From positions 192,001 to 256,000 of the forward strand of contig OY969811.1 in NCBI GenBank assembly GCA_963703315.1: a stretch of DNA of 64,000 bases. The letters are read 5' to 3'. This DNA is from an uncultured cyanobacterium (GTDB taxonomy: Bacteria; Cyanobacteriota; Cyanobacteriia; Pseudanabaenales; Pseudanabaenaceae). Both the position numbers and the translations under genes were made by a program. Position 1 is the first letter of the stretch; each line of letters begins with the position of its first letter. This document shows positions 1-64,000 of this stretch, in pieces. The notes beneath the pieces are model-generated. The model made no database searches. It had not been told where the DNA came from and saw only the letters and a program-made list of their open reading frames with translations.

Positions 1-107
1 ATACTTCAGGAGTAAAGGATCGCAAGCAAGGACGCTCTAAGTATGGTGCTAAGAGACCTAAACCCGGTCAAGCCCCAGCCGCAAGCACTGGCAAGAAGAA
101 AAAGTAA
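1..107 (+). CDS. rpsL: 30S ribosomal protein S12, 3' end (partial)
   Basis: Frame from nt 3 reads [34 protein letters not shown]; lies directly upstream of rpsG. Confidence 0.95.
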
Positions 108-176
108 AAGCCCAGCATTAAGCAAGTCATTTAGTAAAATTAGCAATTCATTTTATAAGGTGAATTTAGTACCAAA

Positions 177-647
177 ATGTCCCGTAGAACGAAAGCGTCA
201 AAGCGCATAACTCCCCCTGATTCGGTTTATAACAGCCGTCTTATTAGTATGCTGATCCGTCGTGTAATGTCACGTGGTAAGCATTCTGTTGCCTCTCATA
301 TTGTTTATAAAGCCCTTGACACCATTGGCGAACGTACAGGCAACCCACCTCTAGAAGTATTTGACCGTGCAATTCGCAACGCAACCCCATTAGTTGAAGT
401 TAAGGCTCGTCGTGTTGGCGGTGCAACCTATCAAGTACCAATGGAAGTTCGTACTGATCGCGGTGTTGCTCTAGCTCTTCGCTGGTTAGTCCAATATTCT
501 CGCGCCCGTGCTGGACGTAGTATGGTCACCAAGTTAGCTAACGAGTTGCTCGATGCTGCTAATGAAACTGGTCAAACTATCCGTAAGCGTGAAGAAACAC
601 ACAAGATGGCAGAAGCAAATAAAGCCTTTGCTCACTACCGTTACTAA
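177..647 (+). CDS. rpsG: 30S ribosomal protein S7
   Basis: [11 protein letters not shown] and [15 protein letters not shown] motifs. Confidence 0.99.
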
Positions 648-726
648 CGTTAAAGAACCTTAGCTTACCTCGCTATACTATTCTTAATATAAATTCTCAA
701 TTCCTGATAAACACGAGGAAACTATT

Positions 727-2805
727 GTGGAACGCTCTATTGCCTTAGATAAGGTACGCAATATAGGTATTGCGGCGCATATTGACGCTGGTAAAACCAC
801 AACTACAGAGCGCATTCTGTTTTATTCTGGCGTTGTTCACAAAATAGGTGAAGTCCATGATGGAACCGCAACAACAGATTGGATGGCGCAAGAACGTGAA
901 CGCGGTATCACCATCACGGCGGCAGCAATCAGCACCAGTTGGAAAGACCACCGCATTAACATCATCGACACTCCTGGACACGTAGACTTCACCATTGAAG
1001 TAGAGCGCTCCATGCGTGTACTTGATGGCGTGGTTGCAGTTTTCTGTGCCGTCGGTGGCGTACAGCCTCAGTCTGAAACCGTATGGAGACAGGCAGATCG
1101 CTATAAAGTACCCCGCCTCGTATTCGTTAACAAAATGGATCGCATGGGTGCGAACTTTTTGCGAGTAAGAGAGCAGATTCGGAGTCGTTTTGGCTCTAAC
1201 GCAGTTCCAATCCAACTGCCAATCGGTAGTGAAGCCGAACTAGTGGGTATTATCGATCTCGTCAAAATGAAAGCCTATATCTACAAAGATGAAATAGGTA
1301 AGGATATCGACGAAGTGGATATTCCTGCTGATTTAGCTGATCTAGCCAATGATTGGCGCGGAAAGCTGCTTGAATCGGTGGCAGATTCCGATGACGTTCT
1401 CATGGAAAAATATCTTGAAGGTGAAGAACTCACTGAAGCTGAAGTTAGAGACGGTCTGCGTAAAGGAACCTTAAGTGGCAAGATCGTGCCGATGACTTGT
1501 GGCTCTGCCTTCAAAAATAAAGGTGTACAGCTACTACTAGATGCCGTTATCGATTACCTTCCTGCACCTAGCGATGTTAAACCCGTTCAAGGTTTACTAG
1601 CTAACGGTGAAGAAGCTATTCGTGAAGCTAAGGATGATGCGCCAATGTCAGCGCTTGCCTTCAAAATCATGTCTGACCCCTATGGTCGCCTTACCTTTGT
1701 ACGTGTCTACTCTGGCATCTTGAAGAAAGGTTCCTACGCGCTCAACTCTAGCAAGAACAAGAAGGAACGGATTTCCCGACTGATTATCTTGAAGGCTGAC
1801 GATCGCCAAGAGGTTGATGAACTGAGAGCAGGAGATCTAGGCGCAGTATTAGGACTCAAAGACACCTTCACTGGTGACACCCTTTGTGACGACACTGCAC
1901 CGATTGTTCTGGAAACTCTGTTTATTCCTGAGCCTGTTATTTCCGTAGCTGTTGAGCCAAAAACAAAGCAGGATATGGAAAAACTATCCAAGGCTTTGCA
2001 ATCTTTGTCTGAGGAAGATCCTACTTTCCGCGTAATGACAGATCCAGAGACCAATCAAACAATTATCTCTGGCATGGGTGAGCTTCACCTTGAAATTCTC
2101 GTTGATCGGATGAAGCGTGAGTTTAATGTTGAAGCGAACGTTGGTGCGCCTCAAGTGGCTTACCGTGAGACGATTCGCAGAACCGTTACCGATATTGAAG
2201 GTAAATTTGCCCGTCAGAGTGGTGGTAAGGGACAATATGGTCACGTTGTGATCAATTTAGAACCTACCGAACCAGGCACAGGATTTGAATTTGTATCGAA
2301 AATTGTGGGTGGTGTGATTCCTAAGGAATTCATCAAACCTTCAGAGCAAGGTATGAAGGAAGCTTGTGAATCGGGAATTCTGGCAGGCTATCCTGTGATT
2401 GACCTCAGAGCTACTCTCGTGCATGGTTCTTTCCATGATGTTGACTCTTCGGAAATGGCTTTCAAAATTGCTGGTTCGATGGCAATTAAAGAAGCTGTTA
2501 TGAAAGCTCAACCCGTATTGCTTGAACCAATGATGAAGGTTGAAGTAGAAACCCCTGAAGATTACATGGGCGATGTTATCGGTGACCTTAGTCGTCGTCG
2601 TGGCAATATTGCAGGTATGGATGACACTCCATCTGGCAAACGAGTCGAAGCAAGGGTTCCCTTGTCTGAGATGTTTGGTTATTCTACTGACCTACGCTCA
2701 TCAACTCAAGGTAGAGCAAGCTTCTCAATGGAATTTAGCCATTATGAAGAAGTACCTAAAAATGTGGCTGAAGCCATCATTGCTAAAAGCAAGGGCAAAG
2801 AGTAG
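727..2805 (+). CDS. fusA: Elongation factor G (GTG start)
   Basis: [23 protein letters not shown] motifs; str operon context. Confidence 0.99.
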
Positions 2806-2828
2806 TCCTTTAAAATACTCTACCAATA

Positions 2829-2890
2829 CTCTATAAACTAGAGTAGCAATTACCCAAAATGCTCTATAAACTAGAGTAACAATTACCAAA
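2829..2890 (+). repeat. 33-bp-period tandem direct repeat between fusA and tufA
   Basis: CTCTATAAACTAGAGTAGCAATTACCCAAA at 2829 and CTCTATAAACTAGAGTAACAATTACCAAA at 2862. Confidence 0.85.
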
Positions 2891-2911
2891 GTTAAGGATA
2901 ATTACGAAAAA

Positions 2912-4144
2912 ATGGCACGCGCTAAATTTGAGAGAACCAAGCCCCACGTTAACATCGGTACTATTGGTCACGTTGATCACGGTAAAACCACTTTAACTGC
3001 TGCTATCACCATGTCCTTGGCAGCCGCAGGTCAAGCAACAGCTAAAGCTTATGACCAAATCGATGCTGCTCCTGAAGAAAAAGCTCGTGGTATCACGATC
3101 AATACTGCTCACGTTGAGTATCAAACCGTAGAGCGTCACTATGCTCACGTTGACTGTCCTGGACACGCTGACTATGTTAAGAACATGATCACTGGCGCTG
3201 CCCAAATGGATGGAGCAATTTTGCTCGTATCGGCTGCTGATGGACCTGAGCCTCAAACTCGCGAACACATCTTGCTTGCTCGTCAGGTAGGTGTACCTAA
3301 CCTCGTAGTTTTCTTGAACAAAGAAGACCAAATGGAAGGCGAAGAAGAACTAGTTGAACTAGTTGAACTTGAAGTTCGTGAATTGCTCTCCTCCTACGAC
3401 TTTGATGGCGACAATATTCCCATCACTCGTGGTTCTGCGCTGAAAGCTGTTGAACAGATGACCAAAGATCCTAAAACTGCTCGTGGAACCAATCCTTGGG
3501 TTGATAAGATTTGGACTTTGATGGATTCTGTGGATTCCTACATTCCTACTCCTGAGCGTGCAGTTGATAAGCCTTTCTTGATGGCTGTTGAAGACGTATT
3601 CTCGATCACTGGTCGTGGTACGGTCGCAACTGGTCGGATTGAGCGTGGTACTGTCAAGGTTGGCGATATCGTTGAACTCGTTGGTATTACTGATACCCGT
3701 ACAACTACCGTTACTGGTATTGAAATGTTCAAGAAGAGCTTGGATGAAGGTCTAGCTGGAGACAACGCAGGTCTATTGTTGCGTGGTATTCAGAAGGCTG
3801 ACATTGAGCGTGGTATGGTTTTGGCTAAGCCTAAGTCAATCAATCCTCACACTCAGTTTGAAGGTCAAGTTTACATTTTGACCGAGAAAGAAGGTGGTCG
3901 TAAGACTCCTTTCTTCCCCGGCTATCGTCCTCAGTTCTATGTACGTACAACTGACGTAACTGGAACCATTGTTACCTTCACAGCAGATGATGGTAGCGAT
4001 GCTGAAATGGTAATGCCTGGCGATCGCATCAAGATGACCGTTGAGTTGATCAACCCCATTGCGATCGAAAACGAAATGCGTTTCGCTATCCGTGAAGGCG
4101 GACGTACTGTTGGATCGGGTGTTGTAACTAAGATCATCAAGTAG
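2912..4144 (+). CDS. tufA: Elongation factor Tu
   Basis: [30 protein letters not shown] motifs. Confidence 0.99.
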
Positions 4145-4159
4145 TTTTTAGTTATCTAA

Positions 4160-4190
4160 CAAAAAAGCCTCGCATTGCGAGGCTTTTTTG
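4160..4190 (+). terminator. Intrinsic terminator of the str operon
   Basis: AAAAAAGCCTCGCA-T-TGCGAGGCTTTTTT hairpin followed by a T run. Confidence 0.9.
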
Positions 4191-4314
4191 TTTTTTAAGC
4201 GCGATCGCCTCTTTAATCTCGGTGAAAGTAAAGCGCGATCTCTTCTAGCCTTGTTTTGATATGACGTGAGATAGTTTGATACAATTCTATGTATATCCTA
4301 TGGCTTAAACGGCT

Positions 4315-4536
4315 ATGACTCTTCAGAAACTTCACGAACAAGTGCTAACGCTTTCCGAAGATGATCGTTGGGAATTAATCAACATCTTAATGAAATCGCT
4401 ACGTTCAAAACCTGTATTAACTGGCAAATACAAAGGAATTGCGTCAAGTTTAGTAGGCATTGCGAAAACTGACGCGCCTGCACCTACGGATGAAGAGGTT
4501 AAATCTATTTTAGAAACAAGGCTTTTGCAGAAGTAA
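4315..4536 (+). CDS. Putative antitoxin paired with a PIN toxin
   Basis: 73 aa; TAATG stop/start overlap with the downstream PIN gene. Confidence 0.7.
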   Translation: MTLQKLHEQVLTLSEDDRWELINILMKSLRSKPVLTGKYKGIASSLVGIAKTDAPAPTDEEVKSILETRLLQK

Positions 4537-4949
4537 TGAAAGTCTTATTTGATACGAATGTTTTACTAGATGCGGTATTGGCGCGTGTTCCGTTTGTCGA
4601 AAATGCTGCATATCTTTTAGAGTCAGTGGAACAAGAAAAGATTCAAGGATTTATCTCAGCTACGACTGTTACAGATATTCATTATTTGGTAAAGCGTCAT
4701 ACTAAAAGTGCAGAAATAGCGATCGCGACAATCTCGAAGTTGTTAATTTTAATGGAAATTTGTGCGGTTGATCGTGATGTGATCCAACAAGCGGTAAATA
4801 TGGGGTTGAGTGATTTTGAGGATGCTGTACAGGTTGCGACGGCAATGGCAAAAAGTTTAGATGCGATCATTACTCGTGATGGGGTGGGTTTTGTTGGTTC
4901 GCCCATTCCGATTATGTCGCCTGATGAACTGGTGAAACAGCTAAATTAA
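4536..4949 (+). CDS. PIN-domain (VapC-like) toxin
   Basis: VLFDTNVLLD, DFEDAVQ and IITRD PIN motifs. Confidence 0.9.
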   Translation: MKVLFDTNVLLDAVLARVPFVENAAYLLESVEQEKIQGFISATTVTDIHYLVKRHTKSAEIAIATISKLLILMEICAVDRDVIQQAVNMGLSDFEDAVQVATAMAKSLDAIITRDGVGFVGSPIPIMSPDELVKQLN

Positions 4950-5030
4950 ATCAATGTAACCGATCGCCTCTTTAATCTCTGTAAAAGTCAAGGGCTATCA
5001 TTTTTTTAATTAAATAGTGGGTATAAAATT

Positions 5031-5264
5031 CTACAAAATATCTTGTTTCCTCATCAAATCAGCCCCTCTAGGATTTAACTCATTAATAATGGTTAAAGCC
5101 TTCTCTTTTACAGTTTTCGCTAATTCGACTCTTGCTCGGAATTTTTGTTCAGCACTACTTTCTTCGGTGGAGTTAGACGCAAGGTCATATGCATTGAAAA
5201 ATTCATCGAATAGCCTCTTAAGAGTTTCTTCATATGCTTGAACAATCAGATCTTTGTCTACCAT
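5031..5264 (-). CDS. Hypothetical protein (77 aa)
   Basis: ATG-started helical ORF in an AT-rich island. Confidence 0.55.
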   Translation of the reverse strand: MVDKDLIVQAYEETLKRLFDEFFNAYDLASNSTEESSAEQKFRARVELAKTVKEKALTIINELNPRGADLMRKQDIL

Positions 5265-5367
5265 GTTGATATATATTGCATAAGCATGATTTTCTAAGTT
5301 ATATCACAGATTATAATTCAGTGTAAACATTACGCGCATAATCGATCACTTCTACTAACAAGATTTT

Positions 5368-5790
5368 ATGGAACAGATAGAATTTATTGCCCTAGTCTTA
5401 TTAGGTTTTGCGATTTACTTCAATTTTTTTGTTTTCTCTCCTAATAATATAGGTGGTGTTATATCTCCTATATTATCCATAAGTGTTCTCATCTTAGCGG
5501 GAGGCTTTGCTTACTTGGCTTTTTCTTGGAGATTCACAAAAGAAGGGAGAAAAGGCTTGGAGAATTATGAAAAGGCAAGATCTGAATTATGGGAAAGCCT
5601 AACTTCCGAAGAAAAAGCTATAAAAACTTATAAAATAAAACAAGGTGCAAAAAGATTTACAGCAGGATTAGGAATAGTTTTTTTGATGTTTGTGATAATT
5701 GGACTGATAAATATTTATAGTCAGCCAAAGTCAACACAAGATCCTAATCGCGGTTGCTACCTCTATATCAAAAAAAGAATCTGCCAGTGA
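5368..5790 (+). CDS. Hypothetical membrane protein (about 3 TM)
   Basis: Three hydrophobic segments; AT-rich. Confidence 0.65.
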   Translation: MEQIEFIALVLLGFAIYFNFFVFSPNNIGGVISPILSISVLILAGGFAYLAFSWRFTKEGRKGLENYEKARSELWESLTSEEKAIKTYKIKQGAKRFTAGLGIVFLMFVIIGLINIYSQPKSTQDPNRGCYLYIKKRICQ

Positions 5791-5825
5791 TATTTAGATA
5801 TCGAGATATCTAAATATCACTGGCA
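5782..5825. repeat. Perfect 21-bp-stem inverted repeat (terminator or REP-like)
   Basis: TGCCAGTGATATTTAGATATC-GA-GATATCTAAATATCACTGGCA, between convergent genes. Confidence 0.85.
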
Positions 5826-5928
5826 ATCTAATCAATCGATTAAAATCGCTTTTATTATTTAACAAAGTCCAACATATTTAAACTTCCATTAATCCCATAT
5901 CTGCGATCCAGCTTGTCAATATTTACAG

Positions 5929-6537
5929 TTAATTTTTTTGTAAAGACTTATATAAAGTATGCACCTTTAGATCATATTCTTCTTTAGTAAGTATCCCCAT
6001 TTGATATAAATCATAGAGTTTTTTCGCTGCTTCCATTGATTCATTACCCGATTTTATTGTTTCTCTCACAGATTGTTTTTGCTTGGCTGAATTTCGTTTT
6101 TCTTCTATGTTCAAATTCTTTAATTCATCTTTTAAATCTTTTTTCTGTTCCTTTAAAGACTTCAAACCCCCTTTAAGTTTTCGGATTTGCTCTTGAATTG
6201 TTCTCACTTTATTTTGAGCAATTTGTTTTCCATCTCGAATTTGCTCTCTTTTTTGGGCAACTTGCTTAGCTATCTCTGCATTTTTTGAAGCAGCGTTCTG
6301 CCGAACAGCACCTCTATATTTTGAACCAAATAGAAGACCATCCAAGCCCCGCCCCATTGCTTGAGTCTCAGCCCTCGCCTTTTGTGCCGAAATAGAAAGA
6401 TCTGAATTTGTTTCAACCCAAGATTGAACCTCTCTTTTTGCTAAATACAAGGAATCTGTTAGCCTTTTGATTTGCAATTCAATATTTTCAATTTGTGTCT
6501 CAATATTTATGAGCTTTTCATTAATTGAGTTATTCAT
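5929..6537 (-). CDS. Coiled-coil protein with C-terminal SHOCT-like motif
   Basis: Heptad-rich sequence; C-terminal KKLYDLYQMGILTKEEYDLK. Confidence 0.7.
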   Translation of the reverse strand: MNNSINEKLINIETQIENIELQIKRLTDSLYLAKREVQSWVETNSDLSISAQKARAETQAMGRGLDGLLFGSKYRGAVRQNAASKNAEIAKQVAQKREQIRDGKQIAQNKVRTIQEQIRKLKGGLKSLKEQKKDLKDELKNLNIEEKRNSAKQKQSVRETIKSGNESMEAAKKLYDLYQMGILTKEEYDLKVHTLYKSLQKN

Positions 6538-6652
6538 ACCGTTAACAATAAAAGCGTTAATAAATTCAGTATAAAGAATAAAGTACTAAGGGGACATATA
6601 AAATCTTATCCAGATTGGATTCAGACCTCTGCACAAACTCAATCAATATTCC

Positions 6653-6877
6653 TCAACTATCCAACTCCGCCAAAAAATCATTAACAGAACCAGATTTGAA
6701 TTTACCTTCTCGATACTCCTGCTGAACCTCTCGAACTTCTTTAACAACTTGCTGCCGTTGACGCAACTTCAAACGATTATTCAACACGCCAATTAAAGCA
6801 GCTTGATCGTCTAAAGACAAAGCATCTATAGCATTGAGAGCTTCTTGAAATAGAGACGTTTTTAAGGCTGGACTCAT
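6653..6877 (-). CDS. Orphan antitoxin-like protein, paralogue of 60364..60594
   Basis: FQEALNAIDALSLDDQAALIGVLNNR...EYREG aligns by eye with FESALDAVSQLSIDQQEMLIDILKKR...EYRSG. Confidence 0.65.
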   Translation of the reverse strand: MSPALKTSLFQEALNAIDALSLDDQAALIGVLNNRLKLRQRQQVVKEVREVQQEYREGKFKSGSVNDFLAELDS

Positions 6878-7364
6878 AGGATTATTTATGAAAATTTACA
6901 CTATAACCTCGGTAGTCATTATACTTCAGAAAAAAGTGATCGCCTTTACTGCACTGATTCACATATCGATTTAGCTGCAATCTCATAAACCAAGCATTTG
7001 TTTGACTTCACTCAAAGCGATCGCAATGTTTGGCACTAGTCAGTTAAACCGTGAGGCAGTGAAAGCCGCGCTAAGCTATTGCGATAGCCATTGAGATAGA
7101 GAGAATCAAGAATTTGTAGGGATTCAGGAATTTTTGAAACCATAATTTCTATCGCGTAAATTGGTTGGTTTATTTTGAAAGCTAATCTTTGTGAAATATT
7201 TAAGTGTGTCTAGAGTCTTATACATGGCTTATTTTCAGGATTATGTAATGTTCTGATTATATACAAATTACACGCTAAAGTATTACGACAGCCGATCCTC
7301 ACAAAATCGTCAAAAGATATAGAATAAACCTAGTCAAAACTACAGCAAGGAGTTTTTAGGAAAT

Positions 7365-7574
7365 ATGCAGCCAATCATTTTCCCCGGTTCGGCAGTACGT
7401 GTTGTCAATGAAGGTGATACCTACTATGGATTTCAAGGACAGGTACAGCGTGTAACTGATGGTCGAGTTGCCGTGATCTTTGGTGGTGGTAACTGGGAAA
7501 AAATCGTGTCATTTCGTGCCAATGAGTTAGAACTGATCGATACAACTGTAAGCTCTAAGGCTAAGAAGAAATAA
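7365..7574 (+). CDS. ndhS: NDH-1 subunit S
   Basis: [30 protein letters not shown]. Confidence 0.9.
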
Positions 7575-7602
7575 TCGTGAGCAAGGAGATTGTGCAGTTG
7601 CA

Positions 7603-8130
7603 GTGACAAATTCACCGACTCCAGACAAGTCAATACATAGCTATGGTCGGTCGTCTGCGATATTTCTTGTACGCAGTGCGATTTTGGGCGTGAGTGCGAT
7701 CGCAGGTCTAGGGATTGGCTTAGCGATCGCCTTTGTGCGTCCAGATTTAGTATGGCAACCTTCATTTAATTTTTTAAATTATAAAAAGCAGCAATTTACA
7801 CTCTCATCGGAAGCCTTGTTTGATCTCGATAAGGCAAGCATTCGACCTGATAGTTTTCGATTACTCGATGAGGTCGCGGCTCAGTTACCCCTAGCTAAGG
7901 GTAAACGGGTGCGGATTAGTGGACATACAGATGTAAAAAGTGCTGGAGATGCGCTGACTCTGTCCTATCTCCGCGCATCGGCGGTGAAGGAGTATTTAGC
8001 AAGATTACGTGGCGAACAAACTTACTATTGGACAGTAATTGGGTATGGTGCTAGTCGTCCTTTGGCTAGTAGTGCTGCTGACGATAACAGCAAAAGTAAC
8101 CGCCGCATCGAGATTTTTGTAGATGACTAG
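7603..8130 (+). CDS. OmpA/MotB-like peptidoglycan-binding protein
   Basis: N-terminal TM; LFDLDKA, GHTD, LS..RA.AV..YL, NRRIEI. Confidence 0.85.
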   Translation: MTNSPTPDKSIHSYGRSSAIFLVRSAILGVSAIAGLGIGLAIAFVRPDLVWQPSFNFLNYKKQQFTLSSEALFDLDKASIRPDSFRLLDEVAAQLPLAKGKRVRISGHTDVKSAGDALTLSYLRASAVKEYLARLRGEQTYYWTVIGYGASRPLASSAADDNSKSNRRIEIFVDD

Positions 8131-8132
8131 AT

Positions 8133-9071
8133 ATGCAAATCACTTTTCTTGGGACTAGTTCGGGTGTGCCTACACGCGGACGCAATGTGTCTAGTGTGGC
8201 AGTGCGTTTACCCCAACGTGCAGAAGTTTGGCTGCTCGATTGTGGTGAGGCAACCCAGCACCAATTGCTGCGAAGTGATGTAAAAATTAGCCAAATTACG
8301 AAGATTTTCGTCACGCATATGCATGGTGATCATATTTTTGGTTTACCAGGGTTACTGGCTAGTTGTGGCATGGCAGGCAATGTTAGCCATATTGATATTT
8401 ATGGACCATCGGGTTTAGGAGAATATCTCGATGCTTGCTTGCGCTATAGCGAGACAAGGCTTTCCTATTCGATCAAGGTACATAAGGTCAAGGCGGGGCT
8501 AGTCTGCGAAGATGCAGAATTTTATATGATGGCGGCTCCGCTTAAGCATAAGGTGACAGCGCATGGTTATCGTCTCGTAGAACGCGATCGCGCTGGCAAG
8601 TTTGATGTCGATAAGGCGATCGCTATGAATATTCCCTCGGGCCCCATTTTTGGAGAACTGAAGCAGGGAAAGATGGTGACGCTTCCCGATGGACGCAAAA
8701 TCGATGGTAAGGAATTTTGTGGTACTCCGCAAATTGGCAGAAAGATTGCCTACTGCACGGATACGATTTTTTGTGATAGTTCAGTGGAACTGGCTCAGAA
8801 TGCTGATGTGCTGATCCATGAATCAACTTTTGCTCATAAAGATTCTGATATGGCGTTTCAGCGTTTGCATTCTACTAGCACGATGGCGGCGCAGGTGGCA
8901 CTTTTGGCAAATGTGAAGCAATTAATCATGACGCATTTTAGTCCTCGCTATGCTCCCGGTAATCCGATTTTGCTAGAGGATTTAGTCAAAGAGGCGAGAA
9001 TGATTTTTGCGAATACAATTCCTGCCCATGATTTTATGACCTATGAGATCTCTCCGACCCATGCAGCTTAG
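8133..9071 (+). CDS. rnz: Ribonuclease Z
   Basis: FLGTSSGVPT, THMHGDH, HESTF, THFSPRY. Confidence 0.97.
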   Translation: MQITFLGTSSGVPTRGRNVSSVAVRLPQRAEVWLLDCGEATQHQLLRSDVKISQITKIFVTHMHGDHIFGLPGLLASCGMAGNVSHIDIYGPSGLGEYLDACLRYSETRLSYSIKVHKVKAGLVCEDAEFYMMAAPLKHKVTAHGYRLVERDRAGKFDVDKAIAMNIPSGPIFGELKQGKMVTLPDGRKIDGKEFCGTPQIGRKIAYCTDTIFCDSSVELAQNADVLIHESTFAHKDSDMAFQRLHSTSTMAAQVALLANVKQLIMTHFSPRYAPGNPILLEDLVKEARMIFANTIPAHDFMTYEISPTHAA

Positions 9072-9112
9072 TTTTTTTGTGGCAAGGCTACGCCGCGCCA
9101 CAAAAAATTGGT

Positions 9113-9146
9113 TCTTCATGATCTCCTCACTTTTTTGATTGATAAT
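9113..9146 (+). promoter_or_regulatory. Cluster promoter motif, copy 1
   Basis: TCTTCA-N5-TCCTCA-N11-GATAAT. Confidence 0.6.
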
Positions 9147-9176
9147 TGTAGTTATTGACAAGTAGGAAGGCTTAGT

Positions 9177-9291
9177 TATAGCGGTAGCCAGTTATGTTAG
9201 GACAAACCCAAAACCCAAAAGAGAGTTGCGGCGCGTAGCGCCGCAACTCTCTTTTGGGTTTTATGTCTTAACTAAAATGGCTATAGCTATA
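9177..9291. mobile_element. MITE-like palindromic element, family A, copy 1 (115 bp)
   Basis: TATAGC...GCTATA ends; central AAAACCCAAAAGAGAGTTGCGGCGC hairpin; near-identical copies at 18187 and 50434. Confidence 0.85.
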
Positions 9292-9294
9292 TTT

Positions 9295-9369
9295 GTAGAA
9301 TGCGTTAGTGCAATGTAACGCATCAATTGGATAAAGATGATGGGTTACGCGATCGCTAAACCATCCTAC
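9295..9369. repeat. GTAG-type REP doublet (REPIN-like)
   Basis: GTAGAATGCGTTAG..GTAACGCATC ... GATGGGTTACGCGATCGCTAAACCATCCTAC; related copy at 21152. Confidence 0.8.
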
Positions 9370-9463
9370 ATTTAATTCTAAGTAGCTGGGCATAACTAAC
9401 AACCTACTTCCCTGATACCTAATGCCAATGCACTGAAGTGTTGCCATATTTATATGGAGCGCT

Positions 9464-11368
9464 TTGAAGGAGAAAATCTTGAAGATTTTATTAGTTGAAG
9501 ATGATGTATATTCTGCGGAAATACTGTTGCAACTACTCGCAGAATCTAACTACACCATTGATGCTGTGGCTGATGCGAAAACTGCTTGGAAATATGTGCA
9601 AACCTATGATTATGACTTGATCATTCTCGATGTGATGTTGCCTGACAGTGATGGGTTGGGGCTATGTACCAAGCTGCGTAATTCGGGCTATACCACTCCT
9701 GTGTTATTACTGACGGCGAAGGATAGTACGAGCGATCGCGTGATGGGTTTGGAAGCAGGAGCTGATGACTATGTGGTTAAGCCCTATAACTTTCAGGAAT
9801 TAGTGGCAAGGATTCGGGCGCTATTACGTCGCTATCATGAGAGTGATATTCTCATTCAAGAATTGATTTGGGAGGACTTGCGGCTCGATCTAAGAATGAA
9901 TACTGTGACTTATAAGCAGCAACCTTTACACTTAACGCAAAAGGAATATGGATTATTAGAAATATTTCTCAGGCATCCACAACAGACATTTAGTCGTAGT
10001 GCTTTGATTGATCATGTTTGGTCGGCGGGAGAGTTTCCCAGTGATGAGGCGGTGACTACGCATATTAAGGGATTGCGTCAGAAGTTGAAGGCAGCAGGGT
10101 TACAAACAGATCCCATTGAGACTTTATACGGATTGGGTTATCGGCTCAAACCTGTACCTGTGCAAGCAACCGATGAGCCTATGGCGATAAGTCTTTTGCC
10201 TAAAGAAACTATAGACGACAACCTATCACCGTTAGACAAGGCGCAAGTAAGGGAAGTAATTGCGATTATGTCTAAGAAATTAATCGCGAGTTTGCCAGAA
10301 ATAATTGCCATGTTCCGACAGGTAGCGATCGCTTTGGAGCAGCATAAATTGGATGCAGATCTGCGTTATGAAGGATATATGCAAGTGCATCGGCTGATTG
10401 GCTCCTTGGGGTCTTTAGGATTTCCTGAAGGATCGGCGATCGCCCGTCAGCTTGAAGAGATGTTACATATTGATTTTCCTTTGGTTGCTGTTGATGCGGA
10501 CTTATTGCGAGAATTAATTAGCAAGCTCGAACAGAATACTCTCAATCCATTACCAACAGTCCCTACTGAGCCGACATTACTCCCATCTCATCATTCGTCA
10601 TTACCTCTATTATTAATTGTCGATGATGATGTTCTGTTAACAGAGGAAATTCTATTAGAGGCAGAAACTTGGGGAATGCGGGTACAAACGGCGAACGATC
10701 TGACAGAGGCTAGGTCAAAAATTGCGAAGGAAGCGCCTGATGTGATGTTGCTAGATATCATCTTTCCTGATTTGACTGAAAACGGACTGACTTTGTTAGA
10801 TGAACTGGCGCAGAGGGAGACGAAAATCCCGACGGTGATGATAACGGCGGCGAGTGGGTTGAGCGATCGCGTGATGGCGGCGCGTAAGGGTGGTTGTGCA
10901 TTTATCGAGAAGACTGCCTCTACGGAAGAAATTTTGAATACGGTGTCGCAGGTTTTGTATCAACACTGTAGCGATCGCTCGAAGGTGATGATTGTCGATG
11001 ATGATCCGAATATGCTCAAAATTTTGCAGCAATTACTAAACCGTTATGATATTGAGGCTACGACTTTGCAAGATCCCATGCAGTTTTGGCAGGTTTTGGA
11101 ATCAACTTCTCCCGATCTGTTAATTTTGGATTTGCTGATGCCTTGCTACAGTGGGCTTGATTTATGTCAAGCGGTGCGAACGTCTTCGCTTTGGCATGAT
11201 TTACCAATCGTGTTTTTATCGGCTCAGACCGATCGCGAAACAATTCGGCAATTATTTGTCGCGGGTGCTGATGATTATCTGAGTAAACCCGTTGCGGAGA
11301 GTGATTTGTATACCCGTATTCTCAGTCGTTTAGATCGCAGTCGCCTATCGAGAAAAAATTATTCGTGA
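9464..11368 (+). CDS. RcaC/RfpB-like multidomain response regulator (REC-wHTH-HPt-REC-REC)
   Basis: OmpR-type N-terminus (ETLYGLGYRL); HPt motif VHRLIGSLGSLGF; two further REC domains. Confidence 0.85.
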   Translation: MKEKILKILLVEDDVYSAEILLQLLAESNYTIDAVADAKTAWKYVQTYDYDLIILDVMLPDSDGLGLCTKLRNSGYTTPVLLLTAKDSTSDRVMGLEAGADDYVVKPYNFQELVARIRALLRRYHESDILIQELIWEDLRLDLRMNTVTYKQQPLHLTQKEYGLLEIFLRHPQQTFSRSALIDHVWSAGEFPSDEAVTTHIKGLRQKLKAAGLQTDPIETLYGLGYRLKPVPVQATDEPMAISLLPKETIDDNLSPLDKAQVREVIAIMSKKLIASLPEIIAMFRQVAIALEQHKLDADLRYEGYMQVHRLIGSLGSLGFPEGSAIARQLEEMLHIDFPLVAVDADLLRELISKLEQNTLNPLPTVPTEPTLLPSHHSSLPLLLIVDDDVLLTEEILLEAETWGMRVQTANDLTEARSKIAKEAPDVMLLDIIFPDLTENGLTLLDELAQRETKIPTVMITAASGLSDRVMAARKGGCAFIEKTASTEEILNTVSQVLYQHCSDRSKVMIVDDDPNMLKILQQLLNRYDIEATTLQDPMQFWQVLESTSPDLLILDLLMPCYSGLDLCQAVRTSSLWHDLPIVFLSAQTDRETIRQLFVAGADDYLSKPVAESDLYTRILSRLDRSRLSRKNYS

Positions 11369-11528
11369 ATATTTTGTGAATGCTTTTAGTGCGGGTGTGG
11401 TGGAATATCCCCATGACGGTATAACCCTAGAGGTTTTGTATCGCAATATGGATGCAGCATTGTATCAGGCAAAGGCATCAGGTAGAAATCAGATTGTCGT
11501 GGCAAGTAATTGTCTGGGATCGGCTTGA
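11364..11528 (+). pseudogene. Out-of-frame C-terminal remnant of a GGDEF domain
   Basis: Reads FSAGVVEYPHDGITLEVLYRNMDAALYQAKASGRNQIV. Confidence 0.85.
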
Positions 11529-11530
11529 TC

Positions 11531-11564
11531 TCCTCAGATTGTCCTCATTTTTGATTGTTATTTT
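11531..11564 (+). promoter_or_regulatory. Cluster promoter motif, copy 2
   Basis: TCCTCA-N5-TCCTCA-N11-TATTTT. Confidence 0.65.
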
Positions 11565-11598
11565 TAGAAGTAATTGGGACTGGTTAAAAACTCTAAGA

Positions 11599-11668
11599 GA
11601 TCCCCCTCAATCCCCCTTATAAAGGGGGAAGAAGAGAAGAGCATTCTCCCCCCTTATAAAGGGGGGAG
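11599..11668. repeat. CCCCCTTATAAAGGGGG double-hairpin dispersed repeat
   Basis: Two CCCCCTTATAAAGGGGG palindromes. Confidence 0.75.
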
Positions 11669-11730
11669 CAAGACAATGTTTTTAAATGAGCTTCTTATTT
11701 TGCTAACCGTTCTTTAGGCAATTTGTAAAT

Positions 11731-12159
11731 ATGAAAGTATTCGAGCAGTTTTATGAATGTCCTGTTACTGGTCATGAGTCAGCGATTTGGCAGCTAAAAT
11801 GTCATTTACGGATTATCCATCACCAATTTGGACAACAGATCGCGATTGTCTCTGTACAGAACTGCGAGATTGGCTGGTTTATTCCTTCCCAGCTTGAACA
11901 ACTTGCCACGCACATAGTTCGGACATTTCAACTTGATCCCGATCGCCTAATTTGGATCGAACGTGACCCCCATTACGCCAGCCGCCCAATTAACACGGAA
12001 TATACCGAAGTTTCCTTTGATTGGCATCAAGGGGTTGCCACTAATCCTAAATGGAAGGCGATCGCTAATGAATCAGTCGAATTTCTCAGCATCAAAGCAC
12101 TTACTTGCAATCACAATAGTTTTAATTCTGCTCTCACTCCTTTTCTGGCAAGTGCTTAA
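11731..12159 (+). CDS. Hypothetical protein
   Basis: 142-aa ORF with typical composition (FQLDPDRLIWIE, F.W..G.A.NP.W). Confidence 0.75.
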   Translation: MKVFEQFYECPVTGHESAIWQLKCHLRIIHHQFGQQIAIVSVQNCEIGWFIPSQLEQLATHIVRTFQLDPDRLIWIERDPHYASRPINTEYTEVSFDWHQGVATNPKWKAIANESVEFLSIKALTCNHNSFNSALTPFLASA

Positions 12160-12162
12160 TTT

Positions 12163-12480
12163 ATGCCTAAAACCTTTGTTAAATTAACCTTGATGATTGC
12201 TGTTGAGGAAATTGATAATTTTCTTAGCGATTATCCCAATTGCTTGCAACCAGAATATTCGGCGATTCCCGAATTGCAGACTAAAATTTCTGATACTGAA
12301 CTACGGCGGCGATCGCTAGAGCATATTACCCGCTATATTCCCCATCGTTACGAAGTAATCGACTGTGCAAGGGAAAGTCCTGAAAAGCCGAAGATGCCCT
12401 ACCGCAATCTAGATCAAGGACTAGAGATTAAAGCTCTAGTGCAAGATATCATTTTTCAAATCCTGCCAGAACAGACGTAA
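12163..12480 (+). CDS. Hypothetical protein, possibly ComFB-like
   Basis: 105 aa; V.EEID..L and I.RYIP.RY pattern. Confidence 0.6.
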   Translation: MPKTFVKLTLMIAVEEIDNFLSDYPNCLQPEYSAIPELQTKISDTELRRRSLEHITRYIPHRYEVIDCARESPEKPKMPYRNLDQGLEIKALVQDIIFQILPEQT

Positions 12481-12494
12481 TAATTGATCTTGCT

Positions 12495-12528
12495 CTTACA
12501 TCTTTTCCTCATGTTTGTGTTTTATGAT
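12495..12528 (+). promoter_or_regulatory. Cluster promoter motif, copy 3
   Basis: CTTACA-N5-TCCTCA-N11-TATGAT. Confidence 0.6.
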
Positions 12529-12726
12529 TAACTAGATATAGCCGAGATTGATTTATAATTCGCCCGAAGTAGGGGAACTCGCGCTTATTCCTAGCATCGC
12601 TCAAGTAGCCTGTACTAATGTCCTTAGCCATCAAAGCTTTGTAGAGTTTGGGTGCAAAGGTGTAATTAGTAAACTTTTCGAGTCAATCACCCTTGTTTCA
12701 CAAATTTCTTACATACTAGGCTGGGA

Positions 12727-15045
12727 ATGAATACTTTTTTGCGGCAGATCGATCATGATTATTACGAGTTTGAAGCGGTTAATTTGACTAACTGCGATCG
12801 CGAACCGATTCATATTCCTAGTTTGATTCAGCCTCATGGACTACTTTTGATCCTGACTGAGCCAGATTTATGTATTGCTCAAGTGAGCGCTAATTCCCTT
12901 GAAATTTTAGGGATTGCTCCCGATGATCTCCTCGATCGCCCCCTAGTTGAATTTACGGGTGAAGAACTGATTACATCGATTCAGTCTTGCCTTGAGCGTG
13001 ATTTTGATTTTCTAAATCCTCTGCGTGTTGATTTTTGTGGGATAGGCGATCGCTTGCCTCTGTCGTTTAATGGTATTGTGCATCGCGCTCCCACGGGGGA
13101 AATCGTCCTAGAACTGGAAGCTTGGGAAACATCGGCGGGAAGTGATTTTGTTCGGTTTTATCATCAAATCAAACAAAATCTTGCCAAAATCCAAATAGCA
13201 AAAGACTTAGCGGGATTATGTGACTTAATAGTTCAAGAAGTGCAAGCATTGACGGGATTTGATCGGGTGATGATTTATCGCTTCGGTGAGCAGGGAGATG
13301 GAACTGTAATTGCGGAGACCAAACAGCCTAACCTAGAGACATTTTTGGGACTTCGCTATCCAGACTCAGACATTCCAAAACAGGCAAAACATCTCTATAC
13401 TCTCAATCGGTTACGCTTAATTCCAGAAGTGAGTTATCAACCCGTGGGGTTAGTCAGTTATGGGCAACCGATAGAAGAGAAAGCACTTCTCGATATGAGT
13501 TATTGTACTTTGCGATCGGTTTCACCGATCCACATTGAGTATCTGCAAAATATGGGCGTAGCTGCCTCAATGTCTGTTTCTTTAATTCAAAATCAACGGT
13601 TATGGGGATTGATCGCCTGTCATCATTACGCACCAAAATTCGTTCCCTACGATACTCGTGTAATTTGCGAATTTTTGGGACAGTTGATGTCTACGGAGTT
13701 AGGTAATAAAGAAGCCAACCAACATCTAGATTACAAACTCCATCTCAAAATGCTTCAAGGTCAATTTGTGGAACGTTTGACCAAAGCGACAGAATTTATG
13801 GAAGAACTCAACCATGATCACGCTGCTTTGCTAGAGCTTACGGGTGCTCAGGGGGCGGTGCTTTGTGATGGCGATCGCCTGATTTTGATTGGCAAAACTC
13901 CTGATGAGCCAGCCGTAAGAGCTTTGCTAACTTGGCTACAGGATCGCTTTGAGCAGGGAAACTTTGAGCGCGATCTGTTGGTCACCGACGCTTTATCTAG
14001 TATCTACGCCGATGGCTTGGCTGATCAGGCGATCGCCAGTGGCTTGATCGCAATCGCAATTTCTAAAATTCAACACCGCTATGTAATCTGGTTCCGACCT
14101 GAGCAAGAGCAAACGGTGACTTGGGCAGGCGATCGCGATAAAGCAAGACAGGTTGCCGAAGACGGCAGTATTCGGCTGCTTCCCCGCCAGTCCTTTGCGG
14201 CTTGGAAAGAAATCGTGCTCGGCAAGTCTAGCCCTTGGTTGCCCTGCGAAGTGGAAAGCGCGATCGAATTACGACAGGCGATCGTCGATATTGTCCTGCG
14301 TCAAGCCCATGAACTGGCGATGATCAACTTAGATCTAGAGCGTAGTAACAGCGAACTTGACTCCTTTGCCTACATTGCTTCCCATGATCTTAAAGAACCT
14401 TTGCGCGGTATTCATAACTATGCCACTTTTTTATTGGAAGACTATGGCGAAATCCTGAAGGGAGATGGTACGGACAAACTCCATACATTAGTCAAACTGA
14501 CTAAGCGCATGGAAGCACTGATCGAAGCTTTGCTAAAATTCTCGCGCTTAGGTCGTCAAGAGTTGCAAATGGAACCCCTTGATCTTAATCAGGTGTTGCA
14601 AAATGTAAGGGAATTATTTGCGATGAATCCGCAATGGCAAAACTGCAAGATTGAAATTCCCCGATCGCTACCGATAGTGTGGGGCGATCGCCTGTTGATT
14701 GAGGAGGTTTTCATTAATTTAATAGCCAATGCTTTTAAATATAATGAAAGCTCTGAAAAAATCGCTGAAATCGGCTGGCTCGCAGATCAGTCCTCAGAAC
14801 CTTTGGTAACGCTCTATGTGCGGGATAATGGCATTGGCATTCGCGAGAAGCATTTGCAGTCGGTATTTCAGATTTTTAAACGTCTGAATGCACCGAGTAA
14901 GTATGGTGGCGGTACGGGGGCGGGGCTGACGATTGTCCGCAAGATTGTTGAACGGCACAAAGGTAGTATTCAATTACAATCTATCTATGGGGAAGAAACT
15001 ACGATTTTGTTTGCTTTACCTGCGAGTGATCCTAATCTGCTATGA
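12727..15045 (+). CDS. cphB: Bacteriophytochrome-type histidine kinase (PAS-GAF-PHY-HK), CphB/AphB-like
   Basis: N-terminal Cys in NCDREPIH; DIP motif; SVSPIH lacks the Cph1 GAF Cys; PRQSF; SHDLKEPLR. Confidence 0.85.
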   Translation: MNTFLRQIDHDYYEFEAVNLTNCDREPIHIPSLIQPHGLLLILTEPDLCIAQVSANSLEILGIAPDDLLDRPLVEFTGEELITSIQSCLERDFDFLNPLRVDFCGIGDRLPLSFNGIVHRAPTGEIVLELEAWETSAGSDFVRFYHQIKQNLAKIQIAKDLAGLCDLIVQEVQALTGFDRVMIYRFGEQGDGTVIAETKQPNLETFLGLRYPDSDIPKQAKHLYTLNRLRLIPEVSYQPVGLVSYGQPIEEKALLDMSYCTLRSVSPIHIEYLQNMGVAASMSVSLIQNQRLWGLIACHHYAPKFVPYDTRVICEFLGQLMSTELGNKEANQHLDYKLHLKMLQGQFVERLTKATEFMEELNHDHAALLELTGAQGAVLCDGDRLILIGKTPDEPAVRALLTWLQDRFEQGNFERDLLVTDALSSIYADGLADQAIASGLIAIAISKIQHRYVIWFRPEQEQTVTWAGDRDKARQVAEDGSIRLLPRQSFAAWKEIVLGKSSPWLPCEVESAIELRQAIVDIVLRQAHELAMINLDLERSNSELDSFAYIASHDLKEPLRGIHNYATFLLEDYGEILKGDGTDKLHTLVKLTKRMEALIEALLKFSRLGRQELQMEPLDLNQVLQNVRELFAMNPQWQNCKIEIPRSLPIVWGDRLLIEEVFINLIANAFKYNESSEKIAEIGWLADQSSEPLVTLYVRDNGIGIREKHLQSVFQIFKRLNAPSKYGGGTGAGLTIVRKIVERHKGSIQLQSIYGEETTILFALPASDPNLL

Positions 15046-15536
15046 ATAATCTCTTAACTTCCCCTTGGGCTGACATCACTCATCCCATCATTCTGATCGT
15101 GGAAGATAGCGACGAGGACTTTTATATGTTTATGAGAGCTATGCAGAATCTTGATGTATTGAAGCGATCGCTTTATCGGTTTTTACGATTTGACAATGGT
15201 GATGAGGTGCTTGATTACCTATTTCGGCGCGGCGAATATCAAAATCTGAATGCACCTTTACCCGTTGCCATGCTGCTAGATCTCAACTTACCAGGAACCG
15301 ATGGCAGGGATATCATTCAGCAAGTAAAACAAACTCCACACTTGCAAACCTTGCCAATTATCGTCTTGACCACATCAAACAGTCAGCGCGATATTCAAAC
15401 CTGTTACGAGAATGGAACAAATTGCTATACTCTTAAACCAATGGGTGTTACTGCTATGCAAGAAACAATTCAAACCCTTTTTCAACACTGGTTTCAAATT
15501 GCAGTGCTACCTACCTACGGACAATTTACCTCCTAA
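15042..15536 (+). CDS. rcpB: Rcp-type response regulator cognate to the phytochrome
   Basis: LLDLNLPGTDG, IIVLTTS; C-terminal W.....LP; ATGA overlap with the phytochrome gene. Confidence 0.8.
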   Translation: MNNLLTSPWADITHPIILIVEDSDEDFYMFMRAMQNLDVLKRSLYRFLRFDNGDEVLDYLFRRGEYQNLNAPLPVAMLLDLNLPGTDGRDIIQQVKQTPHLQTLPIIVLTTSNSQRDIQTCYENGTNCYTLKPMGVTAMQETIQTLFQHWFQIAVLPTYGQFTS

Positions 15537-15577
15537 AGTGTCTCCAGAGATCACGCCTGAAGCTTTGCTGACAATTC

Positions 15578-17668
15578 ATGACCTCGACATCACTCTCAGA
15601 AACTAATATCACTGTTTTGATTGTCGATGATTCGATAGAAGATCGTGCTACTTACATTCGCTATCTGCGCTCGGATATATCGCGTTGCTATAGTTTGCTG
15701 GAAGCCGAAACCCTATCGGAAGGCATAGATCTATGGCGATCGCAACACCCTGATATTGTGTTGATTGATTATTTTCTGCCCGATGGGGAAGGGTGGGAAT
15801 TATTGACAGTAATGGGAGAAGGTGATCTCATTCCCAAGCTAGATGCGATCGTTTTAACTGGACTTGACAGCAATGAGCAGCCCATCTTACAAACGATGCG
15901 TTTAGGTGCTGCTGACTATCTGATTAAGGGGGAGGTCACATCCATATCCCTCTGTACCCGTGTTGGACAGGTGTGCGATCACATCATGCTTACCCGTCAA
16001 CTAAAGCGATCACAAGAGCAGGAACTTTTAATTGCCAAAATCTCGCTACATATTCGACAATATATTGGTTTAGAAGAAATTCTCAATGCGATCGTGCAGG
16101 AAATCCGCACCTTTTTAAAAGCCGATCGCACTATTATTTACAAGTTCAACCCCGATATGACTGGCGGAGTCACTGCTGAGTCTATCTTGCCACCTTGGGA
16201 AGGCTGTATGCACCGAGAGTTCAGTGATGAAATCTTTCCAGAAAATATGGGGGGAGAGTATCGAAATGGCAGAATTTTTGTCGCTCCTGATGTGCGTAAA
16301 TCAAATCTTAGTGAATGTCATCTGCAAATGCTAGAAAGCTTTCCCGCAAGGGCAAGCCTGATCGTGCCAATCCTGCATCCCAATGACAAAGATAATCCTC
16401 TGTGGGGTTTGCTATGTACCTATCAATGTTTTGAGCCGCGTGTTTGGCAAGACTCAGATATTCGCTTACTTCAACAATTATCCGTACAGCTAGCGATCGC
16501 CCTCCAACAAGCGGAACTTTATCGCGATCTCCAAAAAAGCAATGTTGAATTAGAAAATCGGGTTGCAGAGCGCACTGCCGAACTTTATCAACGGCAAATT
16601 GCTCTCCAAGAATCCAATCGACGTTGGCAATCATTATTAGATAATGTGCGCCTTATCGTCGTCGGTTTAAGCTGTCAAGGACAAGTAGAATATGTCAATC
16701 CCTATTTTCTAGAGGCGACTGGCTACATACTAGAAGAAGTCATAGGCAAAGATTGGCTTCCTTACTTTTTACCTCTCAGTGAACAAGAGGCGGTAAGATT
16801 GGCTTTTGCAGATTCATTCATCAATCCTGATTGCTTTCATAAATATTATCAAAACTCTATTGTCACTAAAACAGGCGAAGAAAGAATAATCGCTTGGAAC
16901 AATACGCTCCTTCGCAATCAAAATGATGAAATTATCGGCTCAATGAGCATCGGTGAAGATATTACTGAAAAGTTAAAGATTGAACGAGTCAAGGATGAAT
17001 TTATTTCCATTGTTAGCCATGAACTCCGCACGCCCCTAGCTTCCATTCGTGGTGCTTTGGGACTGCTTGCCTCTGGTGTATTAGCGGATAAACCTGACGC
17101 TGCTAAGAATATGATTGATATTGCGGCGATCAATATTGAGAGATTGGTGCGTCTAGTCAATGACATCTTGGACTTAGAGCGTTTAGAATCAAACAGTTTT
17201 AACCTCGATCGCCAATGGCACGATACAGCGCAGCTATGCCGCCAAGCCGTAGAAACTATACAAGCACTTGCTTCTGAAAATCAGATTGAAATCTTATCTG
17301 AATATAAATCCTTTCAAATTTTTGCCGATAGCGATCGCATTGTGCAAACCCTAGTCAATTTACTCAGTAATGCGATCAAATTCTCACCACCCCAAAGCCA
17401 AGTTGAGATTAGAGTAAAATCTATCCCCGAGGCGATCGTTTTTCATGTTAGCGATCGTGGGCGGGGTATTCCTGAAACCCACTTAGAAACCATTTTCGGA
17501 CGTTTTAACCAAGTCGATGCTTCTGATTCTCGACAGATGGGAGGTACAGGTTTAGGTTTAGCGATTTCTCAAAGTATTGTGCAGCAGCACGGCGGCAAAA
17601 TCTGGGCAGAAAGTAAATTGTCACAAGGAAGTACCTTTTTCTTCACAATTCCCCACCATAGAAAATAA
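15578..17668 (+). CDS. Hybrid sensor kinase REC-GAF(CBCR-type)-PAS-HisKA-HATPase
   Basis: GAF contains DEIF...ECHLQML...LWGLL; HK contains SHELRTPL and GTGLGL. Confidence 0.9.
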   Translation: MTSTSLSETNITVLIVDDSIEDRATYIRYLRSDISRCYSLLEAETLSEGIDLWRSQHPDIVLIDYFLPDGEGWELLTVMGEGDLIPKLDAIVLTGLDSNEQPILQTMRLGAADYLIKGEVTSISLCTRVGQVCDHIMLTRQLKRSQEQELLIAKISLHIRQYIGLEEILNAIVQEIRTFLKADRTIIYKFNPDMTGGVTAESILPPWEGCMHREFSDEIFPENMGGEYRNGRIFVAPDVRKSNLSECHLQMLESFPARASLIVPILHPNDKDNPLWGLLCTYQCFEPRVWQDSDIRLLQQLSVQLAIALQQAELYRDLQKSNVELENRVAERTAELYQRQIALQESNRRWQSLLDNVRLIVVGLSCQGQVEYVNPYFLEATGYILEEVIGKDWLPYFLPLSEQEAVRLAFADSFINPDCFHKYYQNSIVTKTGEERIIAWNNTLLRNQNDEIIGSMSIGEDITEKLKIERVKDEFISIVSHELRTPLASIRGALGLLASGVLADKPDAAKNMIDIAAINIERLVRLVNDILDLERLESNSFNLDRQWHDTAQLCRQAVETIQALASENQIEILSEYKSFQIFADSDRIVQTLVNLLSNAIKFSPPQSQVEIRVKSIPEAIVFHVSDRGRGIPETHLETIFGRFNQVDASDSRQMGGTGLGLAISQSIVQQHGGKIWAESKLSQGSTFFFTIPHHRK

Positions 17669-17673
17669 GAACT

Positions 17674-18048
17674 ATGACCACTAAATCTATCTTATTAATT
17701 GATGATGAACCAAATCTGGCTGAAGTCATAGCTGTTTGTTTAGAAAGCTTTAAAGACTGGCAAGTGCGTGTAGTCAACTCAGGTAAAGAAGGACTGAAAA
17801 TAGTTGAATCGCTCCAGCCCGATGCGATTCTCCTTGATGTGATGATGCCTGAAATGGATGGTATTACTGTCTTTCAGCATCTCCAACAGAATTCCGCTAC
17901 TCAAAATATTCCTGTAATTCTATTAACTGCTAAAGTCCAATCGAGCGATCGCGCTAGGTTTTCTCAATTAGGTGTAGCAGGCTTAATTGCCAAACCCTTC
18001 GAGCCACTCCAACTCGCCGATGAAATTGCCGATCTTTTACATTGGTAA
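17674..18048 (+). CDS. Single-domain response regulator (RcaF/RfpC-like)
   Basis: LLIDDE, LLDVMMP, IAKPF. Confidence 0.9.
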   Translation: MTTKSILLIDDEPNLAEVIAVCLESFKDWQVRVVNSGKEGLKIVESLQPDAILLDVMMPEMDGITVFQHLQQNSATQNIPVILLTAKVQSSDRARFSQLGVAGLIAKPFEPLQLADEIADLLHW

Positions 18049-18150
18049 GTAGCTCGGCATATTTATAAACCAAACCCAGATTGCCGTGCCGCCCGCGTAG
18101 CGGGCGGCACGGCAATCTGGGCTTTAAGTTTACTTATGCTTGACTACTTA
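18046..18150. repeat. Palindromic element, family D (TAAGTAG...CTACTTA ends)
   Basis: Begins at the TAA stop of the upstream gene; GC-rich central hairpin; relatives at 25998 and 46632. Confidence 0.7.
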
Positions 18151-18186
18151 ACTATAGCAAGAGGATTGACTGACAAAAGTATTAGA

Positions 18187-18301
18187 TATAGCTGTAGTCA
18201 GTTATGTTAGGACAAAACCAAAACCCAAAAGAGAGTTGCGGCGCGAAGCGCCGCAACTCTCTTTTGGGTTTTATGTCTTAACTTGCTTGGCTATGGCTAT
18301 A
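18187..18301. mobile_element. MITE-like family A, copy 2 (115 bp)
   Basis: Near-identical to 9177..9291. Confidence 0.85.
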
Positions 18302-18372
18302 AATACGTCAGATAAGAAGTCTACTCTGTACAGGTGAAATCTTTGTGGTGTAGGTATTTCAACCATTTTATG

Positions 18373-18406
18373 TCATCATACTTTCCTCATGATTATCATT
18401 TACATT
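18373..18406 (+). promoter_or_regulatory. Cluster promoter motif, copy 4
   Basis: TCATCA-N5-TCCTCA-N11-TACATT. Confidence 0.65.
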
Positions 18407-18451
18407 CATTTAACTCAATATTAGAAAGCAACTTGGCTCTAATAAAAATCT

Positions 18452-18835
18452 ATGTCGAACGCACCCAACAAAACAATTTTATTAATAGACGATGAGGAAT
18501 ACATTCGTCTGATTATAGAAGCTTGTTTTGAAAGTTTTAGCAATTGGCATTCTATAAGTGTTCCATCCTGTGAAGAAGGTTTGCTGGCTGTAGCAAACCT
18601 TCGCCCTGACGCAATTCTGCTAGATATGTTGATGCATAATATGGATGGTTTTGATTTTCTCAAAAATTTACGAGCTAACCCTGAGTTTGCAGATACTCCC
18701 GTAGTCTTATTGACTGGTCGAGTTGACCTCATCGAACCTCAAAAAGTTGCTCAGTTAGGAGTCAAAGGCGCGATCGCAAAGCCATTCCATCCCACTCAAA
18801 TTGTTCCTCAAATTGCGCGTATTCTGGGGTGGTAA
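18452..18835 (+). CDS. Second single-domain response regulator
   Basis: LLIDDEE, LLDMLM, IAKPF; paralogous to 17674..18048. Confidence 0.9.
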   Translation: MSNAPNKTILLIDDEEYIRLIIEACFESFSNWHSISVPSCEEGLLAVANLRPDAILLDMLMHNMDGFDFLKNLRANPEFADTPVVLLTGRVDLIEPQKVAQLGVKGAIAKPFHPTQIVPQIARILGW

Positions 18836-18856
18836 TGAGGCGAATCACACTTCAAC

Positions 18857-19074
18857 CCCACATTCCGCTCTTATTTTACTGAAAAAAATATTTAGAAAAC
18901 AAATCCTTATACAGTAAGTATTTTGGGCTTTCGTCAGAAAAATACCACTATCTTAATATTGTCAATAATGACGTACTAATAGGAGTTATTATCATTAATT
19001 TTTCAGAAAATCGCTGAAACCCTCATTGTCTCGTTGTAAATATTTTTAGGCTTCCATTACGAGCGGAATGTGGG
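18857..19074. mobile_element. 218-bp MITE, probably IS1634-derived
   Basis: 14-bp perfect TIR CCCACATTCCGCTC; 6-bp TSD TTCAAC at 18851-18856 and 19075-19080; no ORF. Confidence 0.85.
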
Positions 19075-19078
19075 TTCA

Positions 19079-19112
19079 ACCACAGAATTTCCTCATTTTT
19101 CTAGATTAGACT
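19079..19112 (+). promoter_or_regulatory. Cluster promoter motif, copy 5 (no downstream ORF)
   Basis: ACCACA-N5-TCCTCA-N11-TAGACT. Confidence 0.55.
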
Positions 19113-19121
19113 CTGAATTAA

Positions 19122-19216
19122 TATAGCGTTTTTCAGTATAGTGAAGTACGGGTTTGTTTCCCCGCCTTTGGCGGGGAAACAAACCTATGTACCTCGCTTG
19201 CTTGAAACGCGCTATA
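19122..19216. mobile_element. MITE-like palindromic element, family B, copy 1
   Basis: TATAGCG...CGCTATA ends; GGTTTGTTTCCCCGCC hairpin; second copy near 47649. Confidence 0.8.
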
Positions 19217-19276
19217 TATAATATTTAGTTGAGGAGACTGCGTTTTAAGATATTTCAAGCCATAAATGAGATTGTG

Positions 19277-19327
19277 AACTATGACGGCTTTAAGTTTGTA
19301 AGAGACAAACTTAAAGCCGTCATAGTT
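19277..19327. terminator. 23-bp-stem hairpin at the 3' end of the DUF1565 gene
   Basis: AACTATGACGGCTTTAAGTTTGT-AAGAG-ACAAACTTAAAGCCGTCATAGTT. Confidence 0.75.
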
Positions 19328-20886
19328 TAACGAAATGGAATAATTTCGGCACTAACCCCTGACTGGGCTAGTTTTTGGACTAGTTGATTAGCGGCAGGGC
19401 GATCGCTATAGGCTCCGACTTGAAGAACTATTCTGCCACTACGCGATAGACGGAAAGCATCAGGAACAATAGTTCTTACCCGTTGGGTCACCGATGTGGA
19501 AGTCGTAGGCACAATGACGCGATATTGAAATGGCTTGCCAGTGGTGGGATCAAGATTGGCTGGTGGTAAAGCTGCTACTTGCGTTTGGGCTGTAGTTGTA
19601 GTTCCATAGGAACGTTCAATAATGATAGTGGTTGGTGCGCCATTGCTGGGATTTGCAGAAATGACTGTAGTTGGTGCGCCATTATTGGGGTTTGCAGAAA
19701 TTACCGTGGTTGGCGCGCCATTATTAGGATTTGTGGAAATGACTGGATTTGGTAATACTTGGCTAGTGGGTTTCGCTGGTACAAATACTGTTGTTGGCGT
19801 AGGAACGACATTCGGCTGAGTGGGAATGGTCGTTCCTGTATTGGTCGAGGATGCAGAAATGGATGGAAGAGGCGTAGGAGTGGAGAAGGTTGGCGTGGCG
19901 ATCGCGGTAATTGGCGATCGCGAGGCGGTGAGGTCAAGTAAGCCTTTAACTCGCGATCGATTAATTTGATTGCCAACCGCCGCTAAGGGAATTGTGGTGG
20001 CATTGTTAATATCAAATTCGCGATTGTTGCTAAAGATATTGTTTCCCTGTGAAGTCGTTGTGCCAAGATCGGGACGGGGAGAGCCAGAGGAACTACTGAG
20101 AACAACTAGTCCATTGCGCTGATTATCAGAAATGGCATTCCCTCTCAAGGTTGGCTGAGCCGTATTAGAAATGACGATGCCATCAACATTACGCGAGATT
20201 TGATTATTCGCTAAAACCACCTGTGATTGTTGTCCAATCGATAGTCCAAAGCCTGTATTCTCAAATCTATTATCACGAATTTCACCAGTACTTGTACCAA
20301 CTGCGGAAATTCCACTACCTGTATTACCCGTAAAGAGATTGTTGCTGATATAGGCATTGGCGCTACCTGTAAGGAAAATGCCATCGTGGGTATTGCGGGT
20401 AAAACTATTGTTGGCAATCACGACATTGCGACTAGACTCTAGCCATAGTCCATAACCGCGTGGATTATTATTTGTAATGGTAACCCCTTCGAGTCGGGAG
20501 TTATTAGCAGCCACGATCGCAATATTTTGGCTAGCAAAAGTGGAACTGACAAAGCGCCCCCCACCATTAATGATCACATTACTTCCATTGGCACTAGGGT
20601 TACCGCGTACGATCGCGCCTCTGGGAAGACGAATTGGGAAGTTTTCGCCAGTTCCTGCACTATAAGTTCCATTACTTAATTGGAAAATGGTTCCTTCTTG
20701 AGGATTCGCAGCGATCGCCGCAGTGAGAGTCCGAAAAGGTTGATTTTGGACACCTGCTCCTACTGTATCGGAGCCTTGAGGAGAGACAAAAACTATTTGT
20801 TGTTGAGAAGTTTGCGCCCAAGCGATCGATGGCACACCGAGAGACAATACAAAAGCGACATTAAGAAGACAGGGAAACTTATTCAT
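19327..20886 (-). CDS. Secreted DUF1565/beta-helix protein with C-terminal SPOR domain (likely ATG at 20886)
   Basis: Signal peptide ending AWA; FVSP.GSD, PFRTLT.A, FPI.L; parallel beta-helix repeats; LQVGAYSDR..A. Confidence 0.85.
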   Translation of the reverse strand: MNKFPCLLNVAFVLSLGVPSIAWAQTSQQQIVFVSPQGSDTVGAGVQNQPFRTLTAAIAANPQEGTIFQLSNGTYSAGTGENFPIRLPRGAIVRGNPSANGSNVIINGGGRFVSSTFASQNIAIVAANNSRLEGVTITNNNPRGYGLWLESSRNVVIANNSFTRNTHDGIFLTGSANAYISNNLFTGNTGSGISAVGTSTGEIRDNRFENTGFGLSIGQQSQVVLANNQISRNVDGIVISNTAQPTLRGNAISDNQRNGLVVLSSSSGSPRPDLGTTTSQGNNIFSNNREFDINNATTIPLAAVGNQINRSRVKGLLDLTASRSPITAIATPTFSTPTPLPSISASSTNTGTTIPTQPNVVPTPTTVFVPAKPTSQVLPNPVISTNPNNGAPTTVISANPNNGAPTTVISANPSNGAPTTIIIERSYGTTTTAQTQVAALPPANLDPTTGKPFQYRVIVPTTSTSVTQRVRTIVPDAFRLSRSGRIVLQVGAYSDRPAANQLVQKLAQSGVSAEIIPFR

Positions 20887-21151
20887 AAAATTAACAGGGA
20901 AAGTAACAGCGTAAAGGGGAAACTCAGGATTTTGAATACCGAGAGAAAGACGAGTGAGGGACAGAACTGAAGCCTTTATATCAGTTTTCACTTTACCTAC
21001 GGCAAAGTGAAAACTCAAAACCTTGACTACTGCAAGACGCTATAGGTGTGTGAGGGTCTAACAGATATCTTTCAAAGATACAGCAATAGACTAAAAGTAA
21101 GTTATTTTTGTTTCTATCCGTTTTCTCCACAAAGAGAAAGCTTAATTATTT

Positions 21152-21280
21152 GTAGGATGCGTTAGTGAAACGTAACGCATCCATTGGGTAAAGATGATGG
21201 GTTACGCGATCGCTAATTTATCCTAAATAATGCATCCATTGGGTAAAGATGATGGGTTACGCGATCGCTAACCCATCCTA
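21152..21280. repeat. GTAG-type REP cluster with an internal duplication
   Basis: GTAGGATGCGTTAG..GTAACGCATCC, then GCATCCATTGGGTAAAGATGATGGGTTACGCGATCGCTAA twice, ending CCCATCCTAC. Confidence 0.8.
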
Positions 21281-21298
21281 CGCTTAATTTCAGAGGTT

Positions 21299-22042
21299 AT
21301 GTCAAATATGAGAATTGTGTTAATAGAAACGGCGGGGGCGCGTAACCTTGGTTCTGTGGCGCGGGTAATGAAAAATTTTGGATTATCAGAATTATGGCTG
21401 GTAAATCCGAAATGCGATCGCCTCGGTGATGAAGCGATGCAAATGGCAGTCCATGCCCCTGAAATTTTAGAAAATGCCAAGATTGTCGATCGCTTGCCCC
21501 AAGCCTTAGTCAATTGCCAAAGGGCGATCGCCACCGCAGGCAGAATCGATAAAGGCGAGATGAAAGTCACCAATCCACCACAAGGTTTGAGTTGGCTCTC
21601 GCAAGCTACTACCAGTGCGATCGTCTTTGGTGCGGAAGATCGGGGCTTGAGCAATGCCGAAATTCAACATTGCCAGCAAGTGATGCGAATCCCTGTCAAT
21701 CCCGACTATCCATCCCTCAATTTGGCGCAAGCAGTAGGGATATGTTGCTATCAATGGCAGCTATTACAAGAAAATATCCAATACCCCGAAAATTTGACTA
21801 GCCAAATCGCGCAAGATTTGATAAAGTCAGCACCCATAGACCTTGCCGTTCGCGAAGACCTAGAAGCTTGCTATCAGCAACTTGAAGCAGTGTTGCTCAA
21901 GATCGGCTATGTTTATCCACATACTGCCGTACATCGGTTGCGAAAGTTTCGAGGGATCTTCGACCGTGCAAATCTGAGTTCATCAGAAGTTGCGATGCTG
22001 CGAGGAATTTTGCGCCAAGTTAACTGGGCTACCAATAAGTAA
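21299..22042 (+). CDS. trmJ: TrmJ/LasT SPOUT RNA methyltransferase
   Basis: NLGSVARVMKNFG, FGAEDRGLSN, SLNLAQAV. Confidence 0.9.
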   Translation: MSNMRIVLIETAGARNLGSVARVMKNFGLSELWLVNPKCDRLGDEAMQMAVHAPEILENAKIVDRLPQALVNCQRAIATAGRIDKGEMKVTNPPQGLSWLSQATTSAIVFGAEDRGLSNAEIQHCQQVMRIPVNPDYPSLNLAQAVGICCYQWQLLQENIQYPENLTSQIAQDLIKSAPIDLAVREDLEACYQQLEAVLLKIGYVYPHTAVHRLRKFRGIFDRANLSSSEVAMLRGILRQVNWATNK

Positions 22043-22128
22043 TTTTTTAGTAACAAACTTGTTTAACTAAAAAATTACAGAAAAAATACCTTCCAAGACA
22101 TTCTTTGATATCGGAGTTATAAATAGCA

Positions 22129-23679
22129 GTGGAACCAAAAAACTTTTCATCGCCTGACGCTACCGAAAAAAGCCGAGAAGCGCGTTTAAATAAGTTGCGC
22201 GAGCGTCGCACCAAGGCTGTGACAAGCAATAGCGAAGCTGTGCTTCGTCCTTTAGGTTCTGACTCGAAACCTCGATCTTTGCGATCGCCTGAACCCCTTG
22301 AAAATCGGTTTGCAGGTCGCAGCGAAAGTCGTCTAGAAAGCAAGCTCAAGCCTTTGCCCAATCGTTCAGGCAGAATTGAAGCCCGTCCTGAACAACGTCC
22401 TGAAAGTTTTAACGCCAATCGCCCCGATAGTCGCACAGAAATAAAACCTCGCCGCAAACCCAATAGTTCTCATAATCGTCCCATTCCTATTAAGTCACCC
22501 GTTAAGTCTTTCGGCTGGCAAGCATTACGTTTGGCGATCGCAGGCATTGGTCTGAGTGTCATCGCAGGAACCGCGATGTCCTTTTGGCAAAATCAACAAT
22601 CCGCCCGTGCGAAAACACTTACTCCTGAAGTAGCCGTTAAAGAAGAAACCAAGTCTAACCAAGACATTATTCCTCTTGATCTGAAAACTGAAGCCACACC
22701 TCTACTCAGCAAAATCAAGGAATTAGCAGCTAAAGAAAAAGATCTATCAATGCAAATGATGGTGGTCGATCTGGACTCTGGGGCTTATGTACAGATTGGG
22801 GCAACTCAGTCGATCGCCGCCGCAAGTACGATCAAGACACCAATTCTGGTTGCTTTCTTTCAAGATGTGGATGCAGGGAAAATTAAGCTTGATGAGCCAC
22901 TAGAGATGACTGATGATGTCAAGGTGGGAGAAGCTGGTGATTTCCAGTTTTTACCAACGGGTACAAAAATCTCAGCGCTAGAAACTGCAACCCAAATGAT
23001 CATCATTAGTGACAACACTGCTACTAATATGATCATCAAGCGATTGGGAGGAACTACGGCTCTGACTCAGCGTTTTAAATCTTGGGGACTCAATAACATT
23101 GTTTTGAATAACCAACTACCAGATCTTGAAGGCACAAATACCATTAGTACTCAAGATATGGTGTCATTATTGGCAATGCTGGATAAAGGTAAATTGATCG
23201 AGCCACGTAGCCGCGATCGCTTTATGGACATCATGCGCCGTCCTGTCACTAACACCCTCTTGCCCAAGGGCATTGGCGAAGATGCACGCATTATTCATAA
23301 AACAGGAGATATCGGTTTAGCGGTGGGTGATGCAGGTATTGTCGATATGCCTAACGGTAAACGCTATGCGATCGCGGTGATGGTCAAGCGTCCTGACAAT
23401 GATCAACGCGCTAATGAGCTAATTCGTCAAATCTCCCGAGCAACCTACGATTATTTCCGCAGTGGTGGGACTTTGCCAGCTAATAATGCTAGTCCTAATA
23501 CCACCACCGTCGCTCCAGATGCTTCCAATGCGGTAAATCCTAACTCTAATAGTCCTGCTACCAATTCTAATAATGCTAATACTCCTAACAATCGAGGAAC
23601 TAGCATTATTGAATCTATCCCTCTCCCTTTGCCAAATGCATCTCCAAGTGCATCCCCATCACCCAATTCACTCCCATAG
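22129..23679 (+). CDS. Class A beta-lactamase-like serine hydrolase (cyanobacterial PBP-A type)
   Basis: STIK, SDN and KTG motifs; TM anchor. Confidence 0.9.
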   Translation: MEPKNFSSPDATEKSREARLNKLRERRTKAVTSNSEAVLRPLGSDSKPRSLRSPEPLENRFAGRSESRLESKLKPLPNRSGRIEARPEQRPESFNANRPDSRTEIKPRRKPNSSHNRPIPIKSPVKSFGWQALRLAIAGIGLSVIAGTAMSFWQNQQSARAKTLTPEVAVKEETKSNQDIIPLDLKTEATPLLSKIKELAAKEKDLSMQMMVVDLDSGAYVQIGATQSIAAASTIKTPILVAFFQDVDAGKIKLDEPLEMTDDVKVGEAGDFQFLPTGTKISALETATQMIIISDNTATNMIIKRLGGTTALTQRFKSWGLNNIVLNNQLPDLEGTNTISTQDMVSLLAMLDKGKLIEPRSRDRFMDIMRRPVTNTLLPKGIGEDARIIHKTGDIGLAVGDAGIVDMPNGKRYAIAVMVKRPDNDQRANELIRQISRATYDYFRSGGTLPANNASPNTTTVAPDASNAVNPNSNSPATNSNNANTPNNRGTSIIESIPLPLPNASPSASPSPNSLP

Positions 23680-23680
23680 T

Positions 23681-23710
23681 TAAAAAAGCCCCGCGTTGCG
23701 AGGCTTTTTT
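23681..23710 (+). terminator. Intrinsic terminator
   Basis: AAAAAAGCCCCGCGTTGCGAGGCTTTTTT. Confidence 0.75.
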
Positions 23711-23726
23711 CAGAAATTTCCAATCA

Positions 23727-23788
23727 ACCGAACCAATAATTCTTTAAAAGTGTTGCGGAGCAACACTTTTAAAGAATTATTGGTTCGT
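23727..23788. repeat. Long palindrome, family C
   Basis: CGAACCAATAATTCTTTAAAAGTGTTGC-GGA-GCAACACTTTTAAAGAATTATTGGTTCG; relatives near 26523 and 43944. Confidence 0.75.
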
Positions 23789-23806
23789 TTTTGATTGATT
23801 TGCACA

Positions 23807-24388
23807 CTAAGCTTTTTTACCATGATCTCTAGGCTGTGAGATATCTGAAGCTTTAGGTTCAGATATGGGTGAGGTGTGATCGCTACTCAGACTATTGTGG
23901 GGCAAAGGTTGCTTGGCGATCGCTGCTTCGATGTTGGCAGCCATAATATCGCGGGGAATTACGCCCGTGTTATCGCCAATTAATTGATTTTCACGATCTA
24001 AAAAGATAAATCTGGGAATACCATCAACGCGATATTTAGTTACCTCTGGCAACCATTTAGTATTGTCCACATTCAGCATCACAAAATTCAGGCGATCGCT
24101 ATATTCCTTTTCAAGAGAAAGATTATCTGCCGCCATCGACTGACAACTCGTACACCAGTCTGCATAAAACTCAATTACGGTGGGTTTATCATTGGCGATC
24201 GCCTCATCAATCGGAAGTGCTGCCGCCGCCACTGCATCTAGGGAAGTACTACTTTGCTGTGTCTGAAACCCAAAGAATAACGCTGTGGTTAGGATAATTG
24301 CGGCGATCGCCACTAATAAATTGCGTAAGGGTAAATTGCGTAACTGGGAAGACGCAGGGGATGGACTGGGAGGATTTTCTGAATTCAT
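23807..24388 (-). CDS. txlA: Membrane thioredoxin TxlA/HCF164-like (likely ATG at 24388)
   Basis: EFYADWCTSC, NFVMLNVDN.KW, VDGIP. Confidence 0.85.
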   Translation of the reverse strand: MNSENPPSPSPASSQLRNLPLRNLLVAIAAIILTTALFFGFQTQQSSTSLDAVAAAALPIDEAIANDKPTVIEFYADWCTSCQSMAADNLSLEKEYSDRLNFVMLNVDNTKWLPEVTKYRVDGIPRFIFLDRENQLIGDNTGVIPRDIMAANIEAAIAKQPLPHNSLSSDHTSPISEPKASDISQPRDHGKKA

Positions 24389-24527
24389 AACACTTAGTTC
24401 AAAGACTATTTCTATTATGCCGAGCAAGGTTTGCACTATGCTATGGAAATTCTAAATGATTAATGAGATGCTTACCTTTTGGGTAAGCATCTTAATTAAT
24501 TGAAAATTGAAATTACGCAATTAATCT

Positions 24528-26000
24528 ATGAGTAATTCCGAAAATTCCTTTGATTCCTCACCCTATGACCTGACCCAAACCAAACTCACTTTGAGTGAAA
24601 AGCTTGCCTATGGTGCGGGAGATTTGGGTACAGCAATCACCACTAATCTGCTCTCATTCTTTCTCTTATTCTTTTTTACCAATGTTGCAGGACTCGACCC
24701 CGCGCTTGCAGGATTAGTTTTATTGATTGGCAAAATCTTTGATGCAATTAACGACCCGATTATTGGTGTCCTCAGCGATCGCACGCAATCAAAACTAGGA
24801 AGAAGATTGCCTTGGATGATCTATTCCGCAATTCCCTTTGGATTGAGTTTTTTGGCGCAATGGCTCGTACCTACCACCGACAAAATACTTCTCTTTTGGT
24901 ATTACGTGATCATCGGCATTGTCTTTAATACCTTCTTCACTGCCGTTAATCTTCCCTATACCGCCCTCACTCCCGAAATTACTCAAGACTATAACGAACG
25001 CACTAGTCTCAATACTTTCCGTTTTACCTTCTCCATCGGCGGTAGTATTCTCTCTCTATTTATCGCACAATTGATTTTTGCTTTTTTTAAAGATCCTGCA
25101 CGGCAGACTGGTAGCTGTAATACAGGGGGAATGCAATATATTGTGCTAGGAGCAGTCTGTGCGCTGATTTCCAGCATTTCTATCTATTGGTGTATATTTG
25201 GCATTAAGAGAAGAGCGATCGCTAGCGATCGCCATCGTATCCATAATGAATCCTTAGAGAGTCATGAAGAACTAAGCTTTGTCGAGCAGTTAAAAATAGT
25301 CTTCAATAATCGCCCCTTTCTCTTTGTGATTGGTATCTATTTCTGCTCATGGTTAGCCTTACAAATCACCGCCTCGATCATTCCCTATTTCGTGGTCAAT
25401 TGGATGAAGATGCAGGAGAGTGATTTCATTCTCGTGACGATCGCCGTCCAAGGTACGGCTTTGCTCATGCTGTCGGTATGGAGCGCAATTAGTAATCGCT
25501 TTGGCAAAAAAGCCGCCTATTTCATGGGTTCAGGTATCTGGATTATTGCCCAAGCAGGATTATTTTTCTTGCAAGAAGGACAAGTCGTGATGCTCTATGT
25601 CCTCGCGATTATGGCAGGGGCTGGCGTTTCCACTGCTTACCTAATTCCTTGGTCGATGATTCCCGATGTTACTGATCTCGATGAATTAGAGACAGGTCAA
25701 CGTCGCGAAGGAATCTTCTATGCTTTCATGGTGCTATTACAGAAGTTTGGTCTAGCTGGTGGCTTATTTCTATTAGGAATCGGCTTGTCATGGGCAAAAT
25801 TTCAAGAAAGTGTACCTTGTCAGCCTTTACCTGTGCAGCCAGACTCAGCATTATTTGCGATCAGAGTCGCGATCGGTCCCTTACCCACGATCGCTCTAGT
25901 CATTGGTTTAGTCTTGGCATACTTCTATCCGATTACTCGCGAAGTGCATACAGAGATCTTGATGCGTCTAGCAGAGAAAAGAAGACAACCAAACGATTAA
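24528..26000 (+). CDS. MFS transporter, GPH/MelB family
   Basis: KLAYGAGDLG, DAINDP.IG..SDRT.S..GRR.PW, RREGIFY. Confidence 0.9.
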   Translation: MSNSENSFDSSPYDLTQTKLTLSEKLAYGAGDLGTAITTNLLSFFLLFFFTNVAGLDPALAGLVLLIGKIFDAINDPIIGVLSDRTQSKLGRRLPWMIYSAIPFGLSFLAQWLVPTTDKILLFWYYVIIGIVFNTFFTAVNLPYTALTPEITQDYNERTSLNTFRFTFSIGGSILSLFIAQLIFAFFKDPARQTGSCNTGGMQYIVLGAVCALISSISIYWCIFGIKRRAIASDRHRIHNESLESHEELSFVEQLKIVFNNRPFLFVIGIYFCSWLALQITASIIPYFVVNWMKMQESDFILVTIAVQGTALLMLSVWSAISNRFGKKAAYFMGSGIWIIAQAGLFFLQEGQVVMLYVLAIMAGAGVSTAYLIPWSMIPDVTDLDELETGQRREGIFYAFMVLLQKFGLAGGLFLLGIGLSWAKFQESVPCQPLPVQPDSALFAIRVAIGPLPTIALVIGLVLAYFYPITREVHTEILMRLAEKRRQPND

Positions 26001-26100
26001 GTGGCTAGGCATAAAACCCAAAACCAGAGCTTGTGCTGCCCACACAAGCTCTGGTTTTGGGTTTTGACTGGATTCATGACAAAATATGTCGTAGTTACTT
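25998..26100. repeat. Palindromic element, family D, copy 2
   Basis: TAAGTGGCTAGGCATA start at the MFS stop; AAAACCCAAAACCAGAGCTTGTG hairpin. Confidence 0.7.
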
Positions 26101-26179
26101 GATTCTTCTAGGATAGTGTAATAATACTTGCAAAAATGAAGCTAAACCACCTCTAAATCGATTTTAGGTCGATAACATT

Positions 26180-26440
26180 ATGGATATAAAGCTCATCAAC
26201 ATCGGCTTTGGCAATATTGTGTCTGCAAACCGAGTTGTAGCGATCGTTAGCCCTGAATCTGCTCCCATTAAGCGTATCATTAGTGACGCTCGCGAACATG
26301 GTAAGTTGGTTGATGCTACCTACGGTAGACGTACTAGAGCCGTAATTGTCACCGATTCTAGTCATGTTGTTTTATCGGCAATTCAACCAGAAACTGTGGC
26401 AAATCGTTTTGTCATTAGTAAAGAAGGTACTACTGATTAA
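26180..26440 (+). CDS. DUF370/RemA family protein
   Basis: [39 protein letters not shown]. Confidence 0.95.
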
Positions 26441-26522
26441 AAAACTTTAAACCCCTTACTGAGTAAGAGGTTTAAAGTTTTTTAATCTCTTAACAGAAAT
26501 TTACAGAAAATTTCTATCAACC

Positions 26523-26581
26523 AAACGAAGAAATTTTTTGAAAGTCTTGCTTTGCAAGACTTTCAAAAAATTTCTTCGTTT
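26523..26581. repeat. Long palindrome, family C
   Basis: AAACGAAGAAATTTTTTGAAAGTCTTGC-TTT-GCAAGACTTTCAAAAAATTTCTTCGTTT. Confidence 0.75.
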
Positions 26582-26642
26582 GAGTTTGAGCGCAAAGCGC
26601 TGTTATGCTATAGGAATTGATGCAGTTTTGAGAGAAGTTAAA

Positions 26643-27194
26643 TTGAGCGAAGGTAAACTAATCGTCGTAACGGGACCTAGTGGTGTCGGTAAAGGTACTT
26701 TACTCCAGAGATTACTAGCACTCTATCCCGATCGCATTCTCTTCTCAATCTCAGCAACCACGCGATCGCCCCGCGCAGGTGAAGAACATGGGCGTGAATA
26801 TTTTTTCTGGGATCGTACGGAATTTGAAAAAAAACGCGATGCAGGGGAGTTTCTCGAATGGGCGGAATATGCAGGAAATCTTTACGGTACACCACGCCAA
26901 GCAATTGATCAGGCGATCGCCTTGGGGCAGATTGTGATCTTAGAAATTGAACTGGAAGGGGCGCGACAGGTGGCAAAATCTTTTCCTACTGCCAAAAGAA
27001 TTTTTATTGCCCCACCCTCAATGGAGGTCTTAGAAAGTCGGTTGCGCGATCGCAGTACCGATAGTGATGAACAGATTATTAAACGATTGCACCATGCCAC
27101 CTTAGAAGTAGCTGCCGCCCATGAATTTGATCTCACCATAGTTAATGATGATCTAGAAATTGCATTGCAAGAACTCCAAAAAGCCATATTCTAG
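26643..27194 (+). CDS. gmk: Guanylate kinase (likely TTG start at 26643)
   Basis: GPSGVGKGT, SATTRSPR.GE..G.EY. Confidence 0.95.
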   Translation: MSEGKLIVVTGPSGVGKGTLLQRLLALYPDRILFSISATTRSPRAGEEHGREYFFWDRTEFEKKRDAGEFLEWAEYAGNLYGTPRQAIDQAIALGQIVILEIELEGARQVAKSFPTAKRIFIAPPSMEVLESRLRDRSTDSDEQIIKRLHHATLEVAAAHEFDLTIVNDDLEIALQELQKAIF

Positions 27195-28533
27195 TCATGC
27201 AAACCTAGCCGTAATTTTTCTAATGACTATGTGGAGTCTCGTTGGCACTTTGCTACTATCGGTTTCAACTCAAGCCCTTGATGGGCGTGAAGTCGCCACA
27301 GTACCGCGATCGCTCATGAGCTATGCTACCCGTCCAGTGCTAGCCTCAGAAGCGATCGCCAATACCCAACCTGATCCCTTAGCCAAGCAAGCGATCCTCG
27401 TGATGCTCAATGAGCTTAAACAAGCAGGGCTAACTAATCCCGATCAAGGGGTCTGGATTCAGTCCCATGATGGATCACTCGCCTCAGGTTTATTATCGAA
27501 TCGTCCTTTGCCATCGGCATCCCTCACCAAAACTGTCACGACCTTAGCAGCTTTACAAACATGGGGATCGAACTATCGCTTTGTTACCAATTTCAGCACT
27601 ACAGGCACGATCTCAGGCGATACCCTCAAGGGTGATCTGATCATTGAAGGTAGCGGCGATCCATTCTTTGTATGGGAAGAGGCGATCGCCCTCGGTAATA
27701 AACTTAATCAGCTAGGCATTAAGCGCATTCAAGGTAATCTCCTGATTACAGGTAGATTCTCCATGAATTTTGAGTCTGACTTGCAAAAATCAGCAAACTT
27801 TTTGCGCTTAGCGTTGGATAGTAGTCGGTGGGAAGGGGAAGTCGCTGAGCAATATGCCACCATGCCTACGGGAACCCTCAAACCCCAAGTCGTGATTTTG
27901 GGTAATGTCAAGATTGTGCCAAATTCTGCCGCCGCCAATGTCACTAGCAAATTATTAATTCGCCATACATCGTTACCACTTTGGCAAATTTTGAAGCGGA
28001 TGAATACCTTCAGTAATAATGAAATGGCAGAAACCCTTGCTTCGCAGCTAGGTGGTGGCAAACAAGTGGCTGAGATCGCGGCTAATACTACGGGTATACC
28101 AATTTCTGAAATTAGATTAGTTAATGGTTCAGGTTTAGGACAAGCCAATCAGATTTCTCCTCGCGCCAGTGTCGCAATTTTAATGGCAGTCCATAACCGC
28201 GCTCAATTAGAGGGCTTAACCCTTGCTGACCTGTTCCCGACTAGCGATTGTAACTGCGGCACGATCGAGGGGCGCAAAATGCCGAAAGGGGCGATCGTCA
28301 AAACAGGAACTTTATCCGATGTCAGTGCCTTAGCAGGAGTTATTCAAACCCAGCAGCATGGAGCCGTCTGGTTTGCGATCGTCAATCGTGGTGAAGGTGA
28401 TATTGATGCTTTTCATCGATCGCAGGATCGGGTCTTACAAACTCTTGTTGCCAAATGGGGTTTACCCAAGTTTCCTACCAGTTTTGCCGAAACTCCGTGG
28501 CGCGATAGCGATCGTAACGAAATCATTAAATGA
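27160..28533 (+). CDS. dacB: D-Ala-D-Ala carboxypeptidase, peptidase S13 (start uncertain, perhaps 27223)
   Basis: SLTK, SNN, NGSGL and KTGTL motifs. Confidence 0.85.
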   Translation: MHCKNSKKPYSSHANLAVIFLMTMWSLVGTLLLSVSTQALDGREVATVPRSLMSYATRPVLASEAIANTQPDPLAKQAILVMLNELKQAGLTNPDQGVWIQSHDGSLASGLLSNRPLPSASLTKTVTTLAALQTWGSNYRFVTNFSTTGTISGDTLKGDLIIEGSGDPFFVWEEAIALGNKLNQLGIKRIQGNLLITGRFSMNFESDLQKSANFLRLALDSSRWEGEVAEQYATMPTGTLKPQVVILGNVKIVPNSAAANVTSKLLIRHTSLPLWQILKRMNTFSNNEMAETLASQLGGGKQVAEIAANTTGIPISEIRLVNGSGLGQANQISPRASVAILMAVHNRAQLEGLTLADLFPTSDCNCGTIEGRKMPKGAIVKTGTLSDVSALAGVIQTQQHGAVWFAIVNRGEGDIDAFHRSQDRVLQTLVAKWGLPKFPTSFAETPWRDSDRNEIIK

Positions 28534-28642
28534 CCAAAGCGGCGCTTTAGTTATTTATGGTCAACATGGCAACATTTAGATAATCGCAATTTAGGCTAGA
28601 CTATGAAATGATTATGAAAAGCTTAAACCAAGCCCACAAACG

Positions 28643-28999
28643 ATGTCTATAAAGTCCGAAGTGCAAGATCGATCGCAGTTACAATCTCTGCCAAACACTC
28701 AACCCAAATTACAGGCAAGATCTGAACATTGGCAAATTGTCAGTACTACTTTTATTACGGTATTTCTTGCTGAGCTTGGTGACAAAACCCAGCTAAGTGT
28801 TTTAGTGATTTCGGCGCAATCACATCAGCCTTGGGTTGTATTTACAGGAGCAGCGATCGCCTTAGTCTCCACGAGCTTATTAGGTGTACTTGCTGGTAAA
28901 TGGTTAGCCAAAACATTTTCGCCTAGTTTATTAAATACTTTGGCAGGTTTAAGTTTTCTGATTTTGTCGATTAGCTTGTTGTGGGAAGCGATCGCCTAA
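28643..28999 (+). CDS. UPF0016/GDT1 (TMEM165) half-size protein
   Basis: FLAELGDKTQL motif. Confidence 0.92.
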   Translation: MSIKSEVQDRSQLQSLPNTQPKLQARSEHWQIVSTTFITVFLAELGDKTQLSVLVISAQSHQPWVVFTGAAIALVSTSLLGVLAGKWLAKTFSPSLLNTLAGLSFLILSISLLWEAIA

Positions 29000-29062
29000 T
29001 CAAAAAGCAAAAAAAAGCAACACTCAGTGTTGCTTTTTCTGATCAAAAATTGAGTAACAAAT

Positions 29063-29341
29063 ATGGATTGGCAATTATTATTTCTGAGTTTTAGTACAAT
29101 TTTTTTATCAGAGTTGGGTGATAAAAGTCAGCTAGCTACCCTGAGTTTGAGTGGTAGCTCTAAGGCTCCCAGATTTGTATTTATCGGCTCTGCCGCCGCT
29201 TTACTACTCGCAAGCTCGATTGGCGTATTTCTTGGGGACAGCATTTCCGTGTTCTTGCCAACCAAACTACTCAAGGCGATCGCCGCAGGTTTATTTGCAA
29301 TTATGGCAATGCGATTATTTATGTCTGACGCTAATGAATAA
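29063..29341 (+). CDS. UPF0016/GDT1 (TMEM165) half-size protein
   Basis: FLSELGDKSQL motif. Confidence 0.92.
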   Translation: MDWQLLFLSFSTIFLSELGDKSQLATLSLSGSSKAPRFVFIGSAAALLLASSIGVFLGDSISVFLPTKLLKAIAAGLFAIMAMRLFMSDANE

Positions 29342-29368
29342 AAAAAGCACCCGATGGGTGCTTTTTTT

Positions 29369-30352
29369 TTAGAAGTTCATTTCAACAGCTTGAACTTTTT
29401 CGATTTGCTTCTTCTTCAGTACCAACAAAATTTGAGTCACAATTACTGCGGCAAAAAATGCTAGTAAACCTTGAACACGGCGAGGATCTTGAAGGACGAT
29501 TTCACCATCATGCTGACCAAAACCACCAACATTAGGATTGGTAGTTAGAGGCGCTCCCACCTTAACTTCACTACCAGGCTCTACCACTAGTTCTGCACCA
29601 GCAGGAACCTTCTCTACAGCAATACTTCCGTCAGTTGTTTGAATAGAAATTTCATAACCACCATAGATACCTTCATCTTCATTAGGTTCTATTGGGCTAA
29701 TTTGGGTAACTAGACCAGATACAGAAGATGTGTATTCGTTATTATTGCTTTTCTCACCAGTGGGGTAAACTTGACCACGACCACGGTTACCGCCAGCGTA
29801 TACAGAATACTTCAAGAAATGAATATTCTTATCTTTTGCAGGATCGGGAGAGAGGACAGGGAAAACAATTTCAGAATACTCATCACCAGAGATAGGTCCA
29901 ACAAGAACAATGTTTTCTTGAGTATCGCTATAGGGTTGGTAATAAAGATCTTTGGTTTTTTCCTTTAGTTCTTCAGAGAGACGCTCTTCAGGAGCAATTT
30001 TGAAACCCTCAGGCAATACCAAAACTGCACCAATATTTAAACCTGTTTTGCTACCATCAGCAGATACTTGCTGTTTGGTGTGATCGTAAGGAACTTTGAT
30101 TACGGCTTCAAATACGGAGTCTGGCTTAACTGCTTGAGGCAACTCTAACTCAATATCTTTTTTAGCTAGGTGGCAGTTAGCACAGACAATTTTACCAGTG
30201 GCTTCGCGAGGGGTTTTGTAAGCTTCTTGAGCAAAGTAGGGATAGGCGAAAGCGGACTGATTATTCAGACCAAAGAATAAAGTCAAGCTGGTGAGGACAC
30301 ATAGGCTAATTCCGACTAGTAGACGGTTAGCACGAGATAAGGCTTTTTTCAT
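29369..30352 (-). CDS. petA: Apocytochrome f
   Basis: YPYFAQ; CANCH heme motif; NVGGFGQ. Confidence 0.99.
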
Positions 30353-30446
30353 GTATAAATGCAGAATATGAGTTTAAAGATCGTGAGTCAAAGATCGATT
30401 TACAAAATTTCTGAGAAATATCGGCAATGTACTTCTCAAAACTGGC

Positions 30447-30986
30447 TTAAGACCACCAAGGTGCTTCATTGGTACGGAAGTCAGTTTCTGTCCAAGTGCT
30501 AAATTGCACAACGTCATCTTCAACGCTGGCATGGGCAAGAGCGAGAGATAAAGGAGCAGGACCTCGGACGACTTTACCTTCGTTGTTGTACTGGGAGCCA
30601 TGACAAGGACAGATAAATTTGTTTTCAGCAGCATTCCAAGGTACAACGCAACCGAGGTGAGTACAAACTGCATTCAATCCGTAAGAGGCAATTTCTTTGT
30701 TTTCAGTGACAACGATATAGGTGGGGTCGCCTTTGAGTCCTTGGGCTAGTTCACGCTCACCAGCTTGATGACTTGCCAAGAAAGCCGAAGCAATTATATC
30801 TTTGCCCAATGCATCTTTAGCAGCAACTCCACCGCCAGCACCACCGCGAGATGGAGGCACAAAATATGCCAAGAAGGGGTAAGCAGCTCCAAGGGTGGTT
30901 ACGGCAGCAGACCCCCCTAAAACTAAGTTCATAAACTTGCGACGACCCATGCTAGGGATATCGGCGGATGCAGAAGCTTGACTCAT
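30447..30986 (-). CDS. petC: Cytochrome b6f Rieske protein
   Basis: CTHLGC and CPCHGS motifs. Confidence 0.99.
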
Positions 30987-31295
30987 AAATTTGAATAACG
31001 GTTTTGCTGAGAAATATTACGTTTTATATATCAATCTCTACCATGATATCGACAATCTTTGGACATCTCTCTAGTTGTTTTGCAACGAAATGTTAAGCAT
31101 GGCGATCGCTGCTCCGATTAAACCTAGTTATTAAAGGGGGTAATCTTTGCATATATACTTCTTTGCTATTTTTGGGGCTTTGGTGCAATGCCAACGCGAA
31201 AACTTTGTGGGGATAGATTTTTTTATTTGCAATTTTATTTACAAACTGAATATGTACTTCTTTGAAAAAGCTAAGTAGGAAGGCTTAGTTAAGCT

Positions 31296-33140
31296 ATGTT
31301 TGAGAGAGAGAATAGCATTGCTGCTCTTGTCAAATTTCAACTGGCAAATTTCAACTGGCAAATTTCAAAATGCTTAAGTCCTAACCTTGCCTATATGAAC
31401 GGAAAACCCGCTTCACAATTATCTAAATATCGGATCTTGGGTTTAGTTGGCAGAGGTCAATTTGGCAAAGTTTTGTGTGCGCGTATGCGGGATACAGGCA
31501 AACTAGTTGCCCTCAAAGAGCTTGAGAACAAAAGGTTTCCGACCAGTAAGCTGTTAAGAGAACTAAGGTTTTTGCTGACTTTACAGCATGAAAATATTGT
31601 TTCTTGTTCTGCACTTGTCCATCATCAAAATTATCGCTATCTCGTCATGGACTACTGCGAGGGGGGGACATTACGCGATCTCATGAATCATGCAAATATG
31701 CTGTCGGTGAAGCAATGCTTTGATTTAGTGAACGATATTTTACTGGGTTTAGAACACGCTCATGCCGTAAATATTATTCATTGCGATATTAAACCTGAAA
31801 ATGTCCTGCTGAAGATTACAGCGAAGGGATGGATGGCAAAAATCTCTGACTTTGGCATTGCTCGTCTCAGTCAAGAAATTGATTCGGATGGCAGTAGTAA
31901 TACAGGCTCTCCGGGATATATGGCTCCTGAGCGCTTTTATGGTCAGTTCTCGGCAGGCTCGGATGTTTATGCTGTTGGGATTATCTTGTATGAGCTTTTA
32001 GTGGGTAAGCGCCCGTTTTCAGGGATGCCGACAGAATTAATGAATGCTCATTTGAATCAGAGGGTGATTGTTCCTGATACTTTGCCCCAATCTCTACAAA
32101 CGATTATTGCCCGATCGCTCGAAAAATTACCCAAAAGGCGATATATCTCGGCAAATCAGATGCGACTAGATTTGTTAAAAATCGTGCATTCTGAAGATTT
32201 TAGCCAAATTGCCATAGATGCTGGCACAGAAAGATGTGGGACATTCTTTTTTGCTAAAAAATCTCAGCATTTCGCACAAAAAGATACACCTGATAAAATT
32301 ATCGGACTGGTTGGAGCGGAAAAATCTCGTTTTTATACTACTTCCAGTTTTCATCTGCGTTGGCATAGCTTGTCACTGGATCAAGAAGAACAAATTGCCA
32401 AATCTGAAAATGCAATTGAGGCGATCGCCTTTGGTCGAAAAACTTTATTTGCCGTAACTAAGGGAGCTATTTATCAGTTTGGACAGGGAAAACCTAAATC
32501 CTTATATCAATCACCACAACCTTTTAAATGGGCAATTTCACCAAATGGGGATTGGTTTGCTGTTGCAATTGGCAAACAATTAGAAATACGCAACTTAGTT
32601 TATAACCGAGCGATGCGCTTAGAGTTTGCAACTAGAGACTTAAGTTGCATCATTGCCTTTGATCGACATCATTTGTTAGCGATCGTCAATAAGCCTGAAA
32701 CTAATGAAAGTCGAGCCATCGTCATTTCTCGACGTTGCAATATTATGTATCGGTTGTCTCTGCCCATTCCGATCGCCTCTGGTATTGCTACGTTTACTAG
32801 CGATCGCGTCCTGTTACTAGAAGCAGATAATCGCAAAAATATATATTTGCTAGATCTCAAACCCTATCGGTTGATGCGGATACCCTTAGTCCATGAAGTC
32901 TTATTAATGTCCGCGACTCCTTGGGGATATGCACTTACGGCAAATTACAACGATTATCAAACCGTTTTGATGTTGTTAGATTTACGGGGCAATAACATTG
33001 GTAATTTAATCATTGATGGTGAAGTTACAGCGATCGCCCCTATTGACGTTAATTTATTAGCGATCGCCACTTCTGAAATATCAGGCTATAGAATATATGC
33101 GATCAATCTCAAGAAGCTCGAAATTGATCTAGTTTTTTAG
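31296..33140 (+). CDS. Ser/Thr protein kinase with C-terminal beta-rich domain (likely start 31395)
   Basis: GRGQFG, HCDIKPEN, DFG, YMAPE. Confidence 0.92.
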   Translation: MFERENSIAALVKFQLANFNWQISKCLSPNLAYMNGKPASQLSKYRILGLVGRGQFGKVLCARMRDTGKLVALKELENKRFPTSKLLRELRFLLTLQHENIVSCSALVHHQNYRYLVMDYCEGGTLRDLMNHANMLSVKQCFDLVNDILLGLEHAHAVNIIHCDIKPENVLLKITAKGWMAKISDFGIARLSQEIDSDGSSNTGSPGYMAPERFYGQFSAGSDVYAVGIILYELLVGKRPFSGMPTELMNAHLNQRVIVPDTLPQSLQTIIARSLEKLPKRRYISANQMRLDLLKIVHSEDFSQIAIDAGTERCGTFFFAKKSQHFAQKDTPDKIIGLVGAEKSRFYTTSSFHLRWHSLSLDQEEQIAKSENAIEAIAFGRKTLFAVTKGAIYQFGQGKPKSLYQSPQPFKWAISPNGDWFAVAIGKQLEIRNLVYNRAMRLEFATRDLSCIIAFDRHHLLAIVNKPETNESRAIVISRRCNIMYRLSLPIPIASGIATFTSDRVLLLEADNRKNIYLLDLKPYRLMRIPLVHEVLLMSATPWGYALTANYNDYQTVLMLLDLRGNNIGNLIIDGEVTAIAPIDVNLLAIATSEISGYRIYAINLKKLEIDLVF

Positions 33141-33147
33141 ATGCTAC

Positions 33148-33187
33148 CAAAAAAGAAGGGCGGCGCAAAGCGCCGCCCTTCTTTTTT
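33148..33187. terminator. Bidirectional terminator / REP hairpin
   Basis: CAAAAAAGAAGGGCGGCGC-AAA-GCGCCGCCCTTCTTTTTTG. Confidence 0.8.
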
Positions 33188-33192
33188 GAGAA

Positions 33193-35439
33193 TTAAGTTT
33201 GTGAAGCTGAAGAACGCTTACGTCGTGAGGCTTCTGGTGATTGAATTGGCACAAATTCTCTAGAAACTTCCAAAGAATCTAACTTGATCTCAGTGTTGGC
33301 ATTTGCACCTAACTCAGTCGTCTCAGTTGACAATGGCTGCGCTCGATTTACTTTCAAAATGATCCCATTAGAAGCACCATTACCTGTACTAGGACTAGTT
33401 GTTTGATCATTTGCTTGACTAGTAACTACAGTGTCAGATTCATTGATTTCTGGCTCATCGCTCCTTGTTTCATTGATTTCTGATTCAGGAGATCGTTCTT
33501 CAAAATTGCCTTCAGGATGGACATCAGCCGTTGACCTCATCGAATTAGCAATCTTGGGAGCTTGCCCTGGTAGAGCAACTGTCACAATCACATTACGAGG
33601 ATCTTTGATTTCGCGATCGACCAATACTAAGGGAGATACGCCAATGAGTGAGTAGACATCCTGTTCTTCCTCAGTCATCTCCACCACCACTAATTCTGGT
33701 GGCTCAATCACTTTGGTGCGGATCTCTCGTTTATTGGGGCGCTCAGGTATATTTTCCGTAACTGCTACTGGTAAAGCCTCCACAGCCTCTACCGATTCCT
33801 CATGTGCCTCAGCAATTAACTTGTTTGGGGCAATACTTGGCAAAGATAGTTTCGTTGGTGCAGTCCGCTCAGCAACCACATCTCGCTCAATACGAGGCTC
33901 AAAGCGAGCTTCCGTCATTGATTCGATCCGTGGCTCAAACCGTGATTCAAGGCGCGATCGCACATCTACAGGAGCCACTTTTTCTGTTTCACGAGTATCA
34001 CGCGAATCCTTGAGTAATGCTCGCTTACCACCACGTCTACGCAGATTACTCCGTTCTTGATAGCTAGGATGGTTAACCAAGTTAGGCTCTAGACCACCAC
34101 CCAAATCTGAATCACCATCTTCATACTCAGAGGTGAAATCAAGCTGATTTGATTGCTTAGCTTCCCAAGTACGGGAGGTGGAATCCACAGGTTGTCCTAC
34201 CGCTTCTCCTGGTAAATGCATCAAATGTCCTAAACCACCACAGGCAGCACAGGGACGACCAAACAATTCGTAAATGCTCTGACCTTGGCGCTTGCGCGTT
34301 AGTTCGACTAGACCTAGCTCTGTAAGCTGAGCAATTTGAGGACGTGACTTATCCGATCGCAAAGCTTTATTAAAATGTTCGAGCAACTGCAACTGATCGC
34401 GGCGCGTATCCATATCGATGAAATCTACTACGATCACACCCGCAATATTTCGCAAACGGATTTGCCGCGCAATCTCTACCGCCGCTTCACAGTTTGTCCA
34501 CAAAACTGTCTCCCGTGAAGTTTGAGACTTAGTAAAGGAGCCAGAGTTAACGTCAATTACGGTCAAGGCTTCCGTCGGCTCAATGATGATGTAGCCGCCG
34601 CTAGGTAGATCGACTCTAGGCTTGAGTGCTTCTCGAATACCCGCATTCACCCGAAAATATTCTAAAATCGAGGTGCGCTCACGATGATGATCGAGCATCA
34701 AACCACTAGGAATTTTGCCATCGCCCCAGTTGAGTAAGTGCTGCTTAATCCGACGCAACCCATCACTAGTGTCAGTAACAATGCGATTCACATCACTGGC
34801 ATACAAATCACGCAATACACGCTGGACAAAATCCCGTTCGCGATCGAGCAAAGTCGGTTGGCGGGTAGTTGCCACATCTTGCTGAATGCCTTCCCACTGA
34901 CGTTGCAAATTATCAAGATCCTCAATAATTTGCTCCTCAGGCATTCCATCCGCCTCGGTGCGTACTAGTATCCCCATCCCCGCAGGTTTTATTAAAATTG
35001 CCAATGCTCGCAGACGATTACGCTCAGCTTCACTGCGAATCCGCCGCGAGAGATTTACGCCACGACCAAAGGGCAAGAGAACCACATAGCGTCCAGGTAA
35101 GGAAATATTTCCTGTCAGACGAGGACCTTTGTTACCCGTTGGTTCCTTCATCACTTGAACCAATACGCGCTGTTGTGGCACGACCAGATCGCTGATGGAG
35201 CCAGACGATCGCCGCATTTTTAAAGGACCTAGGTCAGTAATGTGAATAAAGCCATTGCGATCGCCATCACCAATATTCACAAACGCTGCATCAATACTGG
35301 TTAAGACATTTTCGACCACGCCCAAGTAGACATCCCCGACTTGGTGAGTTCCTGCGGCAACAACAATTTCTTCAATTTGATCTTCACTAAAAACAGCAGC
35401 AATTCGATACTGCTCGGCAATAATTATTTGCTTTGGCAT
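33193..35439 (-). CDS. rne: Ribonuclease E
   Basis: KEPTGNKGPRLT, IDVNSGS, DFIDM, C..C.G.G, cyanobacterial C-terminal RRKRSSA. Confidence 0.97.
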   Translation of the reverse strand: MPKQIIIAEQYRIAAVFSEDQIEEIVVAAGTHQVGDVYLGVVENVLTSIDAAFVNIGDGDRNGFIHITDLGPLKMRRSSGSISDLVVPQQRVLVQVMKEPTGNKGPRLTGNISLPGRYVVLLPFGRGVNLSRRIRSEAERNRLRALAILIKPAGMGILVRTEADGMPEEQIIEDLDNLQRQWEGIQQDVATTRQPTLLDRERDFVQRVLRDLYASDVNRIVTDTSDGLRRIKQHLLNWGDGKIPSGLMLDHHRERTSILEYFRVNAGIREALKPRVDLPSGGYIIIEPTEALTVIDVNSGSFTKSQTSRETVLWTNCEAAVEIARQIRLRNIAGVIVVDFIDMDTRRDQLQLLEHFNKALRSDKSRPQIAQLTELGLVELTRKRQGQSIYELFGRPCAACGGLGHLMHLPGEAVGQPVDSTSRTWEAKQSNQLDFTSEYEDGDSDLGGGLEPNLVNHPSYQERSNLRRRGGKRALLKDSRDTRETEKVAPVDVRSRLESRFEPRIESMTEARFEPRIERDVVAERTAPTKLSLPSIAPNKLIAEAHEESVEAVEALPVAVTENIPERPNKREIRTKVIEPPELVVVEMTEEEQDVYSLIGVSPLVLVDREIKDPRNVIVTVALPGQAPKIANSMRSTADVHPEGNFEERSPESEINETRSDEPEINESDTVVTSQANDQTTSPSTGNGASNGIILKVNRAQPLSTETTELGANANTEIKLDSLEVSREFVPIQSPEASRRKRSSASQT

Positions 35440-36263
35440 TCAATTTCCTCAGAATTTCTTCGATTCAAAAGAGCCAGTCTAAGAAAGAAAATATTTTTTA
35501 GACACATAACATATTAGAAAAATGTTTAAAAAAATATTTTCAGACCCTCAATAAACGAACCACAAGAGTCGCAATCGGGGCTGTAAAAGCGCACATACCA
35601 ATAACGAAAGCTAGAAAAATTTCGACCATATATGAATTGTCTGTACCTTAAACCAGTTACTGAGCTATGTACCGAAGCTCGTAATCAGTTGATGTGTCTG
35701 CTCTGACATCACGATAATCTAGACATATTGTTGTGTTCGGAATGGTTGAGATACCAAAAACTAAGTCGCTCTTAACTTGTTGGTGAAGATAAATCACTTT
35801 GGCGAGCTATCTTCACCAACAAGTAAATTCTAAATAAACTCTAAAAATTCTACAGGTTACTGGTACTAAGCATCGCCTATGCCCAGAAATCTGAAAGAGC
35901 AATACTCATTACGATGCAGTATGACTATAGTTGATGGAAAATTAACGGTTTCGTTAAAAGAATTAAGTTACTTCTTAGACTGGCATTTATTAGACTATCT
36001 AAAAGGTGATTACGCTATTTGTTGCCTATAGCATTCAGCCTATAGTTAAAAAGAGCGTACTTGATGATTCAAGTTTATGGCTATAAGCTCGGTTGCCTAA
36101 CTAGCAGCTAGACGCATTTAGCTAGCAGCTATTTTAAGCCTATCGTAGTATTATAGCCTAGCATTGAGCGTTACAATTTCTTAATAGTGTTTTAAGATTA
36201 TGTAGTTGTCCTTGAGAGACGGCTTTGTAGTCTCTCAAACTTTATGAAGATGAGGGTAAGTTT

Positions 36264-37610
36264 CTGAGTACGCGAGTAGTTATCGTCCGTCACGGCGAAA
36301 GTAATTTCAATATCCTGAGCAAAATCCAAGGACGCGGTAATTATGATCGCCCAGAATTGCAGTCCGTCTTAACTGATAAAGGCAAGCAGCAAGCCAAGCT
36401 CGCAGGAAAAGCCCTAGCCAATCTCGCAATTGATGTTGCCTATGCTAGTCCTTTAGTCCGTGCCAAACAGACTGCCCAGCTTATTCTATCTGAAAATTTT
36501 CATGCTCCTGCCTTAAATACTACTGATGGATTATTAGAAATTGATCTCAGAGAGTGGGAATCAATGCTTTTTGGTGAAATCAAAGAGCAGTTTCCTGAAA
36601 AGTATCATTTTTGGCAAAATGAAGCAGAGAAATTTCAACTAGGCGATCGCTACCCCATTGTTGACCTGTTCACGCAAGCCCAAGCTTTATGGGCAGAGAT
36701 TTTGCCTAAACATCAAGACCAAACAATTTTGCTAGTTGGTCATAGTGGCATTAATCGCGCTCTCATCTGCTCGGCGATCGGTATTCCCGTTAGTCTTTAT
36801 CACAATATTCAGCAAGTCAATTGCGCCATTAGCGTCCTTAATTTTCAAGGTGCAAGCATTGCAGACGGCGTACAACTAGAATCCCTCAATCTTGCCAGCC
36901 ATCTAACTGAAATCTCTGGTTCACCATTGCCTCCTGTGAGGAAAAGTCACAATGGACCACGCCTATTGTTAGTTCGTCATGGCGAAACTGAGTGGAATCG
37001 TCAAAAGCGCTTTCAAGGACAAATCGATGTCCCACTAAATAACAATGGTCATGCTCAAGCTAGACGTGCCAGTGAATTTTTAGCCAAAGTGAAAATTGAC
37101 AAAGCCTTTAGCAGTCCAATGTTACGCCCCAAAGATACGGCGCTCGAAATTTTAAGCAAGCATCCCCAAATCAAACTTGAGTTATTTGATGAACTCAAAG
37201 AAATTTCTCATGGTCTCTGGGAAGGTAAATTTGAACATGAAATCGAAGCTGAATTTCCTGGTCAACTTGCTGTCTGGCAGACTCAGCCCGAAACTGTACA
37301 AATGCCTGAAGGCGAGAATTTACAACAGGTTTGGGATCGTGTTGCTGTGATTTGGCAAAAAATTGTTGAGTCCGTACCCGCAGGTGAGACTGCTTTAGTT
37401 GTTGCCCATGATGCTGTGAATAAGGCAATTCTTAGTTTATTATTTGGCTTTGATCCTGACAAATTTTGGGTATTTAAACAAGGTAATGGTGGTGTGAGCG
37501 TAATTGATTATCCTGAAGGTGCAGAGGGTAAAGCTATTTTGCAATCTGGCAATATTACTACGCACCTATCTGAAGGCATTCTCGATCGCACCGCCGCAGG
37601 AGCTTTGTAA
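36264..37610 (+). CDS. Two-domain histidine phosphatase (PspA/phosphoglycerate mutase family), CTG start
   Basis: Two RHG motifs (VIVRHGES, LLVRHGET); the first lies upstream of the track's 36357 start. Confidence 0.9.
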   Translation: MSTRVVIVRHGESNFNILSKIQGRGNYDRPELQSVLTDKGKQQAKLAGKALANLAIDVAYASPLVRAKQTAQLILSENFHAPALNTTDGLLEIDLREWESMLFGEIKEQFPEKYHFWQNEAEKFQLGDRYPIVDLFTQAQALWAEILPKHQDQTILLVGHSGINRALICSAIGIPVSLYHNIQQVNCAISVLNFQGASIADGVQLESLNLASHLTEISGSPLPPVRKSHNGPRLLLVRHGETEWNRQKRFQGQIDVPLNNNGHAQARRASEFLAKVKIDKAFSSPMLRPKDTALEILSKHPQIKLELFDELKEISHGLWEGKFEHEIEAEFPGQLAVWQTQPETVQMPEGENLQQVWDRVAVIWQKIVESVPAGETALVVAHDAVNKAILSLLFGFDPDKFWVFKQGNGGVSVIDYPEGAEGKAILQSGNITTHLSEGILDRTAAGAL

Positions 37611-37764
37611 TTCAAAACCAGTGATTTTTGGGGCGCGGCAAAGCCGCGCCCCAAAAATCGGTTCTTTATGCCATTTACTCCAAACCTTAAGAGAGACGCA
37701 TTTTCTGCTAATTTGGTGTAAAGGATTTATTTTGCTATTTTATTTTAGTAATCGGAGTTAAAAA

Positions 37765-37953
37765 ATGACCATCTTATTTCAGCTTCTATTAGCTGCTTTT
37801 GTGCTGTTTTCCTTCGTTTTAGTGATTGGTGTACCTGTAGCCTACGCATCCCCTAGCTCTTGGAATCAATCAAAGCCACTGTTATTCCTCGGCTCTTTGA
37901 TTTGGTTGGCTTTAGTAATTGTTATCGGCATTTTGAACTCTTTTGTAGCTTAA
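37765..37953 (+). CDS. psbZ: Photosystem II PsbZ
   Basis: FQLLL...[18 protein letters not shown]. Confidence 0.97.
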
Positions 37954-38025
37954 ATTGTTGATGGAGCGCTAAGCGCTCCATCAACGAAAAAAAACTTTTT
38001 ATTTGTGACTTTTTAACCTAACTCT

Positions 38026-38514
38026 ATGACAGTTTTTGAAGGTAGCTTTACCAATACAGATAGTTTACGCTTTGCGATCGTGGTAGCTCGATTTAATGAC
38101 CTGATCGTCGGTAAGCTCCTCCAAGGCTGTCAAGATTCCCTATTGCGGCATGGGGTTGATGTTTCGGAAAATGGGAGCCAAGTTGACTATGCATGGGTTC
38201 CAGGTAGCCTTGAAATTTCATTAGTCGCTAAGGAATTAGCCGTTTCAGGTCGCTATGATGCAATTATTTGTCTAGGTGCGGTCATTCGTGGCGATACGCC
38301 CCATTTCGACTATGTATCTAATGAAGTATCTAAGGGTGTGGCAGCCGCTTCTATTCAAACTGGTGTACCAATTATTTTCGGGGTATTGACCACTGACACG
38401 ATGCAACAAGCCCTAGAACGCGCTGGCATTAAGAGCAATAAGGGTTGGGAGTTTGGCATGGGTGCGATCGAGATGGCAAACCTGATGCGCCAAATCCGCA
38501 GCAAATCTGCTTGA
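38026..38514 (+). CDS. ribH: 6,7-dimethyl-8-ribityllumazine synthase
   Basis: [29 protein letters not shown]. Confidence 0.98.
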
Positions 38515-38575
38515 AAGCCTACAAAATTTATAGAGAAAATTATATAGAAAAAATCTAAGCTAGAGGGAGATAACT

Positions 38576-38854
38576 ATGCAAGTTAAAGATTTGCCAATAG
38601 ATAGCTTAGTACCTATATATCCACCAATATCGATTAAAGATCACACTTTAAGCACCTTAATTGCAGAATTGGGCATTGAATGTCAAAGAGTACTAACTCT
38701 CATCCATCAGCTTCAATTACCAAATTTGAGTGATAGCCAGATTGTTAACGTATTAGCAGAGTTAAATACTTCAGCTATACATTTACAGGCTCATTGCGGG
38801 GATGATTTTCAGGATCTCATTGCTGATGAGTTAGAAAATATTCCCAGTGAGTAA
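38576..38854 (+). CDS. Hypothetical protein
   Basis: GGGAG RBS plus ATG; 92-aa helical ORF. Confidence 0.7.
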   Translation: MQVKDLPIDSLVPIYPPISIKDHTLSTLIAELGIECQRVLTLIHQLQLPNLSDSQIVNVLAELNTSAIHLQAHCGDDFQDLIADELENIPSE

Positions 38855-38856
38855 AA

Positions 38857-39300
38857 TCACACAACAAATCCTGCACTCTGCCCTTGTGAGGCTTGCCAAC
38901 TTCGGGCATCGTAGTATAAATCTTCTAAACAAATTTCATACAGAGCATCTTTGAACTTGCGATCAAGCCTTTGCCAGAGTGCAAATGTCACCCAATCTGA
39001 AGCTAAATTTTCCTGTGGTTTGAGTCTGGGTAAAGGATAGGTATCTTCGCCAACTGCTGACAAAATTTCGCCTAAGGAGATATCTCTAGGCGATCGCTTT
39101 AATTTATAGCCCCCTTGCACACCCCGCACTGATTCAATCAAATCTGCCTGACGCAGGGCGATTAAAATTTTTTCTAGGTATGGTGCAGGAATTGATTGGC
39201 GATCGCTAATTTCTCGAACAGATGCAGGCTTGCGTTTTGCCCAAACCACCAGATCGAGCATCGCCTTCACACTGTAATGACCTTTTCTGGTTAGTTTCAT
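38857..39300 (-). CDS. Rrf2 family transcriptional regulator (ATG at 39300)
   Basis: MKLTRKGHY..., YLEKIL..L, SVRG..GGY.L. Confidence 0.92.
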   Translation of the reverse strand: MKLTRKGHYSVKAMLDLVVWAKRKPASVREISDRQSIPAPYLEKILIALRQADLIESVRGVQGGYKLKRSPRDISLGEILSAVGEDTYPLPRLKPQENLASDWVTFALWQRLDRKFKDALYEICLEDLYYDARSWQASQGQSAGFVV

Positions 39301-39378
39301 AAAAATCGCAAATTTAGATGGAGGCGTAAAGCGCCACCCCAATATTTTGATAGCGGCGCGAAGCGTCGCTATCAATAA

Positions 39379-39522
39379 TCAAAAAAGAAAAGATAAGTCA
39401 ACGGGCGCAGGTAACATCTCACCGCCGCGCCAATCGAGTACTTGTACCAAAATCAAATAACCCACACCCAAAACTACGGCGACAACGCCCGTTAAAACTG
39501 ATATCCACTGCGATCGCTGCAT
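39379..39522 (-). CDS. Small single-TM protein (47 aa), absent from the ORF track
   Basis: MQRSQWISVLTGVVAVVLGVGYLILVQVLDWRGGEMLPAPVDLSFLF*; resembles a small cyanobacterial family (YL.LVQ.LD.RG.EM.PAP) from memory. Confidence 0.8.
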   Translation of the reverse strand: MQRSQWISVLTGVVAVVLGVGYLILVQVLDWRGGEMLPAPVDLSFLF

Positions 39523-39785
39523 AAGTAAAAATAAGTAAATTTAAGTAAAAAAATCAAGCAAAAAAACTAAGGAAATCCATGAATTAGCAAAAACATCCTA
39601 ACTAACTGCTATTATCCCTCTTGAAATATCTTTAATATCAATGATTTAGGTACAACCTACAGTACTTTGAACTAATAACCGCAAATTTTTTAGAAAAGTC
39701 GCCCCAAGTAAGATTTTTTAAACAATCTGCGGTTTTAGTTAGTCTGCAACGTCCTAGATATAGAGTAAAGCTCTATTTTTTGATA

Positions 39786-39811
39786 GGAACAAACTTTTCT
39801 AATCCTCCGTC
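39786..39811 (+). promoter_or_regulatory. ECF-type autoregulatory promoter of sigG
   Basis: GGAAC-N17-CGTC upstream of the ECF sigma gene. Confidence 0.7.
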
Positions 39812-39876
39812 CTAAAACTTGAACGAGTCACAGAATTTTTAAATGCTGTGCAGAGATCTAAGTCCAGTAGGAGTGA

Positions 39877-40539
39877 TTGATGAGTTATAGCCTATCTTGG
39901 TCAAACAGCATCGGCGGGTGTACGCCCTCCAACTCCGTGTCCGTTGATAAGCTCCCCATCGTCGAATTGGTGCAACTGTGCCAACAAGAAGCGCAAACTA
40001 GTAGGTCTGCGTTTGCAGAACTTATGCGACGTAATCAATCTTATGTCGATCAAGTTTTGTACAAACTGGCTCCCGACTGGCAAGATCGCGCCGACCTTGC
40101 TCAAGAAGTCTGGTTGCGCGTTTACCGTAATATCAAGCGATTGCAAGAACCTGAAAAGTTTCGTGGTTGGCTCAGCCGCATTGCTACGAACTTGTTTTAC
40201 GACGAATTGCGTAAACGTAAACGGGTTGGGAATTCTGTTTCTCTTGATGCACCATTTATGTCTGGTGATGGTGATGAGATGACTTGGGACTTACCTAGCG
40301 CTGCCCCTAGTCCGATCGACAATATGTCTACGCAAGAGTTTTATGAACAACTTCGCAGAGCCATTCAAGATTTACCTTCTAGTTTTCGTGAAACCATTGT
40401 GTTACGAGAAATTCAAGGTTTGTCCTACGAAGAAATTTCTGAATTAACAGGTGTATCGCTTGGTACAGTAAAATCACGTATAGCTAGAGCAAGATTGAAA
40501 CTACAAGCGCAATTACAACCCTATTTGTCCAATATGTAA
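39877..40539 (+). CDS. sigG: ECF sigma factor SigG
   Basis: LAPDWQDRADLAQEVW.RV; WLSRIATNLFYDELRKRKR; GTVKSRIARAR. Confidence 0.92.
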   Translation: MMSYSLSWSNSIGGCTPSNSVSVDKLPIVELVQLCQQEAQTSRSAFAELMRRNQSYVDQVLYKLAPDWQDRADLAQEVWLRVYRNIKRLQEPEKFRGWLSRIATNLFYDELRKRKRVGNSVSLDAPFMSGDGDEMTWDLPSAAPSPIDNMSTQEFYEQLRRAIQDLPSSFRETIVLREIQGLSYEEISELTGVSLGTVKSRIARARLKLQAQLQPYLSNM

Positions 40540-40558
40540 CGAGGGGTGTATATAAATT

Positions 40559-41047
40559 ATGAGTGGTAACCAAATTTTTAACAGTTCTATGATTATTCCA
40601 GAGGAGCGCTTTGAGTTACTCAGTGCGTATATAGATGGCGAAGTAACTGAAGCTGAAGAGCAGCTTGTCGAACAATGGTTGTCCGATGATGCTGATTTTC
40701 GTCGCCTCTATCAACAACAACTAAAACTACGTCAATTACTGATTGATTTACCAGTCCCTGTCGCAGCCCATTCATCCGTAAAAGCAGAAACAGATGTGAT
40801 GATTAGCCGCGTCTTTGCGGAGATTGATAAGCGATCGCAGCAAAGAAAACGCAAACTAGCAGGCATTGGCATATCCGTGGCGGCAATAGTTGGCATAGTT
40901 GGTTCAATGTTTACTTTTAATTCAAATCCGCAATTTAGCCCCGTTGCGAACAGCATTAAACCTGCTGCTCCTGTGGCAGAAGAGCCAATTTTAATCGCGA
41001 TGGAGGAGCCACTTGTACCGCATCCTAAATCAATGAGTACTAAATAA
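40559..41047 (+). CDS. Anti-sigma factor for SigG
   Basis: RFELLSAYIDGEVT plus a TM segment; directly downstream of sigG. Confidence 0.88.
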   Translation: MSGNQIFNSSMIIPEERFELLSAYIDGEVTEAEEQLVEQWLSDDADFRRLYQQQLKLRQLLIDLPVPVAAHSSVKAETDVMISRVFAEIDKRSQQRKRKLAGIGISVAAIVGIVGSMFTFNSNPQFSPVANSIKPAAPVAEEPILIAMEEPLVPHPKSMSTK

Positions 41048-41167
41048 ATCCTTAAAAAAAGCGTGCAAAGCACGCTTTTTTGATCTTTTTTGATCTTTTT
41101 AGGACGGTTTTCCGTCTAAATATAAACAGTAAAATCCTTAAAAATTTTTTGTAGAATCTAGATATTA

Positions 41168-42418
41168 TTGGTCGCGGAAATAGCTATGAGAGACTCAAAC
41201 AAAAAATCTCGTTACAAGCAACCCTTGATTTATGCCTCAATGCTGCTATTAGGTGTCATTTTAGGAGCTTGGGCAGTTGTGTCTGGAGTGCGATCGCCAA
41301 ATACAACCGTAGTTACACCTTTGCCACAGATTGCATCTGCATCGCCCGTATTAGCACAGGATGTTGATCGCAATAAATCAATTGCCGTTCCTCGTAACTA
41401 CGTTGTCGATGCCGTTAATCGCACGGGACCCGCCGTAGTCAGAATTAACGCCTCACGTACTGTTGCCAGTAATCAGCAAATTCCTCAGGAATTTTTAGAA
41501 GATCCGATGTTTCGTCAGTTTTTTGGCGATCAATTGAGACGGATGCCCAAAGAGCGTGTTGAGCGTGGCACTGGCTCAGGATTCATTATCAATAAAGAAG
41601 GTGACATTATTACCAATGCTCACGTTGTTAGTGGTGCTGATAAGGTGACCGTAATTCTTAAAGATGGTCGCCAAATTGAAGGCAAAGTAATTGGTAGTGA
41701 TGAATTAACAGATATTGCTGTTGTCCAAGTTAAATCTGATAACTTGCCGATTGTCAGTATTGGTAGTTCCCAAAACCTCCAACCAGGAGACTGGGCGATC
41801 GCGATCGGCAATCCTCTCGGTTTAGACAATACGGTTACGGCTGGCATTATCAGTGCGATCGGTCGTAAAAGTGGTCAAATTGGTGTGGATAAACGAGTTA
41901 GCTTTATTCAAACCGATGCTGCCATCAATCCCGGAAATTCTGGTGGTCCTTTGCTAAACCAAAATGGTGAAGTAATTGGTGTAAATACGGCAATTATTCA
42001 AGGCGCTCAAGGTTTAGGATTCTCAATCCCGATCGAAACCGCGCAGCGTATTTCTAAGCAACTAATCCAAAATGGTAAGGTTAGCCGTGCCTACTTAGGT
42101 ATTCAGATGGTGACCGTTGATCCAACCGTAAAGCGGCAGGTCAATCAAGACTCTGAGTTTGGAATTAAAATCTCTGAGGACAAAGGTGTACTGATTACCA
42201 GAGTTGTTGATGACTCTCCTGCGGCAAAGGCTGGTGCTAAGCGTGGTGACGTAATCGTTAAATTTGACGATAAAGAAATACTGACTGCGGATCAAGTTAC
42301 TCAACTAGTAGAAGATCGGACAGTCGGTGAAAAAATCCGTGTCGAAGTCAAGCGTAACGGTCAATCAGTTGCCTTAAATGTCGAAACTTCTCAGTTCCCC
42401 CAAAAATTCCCTAACTAA
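41168..42418 (+). CDS. HtrA/Deg protease HhoA/HhoB-like (likely ATG at 41186)
   Basis: TNAHVV, DAAINPGNSGGPL, PDZ domain. Confidence 0.95.
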   Translation: MVAEIAMRDSNKKSRYKQPLIYASMLLLGVILGAWAVVSGVRSPNTTVVTPLPQIASASPVLAQDVDRNKSIAVPRNYVVDAVNRTGPAVVRINASRTVASNQQIPQEFLEDPMFRQFFGDQLRRMPKERVERGTGSGFIINKEGDIITNAHVVSGADKVTVILKDGRQIEGKVIGSDELTDIAVVQVKSDNLPIVSIGSSQNLQPGDWAIAIGNPLGLDNTVTAGIISAIGRKSGQIGVDKRVSFIQTDAAINPGNSGGPLLNQNGEVIGVNTAIIQGAQGLGFSIPIETAQRISKQLIQNGKVSRAYLGIQMVTVDPTVKRQVNQDSEFGIKISEDKGVLITRVVDDSPAAKAGAKRGDVIVKFDDKEILTADQVTQLVEDRTVGEKIRVEVKRNGQSVALNVETSQFPQKFPN

Positions 42419-42468
42419 ATCTCTGTAGCAAAAGAGGGCGCAACGCGCCCTCTTTTGTTTATAAATCT

Positions 42469-43236
42469 ATGAGCAAATTCATTGGTTGGCTTGGTGCGTT
42501 GTTGCTAATTTTTTTAGCAGGGTTTGGACTGACTCAATGGTTAAATTTACCTTTTGGCAACTTTATTGATTGGGTAATTGGGGCAAGTATTTTTGTATGG
42601 CTCATCATCATTGTTACCGTCCCTTGGAATCTTTACTTTCAGTCCAAGTCTGTACTTAATCAAGCTGTAGTATCTCAAGAGCGCGGCATCATTGTTAATG
42701 AGCAGCAGTTACCTTATGTCCGATCGCTGCAAACAAGATCGCTCGCTTTAGCACTTGGTTTGCATTTGATTTCGGCGATCGCCCTTTACGTTTTAGCTTC
42801 GAGTGGAGTCGGAACTATCGGATATGTGGGGGCGATCGCCGCACTATTGCTAACGATTTTGCGCCCCGCAATTAGTGCCTACGCCTATATATCCCAGCGT
42901 TTGATAGCAATTTCGCAGCAGATTGATTATCCCCGCGAAGATATCACCGAATTGCGTCAACGTTTTGCCAATTTAGAAGAATCAGTACGACAACTTAACC
43001 AGCAACTCAGTAATGACAATCCCTATTCATGGGTATCAAAATATGAACAGTTTGCTGATGAGACGCGCAAAGATGTGTCTCGGATAGGTGCAAATATAGA
43101 AGATTTAAGAGCGACTAATGAGCGCGAGCATGAACGCTTATTGAAGGAGTCACGACAGGCGATCGCGCAGCTTAGCACTGACAGTCAGTTTTTAGAACAC
43201 GTTCGAGAAATTATTCGTTTTTTTAAGAGTGCTTAA
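42469..43236 (+). CDS. Hypothetical membrane protein with coiled-coil C-terminus
   Basis: About 4 TM segments followed by heptad repeats. Confidence 0.8.
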   Translation: MSKFIGWLGALLLIFLAGFGLTQWLNLPFGNFIDWVIGASIFVWLIIIVTVPWNLYFQSKSVLNQAVVSQERGIIVNEQQLPYVRSLQTRSLALALGLHLISAIALYVLASSGVGTIGYVGAIAALLLTILRPAISAYAYISQRLIAISQQIDYPREDITELRQRFANLEESVRQLNQQLSNDNPYSWVSKYEQFADETRKDVSRIGANIEDLRATNEREHERLLKESRQAIAQLSTDSQFLEHVREIIRFFKSA

Positions 43237-43296
43237 TCCAACATAATCACTGAAGGCATCTTTTCTTTTGAGCAGTACAAACTAAATAGATGCCGA

Positions 43297-43833
43297 TCAA
43301 GAAGCTCTGACGTTTTTGATTAGCCAATTAAATTTAGCTTCGGCTAATTCTAGACTGCTGATCATTGATTGTCCAAATTCTCCGAAATGCAATCCCAAAT
43401 CATTGGCATCATGACCATATCCTAGACGGCTGACAGTGCCACGGAGGCGATCGGACAGACAAAGACAAATAGCCCGATAAAATCTTGAGGAAAAATTAAC
43501 GTCCTGCTGGAGCTTTGCTAAGAGTTGAATTCTAGGGATCGAGAGGACCACACATTCTTCTTGCGATCGCACACTAGCAAGGGGCGGACGAGTATCAATA
43601 AAAGATACTTCGCCAACAATTTCGCCGACCGATATTTTCGCAAGTTCCTTATGGTCTTGGGACTCAATCGCAACACTGAATGAACCACTGACAACGATAT
43701 AAAGAGCATCACTAAGTTGTCCTTCGCGAATTAATACCCGATCAGGCGGGATGATTTCCCTTTTACCTTTCTGGACAAACCAGTCAAGGTCACTATTATT
43801 AAGTTCACTAAAGAAAAGTAAAATGTTTTTCAC
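43297..43833 (-). CDS. Cyclic nucleotide-binding domain protein
   Basis: LIREG...LYIVVSG...GEIVGEVSFID.RP..ASV. Confidence 0.9.
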   Translation of the reverse strand: MKNILLFFSELNNSDLDWFVQKGKREIIPPDRVLIREGQLSDALYIVVSGSFSVAIESQDHKELAKISVGEIVGEVSFIDTRPPLASVRSQEECVVLSIPRIQLLAKLQQDVNFSSRFYRAICLCLSDRLRGTVSRLGYGHDANDLGLHFGEFGQSMISSLELAEAKFNWLIKNVRAS

Positions 43834-43992
43834 ATTTAACCTCTGTAATTGGATGAAATGTAGGAAGTCATATTCTTGCAGATTATTTTATGAAAATATC
43901 AATGCCAATTAAAAAATTTAAGAAGTTATGATTTTTGGTCTGATTTGATTAAAAGTGTTGTAAATGAACACTTTTAATCAAAACTCTACTTA

Positions 43993-44088
43993 TATAGCAA
44001 AGTAAGTTTTGCTTAGGACATAAAACCAGAAGATGAGTGGCGGCGCGAAGCGCCGCCACTCGCTTCTTGGGGTTTATTTTGTACAACT
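43993..44088. mobile_element. MITE-like family A2 (one end degraded, abuts the pgi stop)
   Basis: TATAGCAAAG...CTTAGGACATAAAACCAGAAG with a GCGGCGC hairpin; inverted relative to 52785. Confidence 0.7.
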
Positions 44089-45676
44089 ATTTAATCAACA
44101 TCAGTTTTAGGGTTATCGGTTTAGATAAATCGCCCTCTAGCAAAATTTTGCAATTGGCATGAAGATGACGTGCAATATGGTACAGAGACTCAATCTCATC
44201 AATGCCATCAATTTTGCTAGCGATTTCTGCTAGCGAAAGAGAGACAGTTGATGATTTTAGAACGTCAACCAGTTTCGTTTGCAGAGCTAATACCTTGGCT
44301 CCAGCTTTTTTACCTGCCTCGACTCCTGGTTGGTGGTAAGCATTGATATTGACTAGTGAGGCATAAAAACTGACAGCACGTTCATAGAGGGCAATTAATG
44401 CACCAACGGTGAGTTCCGAAACAAATGGGATCGTTACCGTGATCGAGTCTCTACCATTTTCGTACAAAGCGCTACGAGTACCTTGCAGAAAACCTAATAG
44501 ATAATCGCCTGTGACCACACCCTCTTCTACTTCAGGATGAGGCTTTGCAGAATCTTGGAGAACTTCGATAAAAGTAGCAAAAAAGTTAGGGACACCTTCG
44601 CGAAGTTGCTGCACATAAGCGTGTTGATCCGTTGAACCTTTATTGCCATATACCGCAATCCCTTGATAGACAACATTGCCATCAAGATCTTTCTCTTTGC
44701 CTAAAGATTCCATTACCAGTTGTTGGAGATAACGACTAAATAATAAGAGCCGATCTTTGTAGGGCAGAACTACCATATCTTTTTCGCCTTTACCATTACC
44801 CGCAAAGTACCATGACATTGCTAGTAGGGCGGCTGGATTTTGACGAATATTTTCGTTACGGGTAGCTGCATCCATCACCCGCGCACCTCTCAAAAATTCG
44901 CGGATGTCAATGCCTTGCAACGCCGCAGGTAATAGCCCAACGGCGGATAACTCTGAGGTGCGACCACCAATCCAGTCATACATCGGAAAAGTATCCAGCC
45001 AGCCATTGCCGATCGCATATTTTTCTAAGGTACTACCGACACCTGTAATCGCGATCGCCTGTTTGGCAAAGTCTAACCCTGCTTCCGCAAAGGCAAACTC
45101 AACTTCTTTCATGCCATTAGCAGCTTCAGGAGTGCCGCCAGATTTGGAAATTATCAATACTAAGGTGGTGCTGAGGCGATCGCCTAACAGGTCAAGCACC
45201 AAGTCAATGCCATCGGGATCAGAATTATCAATAAAACTAATCTTGAGTGGTACATCTGCTTTGGCAAAACACTGAGCTACAAATTGAGGTCCTAGCGCTG
45301 AGCCACCGATGCCAATCGATAAAATATCGGTAAATTTTGATCCCGTAGGAGGATGAATAATCCCCTTGTGAATTTTTTGAGTAAAGTCTTCAATGCGATC
45401 AAGGGTCTCCGTAATATCTTGACGCAATTCTTCGGTAGGGGCGATTTCAGGCGATCGCAACCAGTAATGTCCCACCATGCGTTGTTCATCAGGATTGGCG
45501 ATCGCCCCAGACTCCAAAGCTTTCATATCGGCAAAAGCTTTAACAAACTTAGGCTCTATCTGTGTTACAAAGTCTGGCGTGAACCTAATCCGACTGATAT
45601 CCACGTATATACCTAGCTCTGAATGGTAGTACAGCCAGTCTTGATAACGTTGCCATAGTTCCACAGCCGAACTCAT
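44087..45676 (-). CDS. pgi: Glucose-6-phosphate isomerase
   Basis: [36 protein letters not shown]. Confidence 0.98.
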
Positions 45677-46011
45677 ACGAACCTCACTTTGCTTTGTGTC
45701 AATAGCTTAAAACAGACGATGCACAATGCCAATCGTAAGTGATAAATAGTAACCTTGTTTGATCCTATTCATACAGAATATAGCGATCACGAGTCCATAA
45801 ATTTGCGAATAACAACGTTTTAAGCTGCAATTACGAAGTAATCGCTAGATATACATTAAGAAGTGCATCAAAAGTTGCTTCATGACACCAGCAAAGTGTT
45901 ATGGTGATCCCATAGCCAAATTAGCTATCTAGCGCAACGGGGTAATTAAAACAATATTGCGCGACTCACAAATTTTTAGCTGATTTGGAACTCAGAAGCG
46001 AGGTCATTTAG

Positions 46012-46587
46012 ATGAAACTTGTAATCCAAGGCAAGAATATTGAAGTAACGGAAGCTATCCGCGAATATGTTGAACAAAAGATTGACAAAGCGGTAAGCCA
46101 TTTCCAAGCATTAACCACAGAGGTAGATGTACATCTATCTGTGGCTCGTAACCCTCGCATTGCTTCCAGTCAATCGGCGGAAGTGACAGTCTACGCGAAT
46201 GGATCGGTAATTCGCGCCGAGGAGAAGAGTGAAAATTTGTATGCAAGTATCGACTTAGTCGCTGACAAGATTTCGCGCAAGTTGCGAAAATTCAAGGAGC
46301 GCAAGAGCGATCGCACCGCAGCAAAAACTAGTGTTGCCGTTGCTGAGCAACCTCCTCTTCCCATTCCTAACGGCAATCGTGTAGTTGAGCTACCAACACA
46401 GGTTGTGCGAAACAAATACTTCACAATGCCTGCGCTGTCTGTCGATGAAGCGCTTGAGCGATTGGAGTTGATTGATCATGATTTTTATGTGTTCCGCAAT
46501 GCTGATACAGGGGAAATCAATGTTGTCTATGAACGCAATCACGGTGGCTATGGTGTAATCCAGCCCCATGATGTCAAAAAAAATTAA
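46012..46587 (+). CDS. lrtA: Long ribosome hibernation factor LrtA/HPF
   Basis: [36 protein letters not shown]. Confidence 0.96.
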
Positions 46588-46781
46588 TGCAAAAGATGCA
46601 TAGGTAAGAGCAAGTCATGAATTGCCCTTCCTAAGTAGCTAGGAGCAAAAGCTATGGCGCACGCCATAGCTACTTATTCTTCTCAATACCCAAAAAGGGC
46701 AAGATTTCCTTGCCCTTTTTGGGTTTCTATTTGCTAGTCTAGAGATCTAGACCTATAAAATATTCTCATCCCAGAGTAGAC

Positions 46782-47168
46782 ATGACTGTTAAGTACGGCG
46801 AACAAGCGATCGCAGAAGCAACCCTCACTACTTTTCCTAATCCTAGAATTGGTAGAGATTACAACATTCAAATCACCCTTCCTGAATTCACTAGCAAATG
46901 TCCATTTTCAGGCTATCCTGACTTTGCCACAATTCATATCAACTACACACCCAATCAAGTATTGGTAGAGCTTAAGGCGATCAAGTTATATATCAATAGC
47001 TATCGCGATCGCTTTATTTCTCATGAAGAGGCGGTTAATCAAATTCTTGATGATTTTGTGAAGGCAGGTGATCCTCTTAGAATTAATGTCAAAGGTGATT
47101 TTACACCTCGTGGTAATGTGCATACAGTTGTGGAAGTAAATTACATCAAACCTCAAGAAACAATCTAG
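46782..47168 (+). CDS. queF: preQ0 reductase
   Basis: PEFTSKCPFSGYPDF, ELKAIKLY, SHE, PRGN. Confidence 0.95.
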   Translation: MTVKYGEQAIAEATLTTFPNPRIGRDYNIQITLPEFTSKCPFSGYPDFATIHINYTPNQVLVELKAIKLYINSYRDRFISHEEAVNQILDDFVKAGDPLRINVKGDFTPRGNVHTVVEVNYIKPQETI

Positions 47169-47207
47169 ATCCAAATTCGTCACTAATATTCTGATGGCAG
47201 TTGACCT

Positions 47208-47645
47208 ATGAAAATTCGCAAGAAATACCAAACATCAGCTAATGCAGAAATTAATCTGACGGCTTTGTTAGATGTCGTATTTTCGATTTTGGCGTTTTTT
47301 ATCCTGTTGTCAGCCGCACTTACAGTGCCGAGCCGTGTTGGTATTGACCTACCTGTTAGCAGCGATCGCAATAGTAGCGGTAAGCCGCTCTCAGGGGAGT
47401 CTAATCCCAAAGATTTGTTTGTCATCACGCTTGATCCTTCAGGACAAATGTTAAAGGATGGAAAACTGATTCCTCCGCAACAGTTAACCCAAGATATCAA
47501 TAGCTTTTTGGCAAGATCCTCACAAGGTATGGTTGTGTTGAGTGCTGATGATTCAACTGTCTCTTATCAAATAGTAATTAACCGTCTGGCTGAACTCAGG
47601 GGGATTGCGGGTAATCGGGTGGCGATCGCTACATCCAAATCTTAG
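47208..47645 (+). CDS. exbD: ExbD/TolR biopolymer transporter
   Basis: EINLTALLDVVFSILAFFI motif. Confidence 0.85.
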   Translation: MKIRKKYQTSANAEINLTALLDVVFSILAFFILLSAALTVPSRVGIDLPVSSDRNSSGKPLSGESNPKDLFVITLDPSGQMLKDGKLIPPQQLTQDINSFLARSSQGMVVLSADDSTVSYQIVINRLAELRGIAGNRVAIATSKS

Positions 47646-47648
47646 AAA

Positions 47649-47737
47649 TAGAGATCAGTCTATTGAAGTGCGGGTTTGTTTCCCCACCTTCGGCGGGGAA
47701 ACAAACTTCTATACCTTGCTTGATTGAAAAGCGCTAT
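47649..47737. mobile_element. MITE-like family B, copy 2 (degenerate)
   Basis: GAAGTGCGGGTTTGTTTCCCC...GGGGAAACAAAC...GCGCTAT matches the 19122 copy. Confidence 0.75.
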
Positions 47738-47820
47738 GTCTAAATTAAGTCTGCAATTTGTGTTCAGCTATTTAAAATTCACTATAATCGAAGCAGTTAA
47801 GTCTATCTACTTACAAAAAA

Positions 47821-48978
47821 ATGTTGCCTACTGAACCAAAGAGCTACCTACCTGTAATTCCTATAGACAAACTTAAGTTAAGTTCTTCATATAAAGCTAT
47901 GTTGAATAAGAATACGATTCGTCAATTTGCCAGTAAAACAGGTGGTTTGATCATGAAGCACCCATTTGCGGTGCTAGTGATTGGTTCTTTAGGAATTCAT
48001 GCTGCCTTTGTGCTACTTACTCCCAATCCCCTCAAAACCACTGAGCAACCTCCTGAAATTGTTGTTTCCACACTGCCTGTAGTCAAGCTGCCTCCCCAAC
48101 CATCGACTCTAAACATAAAAACAAATAAATCCGTCTTAGATAATTTATTTGTCAAACCGACAACAAATAGCCTAAACAAGCCTGCCAGTAAATTACCTAT
48201 TTCTAATGCACCACTAAGTTTTTCAAGCTCCTTTGATTACAGCAATCTTGAAACTTTAGAAGATTTTCCACCCGCCTCGACCGACTTTTCTTTTCCGCTA
48301 CAAAATAATTCTCGATTTGATGAAACCCCAACTGAGCAGCGACCAACTCCTGCACCTGTATCTAAAACTCCACCGCCATCTAACAAGATTAACAAACCCA
48401 ATCCTGTAAAGACGGCAACTAATACAACTAATACCAGTGATCTAAAACCTGAGTTTCAAAATAATGGATTAAAGGACAATGTAACTACAACGCCACCTGC
48501 GGCAACCAAAGATGCCAAAGACACGAAAAATTCTAAGGATTCTTCAAATGGTAAAGGTGTTGTCATAGGAGCTTCTAATGGTTCTGAAACTGCTCAAAAT
48601 GAGAAGGAAGTTAAGGATCTTAAATACATTTTCACAACAGACAAGAAAATTGCTGATTTATACTCCAAGAATTTAATCAAAGATACCCAAATTGCGCCCC
48701 CCAGCGTTATCATCTCCAATCCTTTGGAAAGGCTAGAAAAAGGCGTGGAATGGATTCCGCCTAAAGTCACTAATATTGCTGGTAAGAAAGGCACTGTCAC
48801 CTATCTATTGCTGGTTAATCCTGTTGGTAAAGTTGAGACAAGATTTTTGCAGTCAAGCGGTGATAAGGAACTAGATAATCTAGTTAGAGAGGCAGTTGAG
48901 AAATATTCCTTTAAACCGATTGAAGATCCTCAAAGCGGCAGGTATCGACTTGTGAAAGCTGAATATAAATTCTCGTAG
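47821..48978 (+). CDS. TonB-like energy transducer (start uncertain)
   Basis: SLGIH TM motif; Pro-rich linker; C-terminal G.V.....V...G.V....SSG...LD. Confidence 0.75.
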   Translation: MLPTEPKSYLPVIPIDKLKLSSSYKAMLNKNTIRQFASKTGGLIMKHPFAVLVIGSLGIHAAFVLLTPNPLKTTEQPPEIVVSTLPVVKLPPQPSTLNIKTNKSVLDNLFVKPTTNSLNKPASKLPISNAPLSFSSSFDYSNLETLEDFPPASTDFSFPLQNNSRFDETPTEQRPTPAPVSKTPPPSNKINKPNPVKTATNTTNTSDLKPEFQNNGLKDNVTTTPPAATKDAKDTKNSKDSSNGKGVVIGASNGSETAQNEKEVKDLKYIFTTDKKIADLYSKNLIKDTQIAPPSVIISNPLERLEKGVEWIPPKVTNIAGKKGTVTYLLLVNPVGKVETRFLQSSGDKELDNLVREAVEKYSFKPIEDPQSGRYRLVKAEYKFS

Positions 48979-49055
48979 AACAGACTGAAATTGCTGCTTT
49001 GCAGCAATTTCAGTCTATCCATAAGAGAATGGCAGCGCAAAGCGCCGCCATTCTC

Positions 49056-50117
49056 TTATGGATAGACAATCGGGAAGTCTTGAGTATACTTGCCATCACA
49101 GGCATATTTAGCGCGATATTCTTGTAAAACCATGCGATCGCCTTCTAATTTATATAGTGCCGATGAGCCGCAATCGCCTAGCCCCCTGAACTTAGTGAAG
49201 TTCGTGAGAGTCTGCGATCGCACATTAAATCTAGGTAGACCAGCGATCGAGCTGTCCGTAATTCGTTTTGGCTTTTCTCCTTCCTTTGGCTCTTGAAAAC
49301 TATCAAAGTCGAGATTTACCACACGGGGTTTCGGAGCTTCATCAATCCAAAGTGCATATTCAAATGCACCTTGATAAGCCGCCAGAAAACATTGAATCTG
49401 CACTAAATATTTCTTGTCAGTAATCTGAAAAGCTTTGGAACCCATACCTGATGTGGTAGGACGGAAATTATCTTTACAAATGCCTAAGCTCTCACGATTT
49501 TGCAGAACATATTGCAAGGGATCGGTGCTGGAGTTACTGGTAGTTGGATTAGATTTATTGGAACGGGTCAGATAGCGCAATAACTGCTCTTTGCTTAAGT
49601 TGCCGTTGGGAAATGCGACTCGTAAGACAGGCTCAGGATTTTGAGTAGTAGGGGCTTCGAGGGTATATACATAACCATCGTTCTTAAATTCGATTTCGCC
49701 ATTCTTCTGAGGATTATAGTCTTTTGCTTCGAGATCTAAGCCACCACTACCATCTTTGTTTCGGCTGACATAATAACGAGGGCGATTGGGTTCTTGATCA
49801 TCAGCACAGATATAAACTCGATAATTAGAAGTCTCACCGTAGGCATAAATCACTTTTGTTTTGCCACAGATAATATCGCCTTCAAGTTCTTTGGTATCTC
49901 CTATGGCGATCGCCTTGACTGAAGTATTGGAGGAGTCAGGCTTAGGTGATGGTGATTGAGTCTCTACAGGAGATGTGGTCGTTGTTGTCTTAGAGGTTGT
50001 AGTTGTAGTAACTAATTTATTGGGTGACGCTAAAGGTTGTGAAGCGTCTTGATTGGCACAGCCAAGTAGGGTGAGGCTTACCATCACAGACATTAAGCTA
50101 AGTCTAGTTTGCAACAT
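49056..50117 (-). CDS. Lipoprotein with C-terminal DUF1176-like domain
   Basis: Lipobox LLGC; C..AAYQG; K.RGLGDCG. Confidence 0.8.
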   Translation of the reverse strand: MLQTRLSLMSVMVSLTLLGCANQDASQPLASPNKLVTTTTTSKTTTTTSPVETQSPSPKPDSSNTSVKAIAIGDTKELEGDIICGKTKVIYAYGETSNYRVYICADDQEPNRPRYYVSRNKDGSGGLDLEAKDYNPQKNGEIEFKNDGYVYTLEAPTTQNPEPVLRVAFPNGNLSKEQLLRYLTRSNKSNPTTSNSSTDPLQYVLQNRESLGICKDNFRPTTSGMGSKAFQITDKKYLVQIQCFLAAYQGAFEYALWIDEAPKPRVVNLDFDSFQEPKEGEKPKRITDSSIAGLPRFNVRSQTLTNFTKFRGLGDCGSSALYKLEGDRMVLQEYRAKYACDGKYTQDFPIVYP

Positions 50118-50433
50118 GAGTTCTGCTCCTTATACCTAATATTTAATAACTCAGTCAGTCCTTAATTTTGCTGCAAATAAAAACCGCTATAAGTAACTAA
50201 ATAATCAGGCAAATCTTTTCTTTGGTGACTATTGACATTGACCTTAGAAATAAGTTCCTAAGATATGCATTAATTGACGATTAAACCAGATATATCAAGG
50301 ATTTCAAGCAGTCCATAATAATATAAAAATTACGCTATATCCTAAGATTAACATGACTATACTTTTTACTTGCTTAAGCTAAGATTGTTTTTAGATCATA
50401 GGTTTCTATAATACTTTTTCTATTCTTTAGATT

Positions 50434-50548
50434 TATAGCTGTAGTCAGTTATGTTAGGACAAAACCAAAACCCAAAAGAGAGTTGCGGTGCAAAGCACCG
50501 CAACTCTCTTTTGGGTTTTATGTTTTAACTTGCTTGGCTGTGGCTATA
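50434..50548. mobile_element. MITE-like family A, copy 3 (overlaps the 3' end of the cruP-like gene)
   Basis: Near-identical to 18187..18301; contains the stop codon at 50518-50520. Confidence 0.85.
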
Positions 50549-52158
50549 TAATCTCCACCTGACCCATATCGCCATGCATCAATCTGACGTTGCCATAGAT
50601 ATTGTTGTTCGGGTAGAAGGTTAGCGATCGCAGGTTCAACGTTCTGCCCAATTTGATTTAAAAAGCTATACGCACCTAGACTGACATAATGTTTCAGCCA
50701 ATTAATGAGAGTGGTAATACCTACCTGTTGCATAATTTTGAGAACTAGTACAGGATCGGCAACGGACATCGCCAGCATCGTTTGGGCAAGGGGAATAAAC
50801 TGCACTACATCTTGCAAAAATGGATAGAGTACCCGATCGCCGAGTTTTTCCATGGCGGTGAATGTAACTCCGAGCAGATAATTAATGCGATCGCTCTCAA
50901 TTTGTTGATTAACTGCCACACTCATCGATTTTTGAAATAACCAAGTCACCGATAAATTTGGCTGATAGGGTTGCAGCGATCGCAAGTTTTCTTTTGCTAA
51001 TAAATCACTTTGCAGCGCTGCATTAATCCCATGCGTTAATCTTGGTAAATGTCGCACCATTGCACCAAATCCACCAAAGCTAAGAGGCGACTGCATTCCT
51101 GAACTATCACCAACCTGCAAAATTCGATCCCAAGGAGTTTGCAAAGGATTTTGTTTATAGGAAGGAAAGAATCCAAAGAGAACGCGCTCAAATTTAAGTT
51201 GATTGAGTTCTATTTCTTGATATTTTGGCAGCCAAAATAGATAGTCTTCCATTAACTGAGCAAAGCTGGGACGCTGGGGATCGGCATCGACATAGGTAAA
51301 CATATAGGTGGTTCTGCCATCTTTCGCAGGAAAAGCTTCCCAAAAGTATTGACATTGATTTTGAATGGGGGTAAAGCTATAAATCAAGTCACCATGAGAC
51401 TTTTGGGGAATGCCTTTAGCACAACTTCCCACCACCATACAAACTCCATCGGGTTTGATATTGCCTTGAACTTGCGATCGCGCTTGCTTGGCAATTGGCG
51501 AAAAATGTCCCATGACATCGAGTAACAATCTTCCTGTGATCTTTTCTGTAACTGCATTTTCAAGTTTGCGAGTTACTTCTACAGATATACCGTGAGAATG
51601 GGTGATCGCTTGTTTAAATGTCGTGTTCTCCCATAATATTCCACCAGCAGCGAGAAACTTCTGTTTGAGAACTTCCAATAAATAAACAGGATCAACACCA
51701 ATATTGAGGATATCGCGCACCCATAGATCTTTTCCTCCTTGAAAGCCAACTCTCGCAGGATTATAAACCGTAGCGATCGCTGTTTCAAGTTCCAATTCCG
51801 TTAGCAAATCCATTTCCAGAAAAGCATTTAATTCCTGCCGAGAAATATTCCATTCCTGTACTCTGCCCCGCAATATCCCTTGTTCGATAATCGCCACATC
51901 CCAGCCACGCATCTGCAAGGCACAGCCAATAAATATCCCCAAAGTGCCACCACAGACAATCACATCAAAATCGCGATCGCCTAATGGTTCTGTTGATGTC
52001 TGCACGACTTGGGCGATCGCTTGGTTGTCCTGACGATAGCTTGTCCAAAAAGCATCTATGCGTTCCAATTGGGCTGGAATCTCGGCAGGCATTTGCGATT
52101 TGACGGTTTCAAATAAAGACATATTTTTAAAAATAGTAAATGTCGGTGAAACCGACAT
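50518..52158 (-). CDS. cruP: CruP-like FAD-dependent oxidoreductase (lycopene cyclase family); likely ATG at 52122
   Basis: GGTLG, QEWNISR.EL, QSPLSFGGFGAM.RHL, W.YGSG.DY. Confidence 0.75.
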   Translation of the reverse strand: MSVSPTFTIFKNMSLFETVKSQMPAEIPAQLERIDAFWTSYRQDNQAIAQVVQTSTEPLGDRDFDVIVCGGTLGIFIGCALQMRGWDVAIIEQGILRGRVQEWNISRQELNAFLEMDLLTELELETAIATVYNPARVGFQGGKDLWVRDILNIGVDPVYLLEVLKQKFLAAGGILWENTTFKQAITHSHGISVEVTRKLENAVTEKITGRLLLDVMGHFSPIAKQARSQVQGNIKPDGVCMVVGSCAKGIPQKSHGDLIYSFTPIQNQCQYFWEAFPAKDGRTTYMFTYVDADPQRPSFAQLMEDYLFWLPKYQEIELNQLKFERVLFGFFPSYKQNPLQTPWDRILQVGDSSGMQSPLSFGGFGAMVRHLPRLTHGINAALQSDLLAKENLRSLQPYQPNLSVTWLFQKSMSVAVNQQIESDRINYLLGVTFTAMEKLGDRVLYPFLQDVVQFIPLAQTMLAMSVADPVLVLKIMQQVGITTLINWLKHYVSLGAYSFLNQIGQNVEPAIANLLPEQQYLWQRQIDAWRYGSGGDYIATAKQVKT

Positions 52159-52166
52159 TTACTATC

Positions 52167-52772
52167 CTAGAGCTTATATCGAGGATCGCAATAGTCTCGT
52201 AGCCATTTATTGGCGGCATCAGCGATCGCCGCATCACTGACATCTACAGGCGGCGCTTGCCCAATTCGCATAAATGCCATATCTAAGCGCCAACCCTTAG
52301 AAGTCGGTACTACAAATAGCCAATAAGCTCTTTGGGAAGTCTCTGCTCTTCCCGTTTGTCGTTCTAATACTGATAAAAAAATCTGCTCTGGTAGGCGATC
52401 TCGGGACTGGTCAGGTGCTAGGGGCAAAGGCTCAAGTTCGGGCTGACTGATGTTCATTACCTCGCGTTTAATCCGTAATCGACTATAAACACGATTGAGA
52501 TAATCGGGTAAGTCCTTTGCCAGTGCTTTGCTTAAATTGGGGAAGTCGGCAGGGCAAACACGATTATTTATATAGGTTTCCGCATTTGTGCTGCTAGGTA
52601 TGGAGAATAGGGTGCTAAGGGCGATCGCTATTAGGTTTCTGCGATTTAATAAAGACCCAGATTTTTTGTGGCGCGGCGCAGCCACGCCACAAAAAATTGG
52701 GTCTTTATTTTCCTGCGAATCCCTTATTGTCATTGTCGATATCCATCGCTGACTTGTGAGAATTTTGATCAT
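52167..52772 (-). CDS. Hypothetical exported protein (likely ATG at 52733)
   Basis: RRNLIAIAL signal-like segment; CP...L..DLP.Y.NRV; PP.DVS...IA.A...WLRD. Confidence 0.75.
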   Translation of the reverse strand: MIKILTSQRWISTMTIRDSQENKDPIFCGVAAPRHKKSGSLLNRRNLIAIALSTLFSIPSSTNAETYINNRVCPADFPNLSKALAKDLPDYLNRVYSRLRIKREVMNISQPELEPLPLAPDQSRDRLPEQIFLSVLERQTGRAETSQRAYWLFVVPTSKGWRLDMAFMRIGQAPPVDVSDAAIADAANKWLRDYCDPRYKL

Positions 52773-52784
52773 AATATTTGATCG

Positions 52785-52898
52785 TATAGCAAAGCAAGAG
52801 TTGGTTAGTACAAACTAAAACCCAAGAAGCGGGTTGCGGCGCTCCGCGCCGCAACTCGCCTTCTGGTTTTGTGTCCTAAGCAAAATTTTTTTGCTATA
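52785..52898. mobile_element. MITE-like family A2 (114 bp)
   Basis: TATAGCAAA...TTTGCTATA ends; central GTTGCGGCGC-TCC-GCGCCGCAAC hairpin. Confidence 0.8.
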
Positions 52899-52972
52899 TA
52901 CTTGGGGCAGAAGTTAAGTAGCTCAATAATTATGTATTTTTGCCGTAAATTTGGCTTTGCAATCAGATTACT

Positions 52973-53926
52973 ATGAACTTAGAGACAACTCCTACAGAAA
53001 ATAATGTTAATTTGATTGAAGTTGAAGCAAATTTGGCTAAATCTGAGAGAATCGATCTCTTTTTAGCACAAAACCTCACTGACCTATCCCGATCGCGAAT
53101 CCAAGTATTAATTGATGAGGGCTATGTCACGGTTAATGATGTTCTTTGTCATAACAAAAAGGATTTAATTAAGGCAGGCGATCGTATTCAAGTAGTTACA
53201 CCAATTGCGACACCCTTAGACCTAATCGCCCAAGCAATTCCCTTAGATATTCTCTATGAAGATGAACATCTCATCGTGATTAATAAACCTGCGGGGCTAG
53301 TCGTCCATCCTGCCGCAGGTCATAGTGATGGAACTTTGGTAAATGCGCTCTTAGCTCACTGCACTGAGCTTTCAGGAATAAATGGAACTCAACGTCCAGG
53401 AATTGTGCATCGTTTGGATAAAGATACCAGTGGTGTGATGGTAGTCGCCAAAAACGATCGCGCCCATCAAGATTTACAAGCTCAAATTCAAGCCAAGACG
53501 GCAAGAAGAGAATATCTAGGAATCGTGCGGGGAGTTCCTAAAGGTGAATCAGGTGTAATAGATGCTGCGATTGATCGGCATAAGAGCGATCGCAAAAAAA
53601 TGGCAGTCATCGAGAATGGACGTAGAGCCGTTACCCATTGGCAAATCAAGGAACGTTTGGGAAATTACACCCTCGTTAAATTTGACTTAGAAACAGGGCG
53701 TACCCATCAAATTCGAGTGCATTCGGCATATATGGGCTGGGCGATCGCTGGCGATCCTGTCTATGGACATCCCAACAAAGAAGTTTCGCAATATCTAACG
53801 GGTCAAGCTCTCCATGCATGGCGACTGACATTTACGCATCCTGTCTCAGGCGAAATCATCGAGAACACTGCCCCATTGCCCGCAGGTTTTGAAAAGCTGC
53901 TAGCATTTCTACGCCGCCGCAGTTAA
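52973..53926 (+). CDS. rluD: RluD-family 23S rRNA pseudouridine synthase
   Basis: S4 domain; NKPAGLVVHP, HRLDKDTSG, TGRTHQIRVH. Confidence 0.95.
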   Translation: MNLETTPTENNVNLIEVEANLAKSERIDLFLAQNLTDLSRSRIQVLIDEGYVTVNDVLCHNKKDLIKAGDRIQVVTPIATPLDLIAQAIPLDILYEDEHLIVINKPAGLVVHPAAGHSDGTLVNALLAHCTELSGINGTQRPGIVHRLDKDTSGVMVVAKNDRAHQDLQAQIQAKTARREYLGIVRGVPKGESGVIDAAIDRHKSDRKKMAVIENGRRAVTHWQIKERLGNYTLVKFDLETGRTHQIRVHSAYMGWAIAGDPVYGHPNKEVSQYLTGQALHAWRLTFTHPVSGEIIENTAPLPAGFEKLLAFLRRRS

Positions 53927-53978
53927 ACAAAATCAAGAAGCAAGTGGTGGCGCATAGCGCCACCACTTGCTTTTTGTT

Positions 53979-54518
53979 TTAAAGATTAGATAAAGCGCCA
54001 CGCGCCCCATCGCGGGAAACCTTCAGATATTCCGTATTCACCCCTGATTCGCGGGTAAGCGAAACTTTACCAGTACGCGCAATTTCGCGAATGCCAAACT
54101 TGTTTAACATCTTTAAGATTGCCACCATCTTCCCAGGGTCACCCACTACCTCAATGGTCAAGAAATCATCAGCTACGTCAACGATACGGGCGCGAAAAAT
54201 CTGAGATATTTCAATAATTTCCGATCGCACATTTGGGGCAGCATTTACCTTGACGAGCATCAACTCGCGCTCAACACAGGGAATATCGGTAAAATCGAGA
54301 ATCGTGATCACATTAATCAACTTATGTAATTGCTTAGTGATCTGCTCAATCGTGTGATCATCACCTGAGACAACCATCGTAATGCGCGTAAATCCGTCTT
54401 GCTCGGCAGTACCGACCGCAAGGCTCTCGATATTAAAACCTCGGCGGGCGAACAAGCTAGCAATGCGGGTCAGCACGCCTGCCTCATCTTGGACGACAAC
54501 GGAGAGAGTATGTTTCAT
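53979..54518 (-). CDS. ilvN: Acetolactate synthase small subunit
   Basis: [23 protein letters not shown]. Confidence 0.97.
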
Positions 54519-54694
54519 GACAAATTCGGCAAATAAACAGCACAGTAGACTATATTAATGACTTTGGTTACCTTATTGCGCTTATCAAGCTACATATTGA
54601 TAACGATTAAGGTGCTTAGTTTCTAAAACTATTTTCCAAACTAAGTGGGGCGCTTTGCGCCCTTGCTTAGTCAATCTATCCCAACATCAACACT

Positions 54695-55558
54695 ATGACT
54701 GCTCAGTTTCATCATGTTCCCGTGCTTGCCGAGCCAACGATCGCTGGCTTAGAAATCGTTGCAGGGGGTATATATCTCGATTGCACTGTGGGGGGCGGCG
54801 GACATAGTGCTTTGATTTTGCAACGTGCGGATAATGTGCGCTTAGTGGCGATTGATCGTGATGAGATGGCGATCGCTGCTGCCAGTGAAAAATTAGCAGA
54901 TCATCAAGATCGAGTCACTTTTTGGCGGGGTAATTTTTGTGAATATCAACCTGCCCCCGATTTGAAATTTGATGGCATCCTTGCTGACTTGGGTGTAAGT
55001 TCAACTCAATTTGATGTGGCTGAGCGGGGCTTTAGTTTTCGAGAGTCAGGTGATCTCGATATGCGAATGGATAATCGTCAAACCCTCACCGCCGCCGAAA
55101 TTATCAATCACTACAAAGAAGTAGAACTAGCAGATATCTTTTTTAAACTTGGTGAAGAGAGACTTTCACGACGGATTGCCCGTCAAATTGTTGAAAAGCG
55201 TCCCTTTAAAACCACCTTAGAACTGGCGAATGCGATCGCTGCCTGTGTTCCTGCTAGTTATCGTCATGGCAGAATCCATCCCGCAACGCGAACCTTTCAA
55301 GCCCTACGCATTGCCGTTAACCGCGAATTAGAGAGTCTCGAAAAGTGGCTAGCCGTTGCTCCCAATTGGCTCAAGGTCGGCGGTAAAGTTGCCGTGATCA
55401 CCTTCCATAGTCTTGAAGATCGGATTGTCAAACATACCTTTCGTGAAGACGATCGCTTACAAGTTCTCACCAAAAAGGTCATTATCGCGACTGATGAAGA
55501 AATTCGTGCTAATCCCAGAGCGCGATCGGCAAAGCTACGGATTGCCCAAAGGATATAG
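54695..55558 (+). CDS. rsmH: 16S rRNA m4C1402 methyltransferase
   Basis: [37 protein letters not shown]. Confidence 0.97.
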
Positions 55559-55657
55559 AGTAATACTATTAAAAAGCAAACCCCGTAAGGGTTTGCAAAA
55601 CTAAAAATGGCTACGCCATTTTTAGTTTTGGTATAAGGTCTTCCCATCGGTCTAGAT

Positions 55658-56326
55658 TTAAATGACTTTAGGTAACTCAATACCAATCTTGCTAATAATC
55701 TCCATAACGTTGTTTGCAAAATCAGTCATACCCGCAATGCCAGTAAATGTTACTGTTGCTGCTGTTGCTAAGGCTAACAGGCGTTTTTTGAGTGTGGGCT
55801 GATGTGGTTGTGGTTTTTTGATTTCTTGTTCTATCGCTTCAACATCAATGATCAAATCTTCGCGAACATCATCAGGAAATTGCAGTGCAGTTTGTCTCAA
55901 GTTTTGAATGAGTTGAAGTACATCAGCTATATTTGCACCGCTTGTTTGATTGAAGTGAGAGGCTTGTTGACGAGCGTTGTCTTTGACTTCATTAGCAAAG
56001 TTAGTAATGTTTGCACCTTGCAGATTGTTATTAAATTGCTTGTCGATTTTGTCACGCATGACTTTATCACCTGCGATGTTGTCTCCTGAGCCGTATTGAT
56101 GAATGTTGTTGGACATTGGTTTGTAATGGAGTTTGAGGAGTTGACTGGCTGGTAGGGCTTGCGTGGCGTAAGTTTGACCGTCATCATCGCTAAATTCGAC
56201 TTCGTAGACTTCAGGGGCAAGGATTTCGACGATGGTTCCGACTTGTCCTGCTAGTAAGCGATTTTTGGGTAGGTCGCTTTTTAGGGCAACGATATCGAAT
56301 AGATTGAGTTTGGTTAGGGTGAGCAT
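55658..56326 (-). CDS. DUF4926 domain fused to a Roco/pentapeptide-type C-terminal helical tail
   Basis: LFDIVAL..DLP...L..GQVGTIVE...YEVEFSD..G.TYA, then from 56116 MSNNIHQYGSGDNIAGD... Confidence 0.75.
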   Translation of the reverse strand: MLTLTKLNLFDIVALKSDLPKNRLLAGQVGTIVEILAPEVYEVEFSDDDGQTYATQALPASQLLKLHYKPMSNNIHQYGSGDNIAGDKVMRDKIDKQFNNNLQGANITNFANEVKDNARQQASHFNQTSGANIADVLQLIQNLRQTALQFPDDVREDLIIDVEAIEQEIKKPQPHQPTLKKRLLALATAATVTFTGIAGMTDFANNVMEIISKIGIELPKVI

Positions 56327-56331
56327 TGGCT

Positions 56332-56673
56332 TTACCTCAAGATATAACAACTAACGAGACGGGGGAACTCTTCATCGGGACGGATGATCCAAGTAGTGCG
56401 GACGTTGGCGGTGTTTTGGTTGCGGGTGATGGGGAAATCGACGATGTAGCGTTGACCATATTGATCGGACTGGCTAGGAATGGCTTCATAGTTCTGAATT
56501 GCTTCTATGATAAGAGTTTGCAGAATTTCGACATCGTTTTCATTTCTACCTAAATCTAGGATAGCGGCAAATAATCTGGCTTTGTGTTTTCCGCGATCAT
56601 GTTGGGTGTTGAGGCTGTAGTTCCAGAGTTTGTTGCGATCAATAAACGCTAAATCAAGGTTTGGTAGCTTCAT
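56332..56673 (-). CDS. DUF6883-like protein (usual partner of DUF4926)
   Basis: KL..Y.LN..H..G.HKAR.F; YG.RY; W.......PRLVSCY. Confidence 0.75.
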   Translation of the reverse strand: MKLPNLDLAFIDRNKLWNYSLNTQHDRGKHKARLFAAILDLGRNENDVEILQTLIIEAIQNYEAIPSQSDQYGQRYIVDFPITRNQNTANVRTTWIIRPDEEFPRLVSCYILR

Positions 56674-58578
56674 CCTATTTTGTCACGTCTGACAAGATCA
56701 CCAGCAACATTATCATTGTTTCCATTTTGATTAATAGTTTTAGAATGCCTATTGTCATTAATTTTAACGGAAATATTGTAAGGACTATCTTCTGTAACTT
56801 CGACATCTAAGCCAGTCTGAGTTCTTTGCCGTATGCTGATGTCTTCATAGCCATCTAAAAGTTGCCGCAAATCAATCTTTTTTCTTAGTTGTGGAATGGG
56901 TACAGTAGATTCACCCATACCTTCCAAGCTCAAAAGCTCTTGATAGCTTAACGGCTTAAGGTCAGGATGATTTGGGACAGGAACCCATTCAGTGACTTCG
57001 GCGTTAACTGACTTATGGATTTTTTTGAAGGTATCACGGATAGTTTTTAAGAAAGAGCGACGGGTTTTCTCTCTGCCACTAATAGTAATAAAGATTTTTT
57101 TATCTTTAAGTTCAACTCTAATACGGGCAATATTTAAGACTTCGCCATTTTCTTTATCTTCTAGCATTACACCATTACGCCAGTATGTGTGGTTATGGAT
57201 ATAGTCGCTGGCAAGAGAGATAAAATGGGAAATGAGACTATCAGGTAAAACGTGGTAATGGTATTGAAATTCGAGAGTACCGCCTTGAAGTCTCATATCT
57301 TCTGGCTCATCTTTTGGCAAAATAGCAGGTATAAGAAATTGCAGCGGGTGACAATTGATTGCAACGCAGAATCCAAATTCTTTCATTAAATCAATTAGTG
57401 CAGTATATCTATCTCTAGGATAACTTAATGGATCTAGGAGGCGACTGAGATCTTCAAAAGTAAAAATTGCTTTTGTGTTGATGCTTTCATCATTAAGTAG
57501 GGATTCTCTAGCTTCACTAATCCAGTTTTGATTACGGAGATAATTAAAGATTCTTTTGGCATCTTTTAGAGTCAAGAATATCTGGCGGAACTTTTGCAAT
57601 CTGATTTTCAGATAGATCAAGATAGGAGAGTTTCTTCAATTCAAAAAGTGCTTCAGGGATATCCTTTATTTGGTTAGAATGAAGATCAAGCCTCGTCAAC
57701 TCTTCTAAGCTGGCTATATCAAGGGGAATGCTACTAATTTGATTTTTTGATAGATTAAGTATTTGTAGTTTTTTAAGTTTTGAGATAGTATCTGGAATAT
57801 TTACAATCTGGTTATTACTAAGATCAAGCTCTTGTAAGCTAGAAAGTTTACCAATCTCATCAGGAATCTCACTAATTTGATTGAGAGAGAGCCAGAGCCT
57901 TTTAAGCGTCTCTAGCTGAGAGATAGATTTAGGAATCTTACGAATATGATTACTAAAAAGGGTAAGGTCTTCAAGCTTAGGTATATGACAAACTGCTTCT
58001 GGAATTTCGCGAATCTGGTTACAGTACAACGATAGTGTCTTAAGGTCAGTCATTTGAGAAATTGAGCTTGGAATTTCACGAATCTCGTTGCTATGAAGGG
58101 AAAGATGACCAAGTTTTTTAAGTTGACTAATTTCACTGGGGATCTCGCGAATTTGATTGTTCTCGAGACGTAACCGCTTTAAACTCGATATTTTCATAAT
58201 TGAAATTGGTATTACAACAATGTGATTTCTCGACAAATCAATTTCTTCAAGATTTTCTAACTGTGCAATTGAATCAGAAATCTTAGATATTTTATTGCCC
58301 CATAACGAAAGTTCTTTAAGATTGACAAGTTTACCGAAAGCGTCAGGAATTTCACTGATTTGATTATTTGAAAGAGAAAGATCTTCAAGGCTAAAGAGAT
58401 TAGTAACTGCTTCTGGAAATTCTGTTATCTGATTATTAGACAGAAAAATCCTTTTCAGGTAAGTAAGTTGAGATATCTCTGGCGGAACTGTTTTGAACCC
58501 CATATTTGAGAGATCTAACACGGTTGCCTTTTCTTGCTTTGCCTGTGCGATTATTGCCAATAACTCTGCATCTTTCAT
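56670..58578 (-). pseudogene. Degenerate LRR-(Roc deleted)-COR Roco gene, split by a frameshift near 57564-57567
   Basis: LRR ORF 57544..58578 continues out of frame into COR motifs (LM..F..C, LIP..LP, YW.NGV.L); no P-loop present. Confidence 0.8.
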
Positions 58579-58662
58579 AAGGAAAAAATAAAAAGGAAAA
58601 AAATTTGGTTTTGATGTTCTTGACTAAATTTATAGTGGTTATTGCTCAAAAATGTAAAAGGT

Positions 58663-58998
58663 TTATAAATACTCGATTTTCCCCTTCATTTCATCAGCTA
58701 ACGCAACCTCATAAAGCAAGATCAACAATCGGATAATCTGACCTGTAGATCTTGCCTCTTTACGACAATAGGTAATTCCATAATGCTCACAGCCACGATG
58801 CGTCAAAACTAACAAATCATCATCATGGGTAAGCAGAACCCTCTTCTCGGCATTCGCAAACACCAAATGCTCCATATCACTCTTGCCAATCAAACCTACA
58901 TTGCGTGGAATAGTTACATCAATTCCAGCACGTCTTAGTCCCTGAGCGATCGCAAAGCTGACGTTCTCATCAAGATGGTAACGAATTCGTTCTGACAT
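58663..58998 (-). CDS. DUF5615 PIN-like toxin
   Basis: YHLDENV, LR..GIDV, RVLLTHD.D. Confidence 0.88.
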   Translation of the reverse strand: MSERIRYHLDENVSFAIAQGLRRAGIDVTIPRNVGLIGKSDMEHLVFANAEKRVLLTHDDDLLVLTHRGCEHYGITYCRKEARSTGQIIRLLILLYEVALADEMKGKIEYL

Positions 58999-59302
58999 CC
59001 TTTAACACCCTAATTTTTTCTTGCAAAAGAGAAGGATAAAGAGGACGTAGCGAATCAGCTAATGCTTCTGAAGCCTGAATACTCTCATCGATCGCCACTT
59101 TGTTATCATAATAAAATGACATCGCCGCATACACTTCCGACAAAGTGAGATCGTACTCCACCGCCACCTCTTCAAGCGATTGTCCTAAGCGTAAATAAGC
59201 GATCGCCACATCTGCAACCGTAATGCGTCTACCAGCAATGCGCGGCTTACCACCACGAATATCAGGCGTAATCTCAATATAGCGATCGAGTGTAACTTTC
59301 AT
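58970..59302 (-). CDS. DUF433 antitoxin
   Basis: IEITPDIRGGKPRIAGRRITV; VYAAMSFYY. Confidence 0.92.
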   Translation of the reverse strand: MKVTLDRYIEITPDIRGGKPRIAGRRITVADVAIAYLRLGQSLEEVAVEYDLTLSEVYAAMSFYYDNKVAIDESIQASEALADSLRPLYPSLLQEKIRVLKDVRTNSLPS

Positions 59303-59374
59303 TATGTTCTCTGATGCTGATTTTCTAGTATTTTACAAGGTTTTTAGGCAGGCGATCGCGTTGCCAAGAAAAAA

Positions 59375-59686
59375 CTAGAAAGTAATGATTTCTAAGCCGC
59401 GATTTTTGACTAGATGTAACAACTTTAGCGCAGTTCCACTTGGTCGCTTCTGCCCGATCTCCCACTTCTGCACCGTTGACACACTCGTATTTAGCAAAGA
59501 AGCAAACACCGCCTGACTCACTCGACAGGCTTCTCGAATTTGCCTAATTTGCTCAGGCTCTAACGGTTCCACTGGCGGCAAACACAAGCGATCAAATTCG
59601 CGTAAAGTAACTAGATCCATTACACCAGCCTGATGTAGCCCCTGAGCAGTTTCATGCACCGCTTCAAGAATTGCTGATTTTTTCAT
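59375..59686 (-). CDS. HigA-like XRE HTH antitoxin
   Basis: SQAVFA.LLN.SVSTVQKWE.GQKRPSG. Confidence 0.9.
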   Translation of the reverse strand: MKKSAILEAVHETAQGLHQAGVMDLVTLREFDRLCLPPVEPLEPEQIRQIREACRVSQAVFASLLNTSVSTVQKWEIGQKRPSGTALKLLHLVKNRGLEIITF

Positions 59687-59992
59687 CGCAAAGTACCTCT
59701 ATTAATTCATCATTACGCTGAGCCATAGCCAGATCCTCTACTGATAAAGCCAGAAGATGATTAGACAATATTTGCTCAGGCTCTAACGGTTCCACTGGCG
59801 GCAAACACAAGCGATCAAATTCGCGTAAAGTAACTAGATCCATTACACCAGCCTGATGTAGCCCCTGAGCAGTTTCATGCACCGCTTCAAGAATTGCTGA
59901 TTTTTTCATCGCAAAGTACCTCTATTAATTCATCATTACGCTGAGCCATAGCCAGATCCTCTACTGATAAAGCCAGAAGATGATTAGACAAT
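59547..59992. repeat. 223-bp tandem duplication spanning the toxin/antitoxin junction
   Basis: 59547-59769 repeated at 59770-59992. Confidence 0.92.
59664..59909 (-). CDS. Chimeric ORF: antitoxin N-terminus fused to toxin C-terminus
   Basis: Product of the 223-bp duplication. Confidence 0.5.
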   Translation of the reverse strand: MKKSAILEAVHETAQGLHQAGVMDLVTLREFDRLCLPPVEPLEPEQILSNHLLALSVEDLAMAQRNDELIEVLCDEKISNS

Positions 59993-60276
59993 TTCTTCAA
60001 AGCTTCCTCTTCCTGTTTATTAATATTGCCGCGATCGCTCTTCGCAAAACCAAATACAAAAATCCAGCGATCGCCTCTATTTGTAGCAACTAATGTCCGA
60101 AAACCTCCACTTTTACCCTGTCCAATTCTTGCAACTCGTTTTTTGACTAATCCACCACCCAGATCAGCCTCATATAGCCCTTCCATCATTTCTCGCACAG
60201 CTAAACATAGACTAAGATTATTTAGTCCTTGCTTCCGCGCCCAACGCTCAAACCAACGAGTCTTGTAGATACTCAT
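59887..60276 (-). CDS. RelE/ParE (HigB-2-like) toxin
   Basis: KTRWFERWARK, ADLGGG..KKRVA..G.GKSGGFR, F.K....NI. Confidence 0.9.
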   Translation of the reverse strand: MSIYKTRWFERWARKQGLNNLSLCLAVREMMEGLYEADLGGGLVKKRVARIGQGKSGGFRTLVATNRGDRWIFVFGFAKSDRGNINKQEEEALKKLSNHLLALSVEDLAMAQRNDELIEVLCDEKISNS

Positions 60277-60285
60277 TACTTTACT

Positions 60286-60302
60286 ATAGCACTAAGTGCT
60301 AT
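60286..60302. promoter_or_regulatory. Palindromic operator candidate of the higBA-like operon
   Basis: ATAGCACT-A-AGTGCTAT, 10 bp upstream of the toxin start. Confidence 0.6.
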
Positions 60303-60363
60303 GTATTTTGCAGCCGTCCAATTTTCCTCGACAATTTAAATTTAGAAGTCAAAATCAGCTTTC

Positions 60364-60594
60364 TCATGCATCCACAGAACTTTCCAAATAACTACGCATA
60401 TCAGCGATCGCTTCCTCCGCAGTCTGAGCCTTTAAACCACCAGAGCGATACTCAGTCAAACCCTCACGACATTCTTCTAGAATTTGCCTCCTTCTCACCT
60501 CAGCATTCCGTTTCTTAAGAATATCAATTAACATTTCCTGCTGATCGATTGACAACTGACTAACCGCATCAAGCGCACTTTCAAACGTAATCAT
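60364..60594 (-). CDS. Antitoxin-like protein, paralogue of 6653..6877
   Basis: Similarity seen by eye; ATGA coupling to the upstream DUF433 gene. Confidence 0.7.
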   Translation of the reverse strand: MITFESALDAVSQLSIDQQEMLIDILKKRNAEVRRRQILEECREGLTEYRSGGLKAQTAEEAIADMRSYLESSVDA

Positions 60595-60884
60595 AATTCA
60601 CCTTGTAAAAGAGAAGGATAAATCGGACGTAGCGAATCCGCAAATGTCTCTGAAGCTTGAATGCTCTCATCGATCGCCACCTTGTTATCATAATAAAATG
60701 ACATCGCCGCATACACTTCCGACAAAGTGAGGTCATACTCTGCCGCCACCTCTTCAAGCGATTGCCCCAAGCGTAAATAAGCGATCGCCACATCTGCAAC
60801 CGTAATGCGTCTACCAGCAATGCGCGGCTTACCACCACGAATATCAGGCGTAATCTCAATATAGCGATCGAGTGTAACTTTCAT
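60591..60884 (-). CDS. DUF433 antitoxin, second near-identical copy
   Basis: Nearly identical to 58970..59302 up to SLLQ. Confidence 0.9.
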   Translation of the reverse strand: MKVTLDRYIEITPDIRGGKPRIAGRRITVADVAIAYLRLGQSLEEVAAEYDLTLSEVYAAMSFYYDNKVAIDESIQASETFADSLRPIYPSLLQGEL

Positions 60885-60934
60885 TATGTTCTCTGATGCC
60901 GATTTTCTAGTATTTTACAATCTTTTTAGTCTAG

Positions 60935-62001
60935 GGCACTGGTCATTGAATTAGTGGTATGAGAAAATAGAGGCAGAGGAAAGGAGAAAGCTATGGAATG
61001 CCCCCACTGCCAGAGCCAAAAGATCATCAAAAATGGCAAACATCATCACCAAGATGGCAAAGCTATCCAGAACTATTTGTGTAAAGGATGCGGCAAGAGA
61101 TTTAGTGAAAGGACAGGAACGCCAATGTCAAGGCTGAGAACACCAGCGAGTGTCGTATCCTTAGCGCTAAAGATGAGGAGTGAAGGGATGGGAATCAGAG
61201 CCAGTGGCAGAGTCCTCGAAAAATCCCATGTCAGCATCATGAGATGGGAGCAAAAATTGGCAACCCAGTCACAGCAATGGAGTCCAGATGCCCCAGCAGG
61301 AGGAGATATAACAGTCGAGGGAGATGAGGTTTACACTCGCGTAGGCGAGAACCTTCCCCCCCTCAAAGTCAAAAGGATGGACAGTGACATTCATTGAGCG
61401 TAAGAGTCGCTATTGGATTGAGGCAAGGGTAGGACTCAAAACCACTGAATTATTTACTAAAGCAACCAAAACAGCATGGCAATGGGCAAAGGCAAGTCAA
61501 TACATCCGATGGTTTACCGATGGCGAAAGACGCTATGCCCAACAACTATGGCAAATGGCAAGTGTGCGCCTCAAATCCACTGAAGTAAGTCGTGAGTATA
61601 GACATCGCAAGGTATGGCGACATGGCTTAGAAGTTGCGATCAAAATTAAAAGTTCACAGGGAAATCGTCGGGTCGAATGGCTCAAACCTGAGCATCCCTA
61701 TACGGCTATTAGCGACAAGTGTGACATTCATGCCAATCACAATGAAGCTAACAACAGTGCTTTGAGAAGGAGATGTAGTGCTTATCGTCGCAGACAAAAC
61801 CTATATGCGAAGAATACCGAAGGATTACAACGAGCAGTCACTGTGCAAAGATTAGTTCACAACTGGGTGAGACCTCATGTGGGCTTAGGGAAGAATAAGA
61901 CTCCAGTTATGGCGATCGGGCTATATCATCGACCGCTTTCCATGCTGGAGTTGCTTTCACTACGAGGCTTTCACTCCCTCACGATTTAACTGACCAGTGC
62001 C
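60935..62001 (+). mobile_element. IS1-family insertion sequence (1067 bp)
   Basis: TIR GGCACTGGTCA; 8-bp TSD TAGTCTAG at 60927-60934 and 62002-62009; ORFs 60993..61397 (Zn ribbon-HTH, DE) and 61384..61989 (TDG, NE..N..LR). Confidence 0.93.
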
Positions 62002-62005
62002 TAGT

Positions 62006-62224
62006 CTAGCGATCGTCAACATCACCTTCAACAGCCCCTTCCCATTTTTTGAGTAAATCGCGAGGAGAAACTTGAGTTTTTTTGGCAATTGGGCTTTCAG
62101 ATTTTTGGTTAACTTGGCGATCGCCCAACTCAAACGAGAGGAATTCAATAAATCGCAAGACTTGTTGCTGTTGCTCAGTTGGTAATTTCTGCATTTTACT
62201 CACAGCATTTTCTAACACCGTCAT
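62006..62224 (-). CDS. DUF2281-like antitoxin, probably C-terminally truncated
   Basis: LP...QQQVL.FIEFL; stop lies next to the HIP1-like site and within the IS1 TSD. Confidence 0.7.
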   Translation of the reverse strand: MTVLENAVSKMQKLPTEQQQQVLRFIEFLSFELGDRQVNQKSESPIAKKTQVSPRDLLKKWEGAVEGDVDDR

Positions 62225-62255
62225 TCGCTGAATCCTCCTGCATACTTAATCTAGT

Positions 62256-62933
62256 GGGCATCTCTAAAAAAGACTAAGAGAGGCAAACATGAAAATCAAG
62301 AGTAATTAATTGCTTAAACGATAAGATATTATCACGAGTATTTTTGATATTAGATAGGCTATATCTTTGACTTTGGCAATCTATCTTTAGCTTCTCAATT
62401 ATTCTATCTGTTGAGACAGAATAATCCCTTGTTCTAAGCGGATTTTGCCTGCAATTTACTCAAAAATACAAATCGATGCATATTGTAAACTAGATTCCGT
62501 AAACCAATACAAGCCTTAGCTCTGGTCATACCAATACAACGCATCAGCTTACTTCCCATCATCATCATTTGATTGCCAAATATATGCTCTACTTTTACTC
62601 TGACTTTCGAGCGATGATGATTCACCTCTTGCTTGAATTCTGACAGTGGTTTGGCTTTTGTTCCCTTATGATGTAACTTGCTGCGATAACCATCAGCCGC
62701 AAACTTCTCCTCTTGTGCGGCAGAACGATAGGCGCTATCAGCATAAACATCTAATTCTAAGAGTGAATTTTTAAAACTGCTGTGCTTTACTTCGTAATTT
62801 TCAAAATCAAAAATACTTGTCTGCCTTTCCTTCATTGATTCCTAACCTTTTCTATCTCTTGGTTATTATAACTTTTATCTATTCTAATTCCTCAAATCCC
62901 TTGTCCTGTCTATACCTGTTTTTAGAGATGCCC
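62256..62933 (-). mobile_element. Internally deleted IS5-family element (678 bp)
   Basis: 15-bp perfect TIR GGGCATCTCTAAAAA; ORF 62434..62835 joins the transposase N-terminus to YADSAY...RVKVEHIFG...NLVYN. Confidence 0.88.
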
Positions 62934-62985
62934 TTGAGATTTTCTTTGCTAATTGCCTAAGATTTATGACGGATTTAGCTCTTTT

Positions 62986-64000
62986 TTAGATATTGTTTGC
63001 TGTCACTGTTTCTACCTTTGGAGAAAAATCTATTCTTTTCGGTATGGTTGGCATGATTTTATGAAGAGCTTCTTCCGTTGAATTGAAGCAGTTTTCATAA
63101 CCAATTTCTTTGAGTAATCCACTGCGGTCTAAAAGTTGTTCGACTTCGGGACGGAGAGCGCTCAAAATCAATTGACAATTATGGCGTTGCAAATCGTGAT
63201 AAATCTCTTCTAAAGCAACTAAGCCCGTTGTGTCCATACTAGGCACATAGCGCATTCTCAAAATTAAAAACTTGACTTCAGGCGCATCTCGTAAGAATGT
63301 AACGAACCTTTCGGCTGCACCAAAGAACATAGGTCCATCAATCCGATAAATGGCGATTTGTTTGCCAAAGTCTAGAGGTACGCCAGCAAGAAAGACATTA
63401 TCTTCAGGCATTTTGACAAGGCTGAGTTCACTCATCCGTTTGATAAAGAGAATACCTGCGGCAATTAGACCGACTTCCACTGCTAAAACTAGGTCAAAAC
63501 AAACAGTGACTAACCATGTGAGAAGCATTACTCCAAAATCAGCATAGGTAGTATGGATCAGCAAGCCGATCGCTTCCCATTCCATCATCCGAATACTGGT
63601 AATCATCAGGATTCCAGCGAGGGCAGCGAGCGGTACTTGCGCGGCGAGGGGGGCAAAAGCTAAGACGATCAGAGCAAGCGCAACACCATGAATCACTCCC
63701 GATAAGCGAGTTTTACCACCTGCACGTACATTCACCGCAGTCCGCGCGATCGCCCCTGTCGCAGGAATACCGCCAAAGAATGGCACGATCATATTTGCTA
63801 GTCCTTGTCCAATTAATTCTCGATCACTATTGTGGCGATCGCTAACACTCATACCGTCAGCAACCACCGCCGCGAGTAAAGATTCGATACTGCCTAATGC
63901 TGCTAAGGCGATCGCGGGATTAATTAATTCTCTAATTAACCCAAAATTATTCCAATGGGGAATCCCTTGCAGCATCGGTAAAGATTGCGGAATCATACCA
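62986..64000 (-). CDS. SulP family anion transporter with STAS domain (partial, 5' end outside window)
   Basis: ESLL.AVVADGM, ELIGQG.AN, GAIART..N...GG.T; STAS motif DGPMFFGAA. Confidence 0.95.
   Translation of the reverse strand, partial: GMIPQSLPMLQGIPHWNNFGLIRELINPAIALAALGSIESLLAAVVADGMSVSDRHNSDRELIGQGLANMIVPFFGGIPATGAIARTAVNVRAGGKTRLSGVIHGVALALIVLAFAPLAAQVPLAALAGILMITSIRMMEWEAIGLLIHTTYADFGVMLLTWLVTVCFDLVLAVEVGLIAAGILFIKRMSELSLVKMPEDNVFLAGVPLDFGKQIAIYRIDGPMFFGAAERFVTFLRDAPEVKFLILRMRYVPSMDTTGLVALEEIYHDLQRHNCQLILSALRPEVEQLLDRSGLLKEIGYENCFNSTEEALHKIMPTIPKRIDFSPKVETVTANNI

What the first reader, a model, noticed from the sequence alone, without database searches (positions are those of the whole stretch)
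9113..19112. Five-copy promoter motif (hexamer-N5-TCCTCA-N11-TANNNT) across a photoreceptor phosphorelay cluster
Seen in sequence: five intergenic regions of the cluster carry an invariant TCCTCA exactly 11 nt before a -10-like hexamer, with a degenerate copy one helical turn upstream. The copies are 9113 TCTTCA/TCCTCA/GATAAT, 11531 TCCTCA/TCCTCA/TATTTT, 12495 CTTACA/TCCTCA/TATGAT, 18373 TCATCA/TCCTCA/TACATT and 19079 ACCACA/TCCTCA/TAGACT. All are on the + strand, and four lie upstream of cluster genes. Established: OmpR-type wHTH regulators bind 11-bp-period direct repeats; RcaC binds the different L-box TTGCACA-N4-TTGCACA. Inference: this is the box of the cluster's RcaC/RfpB-like regulator (9464..11368), defining an autoregulated, light-controlled regulon with a motif I do not recognise. 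A dedicated sigma factor is an alternative reader.
Basis: partly seen in the sequence, partly recalled or inferred. Interest (0 to 1): 0.88.

Follow-up and report, generated by a model that had tools for sequence, protein, structure and literature searches.

The report
Light-sensor cluster's conserved activator promoter box
Five promoters in a cyanobacterial light-sensing gene cluster share a conserved double-repeat DNA box that is probably read by the cluster's own regulator, and that box is a close sister of the unexplained motif controlling far-red-light photosynthesis genes.

Summary
The five sites are real, far beyond chance (held-out rank 8-14 of 9.13 million positions) and conserved. 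Consensus: TCCTCA-N5-TCCTCATTTTT, then a TAnnnT -10 at fixed spacing. That is two 7-mers with a 4-nt spacer, 10 nt before the -10, the layout of a PhoB/OmpR activator box that replaces -35.

The box tracks the neighbouring REC-wHTH-Hpt-REC-REC(-GGDEF) regulator: it is found in 32 of 34 family genomes with the orthologue and 5 of 37 without. It stays with cheY-like, ComFB-like, DUF1816 and sensor genes through rearrangements. Two related genomes carry a second, paralogous cluster with its own variant (TCTCCA), which favours the regulator over a sigma factor.

The motif is not wholly unknown. The same model finds a TCTTCA variant before chlF in 9 of 11 far-red (FaRLiP) loci and 0 of 81 psbA controls. 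These match the positions of the T-rich motif that a 2024 preprint called FaRLiP-specific. This scan noted sister boxes on other DNA before.

Binding, start sites and light control are untested. The regulator promoter carries a box in only 17 of 30 loci; site 5 is an orphan.

The parts
9113..9146 (+). Box 1 plus -10 (GATAAT), upstream of the regulator; predicted start about 9153, leader about 310 nt
   Evidence: orthologous box upstream of the regulator in 17 of 30 loci
9214..9258 (.). REP-like hairpin with T-tail inside the leader of box 1; possible terminator that dampens autoregulation in this strain (inference)
   Evidence: 254 BLAST hits to this stretch in the genome
9464..11368 (+). Regulator REC-wHTH-Hpt-REC-REC, 634 aa, RcaC/RfpB-like; acceptor residues D56, H309, D431, D556 present; recognition helix reads AVTTHIKGLR; proposed reader of the box
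   Evidence: Pfam; best PDB hits of the wHTH are PhoB; residues
11376..11528 (+). C-terminal remnant of a GGDEF domain; the middle of the domain, including the GGEEF motif, is deleted in this strain
   Evidence: matches residues 759-802 of an intact 803-aa orthologue at 70%; 10 orthologues keep GGEEF
11531..11564 (+). Box 2 plus -10 (TATTTT), upstream of orf142-orf105; best match to the family consensus; predicted start about 11571
11731..12159 (+). orf142, conserved cyanobacterial protein of unknown function
   Evidence: no Pfam or NCBIfam family; homologues in 28 of 71 family genomes; atlas hits below 0.9
12163..12480 (+). orf105, probable divergent ComFB-like protein (candidate cyclic-dinucleotide receptor)
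   Evidence: 30% identity, pairwise E 3e-9, to a cluster homologue; 3 of 11 aligned homologues hit Pfam ComFB, the window protein itself does not; low-confidence model ranks CdgR 8HJA second at Z 5.8, rmsd 3.8, 82 aligned, not decisive
12495..12528 (+). Box 3 plus -10 (TATGAT), upstream of the phytochrome-Rcp-kinase-cheY1 operon; predicted start about 12535
12727..15045 (+). PAS-GAF-PHY-histidine kinase with N-terminal Cys and no GAF Cys (bacteriophytochrome type; CphB/AphB-like by recall)
15042..15536 (+). Rcp-like single receiver
15578..17668 (+). Hybrid REC-GAF-PAS-histidine kinase; GAF keeps the CH Cys but reads DEIF in place of DXCF; likely cognate sensor (inference)
   Evidence: in L083 the regulator is fused to a GAF-PAS-kinase
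17674..18048 (+). cheY1, single receiver (RcaF/RfpC-like position directly after the kinase)
18373..18406 (+). Box 4 plus -10 (TACATT), upstream of cheY2; predicted start about 18413
   Evidence: dispersed cheY2 copies elsewhere in relatives carry their own box
18452..18835 (+). cheY2, single receiver; the most constant target of the box
18857..19076 (.). About 220-bp multicopy repeat (MITE-like) abutting box 5
   Evidence: 15 BLAST hits over 180 bp in the genome, self included; 95-100% identity in the rows printed
19079..19112 (+). Box 5 plus -10 (TAGACT), orphan; in relatives this ACCACA/ACTACA-type box precedes a DUF1816 gene that is missing here

Best explanation
The element is an activator-dependent promoter. 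Shown: two 7-bp half-sites (consensus TCCTCAT) with an 11-bp period, a T-run, and a TAnnnT hexamer 10 nt behind the second half-site, conserved and tied to one regulator clade. Inferred: the phosphorylated REC-wHTH-Hpt-REC-REC regulator binds head to tail at about -40 to -23, takes the place of the -35 element and recruits sigma70-type RNA polymerase, as PhoB/PhoP do. Phosphate most likely comes from the cluster's GAF-PAS kinase through cheY1 and the Hpt. The output is mostly more signalling protein: the sensors, a second CheY that may be a phosphate sink or a motility output, a ComFB-like protein, DUF1816 and, in intact orthologues, the regulator's own GGEEF domain. This fits a feedback-wired signalling and c-di-GMP module rather than a pigment regulon. 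The box is one variant of a site shared by the RcaC/RfpB-like family, of which the FaRLiP motif is another.
For: Geometry independent of selection: 57 of 72 sites. Best PDB matches of the wHTH are PhoB. PHO half-site CTGTCAT and the PhoB-sigma70 contact are in passages of PMC4415409; the 4-bp spacer and displacement of -35 are in passages of PMC11825685. Co-occurrence: exact pattern in 21 of 34 genomes with the orthologue and 1 of 37 without, reversed-pattern control 0. The profile matches 32 of 34 and 5 of 37; leaving out the 17 genomes used for training, 17 of 19 and 3 of 35. Boxes follow genes through rearranged clusters and dispersed cheY2 copies. Paralogue test: G065 and G066 each have four TCTCCA boxes in the 41%-identical paralogous cluster and none of the TCCTCA type there, and no TCTCCA box in the orthologous cluster. 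Outside the family, the best genome-wide match in 6 of 6 genomes of genus g14 lies 6-7.5 kb downstream of the regulator homologue on its strand. Box class clusters on the regulator tree: 16 changes against 34.5 in shuffles, quick tree.
Against: No binding, start-site or expression data; the only RNA run was uninformative. G023 (one contig, 99% complete) keeps one slightly degenerate box without the orthologue; G040, G048 and G050 have single boxes in draft assemblies, and G056's box lies in a cluster fragment at a contig end. 23 of 69 regulators on the tree have no site of 20 bits or more nearby, among them two orthologues (L112, L119). The genome encodes another related REC-wHTH protein, 60% identical over the wHTH. 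Genomes are kin, and G065/G066 count as one event. No simple rule links one helix residue to the C/T difference: L098 and L199 break it.
Confidence: 0.76

Rival explanations
1. The box is an activator site, but it is read by a different OmpR-family protein, for example the single-domain REC-wHTH at genome 3997676-3998350, or by several related regulators.
For: That protein is 60% identical over the wHTH. Boxes persist in five genomes where the orthologue was not found. Variants differ by only one or two bases.
Against: Its helix differs (TVKVHIRSLR). The box is absent from 32 of 37 genomes without the orthologue. Paralogous clusters carry their own variant.
Confidence: 0.1
2. The regulator binds the box but acts mainly as a repressor, or activates in its unphosphorylated state.
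For: The repeats cover the -35 region. PhoP and RcaC both have dual roles (passages).
Against: The fixed phasing to the -10 and the absence of a sigma70 -35/-10 pair at these sites in the consensus scan fit activation. RfpB is described as an activator (PMC4658448 passage).
Confidence: 0.07
3. A dedicated sigma factor reads TCCTCA as an unusual upstream element.
For: Rigid spacing between TCCTCA and the -10 hexamer.
Against: A direct repeat with an 11-bp period is not needed for sigma recognition (general knowledge). The spacer of 11 nt is short for a sigma70 -35. No sigma gene lies among the cluster genes scanned. Two clusters in one genome use different hexamers matched to different regulators. 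Only 8 sites exist in the genome.
Confidence: 0.05
4. The sites are remnants of duplicated or mobile DNA with no regulatory role.
For: Site 5 abuts a multicopy repeat, and two out-of-cluster sites are one duplicated 231-bp segment.
Against: Column information falls to background outside the 34 columns, the sites sit before non-homologous genes, and they are kept across genera.
Confidence: 0.02

Closest known systems
FaRLiP intergenic chlF / long / short (33 bp) motifs, Antonaru et al., bioRxiv 10.1101/2024.05.15.594131; proposed there as the RfpB site
   Same: Same 34-column layout. The family model picks sites before chlF, the psa genes and the rfpD-like gene of the Fischerella NIES-4106 plasmid, the positions that section 9 names. 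Mean column correlation 0.72 against a shuffled maximum of 0.59. RfpB and this regulator are homologous, with related helices (TVTAHIKGLR and AVTTHIKGLR).
   Different: Half-site TCTTCA with an AGT spacer against TCCTCA with GA[AT]T; own-model scores 36-43 bits against cross-scores of 5-16. Targets here are signalling genes, not photosystems, and G000 has no chlF. The preprint calls the motif FaRLiP-specific; the text I read does not describe repeats or a -10. Its Figure 5 and supplements were not available, so the equivalence rests on position and length.
PhoB/PhoP PHO box (OmpR/PhoB activator site replacing -35)
   Same: 7-bp half-sites, 4-bp spacer, overlap with -35; half-sites end in TCAT (passages). 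wHTH most like PhoB in the PDB. The 10-nt distance to the -10 in E. coli is recalled.
   Different: Different bases at half-site positions 1-3; a conserved T-run; a multi-domain phosphorelay regulator; no phosphate genes.
RcaE-RcaF-RcaC and the L-box (type 3 chromatic acclimation)
   Same: Kinase, single receiver and complex OmpR regulator in one relay (PMC5737509 passage). The L-box as given in the finding also has an 11-bp period.
   Different: No exact L-box in the genome; no phycobiliprotein targets; extra receiver and GGDEF; the kinase has an N-terminal receiver.
Sll1170-type ComFB-like / DUF1816 / PAS / GGDEF protein (PMC12448109, section 5)
   Same: The same three domain types occur as separate genes in these clusters, mostly behind the box.
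   Different: Separate genes rather than a fusion; in this strain DUF1816 and most of the GGDEF are lost; ligand binding by orf105 is untested.

Membership tests
OmpR/PhoB-type activator box | Tandem 7-bp half-sites with an 11-bp period | tested here: met
OmpR/PhoB-type activator box | Fixed phasing to a -10 hexamer, repeats covering the -35 position | tested here: met
   TAnnnT at column 29 in 57 of 72 sites chosen without those columns; start site itself only predicted
OmpR/PhoB-type activator box | Linked regulator with an intact winged-helix domain | tested here: met
   Trans_reg_C E 7.6e-23; PhoB best PDB hit; co-occurrence
OmpR/PhoB-type activator box | Direct, phosphorylation-dependent binding and activation | not testable with these tools
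   needs EMSA, footprinting or a knockout
FaRLiP motif (RfpB regulon) | Located before chlF/psa/apc/psb far-red genes in a FaRLiP cluster | tested here: not met
   G000's best ChlF-query matches are three D1 copies at about 62%; targets are signalling genes
FaRLiP motif (RfpB regulon) | Sequence and layout of the 33-bp core | tested here: inconclusive
   Layout shared and columns correlated with sites recovered before chlF, hexamer differs; the published logo was not seen
RfpB | Operon with the knotless phytochrome RfpA | tested here: not met
   The cluster's phytochrome has the PAS_2-GAF-PHY core; the regulator does not group with the two RfpB rows on the quick tree
RcaC / L-box | TTGCACA-N4-TTGCACA sites at phycobiliprotein operons | tested here: not met
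   0 exact matches in the genome; only two 3-mismatch matches in the cluster, on the minus strand
RcaC / L-box | Orthology to RcaC | not tested
ComFB family (orf105) | Sequence or fold match to ComFB/CdgR | tested here: inconclusive
   indirect Pfam link through homologues; Z 5.8 to 8HJA from a pLDDT-59 model

The most novel reading that the evidence does not exclude
RcaC/RfpB-like multi-domain regulators across cyanobacteria read one ancestral promoter box (two xxxxCA half-sites 11 bp apart, 10 nt before the -10). Each paralogue has drifted to its own half-site: TCCTCA here, TCTTCA for FaRLiP, TCTCCA in the paralogous cluster, TCCTCA followed by AA in stress-gene clusters, and perhaps the L-box. 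This would insulate coexisting relays and make the FaRLiP switch a re-targeted copy of a generic signalling regulon. The window's cluster would be a bilin-sensor-driven, self-amplifying c-di-GMP/motility module.
Probability: 0.45. Interest if true: 0.75.

Novelty: new variant of a known kind. Interest (0 to 1): 0.58.

Why it matters
The sequence bound by RfpB, the far-red photosynthesis switch, was still being sought in 2023 (PMC10127269 passage), and the 2024 preprint left its motif without a mechanism. Reading that motif as a PhoB-type box and showing sister variants beside paralogous regulators gives base-level predictions: which half-site bases to mutate, where transcription starts, and which regulator-promoter swaps should or should not work. 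It also assigns a regulon to a widespread, unstudied regulator family and points to a set of potentially orthogonal sensor-controlled promoters for cyanobacterial engineering. The mechanism itself is textbook, which limits the surprise.

Tried and rejected
Expression and start sites: the one RNA run found (share 0.09, contigs only) gave mixed-organism, patchy cover and cannot show starts.

Exopolysaccharide genes as conserved targets: rejected. The site at genome 1341353 scores 4.1, -0.1, -10.5 and -16.7 at best in the 4 orthologous loci. The sites at 1336053 and 2059823 are one duplicated 231-bp segment, and the matching sugar-nucleotide clusters of G041 and G031 have no box.

A one-residue recognition code (T versus A at the start of the helix giving TCTTCA versus TCCTCA): contradicted by L098 and L199. 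A link between R at the third helix position and AA/GA after the second half-site is suggestive only, as that model was trained on the same loci.

Weak profile matches (E 0.003-0.05) in small genomes of family f33 were treated as chance.

ChlF search: one search used too strict a threshold and found nothing; repeated.

The careful tree did not finish; the quick tree is reported. Rfam found nothing in six loci. PDB sequence search and the atlas did not place orf105. The supplement of PMC12924786, which may list the FaRLiP motif sequences, could not be read; bioRxiv supplements are closed. My notebook entry 3 wrongly calls the model the unaltered window matrix; it was the 60-site family matrix. 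The five-site matrix gives 9 of 11 chlF against 8 of 81 controls at 5 bits.
Full report
Observation. The five sites are exactly as described. The loose pattern has 11 matches in the window against 2.59 expected. A matrix from the five sites scores them 35.8-37 bits. Three further genomic sites score 26-28 bits and the rest at most 17.7; each held-out site ranks 8th to 14th of 9.13 million positions. The genome is one 4.57-Mb contig. Its HIP1 sites and gene content look cyanobacterial; the genus (Pseudanabaena-like) is my impression, not a call result.

Cluster anatomy. Pfam gives REC-wHTH-Hpt-REC-REC (9464-11368), two small ORFs without family, a PAS-GAF-PHY kinase, an Rcp-like receiver, a REC-GAF-PAS kinase and two single receivers. 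A 50-codon GGDEF remnant follows the regulator; ten longer orthologues keep an intact GGEEF. The phytochrome has an N-terminal Cys and lacks the GAF Cys in the window and in the orthologues printed; that this marks a biliverdin-binding CphB/AphB type is recalled, and a paper search for it found nothing. The kinase GAF keeps its CH Cys but has DE[IYHL]F or DAHF for DXCF in the closest 13 homologues, so its colour, if any, is unknown.

Conservation. A box lies within 1.5 kb of orf142 homologues in 24 of 30 loci and upstream of the regulator in 17 of 30 loci; both counts include this genome. In 40 larger loci the boxes sit before the regulator, orf142, the sensor operons, cheY2 and a DUF1816 gene, whatever the gene order. 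Dispersed cheY2 copies carry their own boxes, three in tandem in L370. Information is confined to 34 columns. The -10 appears at one offset in 57 of 72 sites picked without it. With the -10 at -12 to -7, the half-sites cover -40 to -34 and -29 to -23.

Who reads it. The orthologue (E at most 1e-100) was found in 34 of 71 family genomes. The exact pattern occurs in 21 of these and in 1 of the other 37. The profile matches 32 of 34 and 5 of 37, or 17 of 19 and 3 of 35 without the training genomes. These genomes are kin, so no P value is given. Exceptions: G023 is complete, lacks the orthologue and keeps one box with a changed second hexamer; G056 and G050 have boxes near contig ends; G040 and G048 share one weak box. 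The strongest argument is internal. G065 and G066 each carry the orthologous cluster with TCCTCA boxes and a paralogous cluster (41% identity, different helix) with four TCTCCA boxes before its DUF1816, ComFB-like, orf142-like and one other gene, and no crossing over. The two genomes are close, so this is one event. In a sample of 151 phylum genomes, the best match in all 6 genomes of genus g14 lies within the regulator's cluster. Many family members have no detectable box nearby: 23 of 69 rows on the tree.

Relation to the FaRLiP motif. Section 9 of bioRxiv 10.1101/2024.05.15.594131, read in full (passages), describes T-rich motifs with a 33-bp core before chlF, psa, apc, psbA3 and rfpD, proposes RfpB as reader and calls them specific to FaRLiP species. 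In the FaRLiP cluster of the Fischerella NIES-4106 plasmid, the top three sites of the 60-site family matrix, trained only on non-FaRLiP genomes, lie before the psa genes, chlF and the rfpD-like gene (21.5, 19.2, 7.8 bits). Within 500 bp upstream of chlF-class genes, 9 of 11 loci have a site of 9 bits or more, against 0 of 81 loci classed as D1; loci with under 300 bp of upstream DNA were dropped, and the best 'D1' score (6.0, L200) is a misclassed chlF. The FaRLiP consensus is TCTTCAT-n-AGT-TCTTCATTTTT with the same -10. A third variant, TCCTCATAA-n-TTCCTCAAA, occurs seven times around a homologue on the Stanieria plasmid and near stress genes on other plasmids. I did not see the preprint's logo, its supplements or the journal version.

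Literature. Searches for TCCTCA or TCCTCAT with cyanobacterial regulatory terms found no paper, nor did one for this domain architecture; some searches gave only the papers cited. The library holds open-licence papers only. Seen as passages: PMC10127269, PMC12924786, PMC10124867, PMC4415409, PMC5737509, PMC13079394 (its H box is a different sequence), PMC4658448, PMC11825685. PMC12448109: passages and section 5. Earlier notes of this scan report the PhoB-like layout of the FaRLiP box, a box at an Acaryochloris homologue and a TCACA variant; they are unchecked leads, found after my own results on the first two.

Mechanism and verdict. Shown: a conserved, phased direct-repeat promoter element tied to one regulator clade, with sister variants beside sister regulators. 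Inferred: binding by the 9464-11368 protein, activation in place of -35, phosphate from the GAF-PAS kinase (supported by a natural fusion in L083), and a c-di-GMP-related output (ComFB-like, DUF1816 and GGDEF domains are fused in Sll1170). In this strain the module is eroded: GGDEF deleted, DUF1816 gone from behind box 5, a REP hairpin in the regulator's leader. Out-of-cluster sites near exopolysaccharide genes are not conserved. It is a new variant of a known kind of element, useful mainly because it ties the FaRLiP motif to a family-wide, testable box.

Noticed in passing
G000:C1:1335861-1336087 and 2059791-2060019 (L031, L032): A 231-bp non-coding segment duplicated at 89% identity carries a near-perfect box; one copy precedes a sugar-nucleotide transferase in an exopolysaccharide cluster, the other a Cache-HAMP kinase split by a transposase, followed by a PAS-GGDEF-EAL gene. 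Possibly a mobile promoter cassette.
   Followed up: partly
L355-L359, about 85-55 nt upstream of the conserved 142-aa gene (G000:C1:1340874-1341299, minus strand): A roughly 30-nt element with hairpin-like ends is conserved in all five homologous loci ahead of polysaccharide-type genes; no Rfam match in the four loci scanned. Candidate antitermination or RNA element.
   Followed up: partly
L167 (Stanieria PCC 7437 plasmid NC_019765.1, 172000-200000): Seven copies of the TCCTCATAA variant surround a homologous regulator among dps, universal stress, Hsp20, OsmC and a divergent psbA (70% identity) gene: a compact stress regulon of the same family.
   Followed up: partly
L083:5162-8794 and L114:8132-11770: Natural fusions within orthologous clusters: regulator fused to a GAF-PAS-PAS kinase (1210 aa), and a 1212-aa protein joining the phytochrome core to the downstream kinase region.
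   Followed up: partly
L088:7628-8376 and L089:7700-9497: Tandem paralogous small proteins (115-141 aa, no Pfam family), several with their own box, beside the cluster in G065 and G066.
   Followed up: no
window 18857-19076: About 220-bp MITE-like repeat with terminal inverted repeats and about 15 near-identical copies in the genome.
   Followed up: partly
G000:C1:3625426-3625459, minus strand: A lone site of the TCCTCA-AA variant (25 bits on the pooled model) at the junction of two plus-strand metabolic genes; unexplained, possibly chance.
   Followed up: no
L166:27237-34173 (AP018300.1): The plasmid-borne FaRLiP cluster of Fischerella NIES-4106 looks eroded: RfpB is only 387 aa and the psa region is a single 602-aa frame.
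   Followed up: no
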